64,000 bases of DNA, from assembly GCA_028714455.1 (NCBI GenBank), contig JAQTMG010000001.1, forward strand, positions 128,568 through 192,567. Direction: 5' to 3'. The notes below the pieces were generated by a model. That model had not been told where the DNA came from, did no database searches, and was given only the letters and a program-made list of their open reading frames with translations. Numbering within the stretch: the stretch's first letter is position 1; each line of letters opens with the position of its first letter. This stretch comes from Patescibacteria group bacterium (lineage in GTDB: Bacteria; Patescibacteriota; Patescibacteriia; CAIXNZ01). Positions 1 to 64,000 of this stretch are shown one piece after another. A program made the translations under genes and the position numbers.

Positions 1-570
1 CTTCATCTTCATAAAAATCCAGTTTGTATGAAGCGCCAAAACGGTCGCGCAAGGGAGCGGAAATTAAGCTGATTCTGGTAGTGGCGCCGATTAAGGTAAA
101 TTTTGGCAGATCCAACCGTAGAGTTCTAGCGCTCGGTCCTTTGCCAATAATTATATCTAGGGAATAATCTTCCATGGCCGGGTAAAGTACCTCTTCAATG
201 GTTTTATTTAAACGATGAATCTCATCGATAAAAAGTATGTCGCCTTTTTCCAGATTAGTTAAAATGGCTGCCAAGTCGCCGGTTTTTTCAATGGCCGGAC
301 CAGAAGTAATTTTGATGTTTGAGCCCATTTCATTGGCAATAATATGCGCCAGCGTTGTTTTGCCCAAGCCAGGACAGCCATGAATTAACACATGCTCAAT
401 CGGTTCGCCGCGCTTTTTAGCTGCCTGTAAAAAAATATTCAAGTTATCTTTAACTTTATTTTGGCCTATATATTCATTTAATTTTTTTGGACGCAAATTC
501 TTTTCAAAAGCGACTTCTTCAGCGCTTTCTTTGGAAGAGACCACGCGGTTTTTATCTTGTTTTTTGGGCA
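1..570 (-). CDS. ruvB: Holliday junction branch migration helicase RuvB (partial; C-terminus runs off the window start)
   Basis: Minus-strand translation from the ATG at 570..568 gives MPKKQDK...[22 protein letters not shown]...DEIHRL..., which carries the Walker A motif GxxGxGKT and the RuvB AAA+ motifs. No stop is reached before position 1. Confidence 0.9.
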
Positions 571-657
571 TAAAAATAGTATTGGGTAATGGGTATTGGG
601 TTCTTGGAATATTTTTTATTAATTTCCAGGTTCCCATTACTCATTACTCAATTCTCA

Positions 658-1239
658 TTACTTCATCCTAATCTTAGCACTTGTCGCTTCATTAAATAAT
701 TTTGTCAATTCCGTATCTTTGAAATCTATTTGGTTAACCATTGACTTTGCTTTGTCATTTAATCTATTGTACATGAATTTGATTTTGTCTATCGTCTCAT
801 TTGGAGTATGCATTTCAAGATAATGCGGCAGGTTATTAAAAAATGCAACACTATCAGCTTCTTTTAAAATTTCAATATCGCCGCTACCACCAACTTCGTG
901 ATTTTCGATTAAGTGTTTAACTTTAACTATCGTGGATTCATCAAAATTATACTTCCGTAGTATCTCACACATTATTTGCGCGGATAGTAAGGCATGCTCT
1001 TCTTTGTATTCGTCGTAAGTCGCAAAATCCTGTTTTTTAATACGGCGTTCTTCAATACTTCTATCAATGTCATGACCTAAAGCGGCTAGTTGAAGTGCAA
1101 TGTTGGCGCCCGGTTTCAGTTTAAGGACCCATTGCCAAACCGAATGCAAATGATCAAATTCAGTTTTGTCCTTTGCATTCTTTGTAATAGATTTTATTTC
1201 CTCTAAGACAAGGTCAAATTTATTCATAAAATTATTCAA
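658..1239 (-). CDS. HD-domain protein (predicted metal-dependent phosphohydrolase)
   Basis: The 193-aa ORF has an H...HD metal-binding signature (LAALGHDIDRS) and later conserved His/Asp residues. Confidence 0.55.
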   Translation of the reverse strand: MNNFMNKFDLVLEEIKSITKNAKDKTEFDHLHSVWQWVLKLKPGANIALQLAALGHDIDRSIEERRIKKQDFATYDEYKEEHALLSAQIMCEILRKYNFDESTIVKVKHLIENHEVGGSGDIEILKEADSVAFFNNLPHYLEMHTPNETIDKIKFMYNRLNDKAKSMVNQIDFKDTELTKLFNEATSAKIRMK

Positions 1240-1454
1240 ACTCCAATATCAGTAAAAACATCAAATAATGTCCCAATAATTTTATAGCTAAGCTCTTTGT
1301 ATAATACCTTGTCTTGCATGTTTTTGAAAAAGATATTTTTGTAGATTTTGTCTAGAAATTCGTAGTTTTGTATACCAGTATCTTAGCTTTTTTAAGCTAA
1401 AAAAACAAGCTGAAATAAAAAAGGCCATCTGATGACGGCCTTTTTACTTTTTGT

Positions 1455-1877
1455 TTATCCGAAGTCCGGATCTGAAACATGATCAGCTTCTTTTCCGCCG
1501 ATTAAGCCAGGTGACCATCTGAACGGATTTTCCTTGGTAAGTAGTTCATCGATTTCTTTTTTTGAAAAGATTTTCAGCGGCATGATTTCAACGTCGCCCT
1601 TCAGATCAAAGGCAATGCCTTTTTCTGTGTTTGCCAGCACCAAGAGAGTGTCAATTTTGGCTTCTCTTTTTGGAAGCGTTTGCCACACCTTGCGCAGCAA
1701 TTTTTTGTCGAGTACTCCCACGATTTCCGGTTCCGTGGCGTCGACCGTGGCAGTTGTGATGGCCGGGAAATATCCCATCAGCCCATGCTTGAGCTTCAAG
1801 CAATGATAGTAGGCAATTTGCCATCCTGCCAGGTCTTGACCCAATAAATGTCCGAGACTTTCAATTGAATCATTCAC
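1455..1877 (-). CDS. hypothetical protein
   Basis: A 140-aa ORF with an intrinsic terminator-like hairpin just downstream at about 1420..1450. No recognisable motif. Confidence 0.45.
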   Translation of the reverse strand: MNDSIESLGHLLGQDLAGWQIAYYHCLKLKHGLMGYFPAITTATVDATEPEIVGVLDKKLLRKVWQTLPKREAKIDTLLVLANTEKGIAFDLKGDVEIMPLKIFSKKEIDELLTKENPFRWSPGLIGGKEADHVSDPDFG

Positions 1878-1964
1878 GATCTTTCCCTCCTTTTTTAATT
1901 TTTGTCTGACTATAACTTATAGTATCACAATAAAAAAGTCAATTATAATACAATTATAATACAA

Positions 1965-1996
1965 AAAGACGCTACACATCGTAGCGTCTTTTTTGT
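1965..1996. terminator. intrinsic terminator (bidirectional)
   Basis: A perfect hairpin, agacgctac-acatc-gtagcgtct, is flanked by A-run and T-run sequence. Confidence 0.7.
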
Positions 1997-1997
1997 T

Positions 1998-2588
1998 TTA
2001 TTTTTTATTCTGCTGCTCCTCTAATTCTTTTTCCCACTCTTCAAATGTTTTATAGCCGTCCTTTTTTATGAGGGCTGCTCCACCCGTTTTATCTTCCTGC
2101 CTTTGGGGATTTTTCCCAACAGTTGCCTGAACCAAATCTATACTTATAATTACCCTGTCTTTATCAACTCTTAGTTTTTCTATCGTGGCGGACTGTCTGT
2201 AGTCTTGTTCCTCCCACGGCGTATCTGGAAAACTAATCCCGATATCGTCTAATTTTTGGAGTGTAGAGTTTGGCTTTACTGCGTAGATTTCCAACCTTTG
2301 GCCGCCGTTACTATAGACGCTTCGTTCTTGTATCACTAAAAATCCCAGCAGCGTATCTTTATCGATAAATTTTTCCCAATTAAACGGGGGCCAGCCGTCA
2401 TGGGTTGAGGCCTGGTCTGGATAAATTTTTTCTTTAACTTTTTTTTGCAGGGTGTCTAGTATCTCTTCCAATTTTTTCGTCTGCTTTTCTTTCTCTCCGC
2501 CGATTTCTATTCTTTCTCTCATATGTTTTAAATTATTCGTTAATACTATTAACATTTTATATTTACTTTCGTAGAATGTCAAATACAA
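1998..2588 (-). CDS. hypothetical protein (start codon uncertain)
   Basis: A 196-aa ORF. A TTGACA-17-TAAAAT promoter-like sequence lies inside the annotated 5' end, so the true start may be the internal MRERIEI... methionine. Confidence 0.45.
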   Translation of the reverse strand: MYLTFYESKYKMLIVLTNNLKHMRERIEIGGEKEKQTKKLEEILDTLQKKVKEKIYPDQASTHDGWPPFNWEKFIDKDTLLGFLVIQERSVYSNGGQRLEIYAVKPNSTLQKLDDIGISFPDTPWEEQDYRQSATIEKLRVDKDRVIISIDLVQATVGKNPQRQEDKTGGAALIKKDGYKTFEEWEKELEEQQNKK

Positions 2589-2652
2589 AAAAGCTCCCTC
2601 GCGAGAGCCTCTTTGCTTTTTGAAATAAAGAACACAACTCCGATTTTACGGA

Positions 2653-2741
2653 TGGTGCCGAAGGCGGGACTCGAACCCGCACGGAGGATTAACTCCAAAG
2701 GATTTTAAGTCCTTCGTGTATACCAATTTCACCACTTCGGC
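2653..2741 (-). tRNA. tRNA-Leu (anticodon TAA), type II with long variable arm, CCA encoded
   Basis: The reverse complement reads GCCGAAGTGGTGAAATTGGTATACAC...AAGGA-CTTAAAA-TCCTT...GGGTTCGAGTCCCGCCTTCGGCACCA. This shows an acceptor stem, a D arm, an anticodon loop with TAA, a long variable arm and a GTTCGAGTC T loop. Confidence 0.85.
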
Positions 2742-2840
2742 CCCGTTAGAAGTTTATGAGGCAATGTGTCTGACGCGTATTTCACGTCAAGCGTATCTTA
2801 CCCATAAAACGGAAATATCCATAGACTTCTAACGGGGCCG
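2742..2840 (-). repeat. inverted-repeat element immediately 5' of tRNA-Leu (ccccgttagaagt ... acttctaacgggg)
   Basis: 13-nt inverted arms flank about 70 nt. A homologous element precedes tRNA-Gly at 3953..4055. Confidence 0.5.
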
Positions 2841-2881
2841 GCCATCATCTTGTAATGGTTAAAAAAATAACTCCGTGCGGA

Positions 2882-3181
2882 TTAATAAAATTTAATAAAT
2901 TTATCCTTATTGCTTTTCGGAGAATTTATTTCTTTTAAATAAAATTTTAAACGTTTTTTCAGATATCTGCCGCCAGGACCTGTTTTCAAAAATTTTTCTC
3001 TCCTTATAGCATCTACTAAATTCAAGCCAGCTTCGTAGTAAATCAAATCAAATGGTCTCCTTGGCTTAGTCGATCTTGATTTACCTTCATTATGCTCCTT
3101 AAATCTTTTTTTTAAATCACCGGTATGTCCGATGTAAAAATTCTTATCCCTTTTACTTAAAAGTACATAGGTGTAGTACAT
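2882..3181 (-). CDS. GIY-YIG nuclease family protein (small, stand-alone)
   Basis: YTYVLLS...NFYIGHTGDLKKRFKEHN carries the GIY...YIG motifs and the conserved Arg/Glu. The product is 99 aa. Confidence 0.75.
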   Translation of the reverse strand: MYYTYVLLSKRDKNFYIGHTGDLKKRFKEHNEGKSRSTKPRRPFDLIYYEAGLNLVDAIRREKFLKTGPGGRYLKKRLKFYLKEINSPKSNKDKFIKFY

Positions 3182-3251
3182 ATTTTTGTTTTTGTTCTTA
3201 AATTTCAGTGTTTCCTTTTTGTACCTCTTATATTAAAATAAAAAGGACTCT

Positions 3252-3743
3252 ATGTCAAAGCAGAAAAAAGAAATTTATTTAATTTTGCAAAACATCCGCA
3301 GTTTGTTTAATATCGGTTCGATCTTCAGGTCAGCCGATGCTTTTTCCGTTTCCAAGATTTATTTATGCGGCTATTCTGGTTTTCCTGTCGATAAACAAAT
3401 GGCCAAGATCGCTAAGACTGCGCTGGGCGCGGAAAAAACAGTGCCGTTTGAACATTATTGGCAGACAGCGACTTTGATAAAGAAATTAAAAAAACAAAAA
3501 ATCAAGATCATTGCCCTTGAATTGACGAAGGGAGCGAAGCCGCTAAACAAATTTGAGCCGAAATTTCCCTTAGCCATTATTGTGGGCAATGAAATTCTCG
3601 GAATAACCAAAAATATTTTGAAGCTAGCCGATGAAATGGTTTACATTCCCATGCAAGGGAAAAAAGAATCTTTGAATGTTGCGATTGCCGCCAGCATCGC
3701 GCTCTATGATTTGAATTTAAAAAGAAACAAAAAAACTCCGTAG
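3252..3743 (+). CDS. SpoU/TrmH-family RNA 2'-O-methyltransferase
   Basis: The 163-aa product has SPOUT motifs: NIGSIFRSADAF, IIVGNE..G and SLNVAIAASIALYDL. Confidence 0.75.
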   Translation: MSKQKKEIYLILQNIRSLFNIGSIFRSADAFSVSKIYLCGYSGFPVDKQMAKIAKTALGAEKTVPFEHYWQTATLIKKLKKQKIKIIALELTKGAKPLNKFEPKFPLAIIVGNEILGITKNILKLADEMVYIPMQGKKESLNVAIAASIALYDLNLKRNKKTP

Positions 3744-3810
3744 GAGTTCAAATAATAAATTTTTCCAATTCCTAATATCTAATACCTAATTACAAATTAC
3801 CAATTACTAA

Positions 3811-3889
3811 TTTGAGCGGGTGACCCCGCACCACAGGGGTGCGGGGTCAGGCTGGATTCTCAACCTAATTCTTGTTTGAGCGGGTGACC
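3811..3889 (-). repeat. 15-nt direct duplication of the tRNA-Gly 3' end (tttgagcgggtgacc) enclosing a GC hairpin
   Basis: Identical 15-mers lie at 3811..3825 and 3875..3889. The hairpin ccccgcacc-acag-gggtgcgggg sits between them. This is att-site-like scar architecture. Confidence 0.5.
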
Positions 3890-3952
3890 GGATTCGAACC
3901 GGCGACCTTTTCCTTGGCAAGGAAACGTTCTAGCCAACTGAACTACACCCGC
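3879..3952 (-). tRNA. tRNA-Gly (anticodon GCC), CCA not encoded
   Basis: The reverse complement reads GCGGGTG-TAGTTCAGTTGGCTAGAACG-TTTCC-TTGCCAA-GGAAA-AGGTCGCCGGTTCGAATCCGGT-CACCCGC-T. Confidence 0.85.
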
Positions 3953-4140
3953 CCAGTTAAAAGTTTATGTGATAATGCGTTTAGGCGCGTTGTTTATTCG
4001 TAGCCTAACAATGCGGTTGGACTCAATTAAACACTAACTTTTAACTGGGCCCGCCCCAATATACAAGATATATATCACACTAACTTTTAACTGTGCACGC
4101 CCAGCCTTATTCATATTACACAAACTTATAACCGGGCCCG
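3953..4140. repeat. tRNA-Gly 5'-flank inverted-repeat element followed by about 3 degenerate 45-bp tandem copies (ctaacttttaactgggcccgcc-like)
   Basis: cccagttaaaagtt (3953..3966) pairs with aacttttaactggg (4034..4047). Degenerate copies follow at about 4029, 4077 and 4119. Confidence 0.45.
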
Positions 4141-4241
4141 CATTATGTAAAACCAGTTTACTACGTTTTATAAATAAAATCAAGAGGCGATTATTGACTA
4201 TTCTTTAAAATTTAAATTATAATGAGGTAATAATACTTTAT

Positions 4242-4991
4242 ATGCCCACAGCCCTGTTATACGGTTTGATAAGCACCCTGGTTATCAGTATCATCGGCCA
4301 GGTCGGTTTTTTTGTGTTTATACTTAAAGACAATATTTTAAAGAAAATATTGATATTTTTTGTCAGTTTTTCGGCGGGCAGTTTGATTGGCGGCGCGTTT
4401 TTTCATTTATTACCGGATGTTATTGAAAAAAATGATGATATACTAATGGTCTTCGTTTGGACAATAGTCGGCTTCTGTCTATTTTTTATGATGGAAAAAT
4501 TTTTGCGCTGGCATCATTGCCATGATAAAGAGTGCGAAGAGAAAAAACATCTCGGGCAAATTAACATGGTCGGTGATGGCATTCATAATTTTTTAGATGG
4601 CGTAATCGTGATGGCCGCCTTTGTCGTCAGCCCCGCCCTTGGTTTGGCGACCAGCATTTCCATTATTTCTCACGAGATACCTCAAGAGCTGGGAGATTTT
4701 GGTGTTTTGCTTTACTCTGGCTACAACAGAACCAAGGCTATTATTTTTAATTTTTTACTTTCGGTTATCGCGGTTTTAGGAGCGCTTGTCGGCTATTTTT
4801 TGAGCAATGAAATTAGCGGATTTGCCAATGTCATAATACCGATCGCGGCCGGAGGCTTTTTCTACATTGCCGCTTCGGATTTTATCCCGGAGATGCAAAA
4901 AGAAATTAACGCCAAGAGTTCAATAATAAATTTTTTGGTATTTGTTTTGGCTCTCGCCTTCATGTTTGTGGTTAAACTCTTGGGTTTGTAA
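4242..4991 (+). CDS. zupT: ZIP-family divalent metal (zinc) transporter
   Basis: A multi-TM protein with ZIP signatures HNFLDG and HEIPQELGDFGVL and a His-rich loop (HHCHDKECEEKKH). Confidence 0.8.
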   Translation: MPTALLYGLISTLVISIIGQVGFFVFILKDNILKKILIFFVSFSAGSLIGGAFFHLLPDVIEKNDDILMVFVWTIVGFCLFFMMEKFLRWHHCHDKECEEKKHLGQINMVGDGIHNFLDGVIVMAAFVVSPALGLATSISIISHEIPQELGDFGVLLYSGYNRTKAIIFNFLLSVIAVLGALVGYFLSNEISGFANVIIPIAAGGFFYIAASDFIPEMQKEINAKSSIINFLVFVLALAFMFVVKLLGL

Positions 4992-5119
4992 ATAATTTTA
5001 GAATTTCTCTCTAAAATAAGCGAATTTTCGGCTTATTTTTTGTTTGACTGCTTGACAAATCGTTTTTTAGCTGCTACACTGTTTAGATGTTTTATAATGA
5101 AAAAGGAGGAGCGATTATA

Positions 5120-5386
5120 ATGACGTCGGAAAATAACGCGATGGTTGATGGTGAAATGCATTTGGTGCTCTTGCAAGTTCTAACCGAGATTGAACAAGAA
5201 ATACGTGATGGCCGTTGCCCGAAAGAAAAGGCAAGTCTTTATCACCAAATGGGCGCGATTCTGGGCTTGATGGACGCTCGAGAACAGCAAGAAGTCGCCT
5301 GGCAAAAAGCAGTTGAGCTAAATCCCCGTTCAGAAACTTTTCGGCAAAGCCTGACAAGTTTGCGGGAGCAAAAAGTTTCCCCCTAA
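5120..5386 (+). CDS. hypothetical small protein
   Basis: An ATG at 5120 lies 8 nt after an aaaaggagg Shine-Dalgarno sequence, and a strong terminator follows. The product is 88 aa. Confidence 0.45.
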   Translation: MTSENNAMVDGEMHLVLLQVLTEIEQEIRDGRCPKEKASLYHQMGAILGLMDAREQQEVAWQKAVELNPRSETFRQSLTSLREQKVSP

Positions 5387-5391
5387 AAACA

Positions 5392-5428
5392 AAAGGCCTC
5401 TCGCGGAGCGAGAAGGCCTTTTTCTTTT
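5392..5428. terminator. intrinsic terminator
   Basis: Hairpin ggcctctcgc-gga-gcgagaaggcc followed by a T-run. Confidence 0.7.
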
Positions 5429-5430
5429 GA

Positions 5431-5817
5431 TTATTTTGCGGCCGCTGCCGGAGTTTCGACGGAAACTGATTTTAACCAGCCGCCAAGCATGGCGCCGACT
5501 GATTTTAGGCCCTCGTTGATTTCATTATACTTAGGCTCTTTAACCAGTTCTAACTGGGCGGCCATGTCAGCAAAGACTTTCATGGTATCCAGTTTACGCA
5601 GGGCTTGCTTTAGAGTATGTTTCTTTTCGACTCTCGCCTGGCGAGTGGCGATAACGATGAGTTCCAGTATTTCCAGGATGGTGATTTCAGCGCTTTTTCG
5701 CAGAGTATTTTCCTCGCTTGAAGAAATCCCCGTGGCGCTCTGGTAGAGTTCGTAAGTTTTGTTTAAGATTGGAAATTTTTCAGAAAAATTTTCCAAAATG
5801 TCTTTCATTCTTGCCAT
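5431..5817 (-). CDS. hypothetical protein (predicted helical)
   Basis: A 128-aa ORF. No confident family assignment. Confidence 0.45.
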   Translation of the reverse strand: MARMKDILENFSEKFPILNKTYELYQSATGISSSEENTLRKSAEITILEILELIVIATRQARVEKKHTLKQALRKLDTMKVFADMAAQLELVKEPKYNEINEGLKSVGAMLGGWLKSVSVETPAAAAK

Positions 5818-5945
5818 AAATTTTTTGTTTTTAATTTTTTTGTTAGAGTTTAAATTGTCAAAGAACGCTATATTATCCTAGGATTGACAGATTGATTTTT
5901 TTATGCTACGATTCGTTATAAAATATCTTTAAGAGGAGGTGAGAA

Positions 5946-6137
5946 ATGCTCAAATTGATTTGTTGCATCTGCAGCAAAGTCTTGGGCTATTCTGAATCAG
6001 AGTTCGAAGATGAGAGCGGAGGGATTTGCCCAAGGTGTTTGAAGGAACATTATCCCGAAGAGTACGCGAGGATGAGGGAGACTGGCAAGCTGACCATAGA
6101 AGAAATCACCGAGGCCGAAGGTCTTACCCTGCATTAA
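5946..6137 (+). CDS. small zinc-ribbon protein (CxxC...CxxC)
   Basis: An aagaggaggtgag Shine-Dalgarno sequence precedes the start. Cys pairs CCIC...CPRC sit in a 63-aa product. Confidence 0.45.
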   Translation: MLKLICCICSKVLGYSESEFEDESGGICPRCLKEHYPEEYARMRETGKLTIEEITEAEGLTLH

Positions 6138-6144
6138 AGCCCCA

Positions 6145-8238
6145 TTAGCTAGAATTGGCGTGGGGCTTTTTCTTTTTTCTGGTCACGGCCACGACTCCCA
6201 GCCCCAAAAAAGCGGCGCTGGTTAATAAATATTTAAGAACATTTTTACCTTGGTTATTGGGCTCGATTTGCGATGAACCCGCCTGGTTCATCTGCGTCTT
6301 CGCGGTAGTTTTAGCGCTTTTAGCTTTCGTGGTTGTCTTGGATGTTTTGGGCGCAGCTTCTTTGGCCGGAGCGACAACTTTAACTTTTTGCGAGTCGCTA
6401 GTTTCTTCCTTCCCATCATTCACGGTCAGAGCGATTGTATACGTTCCAGCTTTTTCATATTTGTAGCTTGTTATCGGTCCGTCAAAATTTTTATCTTCAA
6501 TTTGCCAGTTGAAACTCAATTCGTCATTGTCCAAATCGTAAGAATCAGAAGCATCGCAAATAATTTCCTCACCAAGGGTCACGGATTTAGTGCAGGTGAA
6601 GTCAATTTCGGGCGCGTGGTTCAGCTTCACGATTATATTTTCCTGATTTTCAGTCGGGCTCGTTGTCCAAAACCAATCGCCATTTTCATCTCTGGCAAAG
6701 GAAACGTTTTCTGGCACAGTTTCGTCCTCGTCATATTTTATTGTTTCCAGCGTCTGGCCGCTTGGGTTAATCAGTTTAACGCTGTCTTTGTCGTTATTGA
6801 GCGCGATGCCGCTAACGCTTCTTTTTATTATCATGAATTGGCCGGGCTTGATTGCGGTCTCGCCGATCGTTTCTTTGGAGACCGTATATTTTTTCTTACT
6901 GCCGTCATTAATTTTCCAGCCGGCTAAATCGATTTCGTTTTTGCCAATATTTTTTAGCTCGATAAATTCATCCTCGAGATCGGAACCGATCGGGTTGGGA
7001 TAAATTTCATTGATGATTATATTTTTGTCTTCATCGGTCCGGCCTTCTTCAGCCGCTAGCTGGGTGTCCTTTTCTTGTTTTACCTTTTTAGCCTCTTCGG
7101 TAAGCGTTATCAGATTAGGCGTTCCCTTGGTCGGAGTTTGAGTCACGACAAAATCTTCCCTGTTGTTGTAGCTGTTGGCGCCGTCAAATATTCTGGCGGT
7201 TGAATCCGGATCTTTGGCGACCGGAGCGTTTTGGTCGGCAAAGCCGTTATCCCAATTACCGTAAGAAACCGCGTCAATAGTATTATTATTGCTGTCTTTT
7301 AAGATTAGGGCATCGCCGGCATTGTTTAATTTGCCTTTTGGTTTTTCAATGACAAAAAAGCGATTGTCATAATTTGAGCCCAGGATTCCGCTAAGTTCGG
7401 TGGCCGTGTCGGCGCCATCAATCAGTTTCCAGCCGCTAAGATCGATGTCAAAAACGTTTTTGTTGTAAATTTCCACCCATTCCACTTCTCCATCCGCGGG
7501 ATCGGAGACAAATTCGTTGATGACAACGGTACCTAACGAAATAATTTTTGGGTGAATGACTGGGGCGCTGTCTTGAGCCGGCTCTTCAGGGTTGTCATTG
7601 GGCTTCTCGCCGGTGTCACCGCTCTCGCCGCCGTTTTGTTCTTCCTCACCCTCCTCGTTATTATCCGGACCTTGATTTTGGTCACCGTCATTTTGAGAAA
7701 ATTCATTTGGTTTGCCGGCGCTGTTTGAACTGGCATGAGTGAGCCAATTTGCTTCACCGTAGTCATTTGAGTTCTGGTCGACTCTCTGCAGCGAGGTGTC
7801 CGGGCAGGGAAGATAGGTAAAAGTTTCGATTGGCTCGCCGCTTGAATTTTTTAAACCGATTTCTTCGCCACTCTCTTTTAGAGAAGACCACGAACTGTCC
7901 AAGACAGTTCCGGTAAAATTCGGATGCAGATTTATAAAGTTGTTACCGACATTGGCGATGATGGCGTACTCGCCGGCCTCGATAATAAAATCGCCCCGAA
8001 CCGCCGTGAGTTTATGGTTTGTCTGGTCCTCATAGAATTTCCAGCCAGTCATGTCCACGGCTGCCGTGCCTTTGTTTAGAATCTCCACCCACTCATTCTC
8101 GCTCTGCTCATAGGCGCCAATTTCATTTATGATGAGATCAGAATCGGCGGCGCTTGCCACCTGCGGTTTAACAAAAAATCCTGACAAAAGGAGAATTATC
8201 AGGAAAAAGAATTTGATTTTTGTTTTTGTTTTTTTCAT
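6145..8238 (-). CDS. secreted/surface protein with lamin-tail (LTD) repeats, an acidic low-complexity linker, a PKD domain and a C-terminal TM anchor
   Basis: There is an N-terminal signal peptide (MKKTKTKIKFFFLIILLLSGFFVKPQVASA). Three LTD-like blocks follow (LIINEI..EWVEILN, VVINEF..EWVEIYN..SGWKL, IIINEIYPNP..EFIELKN). A PKD-like segment is present (SFNWQIEDKNFDG...YTIALTVND). The C-terminus is a hydrophobic helix followed by KKKK. Confidence 0.7.
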   Translation of the reverse strand: MKKTKTKIKFFFLIILLLSGFFVKPQVASAADSDLIINEIGAYEQSENEWVEILNKGTAAVDMTGWKFYEDQTNHKLTAVRGDFIIEAGEYAIIANVGNNFINLHPNFTGTVLDSSWSSLKESGEEIGLKNSSGEPIETFTYLPCPDTSLQRVDQNSNDYGEANWLTHASSNSAGKPNEFSQNDGDQNQGPDNNEEGEEEQNGGESGDTGEKPNDNPEEPAQDSAPVIHPKIISLGTVVINEFVSDPADGEVEWVEIYNKNVFDIDLSGWKLIDGADTATELSGILGSNYDNRFFVIEKPKGKLNNAGDALILKDSNNNTIDAVSYGNWDNGFADQNAPVAKDPDSTARIFDGANSYNNREDFVVTQTPTKGTPNLITLTEEAKKVKQEKDTQLAAEEGRTDEDKNIIINEIYPNPIGSDLEDEFIELKNIGKNEIDLAGWKINDGSKKKYTVSKETIGETAIKPGQFMIIKRSVSGIALNNDKDSVKLINPSGQTLETIKYDEDETVPENVSFARDENGDWFWTTSPTENQENIIVKLNHAPEIDFTCTKSVTLGEEIICDASDSYDLDNDELSFNWQIEDKNFDGPITSYKYEKAGTYTIALTVNDGKEETSDSQKVKVVAPAKEAAPKTSKTTTKAKSAKTTAKTQMNQAGSSQIEPNNQGKNVLKYLLTSAAFLGLGVVAVTRKKKKPHANSS

Positions 8239-8464
8239 ATTTTTAATTTTATATTTTTAGCATAACCGGCAATTTCCCCGCGATCAACAAATAAACCAAA
8301 TAAATTTTGTTAATGTTCTTTAATAAAAAATCTAAATAAATCCGAAATAATATCGGCTATTTTTTGTTAATTATTCTTGACAGCGCCTTGTTCTTTCTGG
8401 GGATATTGCAATTTGCCCGCCGATGTATCAAAATATCACCATCATATTTAAAAAGGAGGGTGAG

Positions 8465-9022
8465 ATGAAAAATCTGGAAGGATTGGAGGATTTTTTCAGA
8501 CAAGAACTTTATCAGATAATTCAGAAGAGAAAGAATCAGTTGAGCCCAGCCATGGAGGTCGCCGAGGAAGATCTTGGTTACGTGATCTTGCTCCTCCTGC
8601 GGTTCAGCAGCCTCGAGATTTTCAAGGAGAATTTTACCAACACACCCCTGTTTGACCTGGCTTCGAAGCGACAGGCTTTCAGCCGTAGCCAGATCCAAGG
8701 CTTGGCAGACTTTTGCCTCTTCCGTGTTGGTTTTTTTCCGCTCGCTTTTGGCCGCAGACACATGCCGCCGAGAAAAAATTTCATTATCGCGGGTAGGAGC
8801 GCGTATCTAGAGCTAAGCCACGTCCTCCATCCGGCCTTGCTTTTTCTTTCTCTGGGCAAAAATTTTTTGCTTTTTACCAATCTGATCTCCGAGCTTAGAC
8901 TAAGGAACGCGAATAACATTGACGTTATGGAACTTCTTGAACTCTGGGAGGAGACGGGTAGCCACTTTGCGGAAGATCAGCTTCGCCGGATGAAAGTTGT
9001 GCCGATGCGATTGAAAACGTAA
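8465..9022 (+). CDS. hypothetical protein
   Basis: An ATG at 8465 lies 7 nt after an aaaaaggaggg Shine-Dalgarno sequence. A terminator follows at about 9026..9062. Confidence 0.4.
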   Translation: MKNLEGLEDFFRQELYQIIQKRKNQLSPAMEVAEEDLGYVILLLLRFSSLEIFKENFTNTPLFDLASKRQAFSRSQIQGLADFCLFRVGFFPLAFGRRHMPPRKNFIIAGRSAYLELSHVLHPALLFLSLGKNFLLFTNLISELRLRNANNIDVMELLELWEETGSHFAEDQLRRMKVVPMRLKT

Positions 9023-9025
9023 AAC

Positions 9026-9062
9026 AAAACCCCCTGGCCGTAAGGTCGGGGGTTTTTATTTT
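9026..9062. terminator. intrinsic terminator (bidirectional, shared with hup)
   Basis: Hairpin aaccccc-tggccgtaaggtc-gggggtt followed by a T-run. Confidence 0.7.
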
Positions 9063-9071
9063 GGCTGTTTT

Positions 9072-9353
9072 TTACAAAACCGCTTCTTTAGCCGCTTTGG
9101 CGACTCGGAATTTTACCACTGTTTTGGCCGGAATCTTGATTGAGGCGCCAGTGGCTGGATTTCTGCCCATTCTTTCCTTGCGATGGACCTTAACAAACTT
9201 GCCAAGGCCTGGAATAACAAAGACGCCGTTTTTCTTGACTTCTTTGTAAGCCATGTCAACCATTGAGGTGACGAAGTTGGCTACGTCTTTTTTCTTCATA
9301 CCGGTGCTTTCAGCTAAAGCTGCTAGCATCTGTGACTTAGTCATTTTTGCCAT
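9072..9353 (-). CDS. hup: HU-family DNA-binding protein
   Basis: MAKMTKSQMLAALAE...GFGKF...RNPATG shows canonical HU/IHF fold motifs. The product is 93 aa. Confidence 0.9.
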   Translation of the reverse strand: MAKMTKSQMLAALAESTGMKKKDVANFVTSMVDMAYKEVKKNGVFVIPGLGKFVKVHRKERMGRNPATGASIKIPAKTVVKFRVAKAAKEAVL

Positions 9354-9445
9354 ACTTTATAATGATTAGTTAATTATCTTAATTATATTATAGCAAAATA
9401 TAGGAAAATACCAAATATCTGTCGATAAAAATGTGAAAAAATAAC

Positions 9446-9473
9446 TTGACAAAAAATTACCGCCGAGTATATT
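9446..9473 (+). promoter_or_regulatory. sigma70-like promoter (TTGACA-16-TATATT) upstream of the KH-domain gene
   Basis: Hexamers read directly from the sequence. Confidence 0.4.
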
Positions 9474-9537
9474 TATTATTGTGTGAGCTACAACAAAAAT
9501 TTACATATTCTTGCAAAAATTATTAAGTAGTAGCTTT

Positions 9538-9789
9538 ATGGAGAAAGACCAGAAGTTTCTGGAGGGGGTCTGTCATATGCTCGTTGACCATCCGAACGAT
9601 TTTAAGGTCAAACGAAGCATTGATGATCGTGGAGTTCTATTAACCGTTGATGTTCATCCGAATGACCTGGGCATGCTTATCGGCAAAGAAGGCAGGAACA
9701 TATCTGCCCTGCGCCACTTGGTGAGAATGGTGGGTTTTCAAAAAAAGGCTTTTGTGAACGTGAAACTTAACCAGCCAGAAAGAGCATAG
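9538..9789 (+). CDS. khpA: KH-domain RNA-binding protein (UPF0109/KhpA-like)
   Basis: LVDHPNDFKV...LLTVDVHPNDLGMLIGKEGRNISALRHLV is KH-type with a GxxG loop. The product is about 84 aa, starting from the ATG at 9538. Confidence 0.75.
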   Translation: MEKDQKFLEGVCHMLVDHPNDFKVKRSIDDRGVLLTVDVHPNDLGMLIGKEGRNISALRHLVRMVGFQKKAFVNVKLNQPERA

Positions 9790-9860
9790 TAAAAAAACGT
9801 TAAAGATTGTCCTGGGAAGAAGCGAATAGTGCTGATGTAGAGTGGCTTCACATTCTTTTT

Positions 9861-11222
9861 TTATAAATCGTAGACTTCCTCGTAGCTTGGAGAGCGGGCG
9901 GAAATTCCTAAATCGTTGATGATTTTTTTCTTTAGAACCTCGGCAGATTTTTTTTCCGCCTGAACAGTAAAAACCATTTTTAATGGTTTTTTTATTTTAT
10001 CTATGAATTCAAGGATTTGTTTTTGGTCGGCGTGGGCCGAGTAGCCGCCAATGGCCCGGCTCTCAATTTTATTTTTTATATCTTCGCCCATAATGCGAAC
10101 AATCGGCATGCCTTCCAAGATCTTTCTGCCCAGAGTACCTTCAACCTGAAAACCGATTATCAGAAACATATTGTTGGGGTTGGCCAGATACAACTTTTCA
10201 TGATAAAGAATTCGGCCGCCCGTTGACATGCCCGAACCGGCCACAATTATTTTAGGCGCCTTGACTTTGTTGATCGCTTTTGATTGCTCCCGACTGGGAG
10301 TAAACTCAAGCCCCGGAAAAGCGAAAATATCATCGCCCGATTTTATTACGTACTGCGCCTCTTTATTGAAATAATCTTGATGTTTTTTGTAAACGTCCGT
10401 AATTCTTATGGCCAGCGGGCTGTCGATAAAAATCGGAACTCGGCTGATTTTTTTATTCTCAACAAAGTCGTTGAGTTCGTACAGGAGTTCTTGCGTGCGC
10501 TCCAGAGCGAAAGAGGGCACTAGGAGTATTCCTTTTCTGTTAATGGCGTCGCTGATGGCTTTTTGTAAAAGCTGTTTCCTTATATCACGATCTTCGTGAA
10601 CTCTATCCCCATAAGCCGAATCAATGACTAAATAATCCGTTTTATCTATTTTGGCAGGGGGATTTAAGAGCGGTGTCGGCGGGTTACCCAAGTCGCCGGT
10701 GAAAACAATTTTTGCTTTATTTTTTCCCTCGCTTAAATAAAGTTCAATCATACTGGAGCCGAGTATGTGCCCGGAGTCTCTTAGCGTAAATTCAATGTCC
10801 TGGTTGAATTTTATTCTGGTTTCATAAGGATGTGTTTCAACGAGCTCGAGCATGGATTTCAAGTCATCGATCCCATAGAGCGGTAAAACACCCCTCTCCT
10901 GATATTCTTCTTCCATGAGATGAACCGCGTCTGCCAGCGCGACTTCCATCAAGTCTCTAGTCGGCGGCGTACAAAATATTTTCCCTCGAAATCCATTTTT
11001 TACCAGTTTAGCCAGCCGACCGCAATGGTCGAGATGAGAATGGGTAATAAAAACACAGTCGATTGTTTTTGGATCGTAGGGAAAAGGTAAGGAATTCAGC
11101 TCTATTAATTCGGGCGGACCCTGAAAAAGTCCGCAGTCAACCAGAACCTGGCTTTTACCCGCCTTGATTAAATAATTTGAACCGGTCACTACCTTGGCTC
11201 CGCCGTAGAAAAAAAGTTGCAT
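9861..11222 (-). CDS. beta-CASP family metallo-beta-lactamase ribonuclease (RNase J/CPSF-like)
   Basis: The 453-aa product has the HxHxDH motif (THSHLDHCG) and downstream beta-CASP Asp/His motifs. An extended -10 (TGCTATAAT) lies upstream on the minus strand at about 11259..11267. Confidence 0.8.
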   Translation of the reverse strand: MQLFFYGGAKVVTGSNYLIKAGKSQVLVDCGLFQGPPELIELNSLPFPYDPKTIDCVFITHSHLDHCGRLAKLVKNGFRGKIFCTPPTRDLMEVALADAVHLMEEEYQERGVLPLYGIDDLKSMLELVETHPYETRIKFNQDIEFTLRDSGHILGSSMIELYLSEGKNKAKIVFTGDLGNPPTPLLNPPAKIDKTDYLVIDSAYGDRVHEDRDIRKQLLQKAISDAINRKGILLVPSFALERTQELLYELNDFVENKKISRVPIFIDSPLAIRITDVYKKHQDYFNKEAQYVIKSGDDIFAFPGLEFTPSREQSKAINKVKAPKIIVAGSGMSTGGRILYHEKLYLANPNNMFLIIGFQVEGTLGRKILEGMPIVRIMGEDIKNKIESRAIGGYSAHADQKQILEFIDKIKKPLKMVFTVQAEKKSAEVLKKKIINDLGISARSPSYEEVYDL

Positions 11223-11269
11223 GGCTGATTGTTACTTATTGGAAATTCGTTGATAATATTATAGCATTT

Positions 11270-11303
11270 TCAAAAATAAAAGGGGCTTGCTTCGCAAGCC
11301 CCT
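11270..11303 (-). terminator. intrinsic terminator on the minus strand, ending an upstream short transcript
   Basis: Hairpin ggggcttgc-ttcg-gcaagcccc is followed on the minus strand by TTTTATTTTT. Confidence 0.6.
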
Positions 11304-11579
11304 GCGGAATCCGCGGTGCTGTCTTTGCCCACCTGGGCTTTTTCTAGGTCAATTTTCACCTCCTGAATTTTGCGATTTTCATCGCGTCCAGCTGCTTACG
11401 CGCCAGTGAATGGCCGCTGAAAGAGCTTCTCCATTAACACCTCCTTCGTTAATTTTTCGGCTCTCCTCGCCAAATCCGTTTTTGGCTAGATATCTGTCGG
11501 GCTGCTCATACTTTTTCCTCCTTTGATTTTAATTATACCTTGGTTAAAAAAAATCGCAACCGGCTCCAGACGATGGTGT

Positions 11580-11616
11580 GGAAAAATAAAAAACTCCCGC
11601 GTGGGAGTTTTTTAGT
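11580..11616 (-). terminator. rpsA terminator
   Basis: Hairpin ctccc-acgc-gggag with a T-run on the minus strand. Confidence 0.6.
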
Positions 11617-11622
11617 ATCTGA

Positions 11623-12837
11623 TTATTTTTTCGCTGTTTTCTTTTTGGCACTTTCTTTCTTCACTGGTTTTTCTTTTTTAGGCTCTGGCTTCTCTTTCTT
11701 TTCTTTTTCCTCTTTTGCCTCCGGCTTGCTTTCCTGCTTAGACTTTTCTTTAAGTGATTTTAGGCTCAAACCCAGGCGATGGTTTTCTGGCTCCACGGAA
11801 ATAACTTTGAATTTTAACGTCTCGCCAGCCTTGGCGATTTCATTGACGTCCGTAATTGGTTTTTCTGACAATTCGGAGATATGGGCCAAGCCGTGAATAT
11901 CTGAATCCAGTTCGACAAAGAGTCCAAACGGGTTTACTTTGAGAACCTTGCCGCTGACCACGTCGCCGGCTTTATATTTTTTTTCAATATTTTTCCACGG
12001 ATCGCCTTTTAGCTTTTTCATCGAGAGAAATATCTTAGTGCCTTCTATCTTTATTATTTCCGCGTCAACCGCGTCTCCAACTTTCACAAACTCGCGCGGG
12101 TCATCTATCCTCTGCCAGGCGATTTCTGAAATATGGACGAGGCCTTCCATCTTATCCCCAAATTCCACAAAGGCGCCGAAGTCCGTGACAGCGGTAATCT
12201 TGCCCTTTACTTTGTCGCCGACTTTGAATTTCGAGACTGCTTTTTCTTGAGCTTCGGCCCAGGCGGCTTTCTCGGAGACGATCAGTTTTTCATCACGCTC
12301 ATCAACGTCGATAACCTTGACCTGAAGCAGTTGGCCGACGAACTTTTTTAAAAATTCCAGTATCTTGTTTTTATCGCCGCCTTCAACGCGGGGGTAATGC
12401 TCGGGAATTAGCTGGGAAACTGGCAGAAAACCAGCGGTGTGATCGAGCTTAATCATCAGACCGCCCTTGTTGGCGTCAGTAACTTTGGCCATGATAACTT
12501 CGCCTTTGGCCATCAAGTCTCGCAGAGAATTCCAAGCTTTTTGCTGACCGGCAAAACGGAAAGACAATTCAAGTTCTCCGTTCTCATTTTCAAGTTCTAC
12601 CACCGTTGCCTCGACAGTGTCGCCGACTTTGAGTCCGCCGTATTCATCTGATTCATTATAAAGTTCGCGGCCGCGGATGACGCCAGTTTTGACGCCGCCA
12701 ATATCGAGGCGCACCTCGCTTTTTGAGGCGTTAATTACTTTGCCCTTAACCACTTCGCCTGCTTTTGGCAATGTAAAATATTTTGGGTCAGAAATTAGTT
12801 TGGCGAATTCCGAATTTTTAGTGTCTTTAATAGACAT
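11623..12837 (-). CDS. rpsA: 30S ribosomal protein S1
   Basis: Four S1/OB repeats (GxV.G.V...G.FV.L..G..GL.HISE pattern) and a Lys/Glu-rich C-terminal tail. The product is 404 aa. Confidence 0.85.
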   Translation of the reverse strand: MSIKDTKNSEFAKLISDPKYFTLPKAGEVVKGKVINASKSEVRLDIGGVKTGVIRGRELYNESDEYGGLKVGDTVEATVVELENENGELELSFRFAGQQKAWNSLRDLMAKGEVIMAKVTDANKGGLMIKLDHTAGFLPVSQLIPEHYPRVEGGDKNKILEFLKKFVGQLLQVKVIDVDERDEKLIVSEKAAWAEAQEKAVSKFKVGDKVKGKITAVTDFGAFVEFGDKMEGLVHISEIAWQRIDDPREFVKVGDAVDAEIIKIEGTKIFLSMKKLKGDPWKNIEKKYKAGDVVSGKVLKVNPFGLFVELDSDIHGLAHISELSEKPITDVNEIAKAGETLKFKVISVEPENHRLGLSLKSLKEKSKQESKPEAKEEKEKKEKPEPKKEKPVKKESAKKKTAKK

Positions 12838-13009
12838 ATTTTATCCTTATAAAATAAAGAATTCTCCTTAAACGGGAGAAGTTTATTTAAGGTTAACCCG
12901 CAAAAGTCTTGTGAGATGACCTTGCAAGTCCCCTCATTTAGAGAGGGGTGTTAATTAAGGTTTTCAAATGGTATTTAGGATTTTAACTCAAGTAAAAATT
13001 ATTGTCAAG

Positions 13010-14005
13010 CTAGGTTTTTTTCAATTTGGTTAGCATGGCCCTTAATTCCGCGGATTGTTTTTGGGTCAGATTCGGATTTTTTGATAGAGTTTCAATAAAA
13101 CTAATTATTTGCGGAACGTATTCCTTGGGTGGGTTTTGCGTTATCAGCCTTAAGTGATCCATGATCTCAATTATTTTTGCCTGGTTATTGTTTTGTATAG
13201 TCTGATCTTGGAATGCGTTTTGGCTTTGTAATAAATTTAATATTTGTTGCTGCTTATTTTTCTCGCTAGCATTGCCGATCGCGATTAAAAATAAAATTAT
13301 AAAAAGCGCTATTATTATTTTTCTTTTATGTCTTCGCCAAAACGACTTTTTGGCGGGTTTTTGTTCTTCTTTGCTTTTTTCTAACGGAAGCGGCGCTGCT
13401 TGGGTGGCTACGTGTTCCTGGTCCTTGGCTAGATTGGCATTGGCTTGGGCGAGTTCCTCCCTTTTTAATTTAGCGCGAATTAGATTGGTTTGTTCACTTA
13501 ACACTTTATAAACTTTAATCTGTTCAGGAACACCCTTGAGCCGTCGATAACCGATTTCTGCGGTGGGTATTTCATTTTTGTTCATGGCCAGATAAACCGC
13601 TTCAGTGAAATACACCTCGTTTGGCTCGGCGATGCTCTCAATGCGGGAAGCGATATTAACTGGTTCCCCGAAAATATCATTATCCTTAATATTAACCTCA
13701 CCCAAGTTAACAGCGATTCTTACGTCAATCTGATCGGTCGTAGCCGCGCGGGCGTTGTGATTTAAAATATTTTCCTGGATTTTCATGCCACAAAGTACCG
13801 CGTCTGTCGGACTTTCAAAAGTGACTAAAAAAGCATCGCCAATGGTTTTAACAATGTGGCCGTCGAAAAGATTTATGGCTGGTTTTATCAATTCATCTTG
13901 CAGTTCGAGCAGATGGTGTAATTGCTCGCGTGAGTGAGTAGCGGCTTTAGCCGTAAAGCCTTTCATGTCCGTGAACATGATGGTCAGATTTTTGGTTTGA
14001 ATCAT
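13010..14005 (-). CDS. class III adenylate/guanylate cyclase catalytic domain protein with a C-terminal TM segment and an extracytoplasmic tail
   Basis: The N-terminal CHD motifs are MFTDMKGFT, GDAFLVTF and GEPVNIASRIE. A TM helix (IIIALFIILFLIAIG) follows, and then a Gln/Asn-rich region. Confidence 0.75.
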   Translation of the reverse strand: MIQTKNLTIMFTDMKGFTAKAATHSREQLHHLLELQDELIKPAINLFDGHIVKTIGDAFLVTFESPTDAVLCGMKIQENILNHNARAATTDQIDVRIAVNLGEVNIKDNDIFGEPVNIASRIESIAEPNEVYFTEAVYLAMNKNEIPTAEIGYRRLKGVPEQIKVYKVLSEQTNLIRAKLKREELAQANANLAKDQEHVATQAAPLPLEKSKEEQKPAKKSFWRRHKRKIIIALFIILFLIAIGNASEKNKQQQILNLLQSQNAFQDQTIQNNNQAKIIEIMDHLRLITQNPPKEYVPQIISFIETLSKNPNLTQKQSAELRAMLTKLKKT

Positions 14006-14157
14006 ATTTTTAGGTTTGAACCCATTATAAACAATTCATGATTTTAATCAATATTTATTGGTTTTGAAGGCTTTATTTTTTTCTGCCTTCGTGCTAAGGT
14101 TGAGGAATTCGATAAATGTAAATAATTGAACTTTAACAATAAATAAAGGAGGGTAAT

Positions 14158-15585
14158 GTGGAAATAATTTTAGACATGCTGGATATTGAACAGAGGAGCG
14201 GTATTTTTCAAGTGCCTCCGAGCGCGAAAAGATTGGGAGCTTTTAAATCCAGTTATGGGAACAGGAACGCGTTCAAAAGAGGCATTATTAATTTGCCGTG
14301 CATTATTGAAGGAGAGAGATATTTCCGGAGTGGGATTGAAAAAAGATTAGTTTTGCATTATTCCACGGTAAGGAAATTATGCGAGTCTGGGTTGTTGCGG
14401 TCGCTAACAAAATCCAAATCGAATGGATTTTTGCCTTTGGCTAAAAAACCAATTTCTCCACTCTCGATAGCTCAAACTTTGAGCTGGCTCCTGGGGGTTC
14501 CCATTGAAGAGATCCTGAAAAATAGGTTCGTTTTTAAGTCAGGAAAATTTGCCAGCCTGACGGCAAAAGAGAGGGTGAAGATTTTATTTCAAGCCTATCG
14601 CGGTTGTGAATGGTTTGAAAAATTTCTCACCAGGCAAGAAAAACATCTTGAATTTTTAAAGAAAAAAAAGCTGATGGTCGAACGGCCAATCACAAGAAGT
14701 CATATCGAAGATTGGTTTACGCTTGGCTTTGATTATCGAATCTGTCAAAATTTGATTAAAAACGGCCTTATTATTCCTGAAGGTAGATTCAAAAATAAAA
14801 GCATGCATAATTACATCGACCTGGAAGCCTTTGCGCAGCTTCTTTCACTAATCACCGGAGTTGAATACGAAGAAATATTTTGTCAGGGCTACAGCTCGGC
14901 CTTAAAAGCGATGGCTGATAAATTTGTCGTAAGCCGTTTAAGGCCATTTATGCTAGAAATGAAGATTAAGCCCTCAAAACTTTTCACAATAGCCGAAGCA
15001 GGCAAGCTTCTGGGGATTTCTTATCAAACTCTTTTTTCGGCGCTAAAGCGGGGCTTTATTAAGAATTTTCCCGAGGGACAAAACACGGCAAAAATACTTG
15101 GCGTTGATTTGGCCATCTATGGCATTAAGCATAAATGGGGCAATATTCTAATTTTCCGGCAGGCCGATGTCTTAAATATTTTCGGCGTACAGGGAAATGT
15201 TAATTTAAGAAAACTTGGAGTCTTAAGTTCTCCAGAAGGAACTTATTCCAAGCACCATTATGTCTTTCCGCTTTACGACAAAGTAGCGGAAGTTGCCCGG
15301 GAGAAATATTTCAGTGATTCAAAAAATCAAGACTTGCTATTCCTCGTCGGTAGGAGCAATTTAGTGGTTTGTGTTGATGGGGCCGCGAAAGAAAATTTTC
15401 TCCAGACTTACGACTTAGATATTTTTGATGAAGATTCAGAATCTTGGTTAGAGATGCAGCTCGCCAGGCCCGAGTCGATAGGTGAAAAGGAGATAATCAC
15501 GCGAGATTTGGTGATTACCATTTCCCCAAAAGATCCTAATGTTGATTTCGCCAAGGTTAAATCGTTTAAATTAAGGATTGATTAA
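14158..15585 (+). CDS. hypothetical 475-aa protein with several helix-turn-helix-like segments
   Basis: A GTG start follows an aaggagggtaat Shine-Dalgarno sequence. The segment IAEAGKLLGISYQTLFSALKRGFIK and others resemble HTH_17/excisionase-type motifs. A terminator lies at 15588..15621. Confidence 0.5.
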   Translation: MEIILDMLDIEQRSGIFQVPPSAKRLGAFKSSYGNRNAFKRGIINLPCIIEGERYFRSGIEKRLVLHYSTVRKLCESGLLRSLTKSKSNGFLPLAKKPISPLSIAQTLSWLLGVPIEEILKNRFVFKSGKFASLTAKERVKILFQAYRGCEWFEKFLTRQEKHLEFLKKKKLMVERPITRSHIEDWFTLGFDYRICQNLIKNGLIIPEGRFKNKSMHNYIDLEAFAQLLSLITGVEYEEIFCQGYSSALKAMADKFVVSRLRPFMLEMKIKPSKLFTIAEAGKLLGISYQTLFSALKRGFIKNFPEGQNTAKILGVDLAIYGIKHKWGNILIFRQADVLNIFGVQGNVNLRKLGVLSSPEGTYSKHHYVFPLYDKVAEVAREKYFSDSKNQDLLFLVGRSNLVVCVDGAAKENFLQTYDLDIFDEDSESWLEMQLARPESIGEKEIITRDLVITISPKDPNVDFAKVKSFKLRID

Positions 15586-15587
15586 CC

Positions 15588-15621
15588 GCCAAGAGGCACA
15601 AATTTGTGCCTCTTTTTTATA
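15588..15621 (+). terminator. intrinsic terminator
   Basis: Hairpin aagaggcaca-aatt-tgtgcctctt followed by a T-run. Confidence 0.7.
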
Positions 15622-15715
15622 ACTTTTTCTGTTGCAGACTTCGTTTTTTTATGCTAAAATATTAGTAGCAAAGTGAATAACTTTGTTTTATTATTTAATA
15701 CTTAAATATCAAAAT

Positions 15716-16354
15716 ATGACCATTTTTTGGCTCGGTCATTCAGCCTTCAAAATTCAAGACAAAGAGGTGACCGTAGCCGTTGATCCGTACGGCGCCGGTG
15801 CCAAGATGCCAAAATTCGGCGCCGAGATCCTGTTGATTACTCACGCTCATCTCGATCACAATAACAAGGAGGCCATCAAAGGCGAGCCTTTTTTAATTGA
15901 CGGACCCGGCGAATACGAAGTTAAAAATGTTTTTGTCTACGGTATTAATTCTTATCACGACAATAAGCAGGGAGCCGAGAGGGGCAAAAACAACATTTTT
16001 TTAATAGAGATGGAAGGAATAAAAGTGGCTCACCTGGGTGATTTCGGACAAGACAGCCTGACCGATGAACAGCTGGAGATGCTGGAGGGAGTTGATGTGC
16101 TTTTAATTCCTGTCGGCGGCAACGTGACCATTGATGGCGAACAGGCAGTCAAAATTATCAGTCAGCTTCAGCCCAGAATCGTCATTCCGATGCACTATAA
16201 AGAGGCGGGCGTTTTCACCAAGCTTGAGCCAGTTGATAAATTTTTGAAAGAATTTGGCAGTACCAACCCGGAAAAAATGGATAAGCTAAAAATTAATAAG
16301 AGGGAGGATTTGCCCCAGGAAGAAACAAAAGTTATTCTTTTAAGTAAATCTTAA
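15716..16354 (+). CDS. MBL-fold metal-dependent hydrolase (UPF0173-like)
   Basis: MTIFWLGHSAFKI...LITHAHLDHNN has an H.H.DH zinc-binding motif. The start is taken as the ATG at 15716. Confidence 0.7.
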   Translation: MTIFWLGHSAFKIQDKEVTVAVDPYGAGAKMPKFGAEILLITHAHLDHNNKEAIKGEPFLIDGPGEYEVKNVFVYGINSYHDNKQGAERGKNNIFLIEMEGIKVAHLGDFGQDSLTDEQLEMLEGVDVLLIPVGGNVTIDGEQAVKIISQLQPRIVIPMHYKEAGVFTKLEPVDKFLKEFGSTNPEKMDKLKINKREDLPQEETKVILLSKS

Positions 16355-16357
16355 GTC

Positions 16358-16897
16358 ATGGCAGGAAAAAAAAGTTTGAAAATAAAAAAACCGGTCAAGG
16401 TTAGACGAGGTGTTAAGAAGGGTGGCGGCCAGACAGAAGGTTTTTACGGACAAGTAATGGCCGAGCCTACAAATTTTGGTCCGGCTGCCGCAGCTGATCT
16501 AGTAGGGGAAAGACTTGAAGATGTAGATGAGAATTTTATTTATTTTGAAAACAGAAAAAAAGATAAGAGTCAGAAGAGAAAAATGCGGCTAGTCTACGCC
16601 GGAGTTTTCGGTCTCACGGCCGTGATTATGATATTTTGGTTATTAAACGTTAGAGAAGGTTTCGGCAAGGGGCTGGGGAATCCAAATTCCAGTCAGGATT
16701 TGTCAGCGATCGTCGGCACCCTACAAAATGCTCTTGGAAATTTTAGTCAGGCCATCGGTTTGCAAAAACAAGCCGCCGACAATTTTTTACAAGCGACAGA
16801 AAACATTATCATCGAAGAGAAAGTTAAAAATGATATTACCGAGCAAATGAAAAACCAGATTGAGGGTAGTCAAAATTTGAATTTAACAACTAATTAA
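16358..16897 (+). CDS. hypothetical membrane protein (single TM)
   Basis: A basic N-terminus and one hydrophobic helix (LVYAGVFGLTAVIMIFWLL). Translationally close to the downstream gyrA. Confidence 0.5.
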   Translation: MAGKKSLKIKKPVKVRRGVKKGGGQTEGFYGQVMAEPTNFGPAAAADLVGERLEDVDENFIYFENRKKDKSQKRKMRLVYAGVFGLTAVIMIFWLLNVREGFGKGLGNPNSSQDLSAIVGTLQNALGNFSQAIGLQKQAADNFLQATENIIIEEKVKNDITEQMKNQIEGSQNLNLTTN

Positions 16898-16906
16898 AGA
16901 TTAAAT

Positions 16907-19447
16907 ATGGTAGCGAAAAATAAAAGTAATAAGAAATTCAAGAAAATTTCAGGCAAAAAAGTTAAAAAAAATGAAACTTCAGAAGAATTAGAAAAATCAG
17001 GCGCTCCTATCGCCAGCCAAATTGAGCAAAGGTCTCTTGTCGATGAAATGCAAGAGTCATATTTGGATTATGCCATGTCAGTTATCGTGGCCCGCGCCTT
17101 GCCAGATGTACGCGATGGTTTAAAGCCGGTTCACCGTAGAATTTTATATGCCATGTGGGATGTGGGCTTGAAACCTTCGGCTAAATTCAGAAAATCAGCT
17201 ACCATCGTCGGTGAAGTTTTGGGTAAATATCATCCTCACGGCGATTCTTCCGTCTACGAATCCATGGTCAGAATGGCCCAAGATTTTTCCATGCGCTATC
17301 CATTAGTTTGGGGCCAAGGCAACTTTGGTTCCATGGATGGCGACAGGGCTGCTGCTTATCGTTATACCGAGGCCAAATTAAAGGGTATTGCCGAGGAAAT
17401 GCTTTTGGATATTGATAAAGACACGGTTAACTTTGTGCCAAATTTTGATGGCTCGCATAATGAACCCTTGGTTTTGCCAGCGAAATTACCTAATCTGCTT
17501 TTGAATGGTACTATGGGCATTGCCGTTGGCATGGCCACTGACATTCCGCCTCATAATTTAACCGAATTGTGCGACGGTATTACCCACCTGATCGATTATC
17601 CCAAAGCCACTGTTGAAGATTTGATGAAGTTTATCAAGGGCCCTGATTTTCCAACCGGCGGCATTATCTACGATGTGAAAGAAATTCAACGCGCTTACGC
17701 GACGGGCAAGGGAGCCATTGTTATGCGCGCCAAAGCCGAGATCATGGAAGATAAAGGCGGCAAATTTAAAATAATCGTGACCGAGATTCCTTACCGCGTG
17801 AACAAAGCCGAGTTGATTGAAAAAATCGCTGACTTGGTGCGCGACAAAAAAATCAAAGACATTAAGGACTTACGCGATGAGTCATCAAAAGAAGGCGTGA
17901 GAATCGTGATCGAACTTAAAAAGGATTCTTATCCCAAGAAAATTTTAAACCAATTATATAAGCTGACTTCTTTGCAGGATACTTTTCATGTTAATGCTTT
18001 GGCTCTAATTGACGGCTTACAACCCAGAGTTTTAACTTTAAAAATGATTTTGGAAGAATACGTGAAACACCGCGAAGTGGTGATTAGGCGCAGAACCGAA
18101 TTTGAATTAAGAAAAGCTAAAGAGCGCGCTCACATCTTGGAGGGCTTGGTTAAGGCGCTTAATAACATAGACGCCGTCATCTCAACTATCAAGAAATCAA
18201 AAGATAAAGATGAGGCCAGGGTAAATTTGATGAAGAAGTTCAAATTTACTGAAATTCAGGCCACTGCCATCCTGGAAATGCGGCTCCAACAGTTAGCTAA
18301 TCTGGAAAGGCAGAAATTAATTGATGAGTTGAAGGAAATTAAGAAATTAATTGAGGAATTGGAAGGCATCTTGAAATCAAGAACAAAGATTTTAAATATC
18401 ATCAAAAAAGATTTGGCGCAAATTAGAGAAAAGTATGGTGATGAGCGCCGAACAGAGATTGTTAAATCACCAGTCGGAGAATTTTCAGTTAAAGATTTGA
18501 TTCCCAATGAACCGACTATCGTGGTGGTGACTCGCGACGGTTACATCAAGCGCATGCCGCCAGAAACATTTAAGACGCAAGCACGCGGCGGCAAGGGCGT
18601 GATGGGTTTAACTACAAAAGAAGAAGATATCGTGGAACATTTTTTCACCACCAATACTCACGCTGACTTATTATTCTTTACCACCAGCGGTCGCGTCTTC
18701 CAACTAAAAGCCTTTGAAGTCCCGCAAGCGGCTAGAACTGCCAAAGGTCAGGCTTTAGTTAACTTTTTACAACTAGCACCGCACGAAAATGTTACTTCTG
18801 TCTTGGATCTGGCTGATTTAACTGGTTATAAATATCTGGTTCTGGTGACTAAAAAAGGTTTGATTAAAAAAGTTGATATTACCGAAATCACCAAGGTCAG
18901 AAAGAGCGGTTTGATTGCCATCAAATTAAAATCAGGAGACATCTTGCTTTATGCCAAACCATCCAGCGGCGTTGATGAAGTAGTTTTGGTAACTAATGAC
19001 GGCATGTCAGTGCGCTTTAGGGAAAAAGATATAAGGCCGATGGGCCGAGCAGCCGCCGGCGTGCGCGGTATCCGCCTGAAAGGCGCTGACTTTGTAGTGC
19101 GCATGGATATCAATGAAAAAGGCATGAAAGACGCCAACTTAGATTTATTGGTGGTGATGAAAAATGGTTATGGTAAACGTTCTGGCATAAATTCTTATAG
19201 ATTGCAGAGCCGCGGTGGCACAGGTATTAAGACGGCCAAGATTACTGAAAAGACTGGCAAAATTATTGGCGCGCGCTTGATTAATAATAAAGATTTGGAT
19301 CGCGACATGATAATTATTTCAGAAAAGGGCCAGGTGATTAGATTGCCGCTCAAGAGCGTCAGCCACTTGGGTCGCGCCACTCAAGGCGTGCGCCTGATGA
19401 GCTTCAAGGAAAAGGGCGATAGGGTGGCTAGCGTAACATTAGTTTAA
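16907..19447 (+). CDS. gyrA: DNA gyrase subunit A
   Basis: [29 protein letters not shown] contains the active-site Tyr region. The C-terminal beta-pinwheel repeats are present. Confidence 0.9.
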
Positions 19448-19454
19448 TTGAAAT

Positions 19455-19490
19455 AGAAAAGAGGGTGCTTGCGCATCCTCTTTTGATTCT
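19455..19490. terminator. intrinsic terminator
   Basis: Hairpin agagggtgc-ttgc-gcatcctct followed by a T-run. Confidence 0.55.
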
Positions 19491-19493
19491 GAA

Positions 19494-19727
19494 TTAGTCG
19501 TCATCGATAGAAAGATCTTGTTGCGAAAAATAGCCCGAGGGCAAGTGCTGTACGTTCAGTTTTTTTTCGATTGCACGTAGGCCATCCTCTTGGCCGATAA
19601 TCCAGTATTTGCCCCCATCTTTTGTCTTTAGGCCAATGTGTAATAAACAATGAAATTCATTTGCCAGATCCGCGAGTCTTTTTTCCATATTCTCTCCCGG
19701 CTCTTCATGAAATCTAAGGCTCGCCAT
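19494..19727 (-). CDS. hypothetical small protein
   Basis: A 77-aa ORF. Confidence 0.4.
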   Translation of the reverse strand: MASLRFHEEPGENMEKRLADLANEFHCLLHIGLKTKDGGKYWIIGQEDGLRAIEKKLNVQHLPSGYFSQQDLSIDDD

Positions 19728-19870
19728 TTTTTCCTCCTTTAATTTTGATTTTTTAGCTTATCAAAGATTATTAATCTTGTCAATATTCAAAGCTTTTCTC
19801 TTGAATAAATTTTGGAAATAAGCTACAATATTCTTAATTCTAAATTCATAATTCATAATTCCAATTAATT

Positions 19871-20113
19871 ATGTCAGTACCAGCGAAAAGACGAGCCAGC
19901 AGTTCAAAGAGGAGAAGAGCGGCGCACTTTGCTCTAGAGGCGACCAGAACTTCATCGTGTTCAAAATGCGGCAAGCAGATTTTACCACACAGAGTCTGCC
20001 CGTATTGCGGTTCCTACAAAGGCAAGGAGTATCTCAAATCAAAATTGGACAAAAAAGAAGAGAAAAAATTAAAAAAACAAAAAGCTCAAGCCGCCGAAAA
20101 ACAGGGTAAGTAG
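19871..20113 (+). CDS. rpmF: 50S ribosomal protein L32
   Basis: MSVPAKRRASSSKRRRAAHFAL...CSKCG...HRVCPYCGSYKG shows the L32 zinc-ribbon signature. Confidence 0.85.
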   Translation: MSVPAKRRASSSKRRRAAHFALEATRTSSCSKCGKQILPHRVCPYCGSYKGKEYLKSKLDKKEEKKLKKQKAQAAEKQGK

Positions 20114-20200
20114 AAATCTGAACTACTAAATAATTAACACGAAAAAACACGAAATTTTAGTGAGTTTGGTGAAAAAAATTTCGTGGTTAATCATTCCAAT

Positions 20201-20635
20201 ATGTCAAACCGCCACCTTTCCCGCACTCTTGCCATGCAGACTTTATATGAGTGGGATTTTAACGGCCAAAAAGAAAAAGATTTAAAAAATCTTCTGGTTT
20301 ATAATCTCGCGGAATTCGCGCCCGGTTTTGATGACAAGGATTTCGCGCAGAACTTGGTGGAGGGCGTGGTAAAAAATATCAAGGAGATTGATGAACTCAT
20401 AAAAAAATATGCGACCGAATGGCCGCTGGAGCAGATTACGGTCGTTGACAGAAACATTTTGAGAATAGGGGTTTATGAATTGAAGATGGATCCGGAGATT
20501 CCTTCCAAGGTGGCGATCAACGAGGCGATTGAAGTGGCTAAGGCCTTTGGCGGTGAATCATCGGGTAAATTCGTGAACGGTGTTTTGGGAGCCATTTACA
20601 AAGAGATGGAAACCAATGGACAGATTAAGGAATAA
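20201..20635 (+). CDS. nusB: transcription antitermination factor NusB
   Basis: [17 protein letters not shown]... with the downstream NusB helical core. The start is ambiguous between the GTG at 20183 and the ATG at 20201. Confidence 0.8.
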
Positions 20636-20708
20636 TTTATTTGGCTCGGAGCCTTGAGCTTAGAGCGTAGAGCTCTTAGCCCATAGCCCCAAGCCCAAAG
20701 CTAATATT

Positions 20709-21401
20709 ATGAGAGATTTTTCCAAGCTGGAAAAAAAATTAAAAGTGAAATTTGAAAATAAGGATCTGATCAGACAGGCCGTTGTTCACCGCTCATATTT
20801 AAACGAGCATCCGGAGTTTGAATTGCCGCATAATGAGCGCTTGGAATTTTTAGGCGATGCCGTTCTGGAGCTGGTCGTCACCGAATATTTATACAAAAAT
20901 TATCCCAACCCGGAAGGTGAATTGACCAACTGGCGCGCGGCCATGGTTAACGCCAAGATGCTCTCGGAAATTGCCAAGGATTTGAACATTGAAGATTTTC
21001 TGTATTTAAGCAAGGGCGAGGCTAAGGACGTAAATTCCAAGGCCCGCCAGATAATTTTGGCCAATGCCATGGAGGCAATCATCGGCGCCATTTATTTGGA
21101 TAAGGATTACGAAGCCGCCAAAAAAATGATTAAAGCGGAGGTAATTGTTAAACTGCCGGGAATTTTAAAACACAAACTTTATCAAGATCCCAAGAGCCGC
21201 TTTCAGGAAATCGCCCAGGACAGGGTCGGGGTAACACCATCATATAAAGTGATCGAAGAGTCGGGGCCAGACCACGCCAAGCACTTCGTGGTCGGAGTAT
21301 TTTTAAAGAAAGAGCTGGTAGCCAAGGGCGAAGGTACTAGCAAACAAGAAGCACAGGTGGCCGCGGCAGCCGAAGGGCTGAAAGCAAAAAATTGGGAATA
21401 A
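20709..21401 (+). CDS. rnc: ribonuclease III
   Basis: The RNase III signature ERLEFLGDAVLELVV and a C-terminal dsRBD are present. Confidence 0.9.
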   Translation: MRDFSKLEKKLKVKFENKDLIRQAVVHRSYLNEHPEFELPHNERLEFLGDAVLELVVTEYLYKNYPNPEGELTNWRAAMVNAKMLSEIAKDLNIEDFLYLSKGEAKDVNSKARQIILANAMEAIIGAIYLDKDYEAAKKMIKAEVIVKLPGILKHKLYQDPKSRFQEIAQDRVGVTPSYKVIEESGPDHAKHFVVGVFLKKELVAKGEGTSKQEAQVAAAAEGLKAKNWE

Positions 21402-21424
21402 AAAAATCGGCTCGTATAAAATAC

Positions 21425-21460
21425 GTAGAGACGCGGTGCACCGCGTCTCTACATTTTTTA
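21425..21460. terminator. perfect 28-bp palindrome gtagagacgcggtg/caccgcgtctctac followed by a T-run; terminator and repeat-family member
   Basis: The same 28-mer recurs at 55729..55756. Confidence 0.7.
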
Positions 21461-21476
21461 AAAATGTGCCGATTTT

Positions 21477-21836
21477 TTATTTATTCTGGTCAATCAATAT
21501 CTGCCAGCCGCGAATGGATCCGCGGTTTTTATATTGTTCTGGCGTCTCGCCCTCAAATTCAATTTCCCAGCGGCAAAATTGCGTTTCGGTAATTTTTAAT
21601 TCCAGATAGGTTGGTATATTAATTTCGGGCAATTCAATCTTCATGCCGATTCTGGCAATTTTGCCCATCACTTTTGTCGAATAATCTTCTACAATTTTCT
21701 CCTCAAAATTTTTCACCCTGGTTCTTTGGCTGCCAGTATATTCATCAATGGCGTGATAAGAATTGATAATCTTTGCCTGCTTGATAATATCCGAGGCTTC
21801 TTGGTTTGTTAAAACGCAACGAAATTCTTGTTTCAT
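21477..21836 (-). CDS. hypothetical protein
   Basis: A 119-aa ORF. Confidence 0.45.
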   Translation of the reverse strand: MKQEFRCVLTNQEASDIIKQAKIINSYHAIDEYTGSQRTRVKNFEEKIVEDYSTKVMGKIARIGMKIELPEINIPTYLELKITETQFCRWEIEFEGETPEQYKNRGSIRGWQILIDQNK

Positions 21837-21998
21837 ATATAATAAATATACAAATTTTTTGCGAATTATACAATAATTTTTTATGTTTAAGATTGACAGA
21901 ATTTTAAAAATGAGTTAATTTTCTATCAATCGTATTCACGGCAGGTCCGAGTTCGTATAGGTGTACGAATAGGGTAGGCCACAAAAAAGGAGGACCAA

Positions 21999-22613
21999 AT
22001 GGTCAGGGAGAAGAGCGATTTTTTGAGTTCTTTCGGTATCGTATTTGAAATTTGGAAAAAGATCGTCAACGCCGTGCAGGACATTGGCGGCACCGACGAT
22101 GATTTGCGCGGCATTCTTACCGAAGACGGTCTGGCCCAGAAATTGGCTGATGTTCTTATGTCGAGTTTACAGATCACCGGACCGTTTGAGACAAAGATCA
22201 ATTATAACCGGTCGCTGGTTGAACTAATCGAAGCCGGCAAATATGACGGCGTTGACCCGGAAATCAATGATCAAAATTTTCCGGTAGTGGGCAATGGCGA
22301 GCATGAAGTGAAATTGTTTTGTGTTCATTTTAAAAAAAGCTGTACAACAGAGGAAGTCTTGGCCTATTTAGTTCAGCATGCCTTACAACCGGCCAAGATC
22401 GAACATCTGCTTGCCGTTGGCGAAACGCACGGGCAAGCCAAGCGTCTTTTGCCCAAACTTATCGCGCTGGGTACTAGCTGGATTGATAGTGAGGGTAGTA
22501 GATTTTTTGTGGGTTTGCAAACTCTGCATGAAGTTTGTAATCTGCGCCTTGCCCTGAATTTTAGTGCCTGGCGCAAAGATTGTTACTTCCTGGCTGTGCG
22601 CGAAGCCGCGTGA
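21999..22613 (+). CDS. hypothetical protein
   Basis: An aaaaaggagg Shine-Dalgarno sequence lies 6 nt upstream. The product is 204 aa. Confidence 0.5.
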   Translation: MVREKSDFLSSFGIVFEIWKKIVNAVQDIGGTDDDLRGILTEDGLAQKLADVLMSSLQITGPFETKINYNRSLVELIEAGKYDGVDPEINDQNFPVVGNGEHEVKLFCVHFKKSCTTEEVLAYLVQHALQPAKIEHLLAVGETHGQAKRLLPKLIALGTSWIDSEGSRFFVGLQTLHEVCNLRLALNFSAWRKDCYFLAVREAA

Positions 22614-22680
22614 ATTATAAATCCCCGTCAACATTCTGGCGGGGATTTTCTTTTGAACACTAAATTTTTTATCACTAATT

Positions 22681-23178
22681 TCACGAATTTGATTTATTAG
22701 TGTTATTCGTGTTTAAAGATTCGTGTTTCAGATATCCGTTGTTCTCATCAAAGAAAAATCTGTATTTGATTTCTTTGCCGGCCAAGGCGTCGGGTAACCA
22801 GTAAATATCGTCTGGCCACATTTTGTCCAGAGGAATTTTATCAATATCCCACCACTGCGGCAATGATTCTTCGCTCTCGCGCATCCTACCGGTAAAATTT
22901 TTGGAGAGAAAAATATGGCAGACCTGATTATTTTCAGGTTTGTGCGGCCAAATAAATTCAATAAACCCAAGATTTTGTAAATTAGCTGGCGTGTAGCCGG
23001 TTTCTTCTTCAACTTCGCGGATAGCGGCTTGTTCTGGGGTTTCGTTTTGTTTTATTTTGCCGCCTGGTCCGTTCCATTTGCCAGCGCCAAAACCGCGCTT
23101 TTTCATAATCAAAAGTACCTGATTTTTATTATTGAGAAGATAACAAAGATTAACAATGTAATTAAATTTGTAGTCCAT
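22681..23178 (-). CDS. NUDIX hydrolase
   Basis: The Nudix box GPGGKIKQNETPEQAAIREVEEETGY is present. Confidence 0.85.
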   Translation of the reverse strand: MDYKFNYIVNLCYLLNNKNQVLLIMKKRGFGAGKWNGPGGKIKQNETPEQAAIREVEEETGYTPANLQNLGFIEFIWPHKPENNQVCHIFLSKNFTGRMRESEESLPQWWDIDKIPLDKMWPDDIYWLPDALAGKEIKYRFFFDENNGYLKHESLNTNNTNKSNS

Positions 23179-23236
23179 ATAGATTTAGTGTAAAGAAAAA
23201 ATCCGCCCCAGTAAAGAGCGGATTTTATTTTTTTGA

Positions 23237-23875
23237 CTATGCTTTGATTTCAGCCAGAGCGACTTTCAAAGTAAAGCGAGAAATTTTCAGTTTTTTTCTC
23301 AATGCCCTGATAGTGGAAGTAGAGACCTGACAGCATTCGGCAATAACAGTGTCTTGCATTCGTCCCAAAAACGGCGTGACTTTGCTTTTCCAATCATGAA
23401 TTTCCTGAAAAGGATAATCAATGTTGTTTTTGGCAAAGGCACTTTTCAGTCCACCGTGGTGAACAATTGCCGAGCGATAGACTGCCGGCTCTTTTTTGGA
23501 AATTTCTTGCGGAGAAAGATGCTGCAGCCCTTCCATTTTATGAAGAGTTTGGCAGTCGCAGAAAAAAGGCAGTTCAACTTCTGTGCCGTGACCGAAGCAG
23601 ATGATGGTCGGCTGGAAGCGGTGACCGCATCCAGAACAAGTCGTGTCAAAGTCATTGATGTCGTGGCTAAAGCCCCTAATAATCTCGGTTGGAGTCAATT
23701 CGCGACCGCAAGCTGGGCAATGAGCCTTTGGCTGGTAACGTTCGCCACCCAGTTGTTCCACGAGTTCGAGCCGAAGAGACAACTGCTGAGATTGGATAGC
23801 ACTTTGTTGCAATGTCAGTGATGTTGCCAGCTTTTTCGTTTGGCGCAAGCTCTGACTTAATCCTAGTCCTATCAT
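23237..23875 (-). CDS. hypothetical protein with a zinc ribbon (CPACG...CSGCGH) and a C-terminal HTH-like segment
   Basis: A 212-aa ORF. The Cys pairs and the motif STSTIRALRKKL are visible. Confidence 0.45.
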   Translation of the reverse strand: MIGLGLSQSLRQTKKLATSLTLQQSAIQSQQLSLRLELVEQLGGERYQPKAHCPACGRELTPTEIIRGFSHDINDFDTTCSGCGHRFQPTIICFGHGTEVELPFFCDCQTLHKMEGLQHLSPQEISKKEPAVYRSAIVHHGGLKSAFAKNNIDYPFQEIHDWKSKVTPFLGRMQDTVIAECCQVSTSTIRALRKKLKISRFTLKVALAEIKA

Positions 23876-23995
23876 TTTTTCCTCCTTTAGTTTTTTGTTT
23901 AAAGTACATTTGTCTTAATATGTTAAATCCTGGCTAGGGAATTGTCGCTTTTTCAATAACTAAGATTATCATTTATTATCGTTTTTGTCAATATT

Positions 23996-24031
23996 AAAAA
24001 AACCGCTCAATTTGCGAGCGGCTTTTTTTAT
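23996..24031. terminator. intrinsic terminator
   Basis: Hairpin ccgctc-aatttgc-gagcgg with a flanking T-run. Confidence 0.65.
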
Positions 24032-24136
24032 CTGGCGAGTTGTTTTGCTTTTCTCAAACGCCATTTCAACTTTGGCAAATGAATGCCTTTGGTTATTTTC
24101 TTTCCCTTAGCCATAATATTTTTTAAAATTATTTAA

Positions 24137-24778
24137 TTAGATTATTAATACAATGCCTTGATCACCGTCCATTTTTATTTGAATCCGCTGCCCGTGTTTT
24201 ATCCTTTCAGTCGCATTGCCAGTCCCGACGATGCAGGGGATGTCAAACTCTCGAGCCAGGATGGCCGGGTGAGAAGCGGCACTGCCGTGATCAGTGATGA
24301 CGGCTTTGATCTTTTTGAAAAATGAAGCGTGCGACGGCTTTAAAAATTTAGTGACCAGAATCTGGCCATCAATTTTTTCCAGATTTTTTGCCTCGGGGTC
24401 CAAAAAAGCCTCGCCCATCATCTCGCCGCCATTTCCGATAATCCCAGTTAGAATTTTATCATCGTCTCCAGTAAGTGATTTGCGCCAGTCGACCTTCTGC
24501 CAATTTTCCAGTGCCGAACTTATCGCCTGATTCAAGTCGATGCCTCGCAAAAGAGAGCAGGCTACCAGTTGGACAAAAATTTGTCCATAAGACATTGCCT
24601 CATCGTTCTTGCTGCCATGCGGCCTGGCGCTTGGGTTTAAATTTTGATCGTGCGTTACATATTTTGCCGCATCACCAATTTCCGAAAGCAATATGTTTAA
24701 TCTAAATTCAATATCCTGACGGTCTTCGCCGACCATCAACTTTTTGATTTCTTCCGCGATATGATTTATTGAATCCAT
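24137..24778 (-). CDS. two-domain protein: MazG-like NTP-pyrophosphohydrolase-like N-terminus fused to a PEP-utilising-enzyme mobile (phosphohistidine) domain
   Basis: The C-terminus reads ITDHGSAASHPAILAREFDIPCIVG, which matches the PEP-utilisers' mobile domain. The N-terminus (EIGDAAKYVTHD...) is MazG-like. The longer ORF reaching 24892 extends into the 512-bp repeat, so the ATG at 24778 (MDSINH) is taken as the start. Confidence 0.55.
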   Translation of the reverse strand: MDSINHIAEEIKKLMVGEDRQDIEFRLNILLSEIGDAAKYVTHDQNLNPSARPHGSKNDEAMSYGQIFVQLVACSLLRGIDLNQAISSALENWQKVDWRKSLTGDDDKILTGIIGNGGEMMGEAFLDPEAKNLEKIDGQILVTKFLKPSHASFFKKIKAVITDHGSAASHPAILAREFDIPCIVGTGNATERIKHGQRIQIKMDGDQGIVLII

Positions 24779-25290
24779 TTGGGCGCTAGTGAACGACGTT
24801 AGAACTAAAAGGGGGGACGCGAGAATGAAAATGTTTGCTAAAGAGCACATGGCACCAGATCTGGAGAACATTAAATTTTTCTTCTCAGACACTCAAAATC
24901 ATTTCCACATTCCTGACCTTGAGAAAATAAAAGGGGGAACGTAAAATGTTTATAACTCCACGATTAGTAAGTCTACAAAATTTAATGCCACTGCCAATGC
25001 AGGTTCTTGTCAGATCTGCATTCAGGAGAATCTTCTTTAGTTTCTAGGTTTAGAATTGTCCTTCGATTGCTTTCGTTGGTGCAAAGATCGTTGCGATTCA
25101 GCGATCGCCTTGAAAAGGTTGACCAGATTAATCCCCATGTCCCAAGCTTCTTGATCGGAAAGCTCTATGTCCAGTTCTTTTTTGCAGATTTGTTTGAGTT
25201 CGTCTATGGCTTCTTGCGTTAGCCCCATATAAATCAATTATATTTGTCTAGGCGGTAAGATTCAATCTTAAGGATACATACTGTGGACAA
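24779..25290. repeat. tandem 512-bp element, copy 1
   Basis: Near-identical to 25291..25802. It begins with ttgggcgc. Confidence 0.85.
25037..25237 (-). CDS. repeat-encoded small ORF (66 aa), duplicated at 25549..25749
   Basis: The ORF is conserved in both copies. It has a non-ATG or internal start and no motif. Confidence 0.25.
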   Translation of the reverse strand: MIYMGLTQEAIDELKQICKKELDIELSDQEAWDMGINLVNLFKAIAESQRSLHQRKQSKDNSKPRN

Positions 25291-25802
25291 TTGGGCGCTA
25301 GTGAACGACGTTAGAACTAAAAGGGGGGACGCGAGAATGAAAATGTTTGCCAAAGAGCGCATGGCACCAGATCTGGAGAGCATTAAATTTTTCTTCTCAG
25401 ACACTCAAAATCATTTCCACATTCCTGACCTTGAGAAAACAAAAGGGGGAACGTAAAATGTTTATAACTCCACGATTAGTAAGTCTACAAAATTTAATGC
25501 CACTGCCAATGCAGGTTCTTGTCAGATCTGCATTCAGGAGAATCTTCTTTAGTTTCTAGGCTTAGAATTGTCCTTCGATTGCTTTTGTTGGTGCAAAGAT
25601 CGTTGCGATTCAGCGACCGCCTTGAAAAGGTTGACCAGATTAATCCCCATGTCCCAAGCTTCTTGATCGGAAAGCTCTATGTCCAGTTCTTTTTTGCAGA
25701 TTTGTTTGAGTTCGTCTATGGCTTCTTGCGTTAGCCCCATATAAATCAATTATATTTGTCTAGGCGGTAAGATTCAATCTTAAGGATACATACTGTGGAC
25801 AA
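25291..25802. repeat. tandem 512-bp element, copy 2
   Basis: Only a few mismatches against copy 1. It is followed directly by ttgggcgc, which starts the tRNA-Lys 3' fragment. Confidence 0.85.
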
Positions 25803-25803
25803 T

Positions 25804-25851
25804 TGGGCGCAGCAGGACTCGAACCTGCGACCGTTTGCTTAAGAGGCAACC
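25804..25851 (-). other. tRNA-Lys(CTT) 3'-half fragment (anticodon arm to acceptor 3' end), att-like remnant
   Basis: The reverse complement reads GGTTGCCTCTTAAGCAA-ACGGTC-GCAGGTTCGAGTCCTGC-TGCGCCC-A. The acceptor 5' strand and D arm are missing and replaced by GC-rich hairpins (25852..25880). Confidence 0.6.
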
Positions 25852-25894
25852 CCGAAGGGGCCCCCTTGGGGCTGCTCTACTAAAAACTAATAAG

Positions 25895-26194
25895 TTAATA
25901 TTTTTTAATTTTTATCGGCAATTTATCTTTTGGGGTATTTTTGATCAATTCGGTTATTTTTATTTTTTCCTGGTATCCATCGGGATGTTTCAGATAAAAT
26001 TCTCTTTTAAAAGCTAAATTTTTATCATTATAAATTTCGTAATACATTAAAACAAAAGGAATACGATATCGAGTTGACTTTACTTTTCCTTTATTATGAT
26101 ATTTCAATAACCTTTCTTGCGGCTTGCCAGAAGTACAGCCGATATAAAATTCATTATCTCTTAAACTTAATAGAAAGTAAACAAAGTATTCCAT
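25895..26194 (-). CDS. GIY-YIG nuclease family protein (paralog of 2882..3181)
   Basis: YFVYFLLS...EFYIGCT...KYHN. The start codon lies 2 nt after the tRNA-Lys 3' end. Confidence 0.7.
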   Translation of the reverse strand: MEYFVYFLLSLRDNEFYIGCTSGKPQERLLKYHNKGKVKSTRYRIPFVLMYYEIYNDKNLAFKREFYLKHPDGYQEKIKITELIKNTPKDKLPIKIKKY

Positions 26195-26195
26195 A

Positions 26196-26269
26196 TGACC
26201 CGGCTGGGATTCGAACCCAGGACCTATTGCTTAAGAGGCAACCGCTCTAGCCAACTGAGCTACCGGGTC
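26196..26269 (-). tRNA. tRNA-Lys (anticodon CTT)
   Basis: The reverse complement reads GACCCGG-TAGCTCAGTTGGCTAGAGC-GTTGC-CTCTTAA-GCAAT-AGGTC-CTGGGTTCGAATCCCAG-CCGGGTC-A. Confidence 0.85.
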
Positions 26270-26279
26270 TGATTCTTAT

Positions 26280-26353
26280 TGCACCCAGAAGGAGTCGAAC
26301 CCTCAACCTCTTGGTTCGAAGCCAAGCACTCTATCCAGTTGAGCTATGGGTGC
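26280..26353 (-). tRNA. tRNA-Arg (anticodon TCG)
   Basis: The reverse complement reads GCACCCA-TAGCTCAACTGGATAGAGT-CTTGG-CTTCGAA-CCAAG-...GGGTTCGACTCC...-TGGGTGC-A. Confidence 0.8.
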
Positions 26354-26521
26354 GCGTTTGAATTTAGCACTCCAGTTGCCTGCCCGCCGAAGCTTTAGCG
26401 CAGGCGGGAGCTATGGGTGCGCGTGATTTGCCTAAAGATATTGAAATTTTAACATAAAAAAGTTTTTTAGTCAATCTCGGCAAGTCGCAAAAACATTATT
26501 TTTCTGCTATAATAAAATAAA

Positions 26522-27091
26522 TTGATTGGGGGTATGATAATAACAACTTTAATTGTTCTACAATATATATTTTTCATAGGCACCCTGGCAATAATGGGCT
26601 ATCTGGCTTTCATTATGTTGAGTTTTAGAAACATGGTGCCGTACGTGCCGACTCCAAAGAGAATTATCTTGAAAATGATTGAGTTGGCGGGCATAAAACC
26701 ACACGAAAGAGTTTGTGATTTGGGATCGGGCACGGGCAGGATTGTTATTCAGATCGCTAAAGAGCATAAAGAAAATTTAGTGGTGGGTATTGAAAAATCT
26801 TTTTTTCTCCGGCTTTTCACGAGGATCAGATTACTTTTTCATCCATTTATAAATAGAAGGATCCAGATTATTAATCAGGATTTTTTTAATATGGAAATTT
26901 TTGATTTCGAAGTGATCTTTTGTTTCTTGACTTCCGAGGCGATGAGGCGACTAACTCCAAAATTTAATAATCTAAAATCTGGTGGCAGAGTTATCTCGTA
27001 TATGTTTCCGATTGAGAACGCCTCTGCTTTCCGAGAGATAACAGAAGCGGTTACGGCGAGCGACAATATATACGTCTATCAAAAAATATAA
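26522..27091 (+). CDS. class I SAM-dependent methyltransferase with an N-terminal TM helix
   Basis: Motif I VCDLGSGTGRIV and an N-terminal hydrophobic segment. Confidence 0.65.
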   Translation: MIGGMIITTLIVLQYIFFIGTLAIMGYLAFIMLSFRNMVPYVPTPKRIILKMIELAGIKPHERVCDLGSGTGRIVIQIAKEHKENLVVGIEKSFFLRLFTRIRLLFHPFINRRIQIINQDFFNMEIFDFEVIFCFLTSEAMRRLTPKFNNLKSGGRVISYMFPIENASAFREITEAVTASDNIYVYQKI

Positions 27092-27110
27092 AATAAATTA
27101 AAACAAAAAT

Positions 27111-27884
27111 ATGCTCCTAGCCAAAAATCTTCAGGACCTAGGCTTGACCGAAAAAGAAGCTCGGTTGTATGTCGCGCTTTCAGAAATGGGAGAGGCGACA
27201 CCGCAGCAGCTTGCGCTCAAGTCCGGGATTAATAGGGCGACGGCCTATGTCACGCTTGACGGCCTTTTGCACAGAGGTCTGGTGAATACCTTGATAAAAC
27301 AAAAAAAAGCGCATTTTTCGATTGAAAGTCCGGCCCAGATCATCAACCTGTTGGAAAAAGAAAGAAAGCAGATCGAAAATAAAATAAATTTGGCGCAAGT
27401 TCTGATGCCCGAGCTGGATATGCTTAATAAGTTGACCACCGAAAGGACGAACGTTAAATTTTTTGAAGGGAAAAGCGGAGTCTTGTTCGTGCAGAAAGAA
27501 ATCGCCAGATCCAAGGCGAAAAAAATCGATGAGATTTTCAATTTAAATATCTGTCTGGATTTTTTTCCGACCAAGCCGAATGATCACAGAAAAACGCTCT
27601 ATCACCGTAAAATTAAAACGAGGTCGATTATAGTTTATGATTCAAGGGAACCGATACTTAAGTTACCATTGCTTTGGCAAGAAGAGCGGCGCTATCTGCC
27701 TTGTGATAAATTTCCATTTTATTCAGACATAGTTTTTTATAGAGACAAAGCCGCTATACTTTCTCTCAAAGATAATTTTGTCGGAGTGATTATCGGCAAC
27801 AAAGCCATAGTCGATGGGTTAAAGACGTTGTTTGAGCTCGCCTGGCAGGGAGCCGAGCCGTATAAAATAGAATTAAGCGAATGA
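27111..27884 (+). CDS. TrmB-family transcriptional regulator
   Basis: The N-terminal winged HTH reads LGLTEKEARLYVALSEMGEATPQQLALKSGINRATAYVTLDGLLHRGLV. Confidence 0.7.
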   Translation: MLLAKNLQDLGLTEKEARLYVALSEMGEATPQQLALKSGINRATAYVTLDGLLHRGLVNTLIKQKKAHFSIESPAQIINLLEKERKQIENKINLAQVLMPELDMLNKLTTERTNVKFFEGKSGVLFVQKEIARSKAKKIDEIFNLNICLDFFPTKPNDHRKTLYHRKIKTRSIIVYDSREPILKLPLLWQEERRYLPCDKFPFYSDIVFYRDKAAILSLKDNFVGVIIGNKAIVDGLKTLFELAWQGAEPYKIELSE

Positions 27885-27885
27885 A

Positions 27886-27926
27886 AAAACCCAAAGAGTA
27901 CTTTGGGTTTATAGATTCTTTTTTAG
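27886..27926 (+). terminator. intrinsic terminator
   Basis: Hairpin cccaaag-agta-ctttggg followed by T-rich sequence. Confidence 0.6.
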
Positions 27927-28632
27927 GCGTTTATAAAGCTGGTCAATCTAGATATTGGCAGCTTAATCGATCCAAAAGCGAGTGTCTATGGATTCAGATA
28001 AATTATTTTCTCAAATAAAGCCGTAGCTTTTTTAGAAAACGAAAAATACGAAAAATATTTGGTAAGCAGCCATCAGTTCTGTTTTGCTCAAGATAGTATA
28101 AAAGGATGACTCTTATAAACGAGCAGGATCCGATCTTTTTACGATAATTTCCTTGGCGAGCACAGAAATTTTTTTGAAACCATAGTAATCGAAACTTGCG
28201 TTCCTAGGAGCTCTCATTATCCAATGGATAAAGTAGCTCTTGCTAGCCGCCAGCTTCGCAGTGGGCAACAGGGCGCAGAAAATATCTGTGCGCCCGAGCA
28301 AAGTTCAGCAATTTCCCCCTATTTTTTGGAAATTTAGTGCCGAACTTATCTGTCAAAACTATGCTATCCATTTTAATCCTCCAATCGGTACCGAGCGCCG
28401 CAGTTTCGCGCTCATTGTTAGTCGCTGGTTGTTTCATGGTTTACGGCCGGTATATGATGGCAGGTCGCCTAAAAAGGATGTAAAGAACAGTGTTGTATCT
28501 TAATTATATCATTTTTTTATAACGGTGGCTGTTTATAAGCTTGTTAAAACTTTTTGACAAATTATTGATTTAAATCAATTTGGAAACAAGGTTTTTCTCT
28601 TATCGTTATCGATCGTTGACACCCAATATCAT

Positions 28633-28661
28633 TTGCTTGAGTTCGAAAATTTTATTATAAT
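28633..28661 (+). promoter_or_regulatory. sigma70-like promoter (TTGCTT-17-TATAAT) for the hsp20 gene
   Basis: Hexamers read directly from the sequence. Confidence 0.4.
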
Positions 28662-28685
28662 GTTTAATGAAGACAATTAAATCAC

Positions 28686-29162
28686 ATGCCTAAAGATAAA
28701 ACACCGATTTTTTTCACCAGTCTGGAAGATCTTAAGGATGATTTGGACCTCGAGAAGGAGGCCGGTCGTCGTATTTTGGAATTGCCTAATTCTGATTTAA
28801 ATCAGGGTGAGCAGTGGTTTTCCGAAGATTACGAAGGGCAACTATCCGTCGATGTTTTTCAGACAAGCGATAAGCTCGTGGTAAAATCTACAATCGCCGG
28901 GGTCAAGCCCGAGGACCTGGAGGTTTTTCTACATAATGATCTTCTGACAATCCGCGGCAAGAGAGAAAAAGAATTTGAAGAATCAGACGCGGAATATTTA
29001 TTTAAGGAGTGTTATTGGGGAGGGTTTTCCCGCTCGATAATTCTGCCATTTGAGGTTAAGGCCGATGAGATCATGGCCACTTATAAAAACGGCGTCTTAA
29101 CTGTTATTCTGCCAAAAGCGATAAAATCAAAATCAATCGCCGTACATGTTGAACAGGACTAA
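28686..29162 (+). CDS. Hsp20/alpha-crystallin family small heat-shock protein
   Basis: The alpha-crystallin domain is present, including the ...ATYKNGVLTVILPK motif. Confidence 0.85.
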   Translation: MPKDKTPIFFTSLEDLKDDLDLEKEAGRRILELPNSDLNQGEQWFSEDYEGQLSVDVFQTSDKLVVKSTIAGVKPEDLEVFLHNDLLTIRGKREKEFEESDAEYLFKECYWGGFSRSIILPFEVKADEIMATYKNGVLTVILPKAIKSKSIAVHVEQD

Positions 29163-29183
29163 TAAATATTTAGATTTATCCCG

Positions 29184-31052
29184 ATGAAAATAAAAGAAAT
29201 ATTAGGCATCAAAGAAAACAAAAAAAAGAAAAAGAATAATCGGTTAATAGCGATATTAACCATTTTTTTTATTTTCGTAGTTTTATTTTTGATTGGCGGA
29301 GCTTCCTCGTTGGCTTACCAATATATTTACAAAGACAAGATATACTACGGAGTCGAAATTGACGGAATCAGCTTTGGCGGCTTGGGCAAAGAAGCGGCCA
29401 GAGAAAAGATTAATCAGCTGGCAGACAATCTTAAGGCGCGGGGGCTGAATTTTTATTATAAGAATGAGAAATTCGTCGTCGATTTTAACGTTATTTCGCC
29501 CGTTGATCCTGACTTGGCTTATAACATATTATCCTTTGATGCCGAAGCGACGGCTAACAGAGCCTTCAAATTCGGCAGGAGCGGATCTGTCGCGTTAGAT
29601 GTGCTAGACCAAGTTTTCGCCTTATTCAGGAAGCAGGAGTTGAGGCCGTCTTTTATACTGAACGAAGAAGAGCTGTCCAAAATCTTGCGGGACAAATTCA
29701 AATCTTATGATAAGCCAGGCAAAAACGCCACTTTGAAATTTTTGCCGAGCGGAGAGATCACTATCGAACCCGAGAGTTACGGCGTCAGCATCGATTACGA
29801 TGCGGTTATCAGCGAACTAAAAAGTTCCGTTAATCTGAATTTCATCAATGATTTTAAATTGAAAACAAAGCTCGATTCTCCGACCGTCTCTAAGTCAGAG
29901 GCCGAACAGGTTTTGCCTGAAGTGAAAAGTTATTTGGCTTTTGAGAAAATCGATTTAACCTACCAGGGAAAAAAATGGGTAATTTACAATGACGAACTAA
30001 AAACATTATTGGCTTTTGTCAAGAAAAATAATAATACCACTTTGGCGTTTAATCGCGAGACGCTTTTGCAGAAACTCGACAGCATCGGCCAGAGCATTAA
30101 TGTCGAAGCGCAGGACGCCAGATTTGTCATGGCGGATAATAAGGTGGTGGAGTTCACGCCCGCGGTTTCCGGCATTCAGTTGGATACGGCTGCTTCCGCT
30201 GACAAGCTAGACGATGATTTTTTTAATAATAAAAAAACCGAGATTGAGCTTGTCGCCAAGGAATCAGAGCCCAAGGTGAAAACAGCGGACTCAAATAATT
30301 TGGGAATCAGAGAATTGATCGGGGCGGGCGTTTCGGATTTTTCGGGCAGTCACGTCAATAGGATTAAAAATATTAAGAACGCGGTTAATCACTTAAACGG
30401 CATCTTGATTCCGCCCGGTGAATTTAGCATTGTCGAGGCCATCGGCGAAGTTAACGCGGCGACTGGCTATTTCCCGGAGTTTGTCATCAAGGGAGATCGG
30501 ACCATTCCCGAATTCGGCGGAGGCTTATGCCAGATCGGCACGACCATGTTTCGAGTCGCGCTTTACAGCGGTTTGCCGATTACGGAGAGGCGGCCTCACT
30601 CTTACATTGTTTCTTATTACAGCCCGCTGGGCATGGACGCAACTATTTATGGACCGCATCCCGATTTAAGATTTATCAATGACACCGAAAATTATATTTT
30701 GCTCCGTATAAAAATCGAGGGCACCAAATTGACTTTTGAATTCTGGGGAACCGGCGACGGACGCAAAGTCGAAATAACTAATCCAGTTTTGTATAACTGG
30801 ACCGCCCAACCCCCTGATAAATTAGTTGAAAATCCCAAGCTCAAACCCGGTGATAAGAAATTGGCAGAAAGCGGCCGACGCGGCGCCGACGCCTATTTTT
30901 ATCGCTATATTACTTCACCTTCCGGCGAGAAAAAAGAAGAAGTCTGGCGAAGTCATTACCAGCCCTGGCCCAATATCTACGAAGTTGGTCCGGTAGTCGA
31001 AAGCGTAGCGTCTCCTGAAGTTAGCGTTGCCGCGCCAGAAATTAAAAATTAG
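29184..31052 (+). CDS. VanW-domain protein with N-terminal TM and C-terminal G5-like domain
   Basis: The VanW core reads ...IPPGEFSIVEAIGEV...GGGLCQIGTTMFRVALYSGLPITERRPHSY. A G5-like C-terminus (KPGDKKLAESGRRGADAYFYRY) follows. Confidence 0.75.
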   Translation: MKIKEILGIKENKKKKKNNRLIAILTIFFIFVVLFLIGGASSLAYQYIYKDKIYYGVEIDGISFGGLGKEAAREKINQLADNLKARGLNFYYKNEKFVVDFNVISPVDPDLAYNILSFDAEATANRAFKFGRSGSVALDVLDQVFALFRKQELRPSFILNEEELSKILRDKFKSYDKPGKNATLKFLPSGEITIEPESYGVSIDYDAVISELKSSVNLNFINDFKLKTKLDSPTVSKSEAEQVLPEVKSYLAFEKIDLTYQGKKWVIYNDELKTLLAFVKKNNNTTLAFNRETLLQKLDSIGQSINVEAQDARFVMADNKVVEFTPAVSGIQLDTAASADKLDDDFFNNKKTEIELVAKESEPKVKTADSNNLGIRELIGAGVSDFSGSHVNRIKNIKNAVNHLNGILIPPGEFSIVEAIGEVNAATGYFPEFVIKGDRTIPEFGGGLCQIGTTMFRVALYSGLPITERRPHSYIVSYYSPLGMDATIYGPHPDLRFINDTENYILLRIKIEGTKLTFEFWGTGDGRKVEITNPVLYNWTAQPPDKLVENPKLKPGDKKLAESGRRGADAYFYRYITSPSGEKKEEVWRSHYQPWPNIYEVGPVVESVASPEVSVAAPEIKN

Positions 31053-31071
31053 TTTCAATAGATTATTAAAC

Positions 31072-31113
31072 AAAAAAACATCCTGTACCGTACGGTGCAG
31101 GATGTTTTTTTGT
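31072..31113. terminator. intrinsic terminator (bidirectional)
   Basis: Hairpin catcctgtaccg/tacggtgcaggatg followed by a T-run. Confidence 0.7.
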
Positions 31114-31360
31114 TATTCCCAGAAATCAGCAGACAAGAAAACGTAAGTAAGGAGTAATCTAGCTGAAAGCCGGATTGAGTCCTCTCTTGCGTTCCCATGC
31201 TTATCGTGTCTGCTGGTTTTTAGGAACAAATCTTTTGATTTATCCCCAAAAAGTCGCTCAGCTGATTGACAATAGTTTTCAGGGGGAAGAAAAGCAATCG
31301 TCAATAAAGCAGTTGAGCGATATTTTAGTTTATCACAGAGAAAAAAACTTGTCAAGCGCG

Positions 31361-31966
31361 CTATTCAATTATCTTGTCAATCAGGCCGTATTCCTTGGCT
31401 TCCTTGGCGCTCAAGAAATAATCTCGGTCAGTGTCTTTTTCGATTTTTGCTTCCGATTGGTTCGTGTGTTTGGCCAGGATTTTATTGAGCAAATCCTTGA
31501 TTTTAAGAATGTGCTCGGCTCGGATTTTGACATCAGTCGCTTGGCCCTCGGCTCCGCCCATGACCTGATGAATCATCACTTCAGAATTGGGTAGGGCAAA
31601 TCTTTTACCCTTGGCGCCGGCTGCCAAAAGTACGGCGGCCATTGAGGCGGCGATGCCGACGCAAACCGTGGTCACATCCGGCCTGATATATTGCATAGTG
31701 TCATAAATTGCCAGACCGGCCGTGACAGAGCCACCCGGAGAATTAACGTATAGTTTAATATCTTTTTTTGGATCCTCGCTGTCGAGAAAAAGAAGCTGCG
31801 CGATAACCGTGTTGGCCACGGCGTCATCGATCGGCGAGCCGAGGAAGATGATCCTTTCTTTTAAGAGACGAGAATAAATATCGTAAGCTCTTTCGCCATA
31901 TGTAGATTTTTCTATGACCGTGGGGATTAGATATGAATCCCCTAATTCCTTATTTTTATTTTCCAT
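31361..31966 (-). CDS. clpP: ATP-dependent Clp protease proteolytic subunit
   Basis: [16 protein letters not shown]...GIAASMAA...MIHQ contains the Ser-His-Asp triad context. Confidence 0.9.
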
Positions 31967-31984
31967 AAGTTTATGATTATTTAG

Positions 31985-32989
31985 TTAATTATTAACTTTT
32001 AGTTTGTTTATTATAGCATCGACGGCTGTTTTTTTCCAATCACCATCCCCCAAACCGCTTTTTTTAATTTTGAAACCCGCGGCCTTTTTATGACCGCCCC
32101 CTCCGAGATTGCGAGCGATCTCTGACAGATCAATAATGTCTTTTGTCGTACGCAGGCTGCCTTTAATAAATTCGTCATCTTCCTCGGTCAGGACCACGAT
32201 AAAATCCGGTTCAGAGAGCAGGCTAAAAAAGTTTGCGATTCCGTCTATCTCTTCTCTGCGAATTTGATTGGCGATGATATCGCCTTTTTCGATTATGACA
32301 TAGGCAAAGTTGTGTTTAGGATGTATTTCAGCTCTATCCAGTATGGTTCCCCAGAATTTTAAAGCCGATAAATTTTTATTTTGGGTAAGTCCGCTTATAA
32401 TTTGATTTGCCCTGGCGCCGAGTTTTATCAATTCGGCCGAGATCTTCATGCTCTCTTCGGTTGTGGCCGCGTTAGTGAAGTTCATGGTGTCGCTAAGAAT
32501 GCCGGTCAGGAGACAGGTCGCCATGTATTTATCTATTTTTATTCCGTTTTCAGCCAATATTTGGAAAACAATTTCGCTCGTCGACGAGGCGAGCTGGTTG
32601 ACTAAATTGTAGTCGCCAAAAAGATTATTGCTCTGATGGTGGTCGATGTTAATTACAATTTTTTTATTTTCCTCGCGGGTATTTAAGATTTCGTTTAGGC
32701 CGGTTCTTTCTATAGACCCGCAATCAATAATTATAAAAAGATCGTGCTCTGAAAAATCAACCTCTTTTTGATTAAACAGCATGTCTTCAATTTTTGGCAA
32801 AAAGCCAAAATAAGAGGGCGGGGCATCAACGCAAAAATGGACGAATGGTTTGCCGAGATTAGTTAAATATTGAGCAAAAGCCAAGCTAGCTCCCAAGGTG
32901 TCTCCATCCGGTTTCTCGTGGGAAATCAGAATCGGGAAGCGCGAATCTTTGATTGTTTTTAGGATATTTTTTGAGCTATTTTCTTTCAT
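31985..32989 (-). CDS. nrnA: DHH-family phosphoesterase (NrnA-like nanoRNase/pAp phosphatase)
   Basis: The DHH motif (IDHHQ), the N-terminal HEKPDGDTLGA and the DHHA1 motif GGGGHKKAAGF are all present. Confidence 0.8.
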   Translation of the reverse strand: MKENSSKNILKTIKDSRFPILISHEKPDGDTLGASLAFAQYLTNLGKPFVHFCVDAPPSYFGFLPKIEDMLFNQKEVDFSEHDLFIIIDCGSIERTGLNEILNTREENKKIVINIDHHQSNNLFGDYNLVNQLASSTSEIVFQILAENGIKIDKYMATCLLTGILSDTMNFTNAATTEESMKISAELIKLGARANQIISGLTQNKNLSALKFWGTILDRAEIHPKHNFAYVIIEKGDIIANQIRREEIDGIANFFSLLSEPDFIVVLTEEDDEFIKGSLRTTKDIIDLSEIARNLGGGGHKKAAGFKIKKSGLGDGDWKKTAVDAIINKLKVNN

Positions 32990-33021
32990 GAGTGGGCTTC
33001 AATCATTAACGAGTCAGATTA

Positions 33022-33360
33022 TCATTTGTTTCTGACTTCGTCAAGAAGCTCCTCGATTTTATTGGCATAAATTTCCTGTTCGTCGATAAGAAAGGACAGC
33101 TTGGGAGTGAATTTAGTTTTTAGATTTTTTGCCAGCCCACTTCTGAACATACCTGCCGACGAATTCATAATTTTGAGTGCCGTGCCGCGCATGTTGTCGG
33201 GGAGCACGGTGACGTAAGCTTTCGCGTATTTTCCATCGGGGCTGACGTCCACCTTAGTTACGGTCACCAAAAGATTCTCGGGAAATTCAACTTCCTTCGC
33301 AATGAGACTACCCAGAGCGTGCTTGATTGCTTCATTCAATTTTTCTGTTCGATTTGCCAT
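33022..33360 (-). CDS. rbfA: ribosome-binding factor A
   Basis: A 112-aa product with an RbfA-like KH fold. It sits co-directionally in the rbfA-nrnA-clpP cluster. Confidence 0.7.
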   Translation of the reverse strand: MANRTEKLNEAIKHALGSLIAKEVEFPENLLVTVTKVDVSPDGKYAKAYVTVLPDNMRGTALKIMNSSAGMFRSGLAKNLKTKFTPKLSFLIDEQEIYANKIEELLDEVRNK

Positions 33361-33576
33361 ATTTTATTTTAATTTAGCCAATTTTTGGCCATCAGACGTT
33401 GGCTTTTTGATTAACACGAAATTTCTTGACACTTTAAATGTTTAATGCTATGCTATGTTTAGCAGATAATTTCCCGCTATAATTAAGCAAAAAGTAGTGG
33501 GTTTTCAATACAAAATCCTAACTAAATAATAATTTATCAAAACTCGCCAGAAAAGACGAGAGGTGAGTTATTTTTT

Positions 33577-36500
33577 ATGTCTAACAAAATTTCCTCTTCA
33601 AATTTTACTCCCAGCCAAAAACACAAAGAAAGAAAAATGTTTGGCAATTTCCAAACCGTCATGCAAGTGCCTGACTTGGTAGAGGTTCAAAAGGATTCAT
33701 ATGCCTGGTTTATCAAAGAAGGACTGCGCGAGCTCTTTGACGAAATATCACCAATGAAGGATTTTGGCGGCAGAAATTTAGAACTCTCTTTTAAAGATTA
33801 TTATCTTGATGAGGCAAAATTTGACGAGAGGACATCGAGAGAAAAAAATATTACTTTCGAAGCTCCTCTGCGCATAAAAGCCGCTCTAGTCAACAAAAAA
33901 GATAATAAGAAGAAAGAACAAGAAATATATTTGGGAGATTTTCCCCTCATGACAGATCGGGGCACTTTTATCATTAACGGCATTGAGAGAGCGGTTGTTT
34001 CTCAAATAATCAGATCGGCCGGCGTTTTTTTTACTTCTAATTATCTTAGAGGTAAAAGATTCTACGGCGCCAAAATTATTCCGAATCGAGGCGCCTGGCT
34101 CGAGATCGAGACCGATTCCAACAACGTCATGTGGGTCAAGATCGATCGCAAAAGAAAAGTCGCCATCACTTCTTTGCTGCGCGCCTTTGGCTTTGCTACC
34201 GATGAAGAGATTTTAAATCTTTTTAAGGATGTTGACAAGCATCCCTCAATTAAATACATTGCCAGCACTCTCTTAAAAGACGCTGCCAAAAATCAAGACG
34301 AAGGTCTCATCGAAATTTATAAAAGAATCAGGCCGGGTGATTTGGCCACCGCTGATAACGCCAAGTCGCTCATTGAATCAATGTTTTTCCGCTATGAGCG
34401 TTATGATTTGAGCAAGGTCGGTCGTTATAAAATAAATCAGCGCTTTAAATACAATATTCCCAACAATAAAGAGACCAGAATTTTGCGCCGAGAAGATTTG
34501 ATCGACGTAATCAAGGAAATAATTCGACTCAATATTACCCAGGATGAACCAGATGACGTGGATCATCTTGGCAACAGAAGAATTCGGGCGGTCGGTGAAT
34601 TGATTCAAAATAGATTTAGAATCGGGTTGGCTCGCATGGAGAGAATCGTGCGAGACAAAATGAGTACCATGGATCTAGATTCCATGACCCCCAGTCGCTT
34701 GGTGAACGCCAAGCCAGTTATGGGCGTGGTCAAAGAGTTTTTTATGTCCAGCCAGCTCTCGCAGTTTATGGATCAGACAAATCCATTGGCCGAGCTTGAA
34801 CATAAAAGAAGAATTTCGGCCATGGGTCCGGGCGGACTTTCTCGCGAGAGAGCCGGGTTTGAAGTTCGTGACGTGCACACAACTCACTATGGCAGAATCT
34901 GTCCGATCTCAACGCCAGAAGGCCCGAACATCGGCTTGGTCGGACATCTGGCTAGCTATGCCAAAGTCAATGAATATGGCTTCATTGAAACGCCTTATCG
35001 TGTCGTCGAAAGAATCGCCCTTGATGACATTAAAGATACTGACAATAAAAAAATATTAGTTAAAAAAGGACAAAAAATTGATAAAGATGCTGTAGATCTT
35101 TTGAGAAGCAAAAAAATAAATTTCAGCGCCAAGGCCAGAGCTACTGAAGAGATTGTCTATCTCAATGCTATTCAGGAAGAGCGTTCAATCACTACGGCTG
35201 CTACCACGCCTCTTGACGAAAAAGGTTACTTTATCGAAGAAAGGGCCGAGGTCAGAAAATTTGGCAAGCCCGACATCGCCAACGTCGATCAGGTTGACTA
35301 TATGGACGTGGCCTCCAATCAGATAATCAGCATTGCGACTTCGTGTATTCCGTTTTTGGAGCATGATGATGCCGTCAGAGCTTTAATGGGCAGCAATATG
35401 CAACGCCAGGCCGTTCCTTTGATTAGACCGGGTGCGGCGCTGGTCGGCACCGGCATTGAAAAGATAGCCGCATTTTATTCTGGCCACGCCGCCATTTGTC
35501 AGGCCAGCGGTAAAATTTCAAAAGTTGACGGCTCGGGCATCGAGGTCATGGAAGATAACGGTAAAATTAAATTTTACGATTTAAATAAATTTCAGCGCTC
35601 CAACGCTTCCACTTGTATCAACCAGCATCCGACTGTGGCTCTGGGAGAAAAAGTCAAGAAAGGGCAGGTAATGTCTGACGGTCCGTCTATTAACGAAGGT
35701 GAATTGGCGCTTGGTCAAAACGCGCTAGTTGCTTTCATGGCCTGGGGCGGTTATAACTACGAAGACGCTATTATTATTTCCGAGAGAGTCGTACAGAAAG
35801 ATTTTTTTACCTCTATTCATATAGAAAATTACCCAATTGAAGTCCGCGAGACGAAATTGGGCCCGGAAGTCATTACCGCCGACATCCCAAATATCGGCGA
35901 GGAAAAATTAAAGAATCTCGATGAAAATGGAATCATTAGAATCGGAGCCGAAGTGACTTCGGGCGATATTTTAGTTGGAAAAATTACGCCCAAGGGCGAG
36001 ACCGAACTCTCGGCCGAGGAAAAATTGCTTCGCGCCATCTTCGGCGAAAAGGCGCGCGACGTGAGAGACAGCTCTTTATATCTGGAACACGGCGATCACG
36101 GCAAAGTCATCGACATTAAAATATTTTCCCAGGAAAAAGGCGACAAGCTGCCGCCGGGCGTGACGCAGATGGTTCAAGTATCAGTGGCGGATTTGCGCAA
36201 AGTCCAGGTCGGAGACAAAATGGCCGGCCGACACGGCAACAAGGGTATTATTTCCAAGATAATGCCTATTGAAGACATGCCTTTTTTGGCAGACGGAACT
36301 CCAATCGATGTAATCTTGAGCCCGCTCGGCGTTGTGTCTCGTATGAATCTGGGTCAAATTCTTGAGACTCATCTGGGTTTAGCCGCTAAACGACTTGGTT
36401 TTAAGGTCGCGACTCCGGTTTTTTACGGCGTTTCCGAAGAAAAAATAAAAGAACTTTTAAAAGAAGCCGGCTACCCAGAGGACGGCAAACTTATACTTTA

Positions 36501-36954
36501 CGACGGCAGAAGCGGTGAGCCATTTGGTCAAAAAAGCACAGTCGGCTGGAAATATCTAATGAAACTTAATCACATGGTCGAGGACAAGATCCATCAGCGC
36601 TCAATTGGCCCTTATTCTTTGATCACGCAGCAGCCGCTCGGAGGCAAGGCGCAATTTGGCGGACAGAGATTCGGCGAAATGGAAGTTTGGGCGCTGGAGG
36701 CATATGGCGCGGCTCACACCTTGCAAGAAATTTTGACCATAAAATCTGACGACGTGCCGGGCAGAGCCAAAGCTTATGAATCCATAATCAAAGGCGAGCC
36801 GATTCGCAGAGTCAACATTCCCGAATCTTTTAACGTATTGATTAGAGAATTAAAGGGTTTATGTCTGGACGTGGAATTACTAAAGCAAGGCGAGCCAATT
36901 GATGACAACCAGAAAAAGTATTCTAAAGAAAAGAAAAAAGAGGAGAAGGACTAA
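33577..36954 (+). CDS. rpoB: DNA-directed RNA polymerase subunit beta
   Basis: Conserved rpoB blocks are present ([24 protein letters not shown], the rifampicin cluster region [13 protein letters not shown]). Confidence 0.95.
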
Positions 36955-36983
36955 ATAATATTTAAAATATTAAGCATAAAACG

Positions 36984-39900
36984 ATGATATTTAATCAAAC
37001 AAAACCCCTCGACTTTGACGCCATCAAAATAAGACTGGCGTCTCCGGAGGCGATAAAAGCCTGGTCGCATGGCGAGGTGACAAAACCAGAAACCATAAAC
37101 TACAGAACTCAAAAGCCAGAGAAGGACGGTTTGTTTTGCGAAAAATGTTTTGGACCCTCAAAGGATTGGGAGTGCTATTGCGGCAAGTACAAAAAAATTA
37201 GGTACAAGGGCATTGTTTGCGACAAGTGCGGAGTGGAAGTGACTCACTCCATGGTGCGCCGAGAAAGAATGGGCCACATTTCATTGGCCGCGCCGGTTTC
37301 TCACATCTGGTTTTTAAGAGGCGTGCCTTCGCGCCTGGGTTTGATTTTGGATGTTTCAGTCCAGAGCCTTGAGAAGGTGATTTATTTCGCCAGTTTTATT
37401 ATTACTAAAGTTGATGAGAATTTGAAAACTCAAGCCATTGAATCATTACGCGCGGAATACAAGAGCAAGAAAAAACAGATTGATAGCAATTTTAAAAATA
37501 GGATTAATCAAATAAAAAACGCCAAGGATCTCAAAGAGAAAAGCAGAGACGCCAAGATAGTTGAAATAAACAAGGAACGCGATCAGGAGCACGCGGAATT
37601 GGACAAGGAATTCAGCAGGACGGAGAGTGAGCTAAAAGAGCTGAAGCTGAAAAAGATCGTGGCCGAGGATGAGTATCAAGATATGTCTTTGAAATTCGGG
37701 CACATCTTTGAAGCCGGTATCGGCGCCGAAGCGATTTATCAGCTTCTGACGGAGATAGACATGAAAAAATTGGCCGCAAATCTTGAGACGGAGAAAGACA
37801 GCGCCATTGGCGCGAAGAGGGAAAGGGTCATAAAAAGATTGCGTCTCATAAAGAATCTCGCCAAGAACGATATTAGGCCGGAGTGGATGATTTTGCTGGT
37901 GATTCCCGTAATTCCGCCAGATCTTCGTCCGATGGTTCCGCTTGACGGCGGTCGCTTTGCCACTTCAGATCTCAATGATCTTTATCGCAGAGTGATAAAC
38001 AGAAATAACAGATTAAAAAAACTTAAGGAGCTAAACGCTCCAGAAGTAATTATTAGAAACGAGAAAAGGATGCTTCAGGAGGCAGTCGACGCGCTCATTG
38101 ATAACAGCGCCAGACACACCAAAACAACTAAAGCCTCAACCGGCCAGAAAAGACAGCTAAAATCTTTGGCCGACATCCTAAAGGGTAAACAAGGCAGATT
38201 TAGACAAAATCTTTTGGGTAAGAGAACTGATTATTCTGGACGCAGCGTCATTGTAGTCGGTCCTAACTTAAAACTTTATCAGTGCGGACTGCCCAAGCGC
38301 ATGGCTCTCGAGCTGTTTAAACCTTTTGTCATCAGCCAGTTAATAAAAAGGGAATTTGTTCATAACATCAGAAGCGCCAATAGGTTTATTGAAAGTGGCC
38401 GTTCAGAAGTCTGGGATATTCTGGAAGAGATCGTAAAAGATGCGCACGTGCTTTTGAACCGCGCTCCAACACTTCATCGTTTGGGCATTCAGGCTTTTCA
38501 TCCGATTTTGATAGAAGGCAAGGCGATCCAGCTTCATCCTCTGGTCTGTTCCGCTTTTAACGCAGATTTCGATGGTGACCAGATGGCCGTCCACGTACCG
38601 CTGACCGAGCAAGCCAGAACAGAAGCGAAAGAGCTTATGTTATCGTCAAAAAATCTTCTCAAGCCGGCGACAGGTAATCCAATCACGGCGCCCAGAATGG
38701 ACATTGTCTGGGGCTGGAATTATGTCACGACTCTAAAAGAATTCAAGCCAGAGCTAAGAGTCTTTTCTTCGCCAGACGAAGCAATTCTAGCTTTTAAATC
38801 AAGCGTGGTAGCCATAAATGAAAAAATAAAAGTCAGAATGTCAGTCGGTCATAAGAAAAAATCAGAATACCTTGAAACAAACGTCGGCCGGATATTTTTT
38901 AATCGCATCTTCCCTCAAGGTCTGCCTTATTACAATGAGCAGATAACCACGAAAAATTTGGGCGAGATTATCAAAAATTGTCTGGAAAATTTCGGTAAAG
39001 AAAGAACGGCCCAGATTCTCGACGACATAAAAGACGCGGGTTTTTATTACCTGACTTTAAGCGGTTATTCCTGGGGCATGGACGATCTGCCCGCTCTGCC
39101 AGAAAAAAAAGTCATTATCGACGAAGGAAATAAAATGATTGATGAGATAGACAAACAGTATCAGCAAGGTTTATTAACCAAGAGCGAGAGACACTCAAAG
39201 ATAATTGAAGTCTGGACCGCTATAAAAGAAAGGATTGTTCAGTTAGGTAAGGATAAACTTGATAAAAATGGTTCCGTCTATACCATGGTTATCTCGGGTG
39301 CCAGAGGTTCCTGGGCACAGGTGACTCAAATGGTTGGTATGAAAGGCCTGGTTTCTAACCCGGCCGGTGAAATTATTGAATTGCCCGTTAAGGGAAGTTT
39401 CAAAGAAGGCTTTGATGTGCTGGAATTTTTTATCTCGACTCACGGTTCCAGAAAAGGTCTGACCGACACGGCCTTGAGAACGGCCAACGCCGGTTATCTG
39501 ACTCGCCGTCTGATTGACGTGGCTCAAGACGTGGTGGTTAGAGAAGAAGACTGCGGCGACAGAGAAGGCATGATTTACACCAAGAAAGAAAGTGAGGAAA
39601 TCGGCGTCGATTTAATCGACCGCATCTGGGGCAGAGTCTGTACGGAAAAAATAGTTGATCCCAAGACCAAAGAAGTGATTATAGAAAAAGGTGGCATTAT
39701 AACGGAGGCCATCGCCAGAAAATTAAAGCCCCTGAATCTTGAACAAATTAAAGTGCGCTCGGTTTTGACTTGCAGAAAGAAAAAAGGAGTTTGTCAAAAA
39801 TGTTACGGTCATGATCTGGGCTATAACGAGATGGTAAAACTCGGCACAGCAGTGGGTATTATCGCGGCTCAAAGTATTGGTGAGCCAGGCACTCAATTAA

Positions 39901-40874
39901 CAATGAGAACTTTTCACACTGGCGGCGTGGCCGGATCAGATATTACCCAAGGTTTGCCAAGGGTTGAAGAGCTTTTTGAAGCGCGGCCGCCAAAGCGCAA
40001 AGCCTATATGGCGGAAGTTGAAGGCCTGGTTTCGATTTCTGACGCGCCGAAACAAATCGAGGACGAAAAAGGTAGAATCTTGTTAAGCACCGCGCGCGGA
40101 CAGAAGATAGTTAAGATAAAATTTGACGACGTTGAGGAAGATGTTTACCCGCTCAAGAATAAAAAAGCCGAACTTAAGGTTAAAGATGGTGAAAAAGTAG
40201 CCAAGGGCGCCACGCTTTTTATCAATGGCAGTGACGAGATCAGGGCAAAACGAGCCGGCCTGATAAAATTAACCGAAAAGACGGTTAAGGTTATCACTCA
40301 AGTTGAAAAGGATAAGGAATACATCATCCCGCCGGGCTACAGAATCTGGGTTAACAACGGCGATTTTGTTAAAAAAGGCGATCAGTTGACCGAAGGCAGT
40401 TTGGACCTGCATCAACTTTTCAAACTGCGCGGCAAGGGCGATATTGAAAAGTACATTGTCAAGGAAATTCAATACATCTACGCCTCTCAAGGCCAGCGTC
40501 TAAATGAAAAGCACATCGAGGTAATTATCAGACAGCTTTTTAGCAGAGTCATGATTAAAGATTCAGGTGAGACTAATATTTTGCCCGGAGAAATAGTTGA
40601 AAAATCAGAGGTCTACGAGGCCAATGATTTAGCCGAAAAAGAAGGCACCAAGCCAGCGACGTTTGAGGAATTATTTTTGGGAATTACCAAGGTTTCTTTA
40701 ACGACTCGCAGCTTCTTATCATCGGCTTCTTTTCAGGAGACCTCAAGAGTCTTAATCAATGCGGCTGTTTCAGGTAAGGTAGACAATCTCGAAGGACTTA
40801 AGGAAAATGTTATTATCGGTCGCTTGATTCCAGCTGGCACCGGGTTTAAAAAGAGTGCCAAAGACGAAGCCTAA
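36984..40874 (+). CDS. rpoC: DNA-directed RNA polymerase subunit beta'
   Basis: The N-terminal zinc finger (CxxC...CxxC), the NADFDGD catalytic motif and the trigger-loop region are present. Confidence 0.95.
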
Positions 40875-41064
40875 AAGAATAATATAAACTAAAAAAATGC
40901 TCAACTTGGGCATTTTTTTAGTTGCAAAATTACTAAAATTAGCCGATTTTTGGTGGTATTTTTGCTAAAGCTAGCCAACTGGCAAGGGGTGGGTATTGAC
41001 AAATCATAGATTATATGATATGATTGTTAATTCTTTAAAAAATAATAGTTGGCAAAAAAATGGG

Positions 41065-41075
41065 GGTAGTAGTGG
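41065..41075 (+). repeat. 11-nt direct repeat ggtagtagtgg (left flank of the GC-rich island)
   Basis: An identical 11-mer lies at 43613..43623. Confidence 0.5.
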
Positions 41076-41344
41076 CGTTGGGTTCTAGATAGTTTCTGGC
41101 TTCGGCTCGAAATTGCCTAGACCTGATGTTTTTCTGGCAGGGCTCTAGCTCAAGGCCAGAAGTTCCGGTGCAAATCGGAACAATACCTCCAGTTTCTTGC
41201 CAATTATTTTGAGTCTCGAGTAAAGGGCTATTTGAGGCCCCCATCAAATAAAATGTACTTTTTACTTTTACCGGGGGAAACTCTAGCCCTTCATCGGGGA
41301 CTTAAATCAACAAATAAATAAAAGTTCCAAAGGAGGATCAGGTT

Positions 41345-41473
41345 ATGGAAGAAACCATCGGCGTTAACCCAAGTTTCTTTGATCCGGAGTCGGTCAAATC
41401 CGAAACCGGACTCGCGACGGCCACTTTCGATGGAGAAATGATCGAAATCGAAGAAGTCGTCATTGAAATCTAA
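41345..41473 (+). CDS. small acidic peptide (42 aa) with a strong Shine-Dalgarno sequence
   Basis: aaaggagg sits 9 nt before the ATG. The product is MEETIGVNPSFFDPESVKSETGLATATFDGEMIEIEEVVIEI, which is very acidic. Confidence 0.4.
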   Translation: MEETIGVNPSFFDPESVKSETGLATATFDGEMIEIEEVVIEI

Positions 41474-41642
41474 TTTAATCGGGAACCACCTGAAAAATCA
41501 TCTGGTTCCCTCCTCATTTCAGGATGGAATGTCTCTTGTAGATTATTTTATCCTGAAACGAGGAATAATAATTGTTCCTTTTATCTATAAAAAAGAGGAA
41601 AGGGAAAAAGTTTCGAATAAACCAAACCCAAGGAGGGGAAAA

Positions 41643-42638
41643 ATGAAGGATCTTCGGGTAAACGGCAAAATAATCTGCCTCTCCACTGCTCTCACCGGAG
41701 CGGTGCGGGGGAAAAAGGGAGTCCACATCGGCAAGAAGGCCATCAGCATTGAGTGCGAAATCAGTCCTGATGGTGGCGAGGCCACGGCCAACGCCCTACT
41801 GGGCATCGACGCGAAAATCCATTTCGGTTTCGACGTACTGGCGTCGGGTGTCAGCATCAGTCCCAACGAGAAAAGAGCCATGATTATCTGCGACCTCGAC
41901 GGCTATGAGGTCAGGGGCACGGGCTACAACACGGACGACGGATTCAGGTTTAACCACCTGGGTTCGGTCACGAGAGTCGTTGCGGAGTATTGCGTCAGGG
42001 ACCATCAATACATCACGCAATGGCACGTATCCCAGGCGCAGTTCAACGGCCGCAACCGGCACAGCATCCGAATCGCGGAAGATTCTTTCATTCTCGAGAT
42101 GCCGGAACAGTTGGCCAAGCGCTACCTCATGCGGTACAGCGAAGAGCCGTTCCTGCCCAGGGAGCAGATGGTGTGCCTGATCAAGGCATACATCGACGGG
42201 ACCGACAAAGTCTCGATTCCCTGGAAAGTGAGGCTGAAGCGCATCGTTGAAGCTCTCGCCGTCACCTACGCGAGGACGTTTGGCCTGGATGCCGCTCTGC
42301 CTCAAAGGGAAGAGCCAGCCAAAGTCCAACCCGCGGCCGCCGCCCCGCTCCAGCCCGCGATCGAACTGTCGGTCGTCGAGCCGGCTGCGAAAACGGAGTC
42401 GGCCGAGGAACCGGAACCCGAGGACGAAGCCAATTTCGTGACACTTGTCGCGGTTGGCGGAGGCGAACCGGCGATGATGGACGGTCCTATCGTTGACCCG
42501 CAGAAAATTGCGGGAATGGAGGCCGAGGCCATGAACCCCGGCGGCAGAGAGGGTCGCAATCGCCGCAGACCCCCCGCACCCAAGTCCCATGTCAAGGGAA
42601 GCAGGGGCGGGCGCAAAGGCGGAACCAAAGAAGAGTAG
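41643..42638 (+). CDS. hypothetical 331-aa protein, GC-rich/foreign composition, with a C-terminal Arg/Gly/Lys-rich tail
   Basis: An aaggagggg Shine-Dalgarno sequence lies 6 nt upstream of the ATG at 41643. The long ORF has balanced amino-acid composition in about 60% GC DNA, while the antisense ORFs are low-complexity. No recognisable family. Confidence 0.6.
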   Translation: MKDLRVNGKIICLSTALTGAVRGKKGVHIGKKAISIECEISPDGGEATANALLGIDAKIHFGFDVLASGVSISPNEKRAMIICDLDGYEVRGTGYNTDDGFRFNHLGSVTRVVAEYCVRDHQYITQWHVSQAQFNGRNRHSIRIAEDSFILEMPEQLAKRYLMRYSEEPFLPREQMVCLIKAYIDGTDKVSIPWKVRLKRIVEALAVTYARTFGLDAALPQREEPAKVQPAAAAPLQPAIELSVVEPAAKTESAEEPEPEDEANFVTLVAVGGGEPAMMDGPIVDPQKIAGMEAEAMNPGGREGRNRRRPPAPKSHVKGSRGGRKGGTKEE

Positions 42639-43063
42639 GCAAGCCACAAACGGCTTCGCCAACTCCAAACACGGAACCCAAAAAAAGGACCCAAGGAGGA
42701 ACTATGGGAACCATGGATTACGGCTAAATGTGACAAATTTGCGTTTTACCAAGCTTTGACGCTGTCGACGACAGAAAAACTTGGTTATACGCCAAAAGAC
42801 CAAGGCTAAGGCCATGGCCGGCGCGAATAGAAAGCGACACCCTGCTAACGATTTTGTCCCCGTTTCTAATAAAATGGAGAGCCTAAGAGAAGCAGTTCTC
42901 TCCGGAGAAAACCGAGAAAAATCGGGACAGTTTGAATCTGTCCCTTCTTTCCAAAGTCATAAGTGAAAATTTGTGGCTTTAGACAGAGGAGCAATTGACA
43001 AGAAAAATTGTTTCTGGTAAATTAAAAGAAGTTTGAAAAATTAAAAAATAAAAAGGAGGAGGA

Positions 43064-43210
43064 ATGAGATATCTGATACTCTTCTTCAGCCTCGCGTTCA
43101 TTTTCCCCATCATCGAACTTTTCTGGGCGAGAGTCGTTCAGGAAAGTTCGATCACCATCAGCTCCAAAACCTGGTGTGGCTTGAACCACTACGCCTCGGG
43201 ATTTACCTAG
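43064..43210 (+). CDS. small hydrophobic peptide (48 aa), with TTGACA-17-TAAATT promoter and an aaaaggaggagg Shine-Dalgarno sequence
   Basis: The product is MRYLILFFSLAFIFPIIELFW..., with a TM-like N-terminus. Confidence 0.35.
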   Translation: MRYLILFFSLAFIFPIIELFWARVVQESSITISSKTWCGLNHYASGFT

Positions 43211-43537
43211 AAGGAGTTGCGGTTCGATTGGCATCTGCCCCAAGGTTTGGGTCCTTGCCAGGCAGAGGAAGGCTCGCAAAATTCGACAAACCTGGACTAC
43301 GCCACGTCGGCGTCGGGCTAACACCCCCACAAAGGAGGGAGAGTGAAGCACACGGGACCGCCCAATTCGTCAACCAAGTTGTTGACGCGCGATCATCGCC
43401 ACATCGGACCCGCGTGACCAAGGGCTCGGTACCGGCCTAACAAGAAATGGTTAGGCCACGCCGAATCCGGTCGGAGGAGAAAAATTGATGAAAGATATTT
43501 AGCCAAGCGCTACCGCCGGCGCTCTAACACAAAAAGG

Positions 43538-43606
43538 CGTTGGCCCCCTGGAGAAATCCGGGGGCTTTTTTTATAACAAAAAATCCCGCACCGCGGGATT
43601 TTTTGG
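43538..43606. terminator. two consecutive intrinsic terminators
   Basis: Hairpins gccccc-tggagaaatcc-gggggc plus T7, and atcccgc-accg-gcgggat plus T6. Confidence 0.7.
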
Positions 43607-43612
43607 AATAGA

Positions 43613-43623
43613 GGTAGTAGTGG
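43613..43623 (+). repeat. 11-nt direct repeat ggtagtagtgg (right flank of the GC-rich island)
   Basis: Matches 41065..41075. Confidence 0.5.
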
Positions 43624-43627
43624 TACC

Positions 43628-43909
43628 TTATTTTCCCTTCAAAGCATCTTTTAATGCTTTGCCTGATTTGAATTTCGGAATGGTCACGGCCGGAATGTCA
43701 ATTTTTTCTGAAGGCTTTTGGGGATTGACGCCTTTTCTGGCCGAGCGAACCTTGGCAGAAAATGTGCCAAAGCCGGTCAGCGTGACTTCCTCGGCTTTTT
43801 TCAAACTCTCGGTAATCGAATCAAGAATTGAGTCCAAGACATCTTCGACCTGCTTTTTGGTCAGATTTGTTTTTGAGGCAACGGCCTCAATCAAGCTGGC
43901 TTTATTCAT
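43628..43909 (-). CDS. hup: HU-family DNA-binding protein (second copy)
   Basis: MNKASLIEAVASKTNLTKKQVEDVLDS...GFGTF...RNP is HU-like. Confidence 0.85.
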   Translation of the reverse strand: MNKASLIEAVASKTNLTKKQVEDVLDSILDSITESLKKAEEVTLTGFGTFSAKVRSARKGVNPQKPSEKIDIPAVTIPKFKSGKALKDALKGK

Positions 43910-43930
43910 AAGAGTGAATTAATTTTTATT

Positions 43931-44734
43931 TTATATATCAACTTGTTTATTAATCACCTTTATTTTGGTGGCCAATTTTGAGTCGGGATTTATCTCAAGG
44001 TAAACGCCGCTGATCTGGCAGATTCCGCTTTCGGGAATTTCGGCTGACATGCCGCCGTCAGTCAAAAAGTTTTGGACAACCTCGTCTTTATCCAGCCCGA
44101 TGACTGATTCACTGGCGCCTGTCATGCCCACGTCCGAAATATAAGCGGTGCCATTTTTTAATATTTTTTCATCAGCCGTCATCACGTGCGTGTGCGTGCC
44201 AATCACGGCCGAGACTCGGCCGTCAAGATGATAGCCAAGCGCGACCTTTTCACTGGTCGCTTCGGCGTGGAAGTCAACAATAATGCCGTTCAGCGGCTCG
44301 CCTTTATGCTTCTCTAGGATTTCGTCGGCGACTTTGAACGGATTTTTATATTCATCCTGAAAAAAGACTCTACCCATTAAGTTTAACACGAGTAGCTGAT
44401 GTTGGCCAATTTTCAGGATTCTTTCTCCTGTTCCCGGTACCGCTTCAATATAGTTGGCCGGACGGATAATCGGCATGTCTTTTTCCGCCAAAATAAATTC
44501 TCCGTCCGGTTTATCAAAGATATGATTGCCGGACGTGAAAAAATCAATGCCGGCCGCGATCATTTCATTCAGACTGTTTCTGGTGATACCGTGGCCGTGG
44601 GCCAGATTTTCCGCGTTGGCTATTATGACGTCAGGTTTATATTCCTTTTTTAACTCTGGCAGAGCCTTAATAATTCCTTGGCGGCCTATTCTGCCAAAGA
44701 TATCGCCGAGAAAAATTATTTTTATTTTTTTCAT
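43931..44734 (-). CDS. ymdB: YmdB-like (TIGR00282) metallophosphoesterase
   Basis: IIFLGDIFGRIGR...ANAENLAHGHGIT...GNH shows calcineurin-like motifs. It lies immediately downstream of rny, as in Firmicutes. Confidence 0.8.
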   Translation of the reverse strand: MKKIKIIFLGDIFGRIGRQGIIKALPELKKEYKPDVIIANAENLAHGHGITRNSLNEMIAAGIDFFTSGNHIFDKPDGEFILAEKDMPIIRPANYIEAVPGTGERILKIGQHQLLVLNLMGRVFFQDEYKNPFKVADEILEKHKGEPLNGIIVDFHAEATSEKVALGYHLDGRVSAVIGTHTHVMTADEKILKNGTAYISDVGMTGASESVIGLDKDEVVQNFLTDGGMSAEIPESGICQISGVYLEINPDSKLATKIKVINKQVDI

Positions 44735-44736
44735 AT

Positions 44737-46260
44737 TTATCTGGCGTATTCAGTGATGCGTTTTTCACGGATGACAGTGACTTTGATTTCGCCCGGATAT
44801 TTGAGTTCCTCTTCGATTTTGTGAGCAATGCCCTGGGCCAGCTTCATTGCCTCCAGATCGTCAACCGTTTCCGGCACGACAAAAACGCGAATCTCGCGGC
44901 CGGCCTGAATGGCATAGGATTTTTGTACTCCGGCGAAACCATTGGCTACATTTTCTAATTCCTCCAGCCTTTGGAGATAGCGTTCGTACGTATCTTTGCG
45001 GGCGCCTGGTCTGGCGCCAGAAATAGCGTCAGCCACTTTTACGATTACGCTTTCAAGCGTCTTTGGGTTATCCTCGTGATGGCCGATACAGATATAGGCA
45101 ATATCCTCGGGCATGTTGAATTTTTTCATGATGTCGTAGCCGATTTCCGGATGTCCGCCTTTTACTTCGTGGTCAACGGCCTTGCCGATGTCATGGAAAA
45201 GGCCGCCCTTTTTACAGACGGTAATGTCGGCGCCGATTTCTTCAGCCATTAAGCCGGCCAGGTGAGCCACTTCAAGCGAATGCAAAAGAACATTGTGGCC
45301 GTAGCTTGTCCTGAATTTTAAGCGACCTAATATCTGAACTAGTTTTGGATCTATGCCCGTGATGCCCAAATCATAAAGCGCGTCTTCGCCCGATTTTTTT
45401 ATTTCAATGGCGATTTCTTTTTTGGCGCTTTCGATGGCTTCCTCAATTCTGGCCGGGTGGATGCGTCCGTCCGCGATCAGCGAATCAAGCGCTCTCTTGG
45501 CCACTTGTCTGCGAATCGGGGAGAAACCAGAAATGGTGATAGCCATTGGCGTATCGTCAACCACAATTTCAACGCCGGTCAGTTGTTCAATGCTTCTGAT
45601 GTTTCTGCCTTCTCGTCCGATAATTCTGCCCTTCATCTCATCGCTGGGTAAAGAAACCGTTGTGGTTGTGATTTCCTGGGCGTGCGAGATTGAACATCTC
45701 TGGATGGCCAGAGTCATTATCTCTTTGGCTTTCTGGTCAATCTCTTCTTGTCCCGAATCTTGTAATTTTTTTATTCTGGCCAGAATATCTTCCTTGGCGA
45801 CTCGCTCGGTGTTGGCCAAAAGCGCCTCTTTAGCTTCGGCCTGGGTCATCTTGGCGATTTTTTCCAATTTTTGGAATTGTTCCTCCTTGAGTTTGTTGAT
45901 TCGTTCTTTTATTTCTTCAATTTCTCTGGCCTTGTCCAGAAGTTTTTGCTGGCGGTTTTCCAGATCAAGCAGTTTTTGATCAAAGATACTCTCTCTTTTT
46001 TCCAACCTTTGCTGGATGTGAAAGAGTTCTTTACGTCTCTCCTGCTCTTCGCGTTTGGCATCGTCAATAATTTTTAAGGCCTTGTCTTTGGCCTCCAACA
46101 AATACTCTCTCTGTTTGTTCTTGGCTTCCTTGATTAGATTTTCGGCGCGGCTCTCGGCGTCTTTGATTTCCTTGGTCGCCAAATATTTTCTAACAAAATA
46201 GCCGACCAGAAATGCTAAAATCGCCGCACCGGCCAAAATCAAAAAGGTGTTTGTGTTCAT
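44737..46260 (-). CDS. rny: ribonuclease Y
   Basis: There is an N-terminal TM helix, a coiled-coil region, a KH domain (IGREGRNIRSIEQLTGV) and an HD domain (HSLEVAHLAG...FHDIGK). Confidence 0.9.
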   Translation of the reverse strand: MNTNTFLILAGAAILAFLVGYFVRKYLATKEIKDAESRAENLIKEAKNKQREYLLEAKDKALKIIDDAKREEQERRKELFHIQQRLEKRESIFDQKLLDLENRQQKLLDKAREIEEIKERINKLKEEQFQKLEKIAKMTQAEAKEALLANTERVAKEDILARIKKLQDSGQEEIDQKAKEIMTLAIQRCSISHAQEITTTTVSLPSDEMKGRIIGREGRNIRSIEQLTGVEIVVDDTPMAITISGFSPIRRQVAKRALDSLIADGRIHPARIEEAIESAKKEIAIEIKKSGEDALYDLGITGIDPKLVQILGRLKFRTSYGHNVLLHSLEVAHLAGLMAEEIGADITVCKKGGLFHDIGKAVDHEVKGGHPEIGYDIMKKFNMPEDIAYICIGHHEDNPKTLESVIVKVADAISGARPGARKDTYERYLQRLEELENVANGFAGVQKSYAIQAGREIRVFVVPETVDDLEAMKLAQGIAHKIEEELKYPGEIKVTVIREKRITEYAR

Positions 46261-46500
46261 ATTTCTCCTAGTGGTATATAGAGAGGATTTAAAAGGTACA
46301 AAAAAACAAGAGTTTAATTTACGCCCTGCTTGTCTTTTGTCAGTTTAATATTTGAGGTCATTTAAGTTAAAAGTTTATGCTCTATCGAGAAATTTTTTCA
46401 GTAAATCCTCTGCTATTATTTATTAATTAATAACAATTTCATCTTAGCATTTATCTCCGTTTTTGACAAGCGCGGGACAAGATTTTCTAATTTTTTCACG

Positions 46501-46529
46501 TTGACTTTAAGCTTCTAAAAAGGTATAAT
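46501..46529 (+). promoter_or_regulatory. sigma70-like promoter TTGACT-17-TATAAT upstream of infB
   Basis: Near-consensus hexamers. A hairpin plus T-run (46534..46560) follows in the leader. Confidence 0.5.
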
Positions 46530-46576
46530 AATTAAAAGGATGAGAAATCCTTATTTTTTATCGACAAATTCCTAAC

Positions 46577-48562
46577 ATGAACGTTTCTGAATTAGCCAGA
46601 AAATTGAAGATTAATTCAGCGGAACTCCTGGAGATACTGCCGGAGTTTGGTTTTGACATTGGCAAAAGAGCGATTAAAGTCGATGAACGTCTGGCCCATA
46701 AAATATTGAATCTGGGCCCGAAAATTAAAGATAAAATTGAAGAAAACAAAATAGCCAAATCAAGCGAACCGATCGTCGAAAAAGAAGTTGTCAGCGCGCC
46801 CAAAGAGATTCTCATGCCTTCGGTGGTCACGGTCAAAGAATTCGCCGGCTTGATTGGCAAACCCGTAAACGAGGTGATTAAACAGCTGATGAAAAATGGC
46901 GTCATGGCTTCTCTAAATGAAAGAATAGATTTTGATACGGCTTCAATTACCGCCGATGAATTCGGCATAAAGGCGGTTTTATCAAAAGATCAGGAAGCAA
47001 TTTTAGAAGCGGAGACACTGGACGAGCGAATGAAGAAAATTTTTGAGACGGAAGACAAGAAAAAATTTGAAGAAAGACCGCCGGTTGTCGTAGTGATGGG
47101 CCACGTTGACCACGGCAAAACCAAGCTGCTTGATGCCATAAGAAAAACTAATGTTATCGCGACTGAATCGGGAGGAATCACGCAGCACATTGGCGCTTAC
47201 CAGGTTGTTAAACAAAATAAGTTGATTACTTTCATAGACACGCCCGGCCACGAAGCTTTTACGGCCATGAGATCCAGGGGCGCGAGAGTCGCGGATGTCG
47301 CGATTCTGGTTGTGGCGGCTAATGACAGCATTAAGCCCCAAACCGTTGAAGCGATAAAGATTATCCAGCAGTCGAAATTGCCCATGATCGTGGCCATCAA
47401 CAAAATTGATCTGCCGGACGCCAATATTGAAAAAGTAAAGCAGGACTTATCGGCTATGAATTTACTGCCCGAGGATTGGGGCGGCAAAACAATTTGCGTT
47501 CCGATCTCCGCCAAGCAAAACACTGGCCTCGACGATCTGCTCACCACCGTGCTTTTGGTTTCAGAATTACAAAAAGACAAGCTAGTGGCTAATCCAGAGG
47601 GTAAGACGCTGGGCACGATAATTGAATCGCACATTGATAAGGGCGAAGGTCCGGTGGCCACGGTTTTGATTCACAATGGAGCCTTGAAGGTGGGCGATAA
47701 TATAATAATAAATGAAGTTTTTTACGGCCGAGCGCGAGCGCTTAAAGATTTTAACAATAAAGAGATTAAGGCTGGCACGCCGTCCATGCCAGTAAAAATA
47801 ATTGGCTTGAAATTTCCACCCAAAGTTGGAGACATCGCCGAGGTGACAGAGAAAATTGAGCGCCGACACAAAATCTCGCCCGCTAACATAATGCAGGAGA
47901 GGCCAAGTATTTTGCGCAAGCAAGAAGCTAAAGAAGAAAAAGAATCGACCAAAAAATTCAACATAATTTTGAGAGCCGACGTGCTGGGTTCCCTAGAAGT
48001 CATTTCTGACTCGATAGAAAAAATTGAAGCGCAGGACGTTAGGGCCGTGATTGTTTCTAGGGGCTTGGGCAATATAAATGAGTCAGATGTTGAACTGGCC
48101 GCCAATGTGGGAGCCGTGATTTACGGTTTCCATGTTAAGGCAGACGCTTCGACCGCTGATTTAGCCAGAGACAAAAAAGTCGAAATTAAATTTTTTGACG
48201 TGATTTATAAATTGCTTGACGAGGCAAAGTCGCGGCTGTCGGAAATGATTACTCCCGAGATAGTCAGAAAGAATCTGGGCAAACTTCAGGTGCTGGCGAT
48301 TTTTAGAACTGAAGCCAAGAGCATGATTGTCGGTGTTAGAGTTCTTGAGGGCAGAATAACCAAGGGCGTTAAAGCTGAAGATTTTAGAAATGGTAAATCA
48401 ATATCGAGTGGAGAAATAGCCGAACTAAAAATTGGCAAGGAGGTTGTGACTGACGCGGTGACTGGCCAGGAATGCGGTATTTTATACATTGGTAAGCCAG
48501 AATTAAAAATAGGCGATATTATGGAGGCTTATTCCGAAGAGTCCGTTAAAAAGAAATTATAA
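46577..48562 (+). CDS. infB: translation initiation factor IF-2
   Basis: The G-domain reads VVVMGHVDHGKTKLLD...DTPGHEAF...NKID. The C-terminal beta-barrels are present. Confidence 0.9.
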   Translation: MNVSELARKLKINSAELLEILPEFGFDIGKRAIKVDERLAHKILNLGPKIKDKIEENKIAKSSEPIVEKEVVSAPKEILMPSVVTVKEFAGLIGKPVNEVIKQLMKNGVMASLNERIDFDTASITADEFGIKAVLSKDQEAILEAETLDERMKKIFETEDKKKFEERPPVVVVMGHVDHGKTKLLDAIRKTNVIATESGGITQHIGAYQVVKQNKLITFIDTPGHEAFTAMRSRGARVADVAILVVAANDSIKPQTVEAIKIIQQSKLPMIVAINKIDLPDANIEKVKQDLSAMNLLPEDWGGKTICVPISAKQNTGLDDLLTTVLLVSELQKDKLVANPEGKTLGTIIESHIDKGEGPVATVLIHNGALKVGDNIIINEVFYGRARALKDFNNKEIKAGTPSMPVKIIGLKFPPKVGDIAEVTEKIERRHKISPANIMQERPSILRKQEAKEEKESTKKFNIILRADVLGSLEVISDSIEKIEAQDVRAVIVSRGLGNINESDVELAANVGAVIYGFHVKADASTADLARDKKVEIKFFDVIYKLLDEAKSRLSEMITPEIVRKNLGKLQVLAIFRTEAKSMIVGVRVLEGRITKGVKAEDFRNGKSISSGEIAELKIGKEVVTDAVTGQECGILYIGKPELKIGDIMEAYSEESVKKKL

Positions 48563-48606
48563 AAAAAGGCCGGAAATCACTTTCCGACCTATCGGTTGCA
48601 CGTTGT

Positions 48607-48867
48607 TTATTTTTCTTTGGCGTCGTACCACTCCAGGAATGTTTGCTTCAGGCCAAAGAAGCCGAGCCGGCCCAGGAGGCCGATTAGGCCGAAGAGCGCG
48701 CATGTGGCCAGGAAACAGTAGGCCGCCCATTTCAGGACTTCTGATATAAGTCCCATTCCAGTGAATAAAAACCAGACTGCTCTGATGATGTCATAGGCGA
48801 TCAAACCCGCGAAAGTTAAGAACAGCAGAAAAATCAAAATACCCAAATTACTTTTCATCTTAGCCAT
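48607..48867 (-). CDS. small membrane protein (2-3 TM)
   Basis: A gggaggattaaa Shine-Dalgarno sequence precedes the ATG at 48867. The product is hydrophobic. Confidence 0.45.
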   Translation of the reverse strand: MAKMKSNLGILIFLLFLTFAGLIAYDIIRAVWFLFTGMGLISEVLKWAAYCFLATCALFGLIGLLGRLGFFGLKQTFLEWYDAKEK

Positions 48868-48951
48868 TTTAATCCTCCCTTTTGTTTTTATTATAGCACT
48901 ATTTTTATAAATTGTCAAGAGTCAAAACAACTATTAATATTATCAAAAAAT

Positions 48952-49275
48952 ATGTCAGAAATTAAACTTACTTCAGCCAATTTTGAAGAGGAAGTCATAA
49001 ACAGTCAGACTCCCGTGTTAGTTGATTTTTGGGCCGAATGGTGCGGACCTTGTCGCATGATGGAGCCTATTCTAGAAGAACTAGGCAAAGAGTTAGAAGG
49101 AAAACCAGTTAAGATCGGTAAATGCAATGTTGACGAGAATCAGGACCTGGCGCAAAAATATGAGATTCTTTCCATTCCGGCCTTTAAGATTTTTAAGGGC
49201 GGTAAGGTAGTCGAAGAATTTGTCGGCGCCCAAACCAAGGATAGTTTAAAATCTAAATTAGAAAAAATATTATAG
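48952..49275 (+). CDS. trxA: thioredoxin
   Basis: The WCGPC active site (WAEWCGPCR) is present. Confidence 0.9.
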   Translation: MSEIKLTSANFEEEVINSQTPVLVDFWAEWCGPCRMMEPILEELGKELEGKPVKIGKCNVDENQDLAQKYEILSIPAFKIFKGGKVVEEFVGAQTKDSLKSKLEKIL

Positions 49276-49286
49276 TTTATAGCTAT

Positions 49287-50240
49287 ATGGCAGAAAATTA
49301 TGATCTTATAATTATCGGCGGCGGTCCGGCAGGCTTGGCGGCCGGCATCTATGCCTCAAGGCGCAAGCTCAAGACTTTGATTGTGGCAAAAAATATCGGC
49401 GGTCAAGCCGGTTACGCCAGCCAGGTGGAAAATTATCCCGGCTATGAATCAATTGGCGGCTTTGAGCTGATGCAGAAATTTCAAAAACAAGCCGAGAAAT
49501 TCGGTTGCGGTTTTAAATATGAAGAGGTGCTCGAAGTTAAAAAAGAAAAAGATTTATTTGTTTCCAAAACATCGGGAGGAGAATATAAATCGCTGGCTCT
49601 GATTCTCGCTTTCGGCATGACGCCGAGAAATCTTGATGTCAGCGGTGAAAAAGAATTTCTGGGCAAGGGTGTGGCTTATTGCGCGACTTGCGACGGGCCG
49701 CTATTCAAAAATAAAATCGTGGCCGTGGTCGGCGGCGGCAACGCGGCCCTGGAATCGATTTTATATCTGTCGAAGATCGCCAAAAAAGTTTACGTGGTGC
49801 ACCGCCGAGGAGAATTTACGGGCGAGGCCGTCTTGGTTGATAAGATTAAGAACGAAAAAAATGTCGAATTGGTTTTGGACAGCGTGGTGACCGGCATAAA
49901 GGGAAATAAATTTGTTAAATCAATCGGCGTGGAAAATACCAAATCAAAAGAAAAGAGTGAAATTTTGTTGGATGGTGTTTTTATTGAAATCGGTCATGTA
50001 GTCAACGCCGAGCCGATAAAAAAATTGGTCAAGCTCGATGAAAACAACGCCGTGATAATCGATTCGGATTGTCAGACCAACGTCCCTGGTTGTTTTGGCG
50101 CCGGTGATGTGACCAATATTAAATTTAAACAAATTGTGATTTCGGCGGGCGAGGGCGCCAAGGCCGCGCTTTCCGCTTATAAATATTTACAGCGATTGCA
50201 AAATAAAGAAAATCCTCTCTTTGATTGGGGCAAAAAGTAA
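49287..50240 (+). CDS. trxB: thioredoxin-disulfide reductase
   Basis: GGGPAG FAD motif, the CATCDG redox-active site and the GGGNAA NADPH motif are present. Confidence 0.9.
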   Translation: MAENYDLIIIGGGPAGLAAGIYASRRKLKTLIVAKNIGGQAGYASQVENYPGYESIGGFELMQKFQKQAEKFGCGFKYEEVLEVKKEKDLFVSKTSGGEYKSLALILAFGMTPRNLDVSGEKEFLGKGVAYCATCDGPLFKNKIVAVVGGGNAALESILYLSKIAKKVYVVHRRGEFTGEAVLVDKIKNEKNVELVLDSVVTGIKGNKFVKSIGVENTKSKEKSEILLDGVFIEIGHVVNAEPIKKLVKLDENNAVIIDSDCQTNVPGCFGAGDVTNIKFKQIVISAGEGAKAALSAYKYLQRLQNKENPLFDWGKK

Positions 50241-50301
50241 CTGAACCACTAATCTATTAACACTGATTACACTAATTCGTGTCATTCGTGAATAAAAATT
50301 C

Positions 50302-51534
50302 GTGGTTCAGCATTCAACTATTATGAACTTATCACAAAGAATAAAAAATACTCCGGCATCGCCGATTCGTAAATTCGCCCCGTTGGCCGAAGCCGCCAAG
50401 AATCGGGGCATTTTTATTTATCACCTGAACATCGGTCAGCCAGACATGGAGACGCCAAAACGCATCAGAAAAACCTTCAGCCACTTTAAAGGTAAGGTAG
50501 TTTTATACGCGCCCTCGCAGGGAATTCCGGAAGTTATTTCCGCTTGGCAAAAATATTATTTAAGCCATGGGATCGGCCTGGAAAAAGAAAATATATTAGT
50601 CACCAGCGGCGGGTCGGAGGCAATATTTTTTTCACTCATGGCAATCTGCGACCCGGCTGACGAGGTGATTATTTTTGAGCCGTTTTATCCTAATTTTGCT
50701 GGTTTTAGCGCCATGGCCAACGTGAAGCTGGCGCCGGTAACTCTAAATGTGGAAAATAATTTCAGATTGCCAAGCGCGGATGAAATAAAAAAGAAAATCA
50801 CGTCCAAAACCAAAGCGATCTTGATTTGCAATCCGAATAATCCAACTGGCGCCGTTTATGCCAAAAAAGAATTGCAGGCTATCGTTAATCTGGCTTACAA
50901 AAATAATTTGTTTGTCATCTCCGATGAAGTTTATCGGGAATTTATTTATAATGGCGAAAGTCACACCTCGATTTTGGAGTTTCCGGAAATTTCTGACCGA
51001 GCCATTCTGATCGATTCAGTCTCCAAAAGATTTAATCATTGCGGCGGCCGCGTGGGAGTTTTGGTCTCCAGAAATTTAGAACTGATGCAAAATGTTTTAA
51101 AATTCGCCCAGGCACGTTTAGCCGTGCCGACTTTGGAGCAATATTCCGTGATTCCGCTTCTAAACGCGCCGAAAGAATACACGGATTCGGTTCGAGAAGA
51201 ATATCTGAAACGCCGCGACATTGTTTTTAATATTTTAAAATCTATTCCCGGCGTTGTCTGCACTTTACCGCAAGGCGCTTTTTATATTATCGCTAAATTA
51301 CCGATTGATAACAGTGAGGATTTTGTGAAATATTTGTTAAACGATTTTAATTTGAATGGCAAAACAGTGATGGTTACGCCGGCCCAAGATTTTTACGTCA
51401 CGCCAGGGCTTGGCAAAAATGAAGTTCGTATTGCTTATGTCTTGAATGAGAAAGACATAAAAGAGGCGATGGAAATTTTTAAAAAGGCGTTGGAAGAATA
51501 TGTTAAATTCCGTCGAGAGGGAAAAAATAATTAA
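50302..51534 (+). CDS. class I/II pyridoxal-phosphate-dependent aminotransferase (aspartate aminotransferase-like)
   Basis: The PLP-Lys motif SVSKRFNHCGGRVG is present. The segments LNIGQPD and NPNNPTG are also seen. Confidence 0.8.
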   Translation: MVQHSTIMNLSQRIKNTPASPIRKFAPLAEAAKNRGIFIYHLNIGQPDMETPKRIRKTFSHFKGKVVLYAPSQGIPEVISAWQKYYLSHGIGLEKENILVTSGGSEAIFFSLMAICDPADEVIIFEPFYPNFAGFSAMANVKLAPVTLNVENNFRLPSADEIKKKITSKTKAILICNPNNPTGAVYAKKELQAIVNLAYKNNLFVISDEVYREFIYNGESHTSILEFPEISDRAILIDSVSKRFNHCGGRVGVLVSRNLELMQNVLKFAQARLAVPTLEQYSVIPLLNAPKEYTDSVREEYLKRRDIVFNILKSIPGVVCTLPQGAFYIIAKLPIDNSEDFVKYLLNDFNLNGKTVMVTPAQDFYVTPGLGKNEVRIAYVLNEKDIKEAMEIFKKALEEYVKFRREGKNN

Positions 51535-52063
51535 TCTGCCAAACGCTCTTACTCTGTTGAGAATGCTGGGCGCGCCATTTTTGGTCTATGTTATTTTTTC
51601 CGACTTCAGTCATTGGTTCACGGGCGGCGTTTTTTTACTTTTTGCGCTGACCGATTTGGCAGACGGGTACATCGCCAGGAATTTCGGTTTAAGAACAAAA
51701 TTTGGCGCAAAATTTGACATGCTGGCGGATAGAATATTTTTTACCGCGGCCATTTTGGCCATAGTCGCGAGATTATTTATTTTTCCGGAAGCCGTCATCG
51801 TCAATAAGTTTTTATTCTTATTAATTTTGTCGCGGGAGATCATCGCTTTGCCGATAGTGTCTTTCATGCTTTTCGCCAGAAGTCCTTTTTTAAAAGTAAA
51901 ATGGATTGGCAAGATAACGACTTTTACCCAAGGCGCGGCCATCGCTTCATTTTTATTTGGGTTTAGTTTTACAATTTATTTGATTATAATAGCCGCCCTA
52001 GTCGGCATAATCGCTGGCCTAACTTATTGGCAAGATTCATTAAAGATATTGACAAAGAAATAA
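51500..52063 (+). CDS. CDP-alcohol phosphatidyltransferase family protein
   Basis: DLADGYIARNFGLRTKFGAKFDMLADR matches the D-G-x2-A-R...G-x3-D-x3-D motif. Multi-TM. Confidence 0.8.
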   Translation: MLNSVEREKIINLPNALTLLRMLGAPFLVYVIFSDFSHWFTGGVFLLFALTDLADGYIARNFGLRTKFGAKFDMLADRIFFTAAILAIVARLFIFPEAVIVNKFLFLLILSREIIALPIVSFMLFARSPFLKVKWIGKITTFTQGAAIASFLFGFSFTIYLIIIAALVGIIAGLTYWQDSLKILTKK

Positions 52064-52104
52064 ATTTTTGTTAAGATTCTCAATCAAGTCAAAAAGGAGG
52101 AAAA

Positions 52105-52383
52105 ATGGCCGAACGTTTTCTCGCCAAAGAAGGACTAAAGGAAGGTTTTATTCTTTTTTATGACCCGGAGGCTCAAAGCCTATTCATGCTTGATTCAAAC
52201 GATAAGAGAAGTCTGGAACATGGTAACCGCATTTTTCTTCAGCCGAGAGACAACAAGCTCTGGATTGGCAAACTTGATGACCGCGGTCTTTTCGCCATAG
52301 CCATTTTGCTAGCCGAATCACACAAGATGAAAGTCGAGGCTTACGCTGGCCAGAAAAGAGGCTACATCTTCAAGAAAAAATAG
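52105..52383 (+). CDS. hypothetical protein
   Basis: An aaaaaggagg Shine-Dalgarno sequence precedes it. Two terminator hairpins lie downstream (52390..52412 and 52428..52466). Confidence 0.5.
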   Translation: MAERFLAKEGLKEGFILFYDPEAQSLFMLDSNDKRSLEHGNRIFLQPRDNKLWIGKLDDRGLFAIAILLAESHKMKVEAYAGQKRGYIFKKK

Positions 52384-52468
52384 TCACGAGGCGCTCCATC
52401 AAAAGGAGCGCCTTTTATTTTCAAAAAGAAAAACCCCTCCGCGCCGCGGAGAGGTTTATTTTTTTACA

Positions 52469-53539
52469 CTAGATTTTGAGGCCAGTTGCTTTGCTCATCG
52501 CCTTAGCCACTTTTGGCTTGGTGATGCCTTTTTCTTTCAGCGTTTTTTCATTGACCAGCCAAAAAGCCTCGACGCCCTGGTTGACGACCATGGGCAAACC
52601 AGCCAGCGTTTGAAAGCCGTTAGCTTCGGCCATTTGTAAAAAAGGAGTTAGTTCCTTTGTCAGCACGACATCGCTTAAGACGGCATGCCTGGGAATAAGT
52701 TTCAAAGTTCTTTCTGCCAAATACTGGTTTTCGGCGATGTTTCTGGAGTCGGCTGGCAGTTTGGCCGGCGCCAAAGCATTATATTCCTCCATCTCTCCAG
52801 TCGCGCCTTTGGTGGAAACGTTAATGACCACGTCAGCATCGCCGACTTCCATGGGAATTTGGTCTTCACCGGCAAAGCGGACTTTGTCAGCACCTTTTAA
52901 TTCCATGGTCCCATTAATTCTTTCGGCCAGGGCTTGGGCTTTGGCGATAGTGCGATTTAGAATTACGATTCGCATGCCTTTTTGAGCCAAGGCAAAGGAA
53001 ATGGCGTTGCCAGTACCGCCGGCGCCCAAAATCACGGCCTTTTTCCCGTCCAATTTTAGTTTCTTTTGGCGAAAAATTTTTTCCAGGCTTTGGGCATAGC
53101 CCAAGCCGTCAGTGTTATAGCCCTTCAATCGATTTTCCGGAATTTTCACCACGACATTTATCGATTGCATCATCTTCGCCAGCGGATCTATTTCATCAAC
53201 CAATTGCCAGGCCCTGTCTTTAAAACCGACGCCTACGTCGCCGCCGATATAGCGCGGGTCGGTTTTAAAAACCTGAAAAATCTCGGTCAAGTTTTTCGGA
53301 TCGCCAAAGAGGCGCACGTTTCTAGTGGGTAACCCAAATTGTCTGTAGGCCGCGTTCCACAAAAGCGGTGTCTGGGCGGGATAATCTTCGTTGGCGAGGC
53401 CAAGACAAAAGCTGGGTAATTCCAAATTTTCGGGGTTGCCTTTAGCGTTTTTGCCGAACTCCAGGATATTATTGGCAATCAATTCTTCGGCTCTGGTCAT
53501 TTTTTTAACCTCCTTATTATTTGTTTCGAAATTTATCAT
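52469..53539 (-). CDS. aroE: shikimate/quinate dehydrogenase-like (AroE family) with an N-terminal extension
   Basis: GYNTDGLG and the AVILGAGGTGNAISFAL Rossmann motif are present. Confidence 0.65.
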   Translation of the reverse strand: MINFETNNKEVKKMTRAEELIANNILEFGKNAKGNPENLELPSFCLGLANEDYPAQTPLLWNAAYRQFGLPTRNVRLFGDPKNLTEIFQVFKTDPRYIGGDVGVGFKDRAWQLVDEIDPLAKMMQSINVVVKIPENRLKGYNTDGLGYAQSLEKIFRQKKLKLDGKKAVILGAGGTGNAISFALAQKGMRIVILNRTIAKAQALAERINGTMELKGADKVRFAGEDQIPMEVGDADVVINVSTKGATGEMEEYNALAPAKLPADSRNIAENQYLAERTLKLIPRHAVLSDVVLTKELTPFLQMAEANGFQTLAGLPMVVNQGVEAFWLVNEKTLKEKGITKPKVAKAMSKATGLKI

Positions 53540-53931
53540 AGATATTCAAAATAAACAAGGCTGACAATATCGTCGTCATTAAATTCTTTGTTATAAATCA
53601 GGGCGAGATTGTATTTAACCAGGCCTGGCTTTTGACAGTCGGGCGAGCAATCTTTCAGATCCGCTTCGCTTAATTCTTTTATCGGTTTGCTGATTATTTT
53701 ATAAATCAAAACTTTTGCCTGAAAGTCGTCAAAAACCGGCAGAATTTTTTTCTCCTCGTTGCCTGGCGTAATAATAATTTTGATAACGGCTTCTTCATTT
53801 TCATTGGCGCATTTGGGAGCGGGGCATTTTCTTGCCCCGGGGCGCAACGCGACTTTTAATTTTTTTGCTTCGATTAATTTTTTGTAAGCCAGGCGGAACC
53901 AAAGTTCGTAAGTCTTATTTTCGCTTTCCAT
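53536..53931 (-). CDS. hypothetical protein
   Basis: An ORF with the probable start MESENKTYELWF. It overlaps the aroE-like start by 4 nt. Confidence 0.4.
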   Translation of the reverse strand: MESENKTYELWFRLAYKKLIEAKKLKVALRPGARKCPAPKCANENEEAVIKIIITPGNEEKKILPVFDDFQAKVLIYKIISKPIKELSEADLKDCSPDCQKPGLVKYNLALIYNKEFNDDDIVSLVYFEYL

Positions 53932-54061
53932 CTTTTTGCTATATTTAATAACCTTAATCTTATAAGAAAATGAAATATATTTCAAGCCCAAAAATTTGCG
54001 GTTTTTTTCAATTTATTATAAACTAATCGCAGTTCTCTAAAAAAATATAAAGGAGGTGGCT

Positions 54062-54703
54062 ATGGAAGGATTTCCTCGCCTTGAAGAGAAAATTGTTTTC
54101 TTTGGTCATCTTGGCCTTCATCTTGAAGCGTGTAATCTCGATATCCTTATTGATCTTTTCGGCGAACCGCTCGAGGATTACAGTTACATTGAAACTAATC
54201 CACGAGTTAGAATTTTGAGATTTAATCACGCGCTGGGAACCATTTATGCCTACGTTGTCTTTACCGATTTGGATTTTTCTAACCCCAAAAAGCGGCCGGT
54301 GCTTTTTCCGGATCGAGACGACAGAAAAGTAGACCGGGGATTTTTAGTTGAATTGCACCTTGAGCTAATAAGCCCCGAACTGCTGCGGGTGTTGGGTGAT
54401 CCAGTCTCGATTATTAATAACAAACCCTATCAGTTTGCCATTGTGAATAAAATCTGCCTGGCCAGAATGATTTATAAAAAATACTTTGATGCCGTTTGTT
54501 TTATTAATCCGTTGGTAATTAATGGGGTTAAGAATTCATTTATGTTCGCCAAAATCTGGCCGGTGGATGAGCAGATTAAAGATTTGAGGGAAGTGAAGAA
54601 ACAATTTGATGAAGAAGAACAGTCTGAAAAAATTGATAGAGAAAAGCGCCAGGAAAAAATCAGAAAAAGTCTTATCGAAGTTAGAAAGGGCCCCTGTAAT
54701 TAA
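54062..54703 (+). CDS. hypothetical protein
   Basis: An aaaggagg Shine-Dalgarno sequence lies 8 nt before the ATG at 54062. A terminator hairpin overlaps the stop codon (54686..54720). Confidence 0.5.
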   Translation: MEGFPRLEEKIVFFGHLGLHLEACNLDILIDLFGEPLEDYSYIETNPRVRILRFNHALGTIYAYVVFTDLDFSNPKKRPVLFPDRDDRKVDRGFLVELHLELISPELLRVLGDPVSIINNKPYQFAIVNKICLARMIYKKYFDAVCFINPLVINGVKNSFMFAKIWPVDEQIKDLREVKKQFDEEEQSEKIDREKRQEKIRKSLIEVRKGPCN

Positions 54704-54840
54704 GGGCCCTTTTTCTTTTAACTTTGAAAAAATAATAATTTTTGAATATAGATAAAAGTTTTAAAGTGAAAGGTTTATAAAGTTGATGGTAAAAGTTATA
54801 ATATTTTAGCTAAAATTAGCAAATTGATTTGGTTTAGTGA

Positions 54841-54869
54841 TTGACAAAAATGTTAAAATCTACTAAAAT
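54841..54869 (+). promoter_or_regulatory. sigma70-like promoter TTGACA-17-TAAAAT
   Basis: Consensus hexamers about 50 nt upstream of the GC-atypical gene. Confidence 0.45.
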
Positions 54870-54916
54870 TAGAGCAAAATAAAGTCGGCGGACTTTAAGC
54901 GCAGGAGGAACCGTCC

Positions 54917-55618
54917 ATGAAAGATCATGGAACCGTCCCCAAAAAGGACACGACCAGGCAGGCACTGGAGTTTGGCGCGGCTGTGTTAAAACAGTTGCCG
55001 TACCTCGCGCCCGAGGACATGCAATTCTGGATCAAAAGCCAGGGCAAACTGCAGGAAGCGCTGGCTGCGGCGCTGGGTATTCCTGACCCGCGGCTGGAGT
55101 GGGAAAGATTCTATGAGGAAGTTTTCGGCATCAAAGTTGATCTATCCAATCTCGTTCTTCCCCAAAAGCAGGACGGCTTCAACTGGCTGCTCGTCATGGC
55201 CGAAGGCCTGATCCCGAATCGTCTCTTTGACAAGTTCAAAGAACGCTTCGCGACCTACCGCTACTACGACGACCTGAACACCATCACCTCTGTCCGCAAA
55301 ACTGACAAGACCTATGCCATCTGGTTGCGCGACCGAATTGAAGCCGACGAGGAAAACAAAAACCTCTCCGCTAACAAATGCAAGGAGCTCAACATCAACG
55401 GCGTCACCCTGGAAGAGCGCCTTTTGCTGGAGCTTTTTTACCACTGGCGGACCAATAAGCATTTGGACATCAACAATGTGACGCTCTGTTCGGGTTCCCG
55501 CTATTCCGATGGCCATGTGCCGTGCGTGCGCTGGGGCGATGTCAGGGTGTTCGTCGGCTTCTGCGGCCCTGGCAGTGCCGATGGCGTTCTGCGCGTCCGT
55601 TCCGCAGTTTCTTTGTAA
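54917..55618 (+). CDS. hypothetical protein, GC- and codon-atypical (likely horizontally acquired)
   Basis: GC is about 55% with C/G-ending codons (ctg, ggc, cgc), against the roughly 38% host background. A gcaggagg Shine-Dalgarno sequence and a strong terminator at 55647..55687 are present. Confidence 0.6.
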   Translation: MKDHGTVPKKDTTRQALEFGAAVLKQLPYLAPEDMQFWIKSQGKLQEALAAALGIPDPRLEWERFYEEVFGIKVDLSNLVLPQKQDGFNWLLVMAEGLIPNRLFDKFKERFATYRYYDDLNTITSVRKTDKTYAIWLRDRIEADEENKNLSANKCKELNINGVTLEERLLLELFYHWRTNKHLDINNVTLCSGSRYSDGHVPCVRWGDVRVFVGFCGPGSADGVLRVRSAVSL

Positions 55619-55699
55619 ACTTTAACTTTGTTCCTTGTATCCTTAACCCCGCACCTTTTCTCTGAAAAGGTGCGGGGTTTTTCTTTTATAAAAGTTATT

Positions 55700-55830
55700 T
55701 GGGCGAAAACCCTTCGGCGTAAAACGCCGTAGAGACGCGGTGCACCGCGTCTCTACATTATCGTCATATGATACATGACGTAGAGACGGGGTATACCCTG
55801 TCTCTACAACGACGATAATGTCTGTTTTCG
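55700..55830. repeat. nested palindromic element: gggcgaaaac...[P1 gtagagacgcggtgcaccgcgtctctac]-cattatcgtc-atatgatacat-gacg-[P2 gtagagacggggtataccctgtctctac]-aacgacgataatg...gttttcgcc
   Basis: Outer inverted arms (gggcgaaaac/gttttcgcc and cattatcgtc/gacgataatg) enclose two 28-bp perfect palindromes. P1 is identical to 21425..21452. Confidence 0.7.
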
Positions 55831-55901
55831 CCATTTTAAATTATTATGGCTTGAAAAAAATGTTATTTTTGCGTAAAATTGGGTTATAACAATTTAATCT
55901 T

Positions 55902-58793
55902 ATGGAACAATATAATCACCAAGAAATTGAAGTCAAATGGCAAAAGGTTTGGGACAAGTCAGATTTGTATAAAGCCGAAGATTTTTCCAAAAAGCCCAAA
56001 TATTATTGCATGATTGAATTTCCTTACCCATCAGGCGATGGCCTGCATGTCGGTCACTGTCGTTCTTACACGGCTTTGGATATTTTAGCGCGCAAAAAAA
56101 GAATGGAAGGCAATAATGTTTTATTTCCCATCGGCTGGGATGCTTTTGGCTTGCCAGCAGAAAATTATGCCATCAAAACAGGCCAGCATCCGAAGGTTAC
56201 CACTGAAAAAAATATTGCCACTTTTAGTCGGCAGTTAAAATCATTGGGTTATTCTTTTGACTGGTCCAGGGAAATAAACACTTCGGATCCGAATTATTAC
56301 AAATGGACCCAATGGATATTTTTAAAACTTTTTGAAAAGAACTTAGCTTATAAAACCAAAATGGATATTAATTGGTGCACTAAATGTAATGTCGGTTTGG
56401 CCAATGAAGAAGTGGTTAATAATCTCTGCGAGCGATGCGGCGGCGAAGTTTATCACCGCGAAAGGGAACAGTGGATGCTGAAAATAACCGCCTACGCTGA
56501 CCGCTTGCTTGAAGATTTGGACAAAGTAAATTATTTGGAAAAAATTAAAAAACAGCAATCGGATTGGATTGGCAAAAGTTACGGCGCCCAGGTTGTTTTT
56601 AAGGTAATCAGCAAATCATCATTGCCCAAAGATAAGGATTATTTTTTACCGGTTTATACCACGCGACCCGATACGCTTTTTGGCTGCACTTATATGGTAG
56701 TGGCGCCAGAGCACGAGGTTATTCAAAAATTTGCTGACCAGATTGATAATTATGATGAAGTCTTGGATTACATTGAGCAGACCAAGAAAAAAACAGAAAT
56801 GGAAAGAACAAATTTGGAAAAAACCAAGACCGGAATTGAACTTCACGGTTTGAAAGCATCAAATCCTGTGACTAAAGAAGAAATTCCGATCTTTGCTGCC
56901 GATTATGTCTTAGCGACTTATGGCACTGGCGCGATTATGGCCGTGCCAGCGCATGATCAGCGCGATTATGATTTTGCTAAGAAATATAATCTGGAAATTA
57001 GACCCGTTATTAGTCCTGATCTGGGTAGCATAGATGCGGATAGCAAGATTAATAAAATGTTTAGCCTGGTCGATGAGATAACAGATAAATTTAAAAAAGA
57101 AAAAATTAAGATATGGTTTATCGGTACTTTTGCGGTCTCGGCCTACCGACAGAAAATGTTTGCATATCCTGCGGATATTGATTTTGGAGTATTAGAAAAA
57201 CATTTTCCGGATGCAAATAAGATTTTAGTTGGTTTGGGCTATAAATTGATAGAGGAAAAAGTTAATGAAAAATTTAAACATAATGTCTACAAAAAAGGAG
57301 ATGTTATTGTACAAGTAGGAACATTTGATAAAGATTTGGGTGACAAAGAGTTAAATTTTTGTGGTGTTAAATACCCAGTATCTGATGCCAGTTGGTTAGC
57401 TGAATGTTACAAAATTACTGCTCCAAAAGAACGACGAAAGGGGAAAAATGATTTAGAACGGGCAATATTTTTAGATATTATCGCCGGCAAAATTCCTAAT
57501 CAGGCTTGGGAAGGTGACGGCACTTTAATTAATTCGGATTTTTTAAACGGCTTAAATGTCCAACAAGCGACCGACAAAATGATTGATTGGCTGGAAGAAA
57601 GGGAATTAGGTTTTGAGACCACAAACTATCATCTGCGCGACTGGGTTTTTTCCCGCCAGAGATATTGGGGCGAGCCTATTCCGATTATAATCTGTCCAGA
57701 GTGCGGCTATGTGCCAGTGCCGGAAAAGGACTTGCCCGTTGTTTTGCCTGAAATTAAAAATTATCTTACAACCGAGAATGGCGATTCGCCGTTAGCCTTG
57801 ATTGAAGATTGGGTAAATGTAGAATGCCCGAAATGCGGCGGCGATGCCAAGCGCGAAACAGACACTATGCCGAATTGGGCCGGCTCATCCTGGTATTTTT
57901 TGCGCTATACAGATCCGCGCAATAATAAGGTCTTGGCTGATTTTAAAAAATTAAAATATTGGACGCCGGTTGACTGGTATAATGGCGGCATGGAGCACAC
58001 AACTTTGCATCTATTATATTCCAGATTCTGGCATAAATTTTTATTTGATCTCGGCGTGGTGCCGACTCCCGAACCTTACGCCAAGAGAACTTCGCACGGC
58101 TTAATTTTAGGCGAGGATGGCGAAAAAATGTCCAAGTCGCGCGGCAACGTGGTTAATCCCGATGACGTAGTCGGCCAAGTCGGCGCCGATACTTTCAGAG
58201 TTTATGAAATGTTTATGGGACCGTTTGATCAGCCGACGCCCTGGAGCACGCAGGGAGTTACTGGCGTACGCAGATTTATGGAAAAAGTTTGGCAGATTGG
58301 CAATAATTTAGACGATAAAAAAAGAACTGGCAATGATGATTTAGTGAGACTGTTAAACAAAACCATCAAACAGGTGACAGAGCAGATTGAAACCCTGGAT
58401 TTAAACACTTGCATTTCAGCCATGATGATTTTAGTCAATAAATTTCAGGCCGAAGGCTGCGACAAAAAAATGTTTGAAGATTTTTTAAAAATATTATCGC
58501 CATTCGCGCCGCATCTTGGCGAAGAGTTGTGGCAAAAATTGGGCCACAAGAAATCAATATTTTTGGAAAAGTGGCCGGCATTTGATTCCAAATTAATAAA
58601 AGATGAAGCCATAGAAATCCCAGTGCAGATTAATGGCAAGGTTCGAGCTAAAATTTTTATCACGGCCGACGAGAGCGAGGGAGAAATAAAAAAGAAGGCG
58701 CTGACAGATGAAAACGTCAAGAAATATTTGAATGGCGGCGAAGCCAAAAAAATTATTTACGTCAAAGGAAAAATAATTAACATAGTTATCTAA
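55902..58793 (+). CDS. leuS: leucine--tRNA ligase, with an atypical inserted segment of about 145 aa
   Basis: The HIGH-type motif HVGHCRSY, the CP1 editing domain (TTRPDT), LRDWVFSRQRYWGEPIP and KMSKS are present. The 963-aa length exceeds typical bacterial LeuS. Confidence 0.9.
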   Translation: MEQYNHQEIEVKWQKVWDKSDLYKAEDFSKKPKYYCMIEFPYPSGDGLHVGHCRSYTALDILARKKRMEGNNVLFPIGWDAFGLPAENYAIKTGQHPKVTTEKNIATFSRQLKSLGYSFDWSREINTSDPNYYKWTQWIFLKLFEKNLAYKTKMDINWCTKCNVGLANEEVVNNLCERCGGEVYHREREQWMLKITAYADRLLEDLDKVNYLEKIKKQQSDWIGKSYGAQVVFKVISKSSLPKDKDYFLPVYTTRPDTLFGCTYMVVAPEHEVIQKFADQIDNYDEVLDYIEQTKKKTEMERTNLEKTKTGIELHGLKASNPVTKEEIPIFAADYVLATYGTGAIMAVPAHDQRDYDFAKKYNLEIRPVISPDLGSIDADSKINKMFSLVDEITDKFKKEKIKIWFIGTFAVSAYRQKMFAYPADIDFGVLEKHFPDANKILVGLGYKLIEEKVNEKFKHNVYKKGDVIVQVGTFDKDLGDKELNFCGVKYPVSDASWLAECYKITAPKERRKGKNDLERAIFLDIIAGKIPNQAWEGDGTLINSDFLNGLNVQQATDKMIDWLEERELGFETTNYHLRDWVFSRQRYWGEPIPIIICPECGYVPVPEKDLPVVLPEIKNYLTTENGDSPLALIEDWVNVECPKCGGDAKRETDTMPNWAGSSWYFLRYTDPRNNKVLADFKKLKYWTPVDWYNGGMEHTTLHLLYSRFWHKFLFDLGVVPTPEPYAKRTSHGLILGEDGEKMSKSRGNVVNPDDVVGQVGADTFRVYEMFMGPFDQPTPWSTQGVTGVRRFMEKVWQIGNNLDDKKRTGNDDLVRLLNKTIKQVTEQIETLDLNTCISAMMILVNKFQAEGCDKKMFEDFLKILSPFAPHLGEELWQKLGHKKSIFLEKWPAFDSKLIKDEAIEIPVQINGKVRAKIFITADESEGEIKKKALTDENVKKYLNGGEAKKIIYVKGKIINIVI

Positions 58794-59321
58794 ATGGACA
58801 CAATGGCTTTATACGGGTTGATTCGCGCGGTGCCAGATTTTCCCAAAAAGGGAACTAAATTTTTTGATATTACGCCGGCTCTGGAAAATAATGAGTCATT
58901 TCAATTCATAATTAAAGAACTGGCGCTGCCTTACGAAGGCGAGGTGGTTGATAAAGTGGTCGGTATTGACGCTCGCGGTTTTTTGCTAGCCGCGCCCCTG
59001 GCTTTTTATTTGGGTTGCGGTCTGGCCATTGTCAGAAAAAAAGGCAAATTGCCGCACAGCACTTTTAGTCAGGAATATGAATTTGAATATGGTTCGGACA
59101 CGATTGAGATGCACAAAGACGCGATCGCGGAGGGAGAAAAAGTGATTATCGTTGATGATATCTTGGCCACCGGCGGCACCATGAGAGCGACAGTTGATTT
59201 GGTACATCAGTTTAACGCCGAAATCATTGGCATCAGTTTTTTGGCCGAACTAAGCTTTTTGCACGGCAAACAGCACATTGAACATTATCCCGTTTATTCG
59301 CTTTTAACCTTTGATGAATAA
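58794..59321 (+). CDS. apt: adenine phosphoribosyltransferase
   Basis: The PRPP-binding motif VIIVDDILATGGTMRA is present. The product is 175 aa. Confidence 0.85.
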   Translation: MDTMALYGLIRAVPDFPKKGTKFFDITPALENNESFQFIIKELALPYEGEVVDKVVGIDARGFLLAAPLAFYLGCGLAIVRKKGKLPHSTFSQEYEFEYGSDTIEMHKDAIAEGEKVIIVDDILATGGTMRATVDLVHQFNAEIIGISFLAELSFLHGKQHIEHYPVYSLLTFDE

Positions 59322-60030
59322 TATGAGCAGAGCCCTGGTTGTTATACCCACATATAATGAGAGAGAAAATATAGGCCGCCTGATTAAAGAAATTTTTAGT
59401 CAGAATTTACCATTAGATATTCTGGTGGTGGATGACAATTCGCCCGATGGCACGGGAAATTTAGTCGAGGAAATGAAAAAAACTGAACCTCGACTTTTTA
59501 TTTTACATAGAAATAAAAAAGAGGGAATCGGCCGCGCTTATTTGGAAGGTTTTAAATGGGCGCTGTCAAAAAATTATGAATATATTCTAGAGATGGACGC
59601 GGATTTTTCTCACGACCCCAGAGAGCTAGGCTCACTTTTGGAATCAGCCAGAGAAAATGATTTGGTTTTGGGGTCAAGGTATATAAAAGGAGGAAAAATT
59701 ATCGGCTGGTCTTGGCCGCGGAGGACGGTAAGTTATTTTGGTTCACTTTACGCGAGAATAATTCTGGGACTCGGTATTCACGATTTGACCGGCGGATTCA
59801 AGTGTTTCAAGAGAATCGTGCTTGAAACGATTGATTTAGATAAAGTTAAATCAAATGGTTTTGTTTTTCAAATCGAGATGACTTACTTGGCTAAAAAGAA
59901 TGGTTTTAAAATTAAAGAGGTGCCGATAACTTTTAGAGATAGAACAGCCGGCCACTCAAAATTTGATAAGAAAATTTTTTTCGAGGCCTTAAGAAATGTC
60001 TGGCTGCTAAGATTTGGCCGAGCGAAATAA
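59311..60030 (+). CDS. GT2-family glycosyltransferase (polyprenyl-phosphate sugar transferase, DPM1-like)
   Basis: ALVVIPTYNEREN, VVDDNSPDGT and the DAD motif are present. Confidence 0.8.
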   Translation: MMNNMSRALVVIPTYNERENIGRLIKEIFSQNLPLDILVVDDNSPDGTGNLVEEMKKTEPRLFILHRNKKEGIGRAYLEGFKWALSKNYEYILEMDADFSHDPRELGSLLESARENDLVLGSRYIKGGKIIGWSWPRRTVSYFGSLYARIILGLGIHDLTGGFKCFKRIVLETIDLDKVKSNGFVFQIEMTYLAKKNGFKIKEVPITFRDRTAGHSKFDKKIFFEALRNVWLLRFGRAK

Positions 60031-60158
60031 ATATTTGCCCGAGCACAGTTCACTTGATATAATTAAATCGCAAATAATTTTTGAGGGCCGGAAAAGCGCC
60101 CAAGTTTTTTGATTAAAAATTTATTTAGTTTATATATTTTTTATTAATTTTTTTCAAT

Positions 60159-63100
60159 ATGAACTCAAAAAAGAAAAAGCAGAAATCTAAGTGGCATCGC
60201 CTGATTGATAAGAATTTTATTGCCGTTAATATCGCCCTGGCCATCACCCTGGTTATCTACCAAGTGGCTTTTTCTGTGTTTTGGGGTCGAGGTACGGCCT
60301 GGGCGCTGCCCGCACCCAATATTTTCAGAGCGCCGATTAATTACGGCGTCGGTACTGTCCCTGCTTTTGTCACCAGCGCTGATTTTAACGGCGATACTCA
60401 TTCCGATTTAGTCGTGGCTAATAGCGGCTCTAGTAACGTTTCTATACTTTTGGGTAACGGTGACGGCACCTTTGCCGCCGCTGTCAACTATAACGTCGGT
60501 ACCGCGCCCAACTCAATTACCAGCGCTGATTTTAACGGCGACACTTTTTTGGATCTGGCCGTGGCAAACAATGATAGCGATAATGTTTCCATTCTCCTCG
60601 GCGCCGGCGACGGCACTTTCGCGGCCGCGGTAGATTACAGCGTCGGCACCGCGCCTCGCTCAATCACTAGTGCTGATTTTGACGGCGACACTTTTTTGGA
60701 TCTGGCCGTGGCAAATGATACCAGCAATGACGTTTCCATCCTGCTCGGCGCCGGCGACGGCACTTTCGCGGCCGCTGTTAACTACGCGGTCGGTACTAAT
60801 CCGGTTTTCATTACCAGCGCTGATTTTGACGGCGACACTTTTTTGGATCTGGCCGTGGCAGATTTTGCCGACAATGACACCTCTATTCTCTTGGGCGCCG
60901 GCGACGGCACTTTCGCGGCCGCGGTCACTTACAGCGTCGGCACCAGCCCGACTTCTATTGCCAGCGCTGATTTTAACGGCGACACTCATCTTGACCTGGC
61001 CGTAACAAATTTTACCAGCGAAGATGTTTCCATCTTACTTGGCGTTGGCGACGGCACTTTCGCGGCCGCGGTTAATTATGGCGTGGGCAAAGGTCCTAGC
61101 GCGATTATCAGCGCTGATTTTGACGGCGACACTCATTTGGATTTGGCCACTTCAAATAGCGGCACTTATGATGTTTCCATTTTGCTCGGCGCCGGTGACG
61201 GCACTTTCGCAGTCACGGCCAGTTACCGAGTAGGTGCTGGTCCTCTCGCGGTCACCAGCGCTGACTTTAACGGAGACATCCATCCTGATTTAGCCGTGGT
61301 AAATTCTACTGATAATAATGTTTCCATTATTCTCGGTGTCGGTGACGGCACTTTCGCGGCTACGGCCAATTTCGCGACAGCCGGTCAGGCCCCCAATTCG
61401 TTTGCCAGCGCTGATTTTGACGGCGATACTCAAGCTGATTTAGCCGTGGTAAATGTTGACAGCGGTGATGTCTCTGTTTTTTTGGGCGTTGGCGACGGCA
61501 CCTTCGCGGTTCCAGTTACTTACGTCGTCGGCACTACTCCGACCTCAATTGCTAGCGCCGACTTTGACGAGGATACGCACCCTGACTTGGCCGTAACAAA
61601 TTATGGCAGTGATAACTTTTCCATTCTCTTGGGCAACGGTGACGGCACTTTCGCGGCCGCGGTTAATCACGCCGCTGGTGTTGGTCCGGGCATAATTATT
61701 ACTGGCGACTTTGATGGCGACACTCATCAAGATCTGGCCATATTGTATGCGGATAGTAACGAAGTTGCCATTTTGCTGGGCAACGGCGACGGCACTTTCG
61801 CGGCCCCGGTCACTTATGCCGTCGGCGCCGGTTCCAGCGCGATTACCAGCGCTGATTTTAACGAAGACACTCATCTTGATCTGGCCACGGCTGATTTGGG
61901 CGCCGGGGACGTTTCCATTCTGCTGGGCAACGGCGACGGCACTTTCGCGGCCGCGACTAACCTTGGTCTTGTCGCCAGCCCCGACTCTATCGCCAGCGCC
62001 GACTTTGACGGCGACACTCATCTTGACCTGGCCGTGACAAATTTTGCTACTGATGACGTCTCCATCCTCCTAGGCAACGGCGACGGCACTTTCGCCGCTC
62101 CAGTCACTTACGCCGTCGGCTCCGGCCCTGGTTCAGTTGCTGTCGCTGATTTTAACGGCGACGCTCATCCTGACCTGGCCGTGGCAAATATGAACGGTGA
62201 TAACGCCTCTGTCTTGCTTAACAACAGTGACGGCACCTTTGCCGCCGCGATTGACTATGGAACCGGCATCAATCCCTTATCGGTAATTAGCGCCGACTTT
62301 AACGGCGACGCTCGCGCCGACTTGGCTTCTGTAAATTCTGGCACTAATAATGTTTCCATATTTCTTAACAGCTACGTTCCTGTCGGTGTGCCAGTCTCGT
62401 CTGGAGGCAGCGCGGCTGGCCAGCCTTATGTTGGTCCATTTGTGATTTTAATTAATGGCGGCGCGGAAAAAACTGATTCTACGACCGTGGAGCTAACTTT
62501 GCAGGCGCCTGGTGCCGTAACCATGCGCGTCTCCAATGATTTTGAAATGATCGGAGCAGAATGGGAGTTTTTTACCGCGACCAAAACTTGGTCTTTGACT
62601 TCGGGCGAAGGTGAGAAAAAAGTCTACGCCCAATTTAAAAATAGCTTTGGCGTAACATCTGGCGTTGTTTCGTCTTCAATAATTTATCAACCGGTCGCTT
62701 CTTCTCCCACACCAGAACAACCGACTGCCGGTCTTATATTACATGGCCAAGAGCCGGCCGCGCCACTACCTCCAGGCACAGAAGTGGGCACGCTGGTTAA
62801 AAGCGCGGGTTCAAACATTGTTTATTTTATCGGTGAAGATAACAGGCGCCACGAATTTCCAAGCGAGGCAATATTTTCAAGCTGGTTTAAGGATTTTTCC
62901 GGCGTTAAGACAATTTCCGCTGGCACGTTAAATCTTATTCCGCTGGGCAGCCAAGTGACTGTCAGACCAGGGACTTGGTTGGTCAAGTTGCCGTCAGATA
63001 CCAAAGTCTACGCGGTTGAACCATATGGCGTTCTTCGCTGGCTAAAAGTAGAACAGATTGCCCTGGATTTATACGGCCCAAACTGGAATAAGAGAGTAAT

Positions 63101-63365
63101 TGATTTGCCCTCATTGGCTGACTATCAGATCGGGTCTGATGTTATGACCTTGATTCATCCGACTGGCTCGGTCATCCAATACGCCGGCGCCAGCTCCAGA
63201 TATTACATTGACAATGGAGTTAAAAAATTTATACCGTTGCTTGTCTTTAGCGGTGATTTATTCCAGGATAGATTTGTCTGCGATAATGTTTCCGCGGCCA
63301 TAAGCTATTCCTCTGAAAGCGATCTGTCTGTCCGGCCGGTTCAAAATTTGATGACCTTAAGATAA
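60159..63365 (+). CDS. FG-GAP/VCBS-repeat surface protein (about 20 repeats) with N-terminal TM and a C-terminal non-repeat domain of about 300 aa
   Basis: A unit of about 50 aa recurs: F(A)AAVNYxVGTxPxSITSADFNGDTHLDLAVANxxSxxVSILLGxGDGT. An N-terminal hydrophobic helix follows a KKKKQKSK stretch. Confidence 0.8.
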   Translation: MNSKKKKQKSKWHRLIDKNFIAVNIALAITLVIYQVAFSVFWGRGTAWALPAPNIFRAPINYGVGTVPAFVTSADFNGDTHSDLVVANSGSSNVSILLGNGDGTFAAAVNYNVGTAPNSITSADFNGDTFLDLAVANNDSDNVSILLGAGDGTFAAAVDYSVGTAPRSITSADFDGDTFLDLAVANDTSNDVSILLGAGDGTFAAAVNYAVGTNPVFITSADFDGDTFLDLAVADFADNDTSILLGAGDGTFAAAVTYSVGTSPTSIASADFNGDTHLDLAVTNFTSEDVSILLGVGDGTFAAAVNYGVGKGPSAIISADFDGDTHLDLATSNSGTYDVSILLGAGDGTFAVTASYRVGAGPLAVTSADFNGDIHPDLAVVNSTDNNVSIILGVGDGTFAATANFATAGQAPNSFASADFDGDTQADLAVVNVDSGDVSVFLGVGDGTFAVPVTYVVGTTPTSIASADFDEDTHPDLAVTNYGSDNFSILLGNGDGTFAAAVNHAAGVGPGIIITGDFDGDTHQDLAILYADSNEVAILLGNGDGTFAAPVTYAVGAGSSAITSADFNEDTHLDLATADLGAGDVSILLGNGDGTFAAATNLGLVASPDSIASADFDGDTHLDLAVTNFATDDVSILLGNGDGTFAAPVTYAVGSGPGSVAVADFNGDAHPDLAVANMNGDNASVLLNNSDGTFAAAIDYGTGINPLSVISADFNGDARADLASVNSGTNNVSIFLNSYVPVGVPVSSGGSAAGQPYVGPFVILINGGAEKTDSTTVELTLQAPGAVTMRVSNDFEMIGAEWEFFTATKTWSLTSGEGEKKVYAQFKNSFGVTSGVVSSSIIYQPVASSPTPEQPTAGLILHGQEPAAPLPPGTEVGTLVKSAGSNIVYFIGEDNRRHEFPSEAIFSSWFKDFSGVKTISAGTLNLIPLGSQVTVRPGTWLVKLPSDTKVYAVEPYGVLRWLKVEQIALDLYGPNWNKRVIDLPSLADYQIGSDVMTLIHPTGSVIQYAGASSRYYIDNGVKKFIPLLVFSGDLFQDRFVCDNVSAAISYSSESDLSVRPVQNLMTLR

Positions 63366-63585
63366 AAAAATTATAATATTTTTTGGTAACCAAAAGCCTT
63401 GAAAATATTTGGCTAATTAGACACAACAAATAAGTGGATAAACATTTGCCCGTTTTTTGCTTTATTTGTTATAATTAAACAAAAGAAAATAAGTTTGAAT
63501 AAATGGGAATAAATAAAGTTTTTTGTTGCGAAAATTAGCAAGTTTAAATATTTAATTTAAGCGTTTTTATTAATTTCAAAAAATA

Positions 63586-64000
63586 TGAATTTCAAACAAA
63601 CAAAGCAAAGATCTAAATGGCACCATTTAATCGACAAAAAATTTATTGCCATTTATATCGCTCTCGCCGTTGTCCTGATTATTAATCAAGTGGTCTTCTC
63701 CTATCTTTTGTCTGACAAGAGGGAGGCCAAGGCGTTTGGCTCGGGTTTTGGTTCGGTCCTGATGACAGATTTAGCTGATTCGGTTGTCTATGCCGGGGCC
63801 AGCAACGTTCTCTTGGCTCAATTTTGGGTTCCCGATCCCTTGTTAAGCACCAGCGTAACTTGTAATTGGGCGCTGGGTAATCCTTGTTTGCGGCTAGTGG
63901 AGGCTGATGGCACTGCCACGGCCGGAGCTGGCGTTGACGATGATGGCGCTACTTGGTTTTTTCAAACTGAACCAAGTGGAAGAATGGCAAGAACGTTTTT
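63586..64000 (+). CDS. paralogous repeat-protein N-terminus (partial; runs off the window end)
   Basis: MNFKQTKQRSKWHHLIDKKFIAIYIALAVVLIINQV parallels the N-terminus of the 60159 gene. Confidence 0.55.

Follow-up and report, generated by a model that had tools for sequence, protein, structure and literature searches.

The stretch of DNA analysed here (the window, 64,000 nucleotides of a Patescibacteria genome) carries two 512-bp units in tandem, located between a PEP-utilizers gene and the remnant of a tRNA-Lys(CTT) gene (Table 1). Aligned with MAFFT together with 10-nt flanks, the copies are identical at 505 of the 512 positions (98.6%). The differences are seven substitutions, all of them transitions (24839, 24847, 24868, 24928, 25049, 25074 and 25105 in the numbering of copy 1), and there are no indels. 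The original prediction of a perfect 512-bp duplication thus holds for the tandem arrangement, the length and the absence of indels, but the copies are not perfectly identical. A repeat of this length and identity cannot have originated by chance. The repeat search of the window reported the 512-nt spacing, while TRF missed the array because its longest period is 500 nt. The copy number refers to a single contig from one metagenome assembly.

As had been predicted, the 8-nt core TTGGGCGC opens each copy and recurs after the second one as the tRNA-Lys 3' end. In addition to the distal junction, it is found at 25291-25298, where the junction between the copies reads GGACAATTGGGCGCTAGTG, and at 25803-25810. 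The GC content of the unit is ca 0.40, the same as that of the surroundings, and no inverted repeats of at least 12 nt were found within it. A MITE or IS-derived miniature transposon was considered and rejected, since the ends TAGTGAACG... and ...CTGTGGACAA are unrelated and such inverted repeats are lacking.

Table 1. Positions of the features at the tRNA-Lys locus, in window numbering.
Feature	Position	Strand	Remarks
PEP-utilizers gene (phosphohistidine swivelling domain)	24137..24778	-	Pfam PF00391; chromosomal flank; ATG directly after distal core
Core TTGGGCGC (GCGCCCAA on minus strand)	24779..24786	.	Cassette/PEP gene junction
Cassette copy 1	24779..25290	-	tRNA-distal; adjoins ATG of PEP-utilizers gene
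P'-type attachment arm GCTAGTGAACGACGTTAGAAC	24785..24805	+	Homologous to sequence just past the crossover inside the relatives' recombinase gene
P' arm, copy 2	25297-25317	+	
Internal imperfect direct repeat	24803..24941	+	AACTAAAAGGGGGGACG at 24803-24819, AAATAAAAGGGGGAACG at 24925-24941
Recombinase-tail relic (..FFFSDTQNHFHIPDLEKIK..)	24861..24944	+	Decayed last ~25 codons of a large serine recombinase
Recombinase-tail relic, copy 2	25373-25456	+	
Conserved GCAGTGGCATTAAAT segment	24955..24994	-	Exact motif 24981-24994; corresponds to recombinase codons ~29-43
GCAGTGGCATTAAAT segment, copy 2	25467-25506	-	
ORF63, 63 aa	25037..25228	-	Predicted two-helix protein; sole intact cassette gene
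Promoter-like TTGAAT-17-TATAAT	25237..25265	-	10/12 consensus matches; 8 nt before ORF63 ATG
tRNA-proximal end TTGTCCACAG, then palindrome ATGTATCC-TTAA-GATTGAAT	25260..25290	-	Operator-like; overlaps -35
Cassette copy 2	25291..25802	-	Adjoins tRNA-Lys remnant
ORF63, copy 2	25549-25740	-	Differs by I42V and R52Q
Promoter-like site, copy 2	25749-25777	-	
tRNA-proximal end, copy 2	25772-25802	-	
tRNA-Lys(CTT) remnant, attachment target	25803..25863	-	Anticodon arm, T arm and acceptor 3' strand kept; 5' third lost

The tRNA-Lys remnant is identical at every aligned position, from the anticodon stem to the 3' end, to the intact tRNA-Lys of a sister locus (L048). We have considered a functional tRNA-Lys gene at 25803-25885, but its 5' third, with the acceptor 5' strand, is missing, and no acceptor stem can form. 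Also, the Rfam tRNA score at 25804-25863 (minus strand) is 25.8 bits, under the gathering score of 29, and the remnant is not called by ARAGORN. On the opposite side of the array, the PEP-utilizers gene is of full length, its 213-215-aa homologues (75-78% identity) covering 97-100% of the query.

The same gene order, namely VanW, HSP20, TrmB, methyltransferase, tRNA-Arg(TCG), tRNA-Lys(CTT), PEP-utilizers and NUDIX, is found in three sister genomes. L047, L048 and L050-52 share it with the window, and synteny was seen across L047-L052. In the sister loci, an intact tRNA-Lys is followed by the PEP-utilizers ATG within 0-19 nt. The sister tRNA-Lys 3' end is ...CTGCTGCGCCCA and the empty site reads ...CTGCTGCGCCCAA(A)TG. 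With 24779-25802 taken out, the window aligns colinearly with the empty-site loci L047, L048 and L050-52. Since the tRNA-Lys directly precedes PEP-utilizers in the sisters, the 1,024 bp are an insertion relative to the sister genomes, placed exactly at GCGCCCAA. The insertion has the target sequence at both boundaries and is absent from the orthologous site in the relatives. A count of copies in sister strains had been suggested as a check, and in all five loci this count is zero.

The minus strand holds the conserved 66-aa ORF of the original prediction, which is present in both copies (25037-25237 and 25549-25749) when read from a TTG. The homologues, of which an exhaustive HMMER search found 54, start at an ATG, giving the 63 aa of ORF63. 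Both copies have an intact gene and promoter, without substitutions in residues 1-41. The AF2 model consists of two helices with a pLDDT of 87, and a Foldseek comparison with the PDB gave only insignificant matches (histones, acyl carrier proteins), so that no function can be drawn from the fold. Neither ORF63 nor the micro-ORFs of the unit have a Pfam, PHROGs or NCBIfam assignment, and a word-index protein search with ORF63 alone gave nothing beyond the source contig. No contig was matched in an exact-sequence search, and a scan of genome contigs with the PEP-utilizers protein gave a single, distant locus. The promoter position implies a leaderless or near-leaderless ORF63 mRNA. The operator-like palindrome has a matching operator in the HTH_3/ORF63 control region of an autonomous relative (L002), where the TCCACAG motif aligns too. 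The unit thus has a trait of the family discussed below, an ORF63-family gene with an operator/promoter module.

Another trait of the family, consisting of a P' arm, a recombinase tail and the GCAGTGGCATTAAAT segment beside a core that matches the tRNA 3' end, is found in the other half of the unit. The P' arm agrees at 17 of 21 positions with L002 7729-7749 and has four mismatches to the family consensus; two matches to it exist in the window and no others. The tail relic is 56% identical to residues 495-517 of the L002 recombinase (tblastn, E 1.7e-4), and the GCAGTGGCATTAAAT segment is 85% identical to L002 7811-7849 (blastn, E 6.7e-6). An inverted copy of this segment follows the recombinase stop codon in autonomous elements (L002, L012, L013). 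All three parts are colinear with six relatives (alignment A4), compared to which the internal repeat marks an extra segment of ~70 nt. We have also considered that the whole minus strand 3' of ORF63 is a decayed recombinase 5' end. However, only ~45 nt match codons 29-43, and the conserved coding tail is on the opposite strand.

The micro-ORFs that were proposed earlier do exist as plus-strand ORFs, at 24789-24944 (containing the 38-aa ATG ORF), 24946-25047 (33 aa) and 25347-25559 (70 aa, copy 2), but there is no support for their being genes. What the 38-aa ORF represents is the decayed C-terminal end of the recombinase coding sequence, and the proposed Shine-Dalgarno sequence AAAAGGGGG(G)ACG belongs to the internal partial duplication. 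No homologues exist for the 33- and 70-aa ORFs, in which the two copies differ.

The closest relatives of ORF63 (54-65% identity) are encoded directly upstream of a 494-540-aa Resolvase/Recombinase/Zn_ribbon_recom protein, that is, a large serine recombinase (LSR). Among 35 further loci, ORF63 is located directly before an LSR in ~20 distinct metagenomic contigs, and the recombinase 3' end in ORF63-linked contigs overlaps an antisense tRNA (Val, Gln, Leu, Glu). In homologues of ~200 aa the ORF63 domain is fused to a zinc ribbon, with weak HTH_17 matches that are all below the Pfam cut-off. One further locus, L028, has ORF63 4 kb from the recombinase in a high-GC non-CPR contig and is too different to help. 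We infer that ORF63 assists or regulates the LSR as its partner, and it is a candidate for a directionality factor. The recombinases themselves have XisF and CcrB/A/C as their nearest NCBIfam models, all below the cut-offs. The tRNA-associated enzyme is in this case a large serine recombinase and not the tyrosine integrase usually expected at a tRNA.

The gene order of the autonomous elements is an Xre-type repressor (HTH_3, divergent), ORF63 and the LSR. In L004 (Val), L008 (Gln), L016 (Leu) and L017/L022 (Glu), the LSR ORF runs into the antisense tRNA just past a conserved ..LG(L/W)G, while in L002, L012, L013, L023, L030 and L038 it continues into the conserved tail LVDDVRTFFADPSxHFHIPVLEK, with third-codon variation. 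The attachment site would then lie within the last ~25 LSR codons. A site inside the gene means that the integrated LSR gene would run into the antisense tRNA 3' end and that its C-terminal codons would be left at the far end of the island, which would read flank-core-P'-tail-ATTTAATGCCACTGC. With L008 and L004 extended to 10-kb flanks, the far (P') ends were not reached, and no P' far-end junction was seen in any autonomous element within such flanks. These two elements are thus larger than 10 kb, and they carry type I R-M, CHAT and AAA_13 genes.

The unit in the window is not an autonomous element of this kind, as it lacks the LSR with its Resolvase, Recombinase and Zn_ribbon_recom domains. 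The absence of a recombinase from the unit had been predicted, and it extends to the whole window, where the sole match to three family recombinases in tblastn is the C-terminal relic of 23 residues, a catalytic domain being absent. There is likewise no family Xre repressor in the 64 kb. A scan of IMG/VR found no relatives, and there is therefore no evidence for a viral family.

The same recombinase-less architecture recurs at other tRNAs, namely tRNA-Gln (L024), tRNA-Arg (L040) and tRNA-Val (L041 and L046, the latter in tandem), and tRNA-Leu has two tandem cassettes of 3137 and 1633 bp (L036). Some of the related cassettes are thus tandem, and some carry cargo. Both ends are conserved, the tRNA-proximal one as T[AGT]TCCACAG, the palindrome and TTTTCCCCCTAGA, and the distal one as rc(P') and core. 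The tRNA-proximal end is placed 2-4 nt past the discriminator and is the same at five different tRNA species. In the case of L036a and L040, ORF63, rc(P') and core are near-identical, while the cargo and the tRNAs differ.

It should be pointed out that only the distal end, with its P' arm and core, is canonical. The tRNA-proximal TCCACAG is conserved among the cassettes and is unlike the autonomous P arm. The cassette junction rc(P')-core-TCCACAG, which reads CGTCGTTCACTAGCGCCCAATTGTCCACAGTATG, is not a dyad-symmetric LSR attP, the TCCAC being in direct and not inverted orientation to the P' half-site. Compared with the autonomous elements, ORF63 is also inverted relative to the P' arm and tail, which means that at least one rearrangement is needed.

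In our opinion the locus probably contains two copies of a minimal, non-autonomous cassette from a tRNA-targeting serine-integrase island family. The unit would have kept both regions that flank the LSR and lost the LSR itself. What remains on the minus strand is the TCCACAG end, the operator palindrome over the promoter, ORF63 and the piece matching LSR codons ~29-43, and the plus strand has kept the P' arm together with the decayed LSR tail, up to the core. The cassette sits between the tRNA-Lys(CTT) 3' end and the PEP-utilizers start codon, and each of its boundaries is marked by the 8-bp core GCGCCCAA. Homology to the element family extends to ORF63 and to both ends. Together with the empty site in the sisters, this bears out the earlier proposal of a site-specific insertion at the tRNA-Lys core. 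The distal junction was presumably made by LSR-catalysed integration, and the cassette would now be mobile only with a cognate LSR in trans.

The second copy, in turn, would have arisen via recombination at the core. Here, we lean towards site-specific accretion in the manner of the CcrB/DsiB-type islands, the less probable route being slippage on the core of 8 bp or an unequal exchange between sisters. A more far-reaching version, which we regard as speculative and unlikely, is that the units with ORF63 as their only gene are active as hitch-hikers, and that they are captured at tRNA 3' ends and shuffled there within tandem arrays like those of integrons. An LSR would act in trans on the non-dyad rc(P')-core-TCCACAG, with ORF63 as a cis-encoded recruiting or directing factor. 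Patescibacteria and other uncultivated bacteria would then have an equivalent of the integron that is based on a serine recombinase, and the class would, as an equally doubtful part of the same proposal, range from the 'empty' 512-bp unit to kb-sized cassettes with anti-phage genes.

Some features of the unit count against a mobilizable cassette. The decayed tail and the internal partial duplication look like erosion and fit an inert relic, that is, the stump of a full-length island that became immobile when the recombinase and cargo were deleted, with copy 2 produced at the 8-bp repeats through slippage that does not need RecA, or through unequal exchange between sister chromatids, and without the action of a site-specific enzyme. 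The lack of a recombinase in the window is consistent with this, as are the non-canonical junction with its half-sites in direct orientation and the fact that the copies are equal in length and just seven transitions apart. Related cassettes decay too, for example L046 with its frameshifted ORF63, and a rough NJ tree shows the ORF63s of the cassettes as polyphyletic, a pattern that would fit repeated independent decay. However, random independent deletions would not give the precise tRNA-proximal end that is shared by the five tRNA species. The combination of near-identical modules with different cargo and tRNAs in L036a and L040 also speaks against a relic, as does the sparing of ORF63 residues 1-41 and of the promoter in both copies, and homologous exchange is poorly served by a repeat of just 8 bp. 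We consequently find the relic rather unlikely, although less so than the two explanations that follow.

It is very improbable that the array is an assembly artefact, in which a single copy, one copy plus an excised circle, or two strain variants were threaded twice into the contig. The copy junction has only ~10 nt in common with the other two junctions, so that k-mers covering it (..GGACAATTGGGCGCTAGTG..) must occur in the reads, which would imply either a true tandem or a circular form. Over-expansion of a repeat also normally yields identical copies. The seven differences could, on the other hand, be strain SNPs, and the array is known from a single metagenome-assembled contig, which is the sole database entry where ORF63 is matched with at least 90% identity. 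Independent assemblies do, however, contain tandem cassettes that belong to this family (L036, L046). The last option considered was native, non-mobile DNA, that is, a small gene with its leader that was duplicated locally, with the likeness between the core and the tRNA end being a coincidence. The GC content, which is like that of the surroundings, and the lack of a Pfam or NCBIfam assignment for ORF63 would suit this, but the absence of the unit from the orthologous site in the sister genomes already contradicts it. In addition, the unit ends match the family attachment arms, and the relatives of ORF63 are almost always found beside a serine recombinase or in att-flanked tRNA cassettes. This option can be given hardly any weight.

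Among known systems, the closest analogue found is the ssrA islands of Dehalococcoides with the LSR DsiB (McMurdie et al. 2011, PMC3146451). Their target is a gene for a small stable RNA, into the 3' end of which they integrate, and the gene for their ~540-aa serine recombinase overlaps the target 3' end on the complementary strand, such that the C-terminus and stop codon of DsiB vary with the integration state (PMC3146451). Between islands in tandem there are short direct repeats of the target 3' end, and some islands without an integration module were proposed to be cis-mobilizable (PMC3146451). The relatives found here behave alike in that the LSR overlaps the target 3' end and that tandem and recombinase-less forms occur. 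It should be noted that the comparison with DsiB is one of gene arrangement, the NCBIfam XisF/Ccr matches of the relatives being below the cut-off in all cases. There are also differences. The ssrA islands target tmRNA and have a 20-bp core, compared to several tRNAs (Lys, Val, Gln, Leu, Glu, Arg) and 8 bp here. They have a second, small serine recombinase (DsiA/CcrA-like), whereas here it is the 60-aa ORF63 that comes before the recombinase. Patescibacteria and other uncultivated lineages are the hosts in our case and not Dehalococcoides, and the unit in the window is only 512 bp and without cargo.

The CIMEs of streptococcal ICEs and IMEs are defined by attL and attR sites that are functional and belong to a known ICE or IME, in most cases one with a tyrosine integrase, and their excision has been demonstrated. 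Reviews of these systems, in which tandem accretion takes place at tRNA and other att sites, are PMC5704250 and PMC7563491. The cassette in the window is likewise recombinase-less, flanked by att repeats and in tandem at the integration site of autonomous relatives, and both are presumed to depend on a recombinase in trans. As in a CIME, recombination and transfer genes are absent, ORF63 being the sole intact ORF with homologues. The cassette differs in that only its distal end is canonical and its tRNA-proximal end non-canonical, in the serine enzyme, and in that its mobility is putative.

The SSV-type ('suicidal') integrases of archaeal elements have the attP inside the integrase ORF and a tRNA gene as target, and upon integration the C-terminal part of the integrase gene stays behind as a fragment at the element's far end (PMC7253208, PMC8371274). 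The 38-aa 'micro-ORF' of the window is a relic of this int(C)-like kind. SSV integrases are tyrosine enzymes that are split approximately in two and inactivated, whereas here a serine enzyme has only its last ~25 codons exchanged, with the catalytic and DNA-binding domains intact.

In SCCmec, the CcrAB LSRs have the 3' end of a conserved gene as insertion site, the inserted elements are each delimited by short direct repeats, and recombinase-less pseudo-elements and tandem composites accumulate at the site. The likeness is mechanistic only, as the target there is protein-coding (orfX/rlmH), two recombinases take part and the elements are tens of kb long. An integron gene cassette was also considered and rejected, since the relatives all use a serine recombinase and there is no IntI or attC-like imperfect palindrome. 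In that case the likeness is limited to tandem promoter-plus-cargo units at one site.

Taken by itself, the locus is a small scar left in a Patescibacteria genome by the traffic of mobile DNA, and a fairly ordinary case of island stacking at a tRNA. Its value is that it points to an apparently undescribed LSR island family, for which we found no description in the literature, that has at least six tRNA species as targets, in each case at the 3' end. The family has the attachment site in the last codons of its own LSR, always pairs this enzyme with a 60-aa protein, and spawns recombinase-less cassettes that pile up in tandem, sometimes with defence genes. Genome engineering has a demand for LSRs that act on short, defined sites. 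Enzymes whose tRNA-end specificities can be predicted, together with a candidate directionality factor, would have practical interest, and the 512-bp unit comes close to a minimal definition of what a cassette must retain.

For the host, the biology is unchanged apart from the upstream context of one gene. It had been suggested that the insertion may have rewired the 5' end of the MazG/PEP-utilising gene. The coding 5' end is intact, as the full-length homologues indicate, but the context of upstream transcription has changed. There is no terminator-like site between the cassette promoter and 24778, and the promoter-like site is directed toward the PEP-utilizers gene, to whose transcription it would now contribute.

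A 512-bp unit occurs twice, head to tail, at 24779-25802, and the 512-nt register was recovered by a repeat search of the window. TRF reported no array in the window because its longest period is 500. The 8-nt core TTGGGCGC opens both copies and recurs at 25803, right after copy 2. The tandem duplication and its core repeats, as put forward in the original prediction, are thus borne out, but the copies are not perfect: aligned together with 10-nt flanks, they show no indels and seven substitutions (24839, 24847, 24868, 24928, 25049, 25074 and 25105), all of them transitions.

On the minus strand the core at 25803 reads GCGCCCAA and provides a tRNA-like remnant with its discriminator and the 3' strand of its acceptor. 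The remnant retains the CTT anticodon arm and the T arm and is unable to form an acceptor stem; next to copy 2, ARAGORN calls no tRNA there, and the Rfam tRNA model gives 25.8 bits, compared to a gathering score of 29. At the other end of the tandem, the PEP-utilizers gene (phosphohistidine swivelling domain) starts at 24778 on the minus strand. Its homologues (213-215 aa, 75-78% identity) cover 97-100%, and the gene is therefore full length. The contigs of three of these homologues have the same gene order as the window, namely VanW-like, HSP20, TrmB, methyltransferase, tRNA-Arg(TCG), tRNA-Lys(CTT), PEP-utilizers and NUDIX.

In three sister loci (L047, L048 and L050) the tRNA-Lys is intact and ends in ...GGTTCGAGTCCTGCTGCGCCCA; the remnant equals that of L048 at all aligned positions from the anticodon stem through the 3' end. 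The ATG of the PEP-utilizers gene follows directly after the tRNA-Lys end in L047 (GCGCCCAAATG) and after 10-19 nt in L050 and L048. Upon removal of 24779-25802 in silico, the window becomes colinear with L047, L048 and L050 across the tRNA/gene boundary. This colinearity and the intact sister junctions thus give the ancestral junction as ...CTGCTGCGCCCAA followed directly by ATGGATTC... Judged from these alignments, it is established that 1,024 bp were inserted precisely at the ancestral tRNA-Lys/PEP-utilizers junction. GCGCCCAA is found at both insertion boundaries and at the copy junction, and the sister-strain comparison of copy number that had been proposed gives zero copies in all three loci.

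The conserved minus-strand ORF originally noted in each copy is real, and is called ORF63 here. A word-index search returned its source contig, a Patescibacteria MAG, as the sole match, and an exhaustive HMMER search gave 54 small homologues with the motif M-P-L-T-Q-x-x-I-D-E-L-K-x-I-x-x-x-x-x-G-x-E-L-S-D-x-E-A-W-D-M-G. The genes of the nearest relatives (P0056, P0057 and P0074, 54-65% identity) each lie immediately 5' of that of a protein of 494-540 aa that combines Resolvase, Recombinase and Zn_ribbon_recom domains, and they are divergent from an HTH_3 repressor gene. Farther along these elements come Replic_Relax, DUF932, PD-(D/E)XK and Pam3_Gp34, then type I R-M or CHAT. Another 35 ORF63 loci came from a metagenome scan, with the recombinase again within ~120 nt downstream in about 20 distinct contigs. 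Its top NCBIfam matches, all below cut-off, are XisF, CcrB, CcrA and CcrC, which group it with the large serine recombinases (LSRs). Our best guess is that ORF63 is a putative accessory or directionality factor, because it occupies a xis-like slot immediately 5' of the LSR, because every cassette retains it, and because homologues of ~200 aa fuse its domain to a zinc ribbon and give weak HTH_17 matches, all below the Pfam cut-off. Family and fold searches with ORF63 lent no support to this role.

In integrated contigs reaching past the LSR, the last LSR codons overlap the 3' end of an opposite-strand tRNA (Val-TAC in L004, Gln-TTG in L008, Leu-TAA in L016, Glu-TTC in L022 and, at the contig end, in L017), whereas in six other contig groups (L002, L012, L013, L023, L030 and L038) the ORF reads on past that point. 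It then crosses a palindromic site, e.g. GTCCAC-CAGGGTGGGGGCTA-GTGGAC, and ends in the conserved tail LVDDVRTFFADPSxHFHIPVLEK, where elements differ mainly at third codon positions. The attachment site therefore lies within the LSR 3' coding end. Integration exchanges the last ~25 LSR codons for antisense tRNA sequence, and the LSR C-terminus differs by integration state, its tail being replaced after integration. The conserved ATTTAATGCCACTGC 3' of the tail is an inverted copy of LSR codons ~29-33 with flanks. As a separate observation, a conserved inverted repeat of 17-27 nt (GCAGTGGCATTAAAT with flanks), its arms ~1483 nt apart, brackets nearly the entire LSR gene and the attachment site; it might serve as an inversion switch, bind a protein or allow long-range RNA pairing.

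After the core, the plus strand of the unit is colinear with six relatives (alignment A4) through the attachment arm P', a decayed tail and the ATTTAATGCCACTGC segment. In the window, P' arm matches to L002 occur solely at the two unit sites. This colinearity and the tblastn match of the tail identify the micro-ORF of 38 aa, previously read as led by a Shine-Dalgarno sequence, as a relic of the LSR C-terminus; the supposed Shine-Dalgarno AAAAGGGGGG is part of a ~70-nt internal partial duplication absent in the relatives. The tRNA-proximal end reads TTGTCCACAG-T-ATGTATCC-TTAA-GATTGAAT on the minus strand, and the right half of its palindrome is the -35 of a predicted promoter (TTGAAT-17-TATAAT) 8 nt 5' of the ORF63 ATG. 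The same module of TCCACAG, palindrome and TTTTCC is found in the HTH_3/ORF63 control region of L002, an autonomous element, i.e. one that encodes the LSR. The unit thus corresponds to both LSR-flanking regions of such elements, joined with loss of the LSR. Compared with the autonomous elements, ORF63 is inverted with respect to the P' arm and tail, and in our reconstruction the ORF63-GCAGTGGCATTAAAT-rc(tail) join (rc, reverse complement) is as would be expected from recombination between the segment's two inverted copies. With respect to the P' half-site, the TCCAC motif at the tRNA-proximal end has direct instead of inverted orientation, so that the cassette junction departs from a canonical attP.

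Features of the unit, of related elements and of the neighbouring tRNA-Lys module (positions in the window unless a contig is named)
Feature	Position	Strand	Remarks
ORF63	25228-25037 and 25740-25549	minus	63 aa counted from the homologues' ATG
P' arm GCTAGTGAACGACGTTAGAAC	after core	plus	17/21 match to L002
Decayed LSR tail ..FFFSDTQNHFHIPDLEKIK		plus	tblastn E 1.7e-4
ATTTAATGCCACTGC segment			blastn E 6.7e-6
Non-integrated LSR 3' end, example	L002 7690-7860		
Inverted-repeat arms around LSR	L002 6326-6352 / 7835-7861		
Inverted-repeat arms around LSR	L012 1252-1268 / 2753-2769		
Inverted-repeat arms around LSR	L013 402-427 / 1911-1936		
Cassette at tRNA-Gln	L024		~2.2 kb
Cassette at tRNA Arg-TCG	L040; cargo 3904-4956		~1.5 kb; cargo 350 aa, without family assignment
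Cassettes at tRNA Leu-TAA	L036		tandem pair, 3137 and 1633 bp
Cargo of L036	2285-4960 and 5406-6557 (L036)		891 and 383 aa; 383-aa protein without family assignment
Cassette at tRNA-Val	L041		one or both cassette ends missing from recovered sequence
Cassettes at tRNA-Val	L046		tandem, spacing 1017 bp, ORF63 frameshifted
Second, intact tRNA-Lys(CTT)	26196-26269	minus	module part 1; acceptor GACCCGG
GIY-YIG ORF	25895-26194	minus	module part 2; 99 aa, begins 1 nt past second tRNA-Lys
GC hairpin CCCCAAGGGGGCCCCTTCGGGG	D-loop position		module part 3

Recombinase-less cassettes at other tRNAs share one layout, all on one strand: tRNA, 2-4 nt, T(A/G/T)TCCACAG, palindrome, TTTTCCCCCTAGA, optional cargo, ORF63, GCAGTGGCATTAAA, rc(P') and core. 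In most cases the core beside rc(P') repeats the end of the tRNA at that site, reading CCCCAG at Gln, GGGTGCA at Arg and GCGCCCA at Val and Lys. No conservation is seen on the chromosomal side of the distal junctions, and target recognition therefore seems to depend on the tRNA side. The larger L036 cargo protein (PHP + ATPase) scores above the NCBIfam cut-off for the TrlF-family ATPase and also matches the anti-phage Ppl model, below cut-off. Despite different cargo and tRNAs, L036a and L040 have an identical core, and differ by a single substitution over 53 aa of ORF63 and at 2 of 21 positions in rc(P'), which speaks for mobility or exchange of cassettes in some form. In a rough NJ tree the cassette-linked ORF63s are polyphyletic and that of the window clusters with LSR-linked ones, which argues for repeated origins of cassettes from autonomous elements. 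At the level of sequence, these comparisons establish the unit's descent from a serine-recombinase family with loss of the LSR, and the recurrence of its architecture elsewhere. The empty site and the family attachment arm likewise support the main point of the original prediction, a site-specific insertion at the tRNA-Lys core.

L038 (6710-6730 and 8619-8639) and likewise L042 have two P'-type sites that share the GGGGG core, the LSR's own and another 1.9 kb downstream of it, which suggests a cassette stacked beside an autonomous element.

We propose that the distal junction (PEP gene, core, P') arose from ordinary LSR-catalysed integration, that the cassette is by now non-autonomous, and that the second copy would stem from an event at the core. 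It is very improbable that the second copy was created by the assembly. The three junctions have just ~10 nt in common, and the copy-junction sequence must therefore occur in the reads, as a true tandem or a circle; also against an artefact are the seven sites at which the copies differ and the tandem cassettes of the same family in independent assemblies. SCC composites form by site-specific accretion of elements, and by analogy with these and with tandem ssrA islands we favour accretion as the probable source of the second copy. A less likely alternative is that the 8-bp repeat underwent unequal exchange or slippage, either of which yields an identical structure.

Three other systems, namely CIMEs, SCC composites and SSV-type split integrases, have one aspect apiece in common with the cassette. 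The nearest described system is that of the Dehalococcoides ssrA islands, in which the LSR gene overlaps the target 3' end, tandem islands have short repeats as boundaries, and recombinase-less islands were proposed to be cis-mobilizable; dsiB/ssrA presents the same attachment-site-in-gene situation, with the last codons swapped at integration (PMC3146451). The unit is a minimal variant of an already known element type, and the tRNA-targeting family is more interesting than the unit itself; our literature search found no paper on this LSR family or on ORF63. Readings as a MITE and as an integron cassette were also considered and rejected, since the defining features of either are absent.

Regarding the host gene, in the sister genomes both tRNAs lie directly 5' of it and may plausibly be co-transcribed with it. 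In the window, two predicted cassette promoters lie upstream on the same strand, and no terminator is predicted between them and the gene. The suggested rewiring of its 5' end is consistent with these promoters, but does not extend to the coding sequence, which is intact and has full-length homologues.

Finally, other insertions and repeats are found at tRNAs. Within 25803-26269 (minus strand), the resident tRNA-Lys(CTT), with acceptor GGGCGCA, has a three-part module in place of its 5' third; the sister genomes have only one tRNA-Lys, which is intact. The same arrangement of tRNA-Lys, GIY-YIG, D-loop hairpin and tRNA-Lys occurs in the unrelated contig L040 (8618-9100). The module looks like a GIY-YIG homing cassette with the tRNA D-loop as its target and a replacement tRNA as its load, and is reminiscent of T4 SegB. 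At 26341-26424 (minus strand), tRNA-Arg(TCG) carries a 67-bp insertion at the D-loop position, missing in L048 and L050, in which the tRNA's initial 13 nt and 4 nt upstream (ACGCGCACCCATAGCTC) are duplicated, with a GC hairpin (CCGCCTGCGCTAAAGCTTCGGCGGGCAGG...) between the copies; it may be the footprint of a similar D-loop-targeting event. In L047 (3796-3926) and L050 (3790-3917), a ~130-nt insert whose two edges form a long inverted repeat (CCCCGATAAAAGCTT ... AAGCTTTTATCGGGG) separates tRNA-Arg from tRNA-Lys and abuts the 5' end of the latter; L048 and the window lack it. At 3799-3889, tRNA-Gly(GCC) shows a further att-like scar at its 3' end: its final 12 nt and 3 nt downstream (TTTGAGCGGGTGACC, plus strand) recur 64 bp past the tRNA.

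Follow-up and report, generated by a model that had tools for sequence, protein, structure and literature searches.

A 64-kb stretch of Patescibacteria DNA, here called the window, carries on its minus strand an array in which the gene for a small GIY-YIG nuclease is placed between an intact tRNA-Lys and part of another one. How did a nuclease gene come to occupy such a place, and how could it be expressed from there? We hold, with rather more confidence than doubt, that the ORF, the hairpin-interrupted partial tRNA-Lys and the intact tRNA-Lys constitute one selfish cassette of about 0.4 kb, of the free-standing homing-endonuclease kind, that is lodged against tRNA genes and expressed from the tRNA precursor. 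The features of the array are given below; all coordinates are positions in the window.

26446..26474, minus strand: promoter-like site (TTGACT, 17 nt, TAAAAT, with TG before the -10), a match to the consensus only
26367..26424, minus strand: 5' piece of a pseudo-tRNA-Arg with a hairpin, upstream of tRNA-Arg; a 17-nt exact repeat of 26357..26341
26280..26353, minus strand: tRNA-Arg(TCG), CCA not encoded (ARAGORN; Rfam, 68.0 bits)
26196..26269, minus strand: intact tRNA-Lys(CTT), CCA not encoded, discriminator A at 26196 (ARAGORN; Rfam, 73.6 bits)
25895..26194, minus strand: gene for a 99-aa minimal Slx1-like/UPF0213 GIY-YIG nuclease (Pfam PF01541), its ATG 1 nt after the tRNA-Lys discriminator
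25804..25880, minus strand: pseudo-tRNA-Lys, an allele different from the intact gene (Rfam, sequence comparison)
25850..25871, no strand assigned: 22-nt insert, a GC-rich palindromic double hairpin (CCCCAAGGGGGCCCCTTCGGGG), which separates tRNA positions 26 and 27 of the pseudo-tRNA-Lys

Organization of the array

The original prediction had tRNA-Arg, tRNA-Lys and the GIY-YIG ORF following each other head-to-tail on the minus strand, with gaps of 10 and 2 nt. ARAGORN, Rfam (tRNA gathering score, 29) and the ORF coordinates confirmed this order. The spacer between the two tRNAs is indeed 10 nt (26279..26270), but the second gap is of 1 nt, a single T (26195) separating the tRNA-Lys discriminator A (26196) from the ATG of the ORF (26194). 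Read in frame, the anticodon loop of tRNA-Lys contains a TAA, and no start codon comes between it and this ATG. The next methionine is M50, and a start there would lose the GIY and YIG motifs. The promoter-like site at 26474..26446 is the sole sigma-70-like match on the minus strand upstream of the GIY-YIG ATG, and it precedes the whole array; no terminator-like site was found. These two observations support, by inference, the proposed co-transcription of the ORF with the tRNAs. A chance origin of the arrangement is excluded by the comparative sequence data presented below.

Pseudo-tRNA pieces

On the far side of the ORF, a 48-nt 3' part of a second tRNA-Lys (25851..25804) had been recognized. 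Its anticodon arm is identical to that of the intact gene, while the T arm and the acceptor strand differ, as claimed. The extent, however, was too short: the pseudo-copy spans 25880..25804 and includes a palindromic hairpin insert. It consists of a D-stem remnant (25880..25872), the insert, and then the anticodon arm, the T arm and the 3' strand of the acceptor plus an A (25849..25804), without the 5' acceptor strand. The Rfam score of 25863..25804 was 25.8 bits, which is below the gathering score. The 22-nt insert is clean, not a single tRNA base having been lost, and with its flanks it folds into a 13-bp hairpin on either strand. An insert of similar sequence is present at the same position in the related locus L004. 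When the fragment was compared with the tRNA-Lys of locus L090, a score of 43 of 48 was obtained, and the intact tRNA-Lys of the window was found to match other relatives. The intact gene and the fragment are two different alleles and therefore have separate origins.

Upstream of tRNA-Arg there is a further piece, which did not figure in the original prediction. This pseudo-tRNA-Arg is made up of a 4-nt leader with nucleotides 1–13 of the tRNA, a 29-nt GC hairpin insert (26407..26379) and a remnant of the D-loop and D-stem. Its folding energy is -26.6 kcal/mol (z -2.6). The same type of hairpin, CCCGCC...GGCGGGCAGG, is also present in relatives.

The GIY-YIG protein

The 99-aa protein matched the Pfam GIY-YIG family PF01541 (E 2e-10; 41.3 bits, cut-off 22.6), and nothing matching it was found in NCBIfam and PHROGs. 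Profile searches against the PDB hit the UPF0213 structures 1zg2 (1.4e-9) and 1ywl (9.9e-9), and Slx1 at 4e-3. The AF2 model (pLDDT 96.5) has the predicted alpha/beta fold with a three-stranded sheet of the GIY-YIG superfamily. Foldseek ranked UPF0213 1zg2 before Slx1 6seh/6sei (rmsd 2.4–2.7 Å, 26–30% identity) and I-TevI 1ln0, every E-value being 1e-3 or weaker.

In an alignment of 19 sequences, Y6, Y17-I18-G19, R28, H33 and E65 were invariant or nearly so, and an invariant Asn after E65 was absent. By analogy with I-TevI, we take Y6, Y17, R28, H33 and E65 to have catalytic roles. The protein is a stand-alone minimal domain, is closest to UPF0213 and Slx1, and has no conserved C-terminal Asn, traits by which the Slx1-like/UPF0213 subgroup is told apart (PMC1564403). 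The dN/dS values of 0.05–0.25 indicate purifying selection. As these comparisons show, the protein is a minimal Slx1-like GIY-YIG nuclease with intact catalytic residues, under purifying selection, and of predicted activity. Its 99 residues comprise the catalytic domain and a short basic tail; a DNA-binding module as in I-TevI and SegB is not present. Because that module is missing, we describe the cassette as homing-like and do not class it with the classical homing endonucleases.

A search with the profile of the nuclease family returned 13,717 cluster representatives at E ≤1e-3 and 2,944 at ≤1e-10, for part of which only is tRNA linkage shown. Relatives of the nuclease were not found in IMG/VR, among the INPHARED phages or among the PLSDB plasmids, and a phage or plasmid vector is therefore not supported. 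A paralogue in the window (3181..2882) had been called tRNA-adjacent. It does lie 140 nt upstream of a tRNA-Leu, but it is not fused to it and has promoter-like hexamers of its own.

The tRNA-Lys locus in related genomes

Related Lys loci were found in two states. Those filled carry the ORF and the pseudo-tRNA-Lys (L001, L002, L003, L004, L085, L086), and those empty (L087–L091) are clean at the tRNA-Lys/DUF2238 junction. The empty loci have the same synteny, namely TrmB, methyltransferase, CDP-OH-transferase, CarS, tRNA-Arg, tRNA-Lys and DUF2238. In alignment A3, a clean insertion of 410–505 nt appeared between the 3' end of tRNA-Lys and the ATG of DUF2238. The comparison of sequences thus shows the cassette to be an insertion relative to otherwise syntenic genomes. 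The idea that a GIY-YIG element had inserted at tRNA-Lys is borne out by these syntenic relatives with and without the ORF and pseudo-tRNA-Lys, and is also backed by the two tRNA-Lys alleles in one locus and by an ORF-plus-partial-tRNA architecture at more than 30 loci.

The same idea was held to be contradicted if related genomes had the tRNA fragments without the ORF. Such fragments do exist in part. They are hairpin-bearing and comprise a tRNA-Gly piece (3848..3813) and tRNA-Arg pieces in L001, L087 and L089. For tRNA-Lys, no 3' pseudo-copy was present at the five empty loci, and ORF-less, hairpin-bearing 5' pieces, elements of about 100 nt located upstream of tRNA-Lys, were seen in L087 and L090. 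Rfam has no family for these ~100-nt elements; tRNAs only, and no known sRNA, were found in permissive searches around the locus and in relatives, and at the gathering score over the window.

The divergence of the nuclease among Lys-locus orthologues (66–86% aa) was similar to that of the flanking host genes (50–90%), which would agree as well with a long vertical residence, broken by an occasional loss, as with repeated homing. Often, as in L003 and L004, the pseudo-copy does not differ from the intact tRNA that adjoins the ORF; a simple immunity, in which the target is destroyed by the insertion, is therefore not evident. In L085, a 9-nt stub of the ORF is retained, representing a stage of decay. 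A metagenome scan with the neighbouring methyltransferase yielded one short contig, the tRNA region being outside it.

Linkage to tRNA genes and to twin hairpins

A same-strand tRNA was found within 100 nt of 51 of the 87 related ORFs (0.7 expected, p about 1e-82). As many as 27 of the 87 abut the tRNA within 5 nt, and an opposite-strand tRNA was seen in only one case. At more than 30 loci, part of that tRNA is repeated on the other side of the ORF, in most cases with twin hairpins; these loci cover Ser, Ala, Glu, Cys, Gln, Lys, Leu, Ile, Trp and Tyr tRNAs. The three-part unit (tRNA, ORF, partial tRNA) was found beside many tRNA genes of different kinds in two bacterial phyla. Nuclease clades track the identity of the tRNA and the side on which it lies.

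In Pedobacter, the tRNA-Ser(GGA) site downstream of one and the same pyruvate kinase (identical protein) is empty, filled or has a truncated ORF. The last state is seen in L095, where a fragment with its hairpin has been kept but the ORF is reduced to its 3' third. Presence/absence polymorphism at one site (the Lys locus and the Pedobacter tRNA-Ser) and decay stages (L095, L085) are traits of homing genes.

Twin hairpins numbered 55 in 386 kb, compared with about one in shuffled sequences. Of these, 42 were no more than 150 nt away from the end of an ORF, where 3.7 were expected, a more than 10-fold enrichment beside GIY-YIG ORFs. Partial tRNA copies are shown by the alignments to accumulate these palindromic inserts, which are of 22–30 nt and all clean, without loss of tRNA bases. 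Orthologous pseudo-tRNA-Lys copies carry the twin hairpin once, twice or four times. The stems covary, and the loops are restricted to GAA/AAA/GTA and TTT/TTC/TAC. In having two short GC-rich hairpins side by side, multiple copies and insertion polymorphism, the inserts resemble the mitochondrial double-hairpin elements (DHEs).

No further twin hairpins of the pseudo-tRNA type were found when the 64-kb window was scanned. A genome-wide hairpin repeat was rejected: of the three hits in the window, one was a terminator, one fell within a long ORF (33577..36954) and one was a hairpin pair of an unrelated kind. A role of the hairpin as an anti-deletion lock, in that a recombination event between the repeats would leave a dead tRNA, agrees with L030, L001 and the window; L003, L018 and L008 do not conform to it, and such a role is therefore not general. 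The hairpin as a mark of the cleavage site was also discarded; the insert positions vary (9–22, 26/27, 30–36, 43/44, 64–66, 72/73), with no single site.

Expression of the nuclease gene

The missing Shine-Dalgarno sequence had been used to argue for expression by way of the tRNAs. This argument is weakened, as an SD-like motif precedes only about 11 of the 43 long ORFs of the window; the lack of one is therefore normal in this genome. It is plausible that a leaderless mRNA arises through 3' processing of the tRNA. To mature, CCA-less tRNA genes need a cut after the discriminator, as established for RNase Z in Bacillus subtilis. In the window, L001, L004 and L020 (ATG) and in L071 (GTG, start uncertain), a start codon comes 0–2 nt behind an intact tRNA, a pattern that recurs for Lys, Cys and Ile tRNAs. 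At the empty sites L087, L089 and L090, the start of the host gene DUF2238 either comes 2 nt downstream of tRNA-Lys or overlaps the CCA of the latter (range 0–2 nt). The starts of DUF2238 and the recurring 0–2-nt junctions appear to favour the leaderless route.

The ATG follows a real tRNA in the window, L001 and L004, but in L002, L003 and L085 it follows a hairpin and the 3' acceptor strand of a pseudo-copy, for which an acceptor stem is impossible. Having no 5' acceptor strand, these pseudo 3' ends should therefore not be substrates of RNase Z, and the three loci would argue against leaderless processing being required. The same element might instead be expressed by SD-independent internal initiation on an unprocessed or otherwise cleaved precursor, the stable upstream tRNA or hairpin keeping an A/U-rich start open, and not from a leaderless mRNA made by RNase Z. 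To this route we assign an appreciable chance, though one clearly short of even. Most genes of the window have no SD-like motif, so initiation independent of it is the norm here. RNA folding recovered the tRNA-Lys cloverleaf and left the AUG and the first ~10 nt of the ORF unpaired. Where the tRNA is downstream, the ORF stops 0–5 nt before it or inside it, and translation would there have to use RNA not yet cut by RNase P. On the other hand, a ribosome at an AUG 1 nt after the folded acceptor stem must accommodate or unfold the tRNA, and the cut after the discriminator of a CCA-less tRNA necessarily yields a leaderless RNA.

Discussion

Could the nuclease be a host housekeeping gene? An Slx1-like repair nuclease might reside in tRNA operons for constitutive low expression, the fragments and hairpins being by-products of duplication and slippage at highly transcribed, structure-prone tRNA DNA. 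Purifying selection on the nuclease, the conserved synteny and a divergence comparable to that of neighbouring genes agree with such a role, and prokaryotic Slx1-like proteins are regarded as vertically inherited repair enzymes (PMC1564403). Moreover, a 512-bp microhomology-mediated tandem duplication, which begins exactly at the 3' end of the tRNA-Lys fragment, shows the region to be slippage-prone. We nevertheless consider a housekeeping gene unlikely in view of the three-part architecture beside at least 10 tRNA identities in several phyla, the clean empty sites in close relatives and the truncated copy in Pedobacter, the two tRNA-Lys alleles within one locus, and the conserved twin-hairpin modules far above chance. 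Genomes with several or tandem copies (two in the window; L018, L067, L075) also speak against it.

Integrative elements are classically known for leaving a tRNA gene duplicated in its 3' part, and the tRNA-Lys fragment might be read as the attL/attR scar of an integrase-type island or prophage, with the GIY-YIG gene as cargo or coincidental. The regions downstream of the Pedobacter tRNA-Ser, which differ between strains, would agree with this. We find it very improbable: no integrase or tyrosine/serine recombinase gene lies between the tRNA repeats, the distance from one copy to the other is only ~330–400 nt, a space that holds nothing but the 99-aa ORF, at many loci it is the 5' part of the tRNA that is duplicated and not the 3' part, and the pseudo-copies begin inside the tRNA and carry inserts. 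That the arrangement is an assembly artefact, or what remains of a group I intron that lay in a tRNA gene with its homing endonuclease, is hardly to be credited at all. Bacterial tRNA genes reportedly host group I introns (PMC3984707), and the paralogue gave a weak sub-threshold NCBIfam match to 'group I intron endonuclease'. Yet Rfam returned no ribozyme match, either locally with E up to 10 or at the gathering score in the window or relatives, and the tRNA is intact and uninterrupted. An artefact is contradicted by the many independent assemblies that have the architecture, including the isolate genomes of Pedobacter sp. Leaf41, P. roseus and P. agri.

The selfish cassette that we favour would have no promoter and would be transcribed from the tRNA-operon promoter (26474..26446) within the tRNA-Arg/tRNA-Lys precursor. 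An RNase Z-type cut after A26196 would free an mRNA with a 1-nt leader, to be translated as a leaderless message, and the pseudo-tRNA and hairpin at its 3' end may stabilise it. The nuclease would break DNA in the tRNA gene or at the cruciform-prone hairpins, and the break would lead to copying of the cassette by recombination through tRNA homology. As the sequences show, one intact tRNA always directly abuts the ORF and the partial copy of the same tRNA is on the far side; the function of the tRNA is therefore never lost. In the window, a later exchange may have swapped the tRNA-Arg/tRNA-Lys segment for another allele, the old 5' piece of tRNA-Arg and the old 3' piece of tRNA-Lys being left as the boundaries of the exchange. 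Co-transcription, processing, leaderless translation and nuclease-driven mobility of the cassette are what we infer from the sequences.

Some findings go against the cassette. The protein is a catalytic domain only and has none of the DNA-binding modules on which the site specificity of I-TevI or SegB depends. Phage, plasmid and IMG/VR relatives are missing, hairpin-bearing tRNA fragments occur without the ORF, and the junctions in L002, L003 and L085 have to be reckoned with.

As a GIY-YIG nuclease gene among tRNA genes, present or absent among relatives, the cassette recalls SegB of phage T4, a protein much larger than the 99-aa catalytic domain. SegB is a free-standing GIY-YIG homing endonuclease in a tRNA gene cluster; its target includes the conserved T-loop motif of tRNA genes, and it drives the inheritance of itself and of the flanking tRNA genes (PMC2330249). 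Unlike the cassette, SegB is of the I-TevI/UvrC lineage and phage-borne, with no partial tRNA duplication or hairpin inserts. The cassette protein is Slx1-like and chromosomal, and no phage relatives of it were found in IMG/VR and INPHARED.

The mobile GIY-YIG ORF of the Allomyces mitochondrial atp6 gene, said to have been described by Paquin et al. in 1994 and 2000, reportedly arrives with a replacement gene end, the displaced resident end being left as a pseudo-fragment. An endonuclease ORF, a replacement end and a pseudo-fragment are thus found in both cases, as are short GC-rich double hairpins in the same genomes. The Allomyces case concerns fungal mitochondria, a protein-coding target and an ORF fused in frame, whereas the cassette concerns bacteria, tRNA targets and 22–30-nt inserts inside pseudo-copies. 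The mitochondrial DHEs are short, GC-rich and thought to be mobile (PMC10085805); the likeness of our hairpins to them is one of description.

The stand-alone Slx1-like/UPF0213 proteins (BH0048, 1zg2; EF2693, 1ywl) have been described as vertically inherited putative repair nucleases (Dunin-Horkawicz et al. 2006, PMC1564403), and that paper connects them neither with tRNA genes nor with partial tRNA copies or hairpins. By sequence and fold, the cassette protein is of the same family, a minimal domain without the C-terminal Asn of the UvrC/I-TevI lineage.

As in mitochondrial tRNA punctuation, or RNase Z processing of CCA-less bacterial tRNAs, the putative mRNA starts directly after a tRNA, and 3' processing would give a leaderless or nearly leaderless message. 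Unlike in punctuation, some orthologues of the cassette have no processable tRNA before the ATG, and processing of the cassette transcript is putative. To our knowledge, tRNA processing does not count among the recognised general ways of forming mRNA 5' ends in bacteria. The cassette also resembles REP/RAYT and hairpin-guided IS200/IS605 systems, in which short GC-rich palindromic hairpins lie to either side of a small nuclease gene and multiply locally. In those systems, however, the enzyme is of the HUH/Y1 type and not GIY-YIG, and REPs are genome-wide and extragenic, whereas our hairpins are, in the 64-kb window, confined to tRNA pseudo-copies.

No published description of the nuclease/partial-tRNA/hairpin architecture was found in a literature search that had most subscription journals outside its reach, so that prior work is possible. 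The cassette looks like a small, apparently undescribed, selfish insertion living off tRNA genes. If this is correct, a large family, now generically named 'GIY-YIG nuclease family protein' and seen as repair enzymes, would be frequently selfish and tRNA-linked. A mobile element would occupy an essential gene with neither intron nor intein, by bringing a replacement gene piece. There would also be a bacterial case of tRNA-punctuated mRNA production, apparently serving the host gene DUF2238 as well. Pseudo-tRNA fragments and odd GC-rich hairpins, which confuse tRNA annotation in the streamlined Patescibacteria genomes, would be accounted for.

More tentatively, and believing it rather less than doubting it, we suggest that Slx1-like GIY-YIG genes with 22–30-bp double-hairpin inserts are widespread, undescribed mobile elements of minimal size, parasites of the tRNA genes of Patescibacteria, Bacteroidota and other phyla. 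The nuclease would be structure-specific, acting on hairpins or tRNA-gene DNA, and not sequence-specific; the spare tRNA piece would save the host gene, and tRNA transcription and end-processing would deliver an mRNA without promoter or ribosome-binding site. The mitochondrial pairing of GIY-YIG and DHE might be the same partnership, inherited or convergent. Cultured Pedobacter strains exist in the filled and the empty state, so the idea of a cassette is directly testable.

A GIY-YIG gene between an intact and a partial tRNA-Lys

The two tRNA genes, their close spacing, the GIY-YIG reading frame and the tRNA-Lys 3' part of the original prediction were all recovered in the window. That description was correct but incomplete; it lacked, for example, a tRNA-Arg 5' pseudo-piece and a 22-nt insert. 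The features are as follows:

26474..26446, minus: promoter-like site TTGACT-17-TAAAAT, just upstream of the tRNA-Arg pseudo-piece
26424..26367: tRNA-Arg 5' pseudo-piece upstream of tRNA-Arg; a repeat, then a 29-nt GC hairpin and D-arm remnant
26353..26280, minus: tRNA-Arg(TCG), ARAGORN and Rfam concordant
26269..26196, minus: tRNA-Lys(CTT), ARAGORN and Rfam concordant
26194..25895, minus: GIY-YIG ORF, 99 codons (Pfam GIY-YIG, E 2e-10)
25880..25872, minus: D-stem remnant of the tRNA-Lys fragment, GTAGAGCAG
25871..25850: 22-nt insert in the tRNA-Lys fragment, CCCCAAGGGGGCCCCTTCGGGG
25849..25804, minus: anticodon arm, variable region, T arm, acceptor 3' strand and A of the tRNA-Lys fragment

The two tRNA genes are 10 nt apart and neither encodes CCA. 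Between the tRNA-Lys discriminator and the nuclease ATG there is a single T (26195). No alternative start is possible: the tRNA-Lys anticodon loop upstream contains an in-frame TAA, and in every homologue the N-terminus, MEYFVYF, forms the domain's first strand. The stop codon is followed, after 14 nt, by the D-stem remnant of the tRNA-Lys fragment, which has no 5' acceptor strand and scored 25.8 bits with Rfam, below threshold. In the tRNA-Arg pseudo-piece, 26424..26408 is a 17-nt exact repeat of the tRNA-Arg leader and first 13 nt. TTGACT-17-TAAAAT is the only promoter-like site ahead of the nuclease ATG on its strand, and no terminator-like site was found in 25400..26700.

Downstream of the fragment, 512 bp are duplicated in tandem (units 25802..25291 and 25290..24779, 98% identical), which doubles a 66-aa ORF together with the 5' end of a PEP-utilizer gene. 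Three copies of GCGCCCAA (25810..25803, 25298..25291, 24786..24779) delimit the duplication. The first forms the final 8 nt of the tRNA-Lys fragment, at the exact start of the duplication, and the third falls within the PEP-utilizer gene (24892..24137).

Filled and empty loci in relatives

Close homologues of the nuclease (66–86% identical) share a common synteny with the window: TrmB, DOT1-like methyltransferase, (CDP-alcohol phosphatidyltransferase, CarS), tRNA-Arg, tRNA-Lys, GIY-YIG, pseudo-tRNA-Lys, DUF2238. With the host gene DUF2238 as query, five syntenic loci of other genomes that lack the nuclease gene were obtained (L087–L091; L numbers denote related loci). In L087 (2435–2441), DUF2238 starts 2 nt past the tRNA-Lys discriminator (CCGGGTCAatATG); in L089 and L090 (each 2444–2450), its ATG overlaps the encoded CCA (ACCATG). 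Gene callers had placed this start about 60 nt too far downstream. When one empty locus was aligned against two filled loci, a clean insertion of 410–505 nt appeared, made up of the ORF, a spacer and pseudo-tRNA-Lys (positions 8–74) with hairpin inserts. The tRNA-to-ATG junction is therefore ancestral for the host gene and, as read from these alignments, the cassette (ORF plus partial tRNA copy) entered the tRNA-Lys/DUF2238 junction, duplicating it.

The tRNA-Lys fragment of the window is almost identical to the L090-type tRNA-Lys, and the intact tRNA-Lys is another allele; hairpin position (26/27) and fragment start are common to the window and L004. The simplest history for the window would be an old cassette in which exchange with another lineage subsequently replaced the tRNA-Arg/tRNA-Lys segment; the earlier Arg 5' piece and Lys 3' piece would have stayed behind as boundaries. 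Such exchanges do happen, as L089 is a mosaic: left of the tRNA cluster its genes are L001-like (83–84% at the amino acid level), and right of it DUF2238 is L002-like (75% versus 54%). This pattern indicates that the tRNA cluster holds a recombination breakpoint.

At least four stem-compensated alleles of tRNA-Lys(CTT) occur among the relatives. In L085 (1960–2025) the real tRNA-Lys is followed directly by a nuclease ORF stub of 9 nt (ATGGAAAAT), then by a pseudo 3' end and the real ORF.

Association with tRNA genes across the family

Scanning the genome collection gave 80 loci, from Patescibacteria, Bacteroidota, Calditrichota and others. Proximity was counted for 87 ORFs outside the window's own lineage. 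A same-strand tRNA lay within 100 nt of 51 of these, where the tRNA density of these loci predicts 0.7 (p about 1e-82), and abutted within 5 nt in 27; at such close range only one had a tRNA on the opposite strand. Where the tRNA is upstream, the start codon can come 0–2 nt past it; where it is downstream, the stop codon falls 0–5 nt ahead of it or within its first 15–22 nt. On the other side of the ORF, more than 30 loci, covering at least 10 tRNA identities, carry part of that tRNA a second time: a 5' piece if the tRNA is downstream, a 3' piece if it is upstream. Nuclease clades track tRNA identity and side.

In a second phylum, and in isolates, Pedobacter loci show an identical pyruvate kinase protein followed by tRNA-Ser(GGA) in three states:

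Empty site: L092, L094, L096
Filled site (hairpin-bearing 5' piece, ORF, intact tRNA): L093, L098, L099, L100, L030
Decayed site (piece, last third of the ORF only, then tRNA): L095

The pseudo-piece and the empty tRNA have identical upstream flanks. Judged from these sequences, the three states correspond to the stages that a homing-type element is expected to pass through. The proposal that a GIY-YIG element had inserted into a tRNA-Lys gene is supported and generalised, by the clean 410–505-nt insertion, the more than 30 loci and the Pedobacter states.

Expression of the nuclease

The stretch from the array promoter to the nuclease ATG contains no further promoter-like site, and the start region is unpaired in the fold; the nuclease would be transcribed as part of the tRNA precursor. 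To mature, a CCA-less tRNA must be cleaved behind its discriminator, by RNase Z in Bacillus subtilis; at tRNA-Lys this cleavage would leave 5'-U-AUG, the leaderless mRNA originally proposed. This route is credible because DUF2238 has the identical tRNA junction in empty sites. Initiation independent of a Shine–Dalgarno (SD) sequence on other RNA species is about equally probable, since this genome has few SD-like motifs in any case (upstream of only about 11 of 43 long ORFs in the window), the ATG in three orthologues follows a pseudo 3' end unable to form an acceptor stem, and in loci with a downstream tRNA, RNase P would cut the ORF stop codon away or cleave right beside it. We regard the leaderless reading as plausible but unproven. 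Most ORF starts in the window are preceded by A/T-rich sequence, and three of its four tRNA genes lack an encoded CCA.

Twin-hairpin inserts

The inserts in partial tRNA copies are clean, with no tRNA bases lost. Those of about 22 nt consist of two adjacent 4-bp GC stems with loops GAA/AAA/GTA, then TTT/TTC/TAC. Examples are:

About 22 nt, example 1: GCCCGAAGGGC TCCCTTTGGGA
About 22 nt, example 2: CCGCGTAGCGG TGCCTACGGCA
30-nt perfect palindrome: TCTGGCTACGCCAGA TCTGGCGTAGCCAGA

Stems covary and loops are kept. Because the module is alike on both strands and occurs in inverse order in one locus, it points to a constraint that probably acts at the DNA rather than the RNA level. The loci (386 kb) hold 55 modules, compared with about one in shuffles, and for 42 the nearest nuclease ORF end is no more than 150 nt away (3.7 expected); a scan of the 64-kb window found none of this type elsewhere. 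Orthologous pseudo-tRNA-Lys copies have one insert (window, L004, L003), two (L001) or four (L085, 2340–2500, downstream of the ORF), at positions 14/15, 26/27, 43/44 and 65/66; inserts therefore accumulate over time.

Hairpin-bearing fragments without an ORF were found for tRNA-Gly (window 3848..3813) and as tRNA-Arg pieces in L001, L087 and L089. The former is a solo pseudo 3' end on the minus strand, about 29 nt past tRNA-Gly(GCC) with no nuclease ORF between, in which a 10-bp GC hairpin (GACCCCGCAC...GTGCGGGGTC) replaces the T arm ahead of the acceptor 3' strand ACCCGCTCA.

Elements of about 100 nt lie directly upstream of tRNA-Gly and tRNA-Leu in the window (3951–4050 and 2739–2839, minus). 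They share the motif CATAAACTTYTAACKGGG and are bounded by 15–20-nt inverted repeats whose 3' arm overlaps the first 2–3 nt of the tRNA. In relatives, nuclease-less loci included, other elements of about 100 nt lie between tRNA-Arg and tRNA-Lys, with 0–2 copies per locus:

L001: 2620–2725
L003: 2563–2665, 2696–2797
L085: 1763–1853
L087: 2220–2315
L090: 2098–2195, 2235–2330

These comprise a tRNA-Lys 5' end, a CCCGCC...GGCGGGCAGG hairpin and a CCAGCTTCGCTACCGA end that pairs with the head, and matched no Rfam family. The window has the head only, fused to the tRNA-Arg 5' piece. Two related long GC-rich hairpins (GTAGAGACGCGGTGCACCGCGTCTCTAC, GTAGAGACGGGGTATACCCTGTCTCTAC) are intergenic at 55715–55830 (plus), past a terminator-like hairpin.

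The nuclease and its probable mobility

The family profile, with 13,717 cluster representatives at E ≤1e-3 and 2,944 at ≤1e-10, matches the UPF0213 NMR structures 1zg2 and 1ywl, and Slx1. The AlphaFold model was confident (pLDDT 96.5), its best structural neighbours being 1zg2, the Slx1 nuclease domain (rmsd 2.4–2.7 Å) and the I-TevI catalytic domain. The active-site Tyr, Tyr, Arg, His and Glu are conserved, and dN/dS among orthologues is 0.05–0.25. The nuclease is a minimal Slx1-like protein without a separate DNA-binding domain.

The cassette is an insertion that is gained or lost among near-identical hosts, decays, and is duplicated in tandem in L018; the tRNA is kept intact, with the cassette carrying a partial copy. 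The nuclease would supply the DNA break, and recombination via tRNA homology would copy the cassette. The intact neighbour tRNA is often identical to the pseudo-copy, and the nuclease has no recognition domain. An attractive alternative, by analogy with Slx1 on branched DNA, is that it may act structure-specifically on cruciform-prone hairpins. Sequence divergence is compatible with long vertical residence of the cassette.

We rate the cassette as a free-standing homing-type element. By logic it is close to the GIY-YIG ORF of Allomyces mitochondria, an ORF that arrived with a replacement end for a gene and occurs alongside double-hairpin elements. Such elements (DHEs) are described in PMC10085805. 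In its logic the cassette comes nearest to T4 SegB, a homing enzyme of the GIY-YIG type encoded among tRNA genes, with a site that takes in the tRNA T-loop motif (PMC2330249). By family, the nuclease belongs to the prokaryotic Slx1-like/UPF0213 group, whose members are described, without reference to tRNA linkage, as vertically inherited repair nucleases (PMC1564403). The cassette is neither an integrase island nor a group I intron, and the nuclease is not a classical multi-domain homing endonuclease. No published account of a unit of ORF, partial tRNA and twin hairpin was found in the full-text literature outside subscription journals. The cassette is testable in culture and of high interest.

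A second GIY-YIG paralogue (2882–3181, minus; 44% identical, Pfam E 9e-16) had no pseudo-tRNA or twin hairpin beside it. It sits 140 nt upstream of tRNA-Leu, with promoter-like hexamers of its own.
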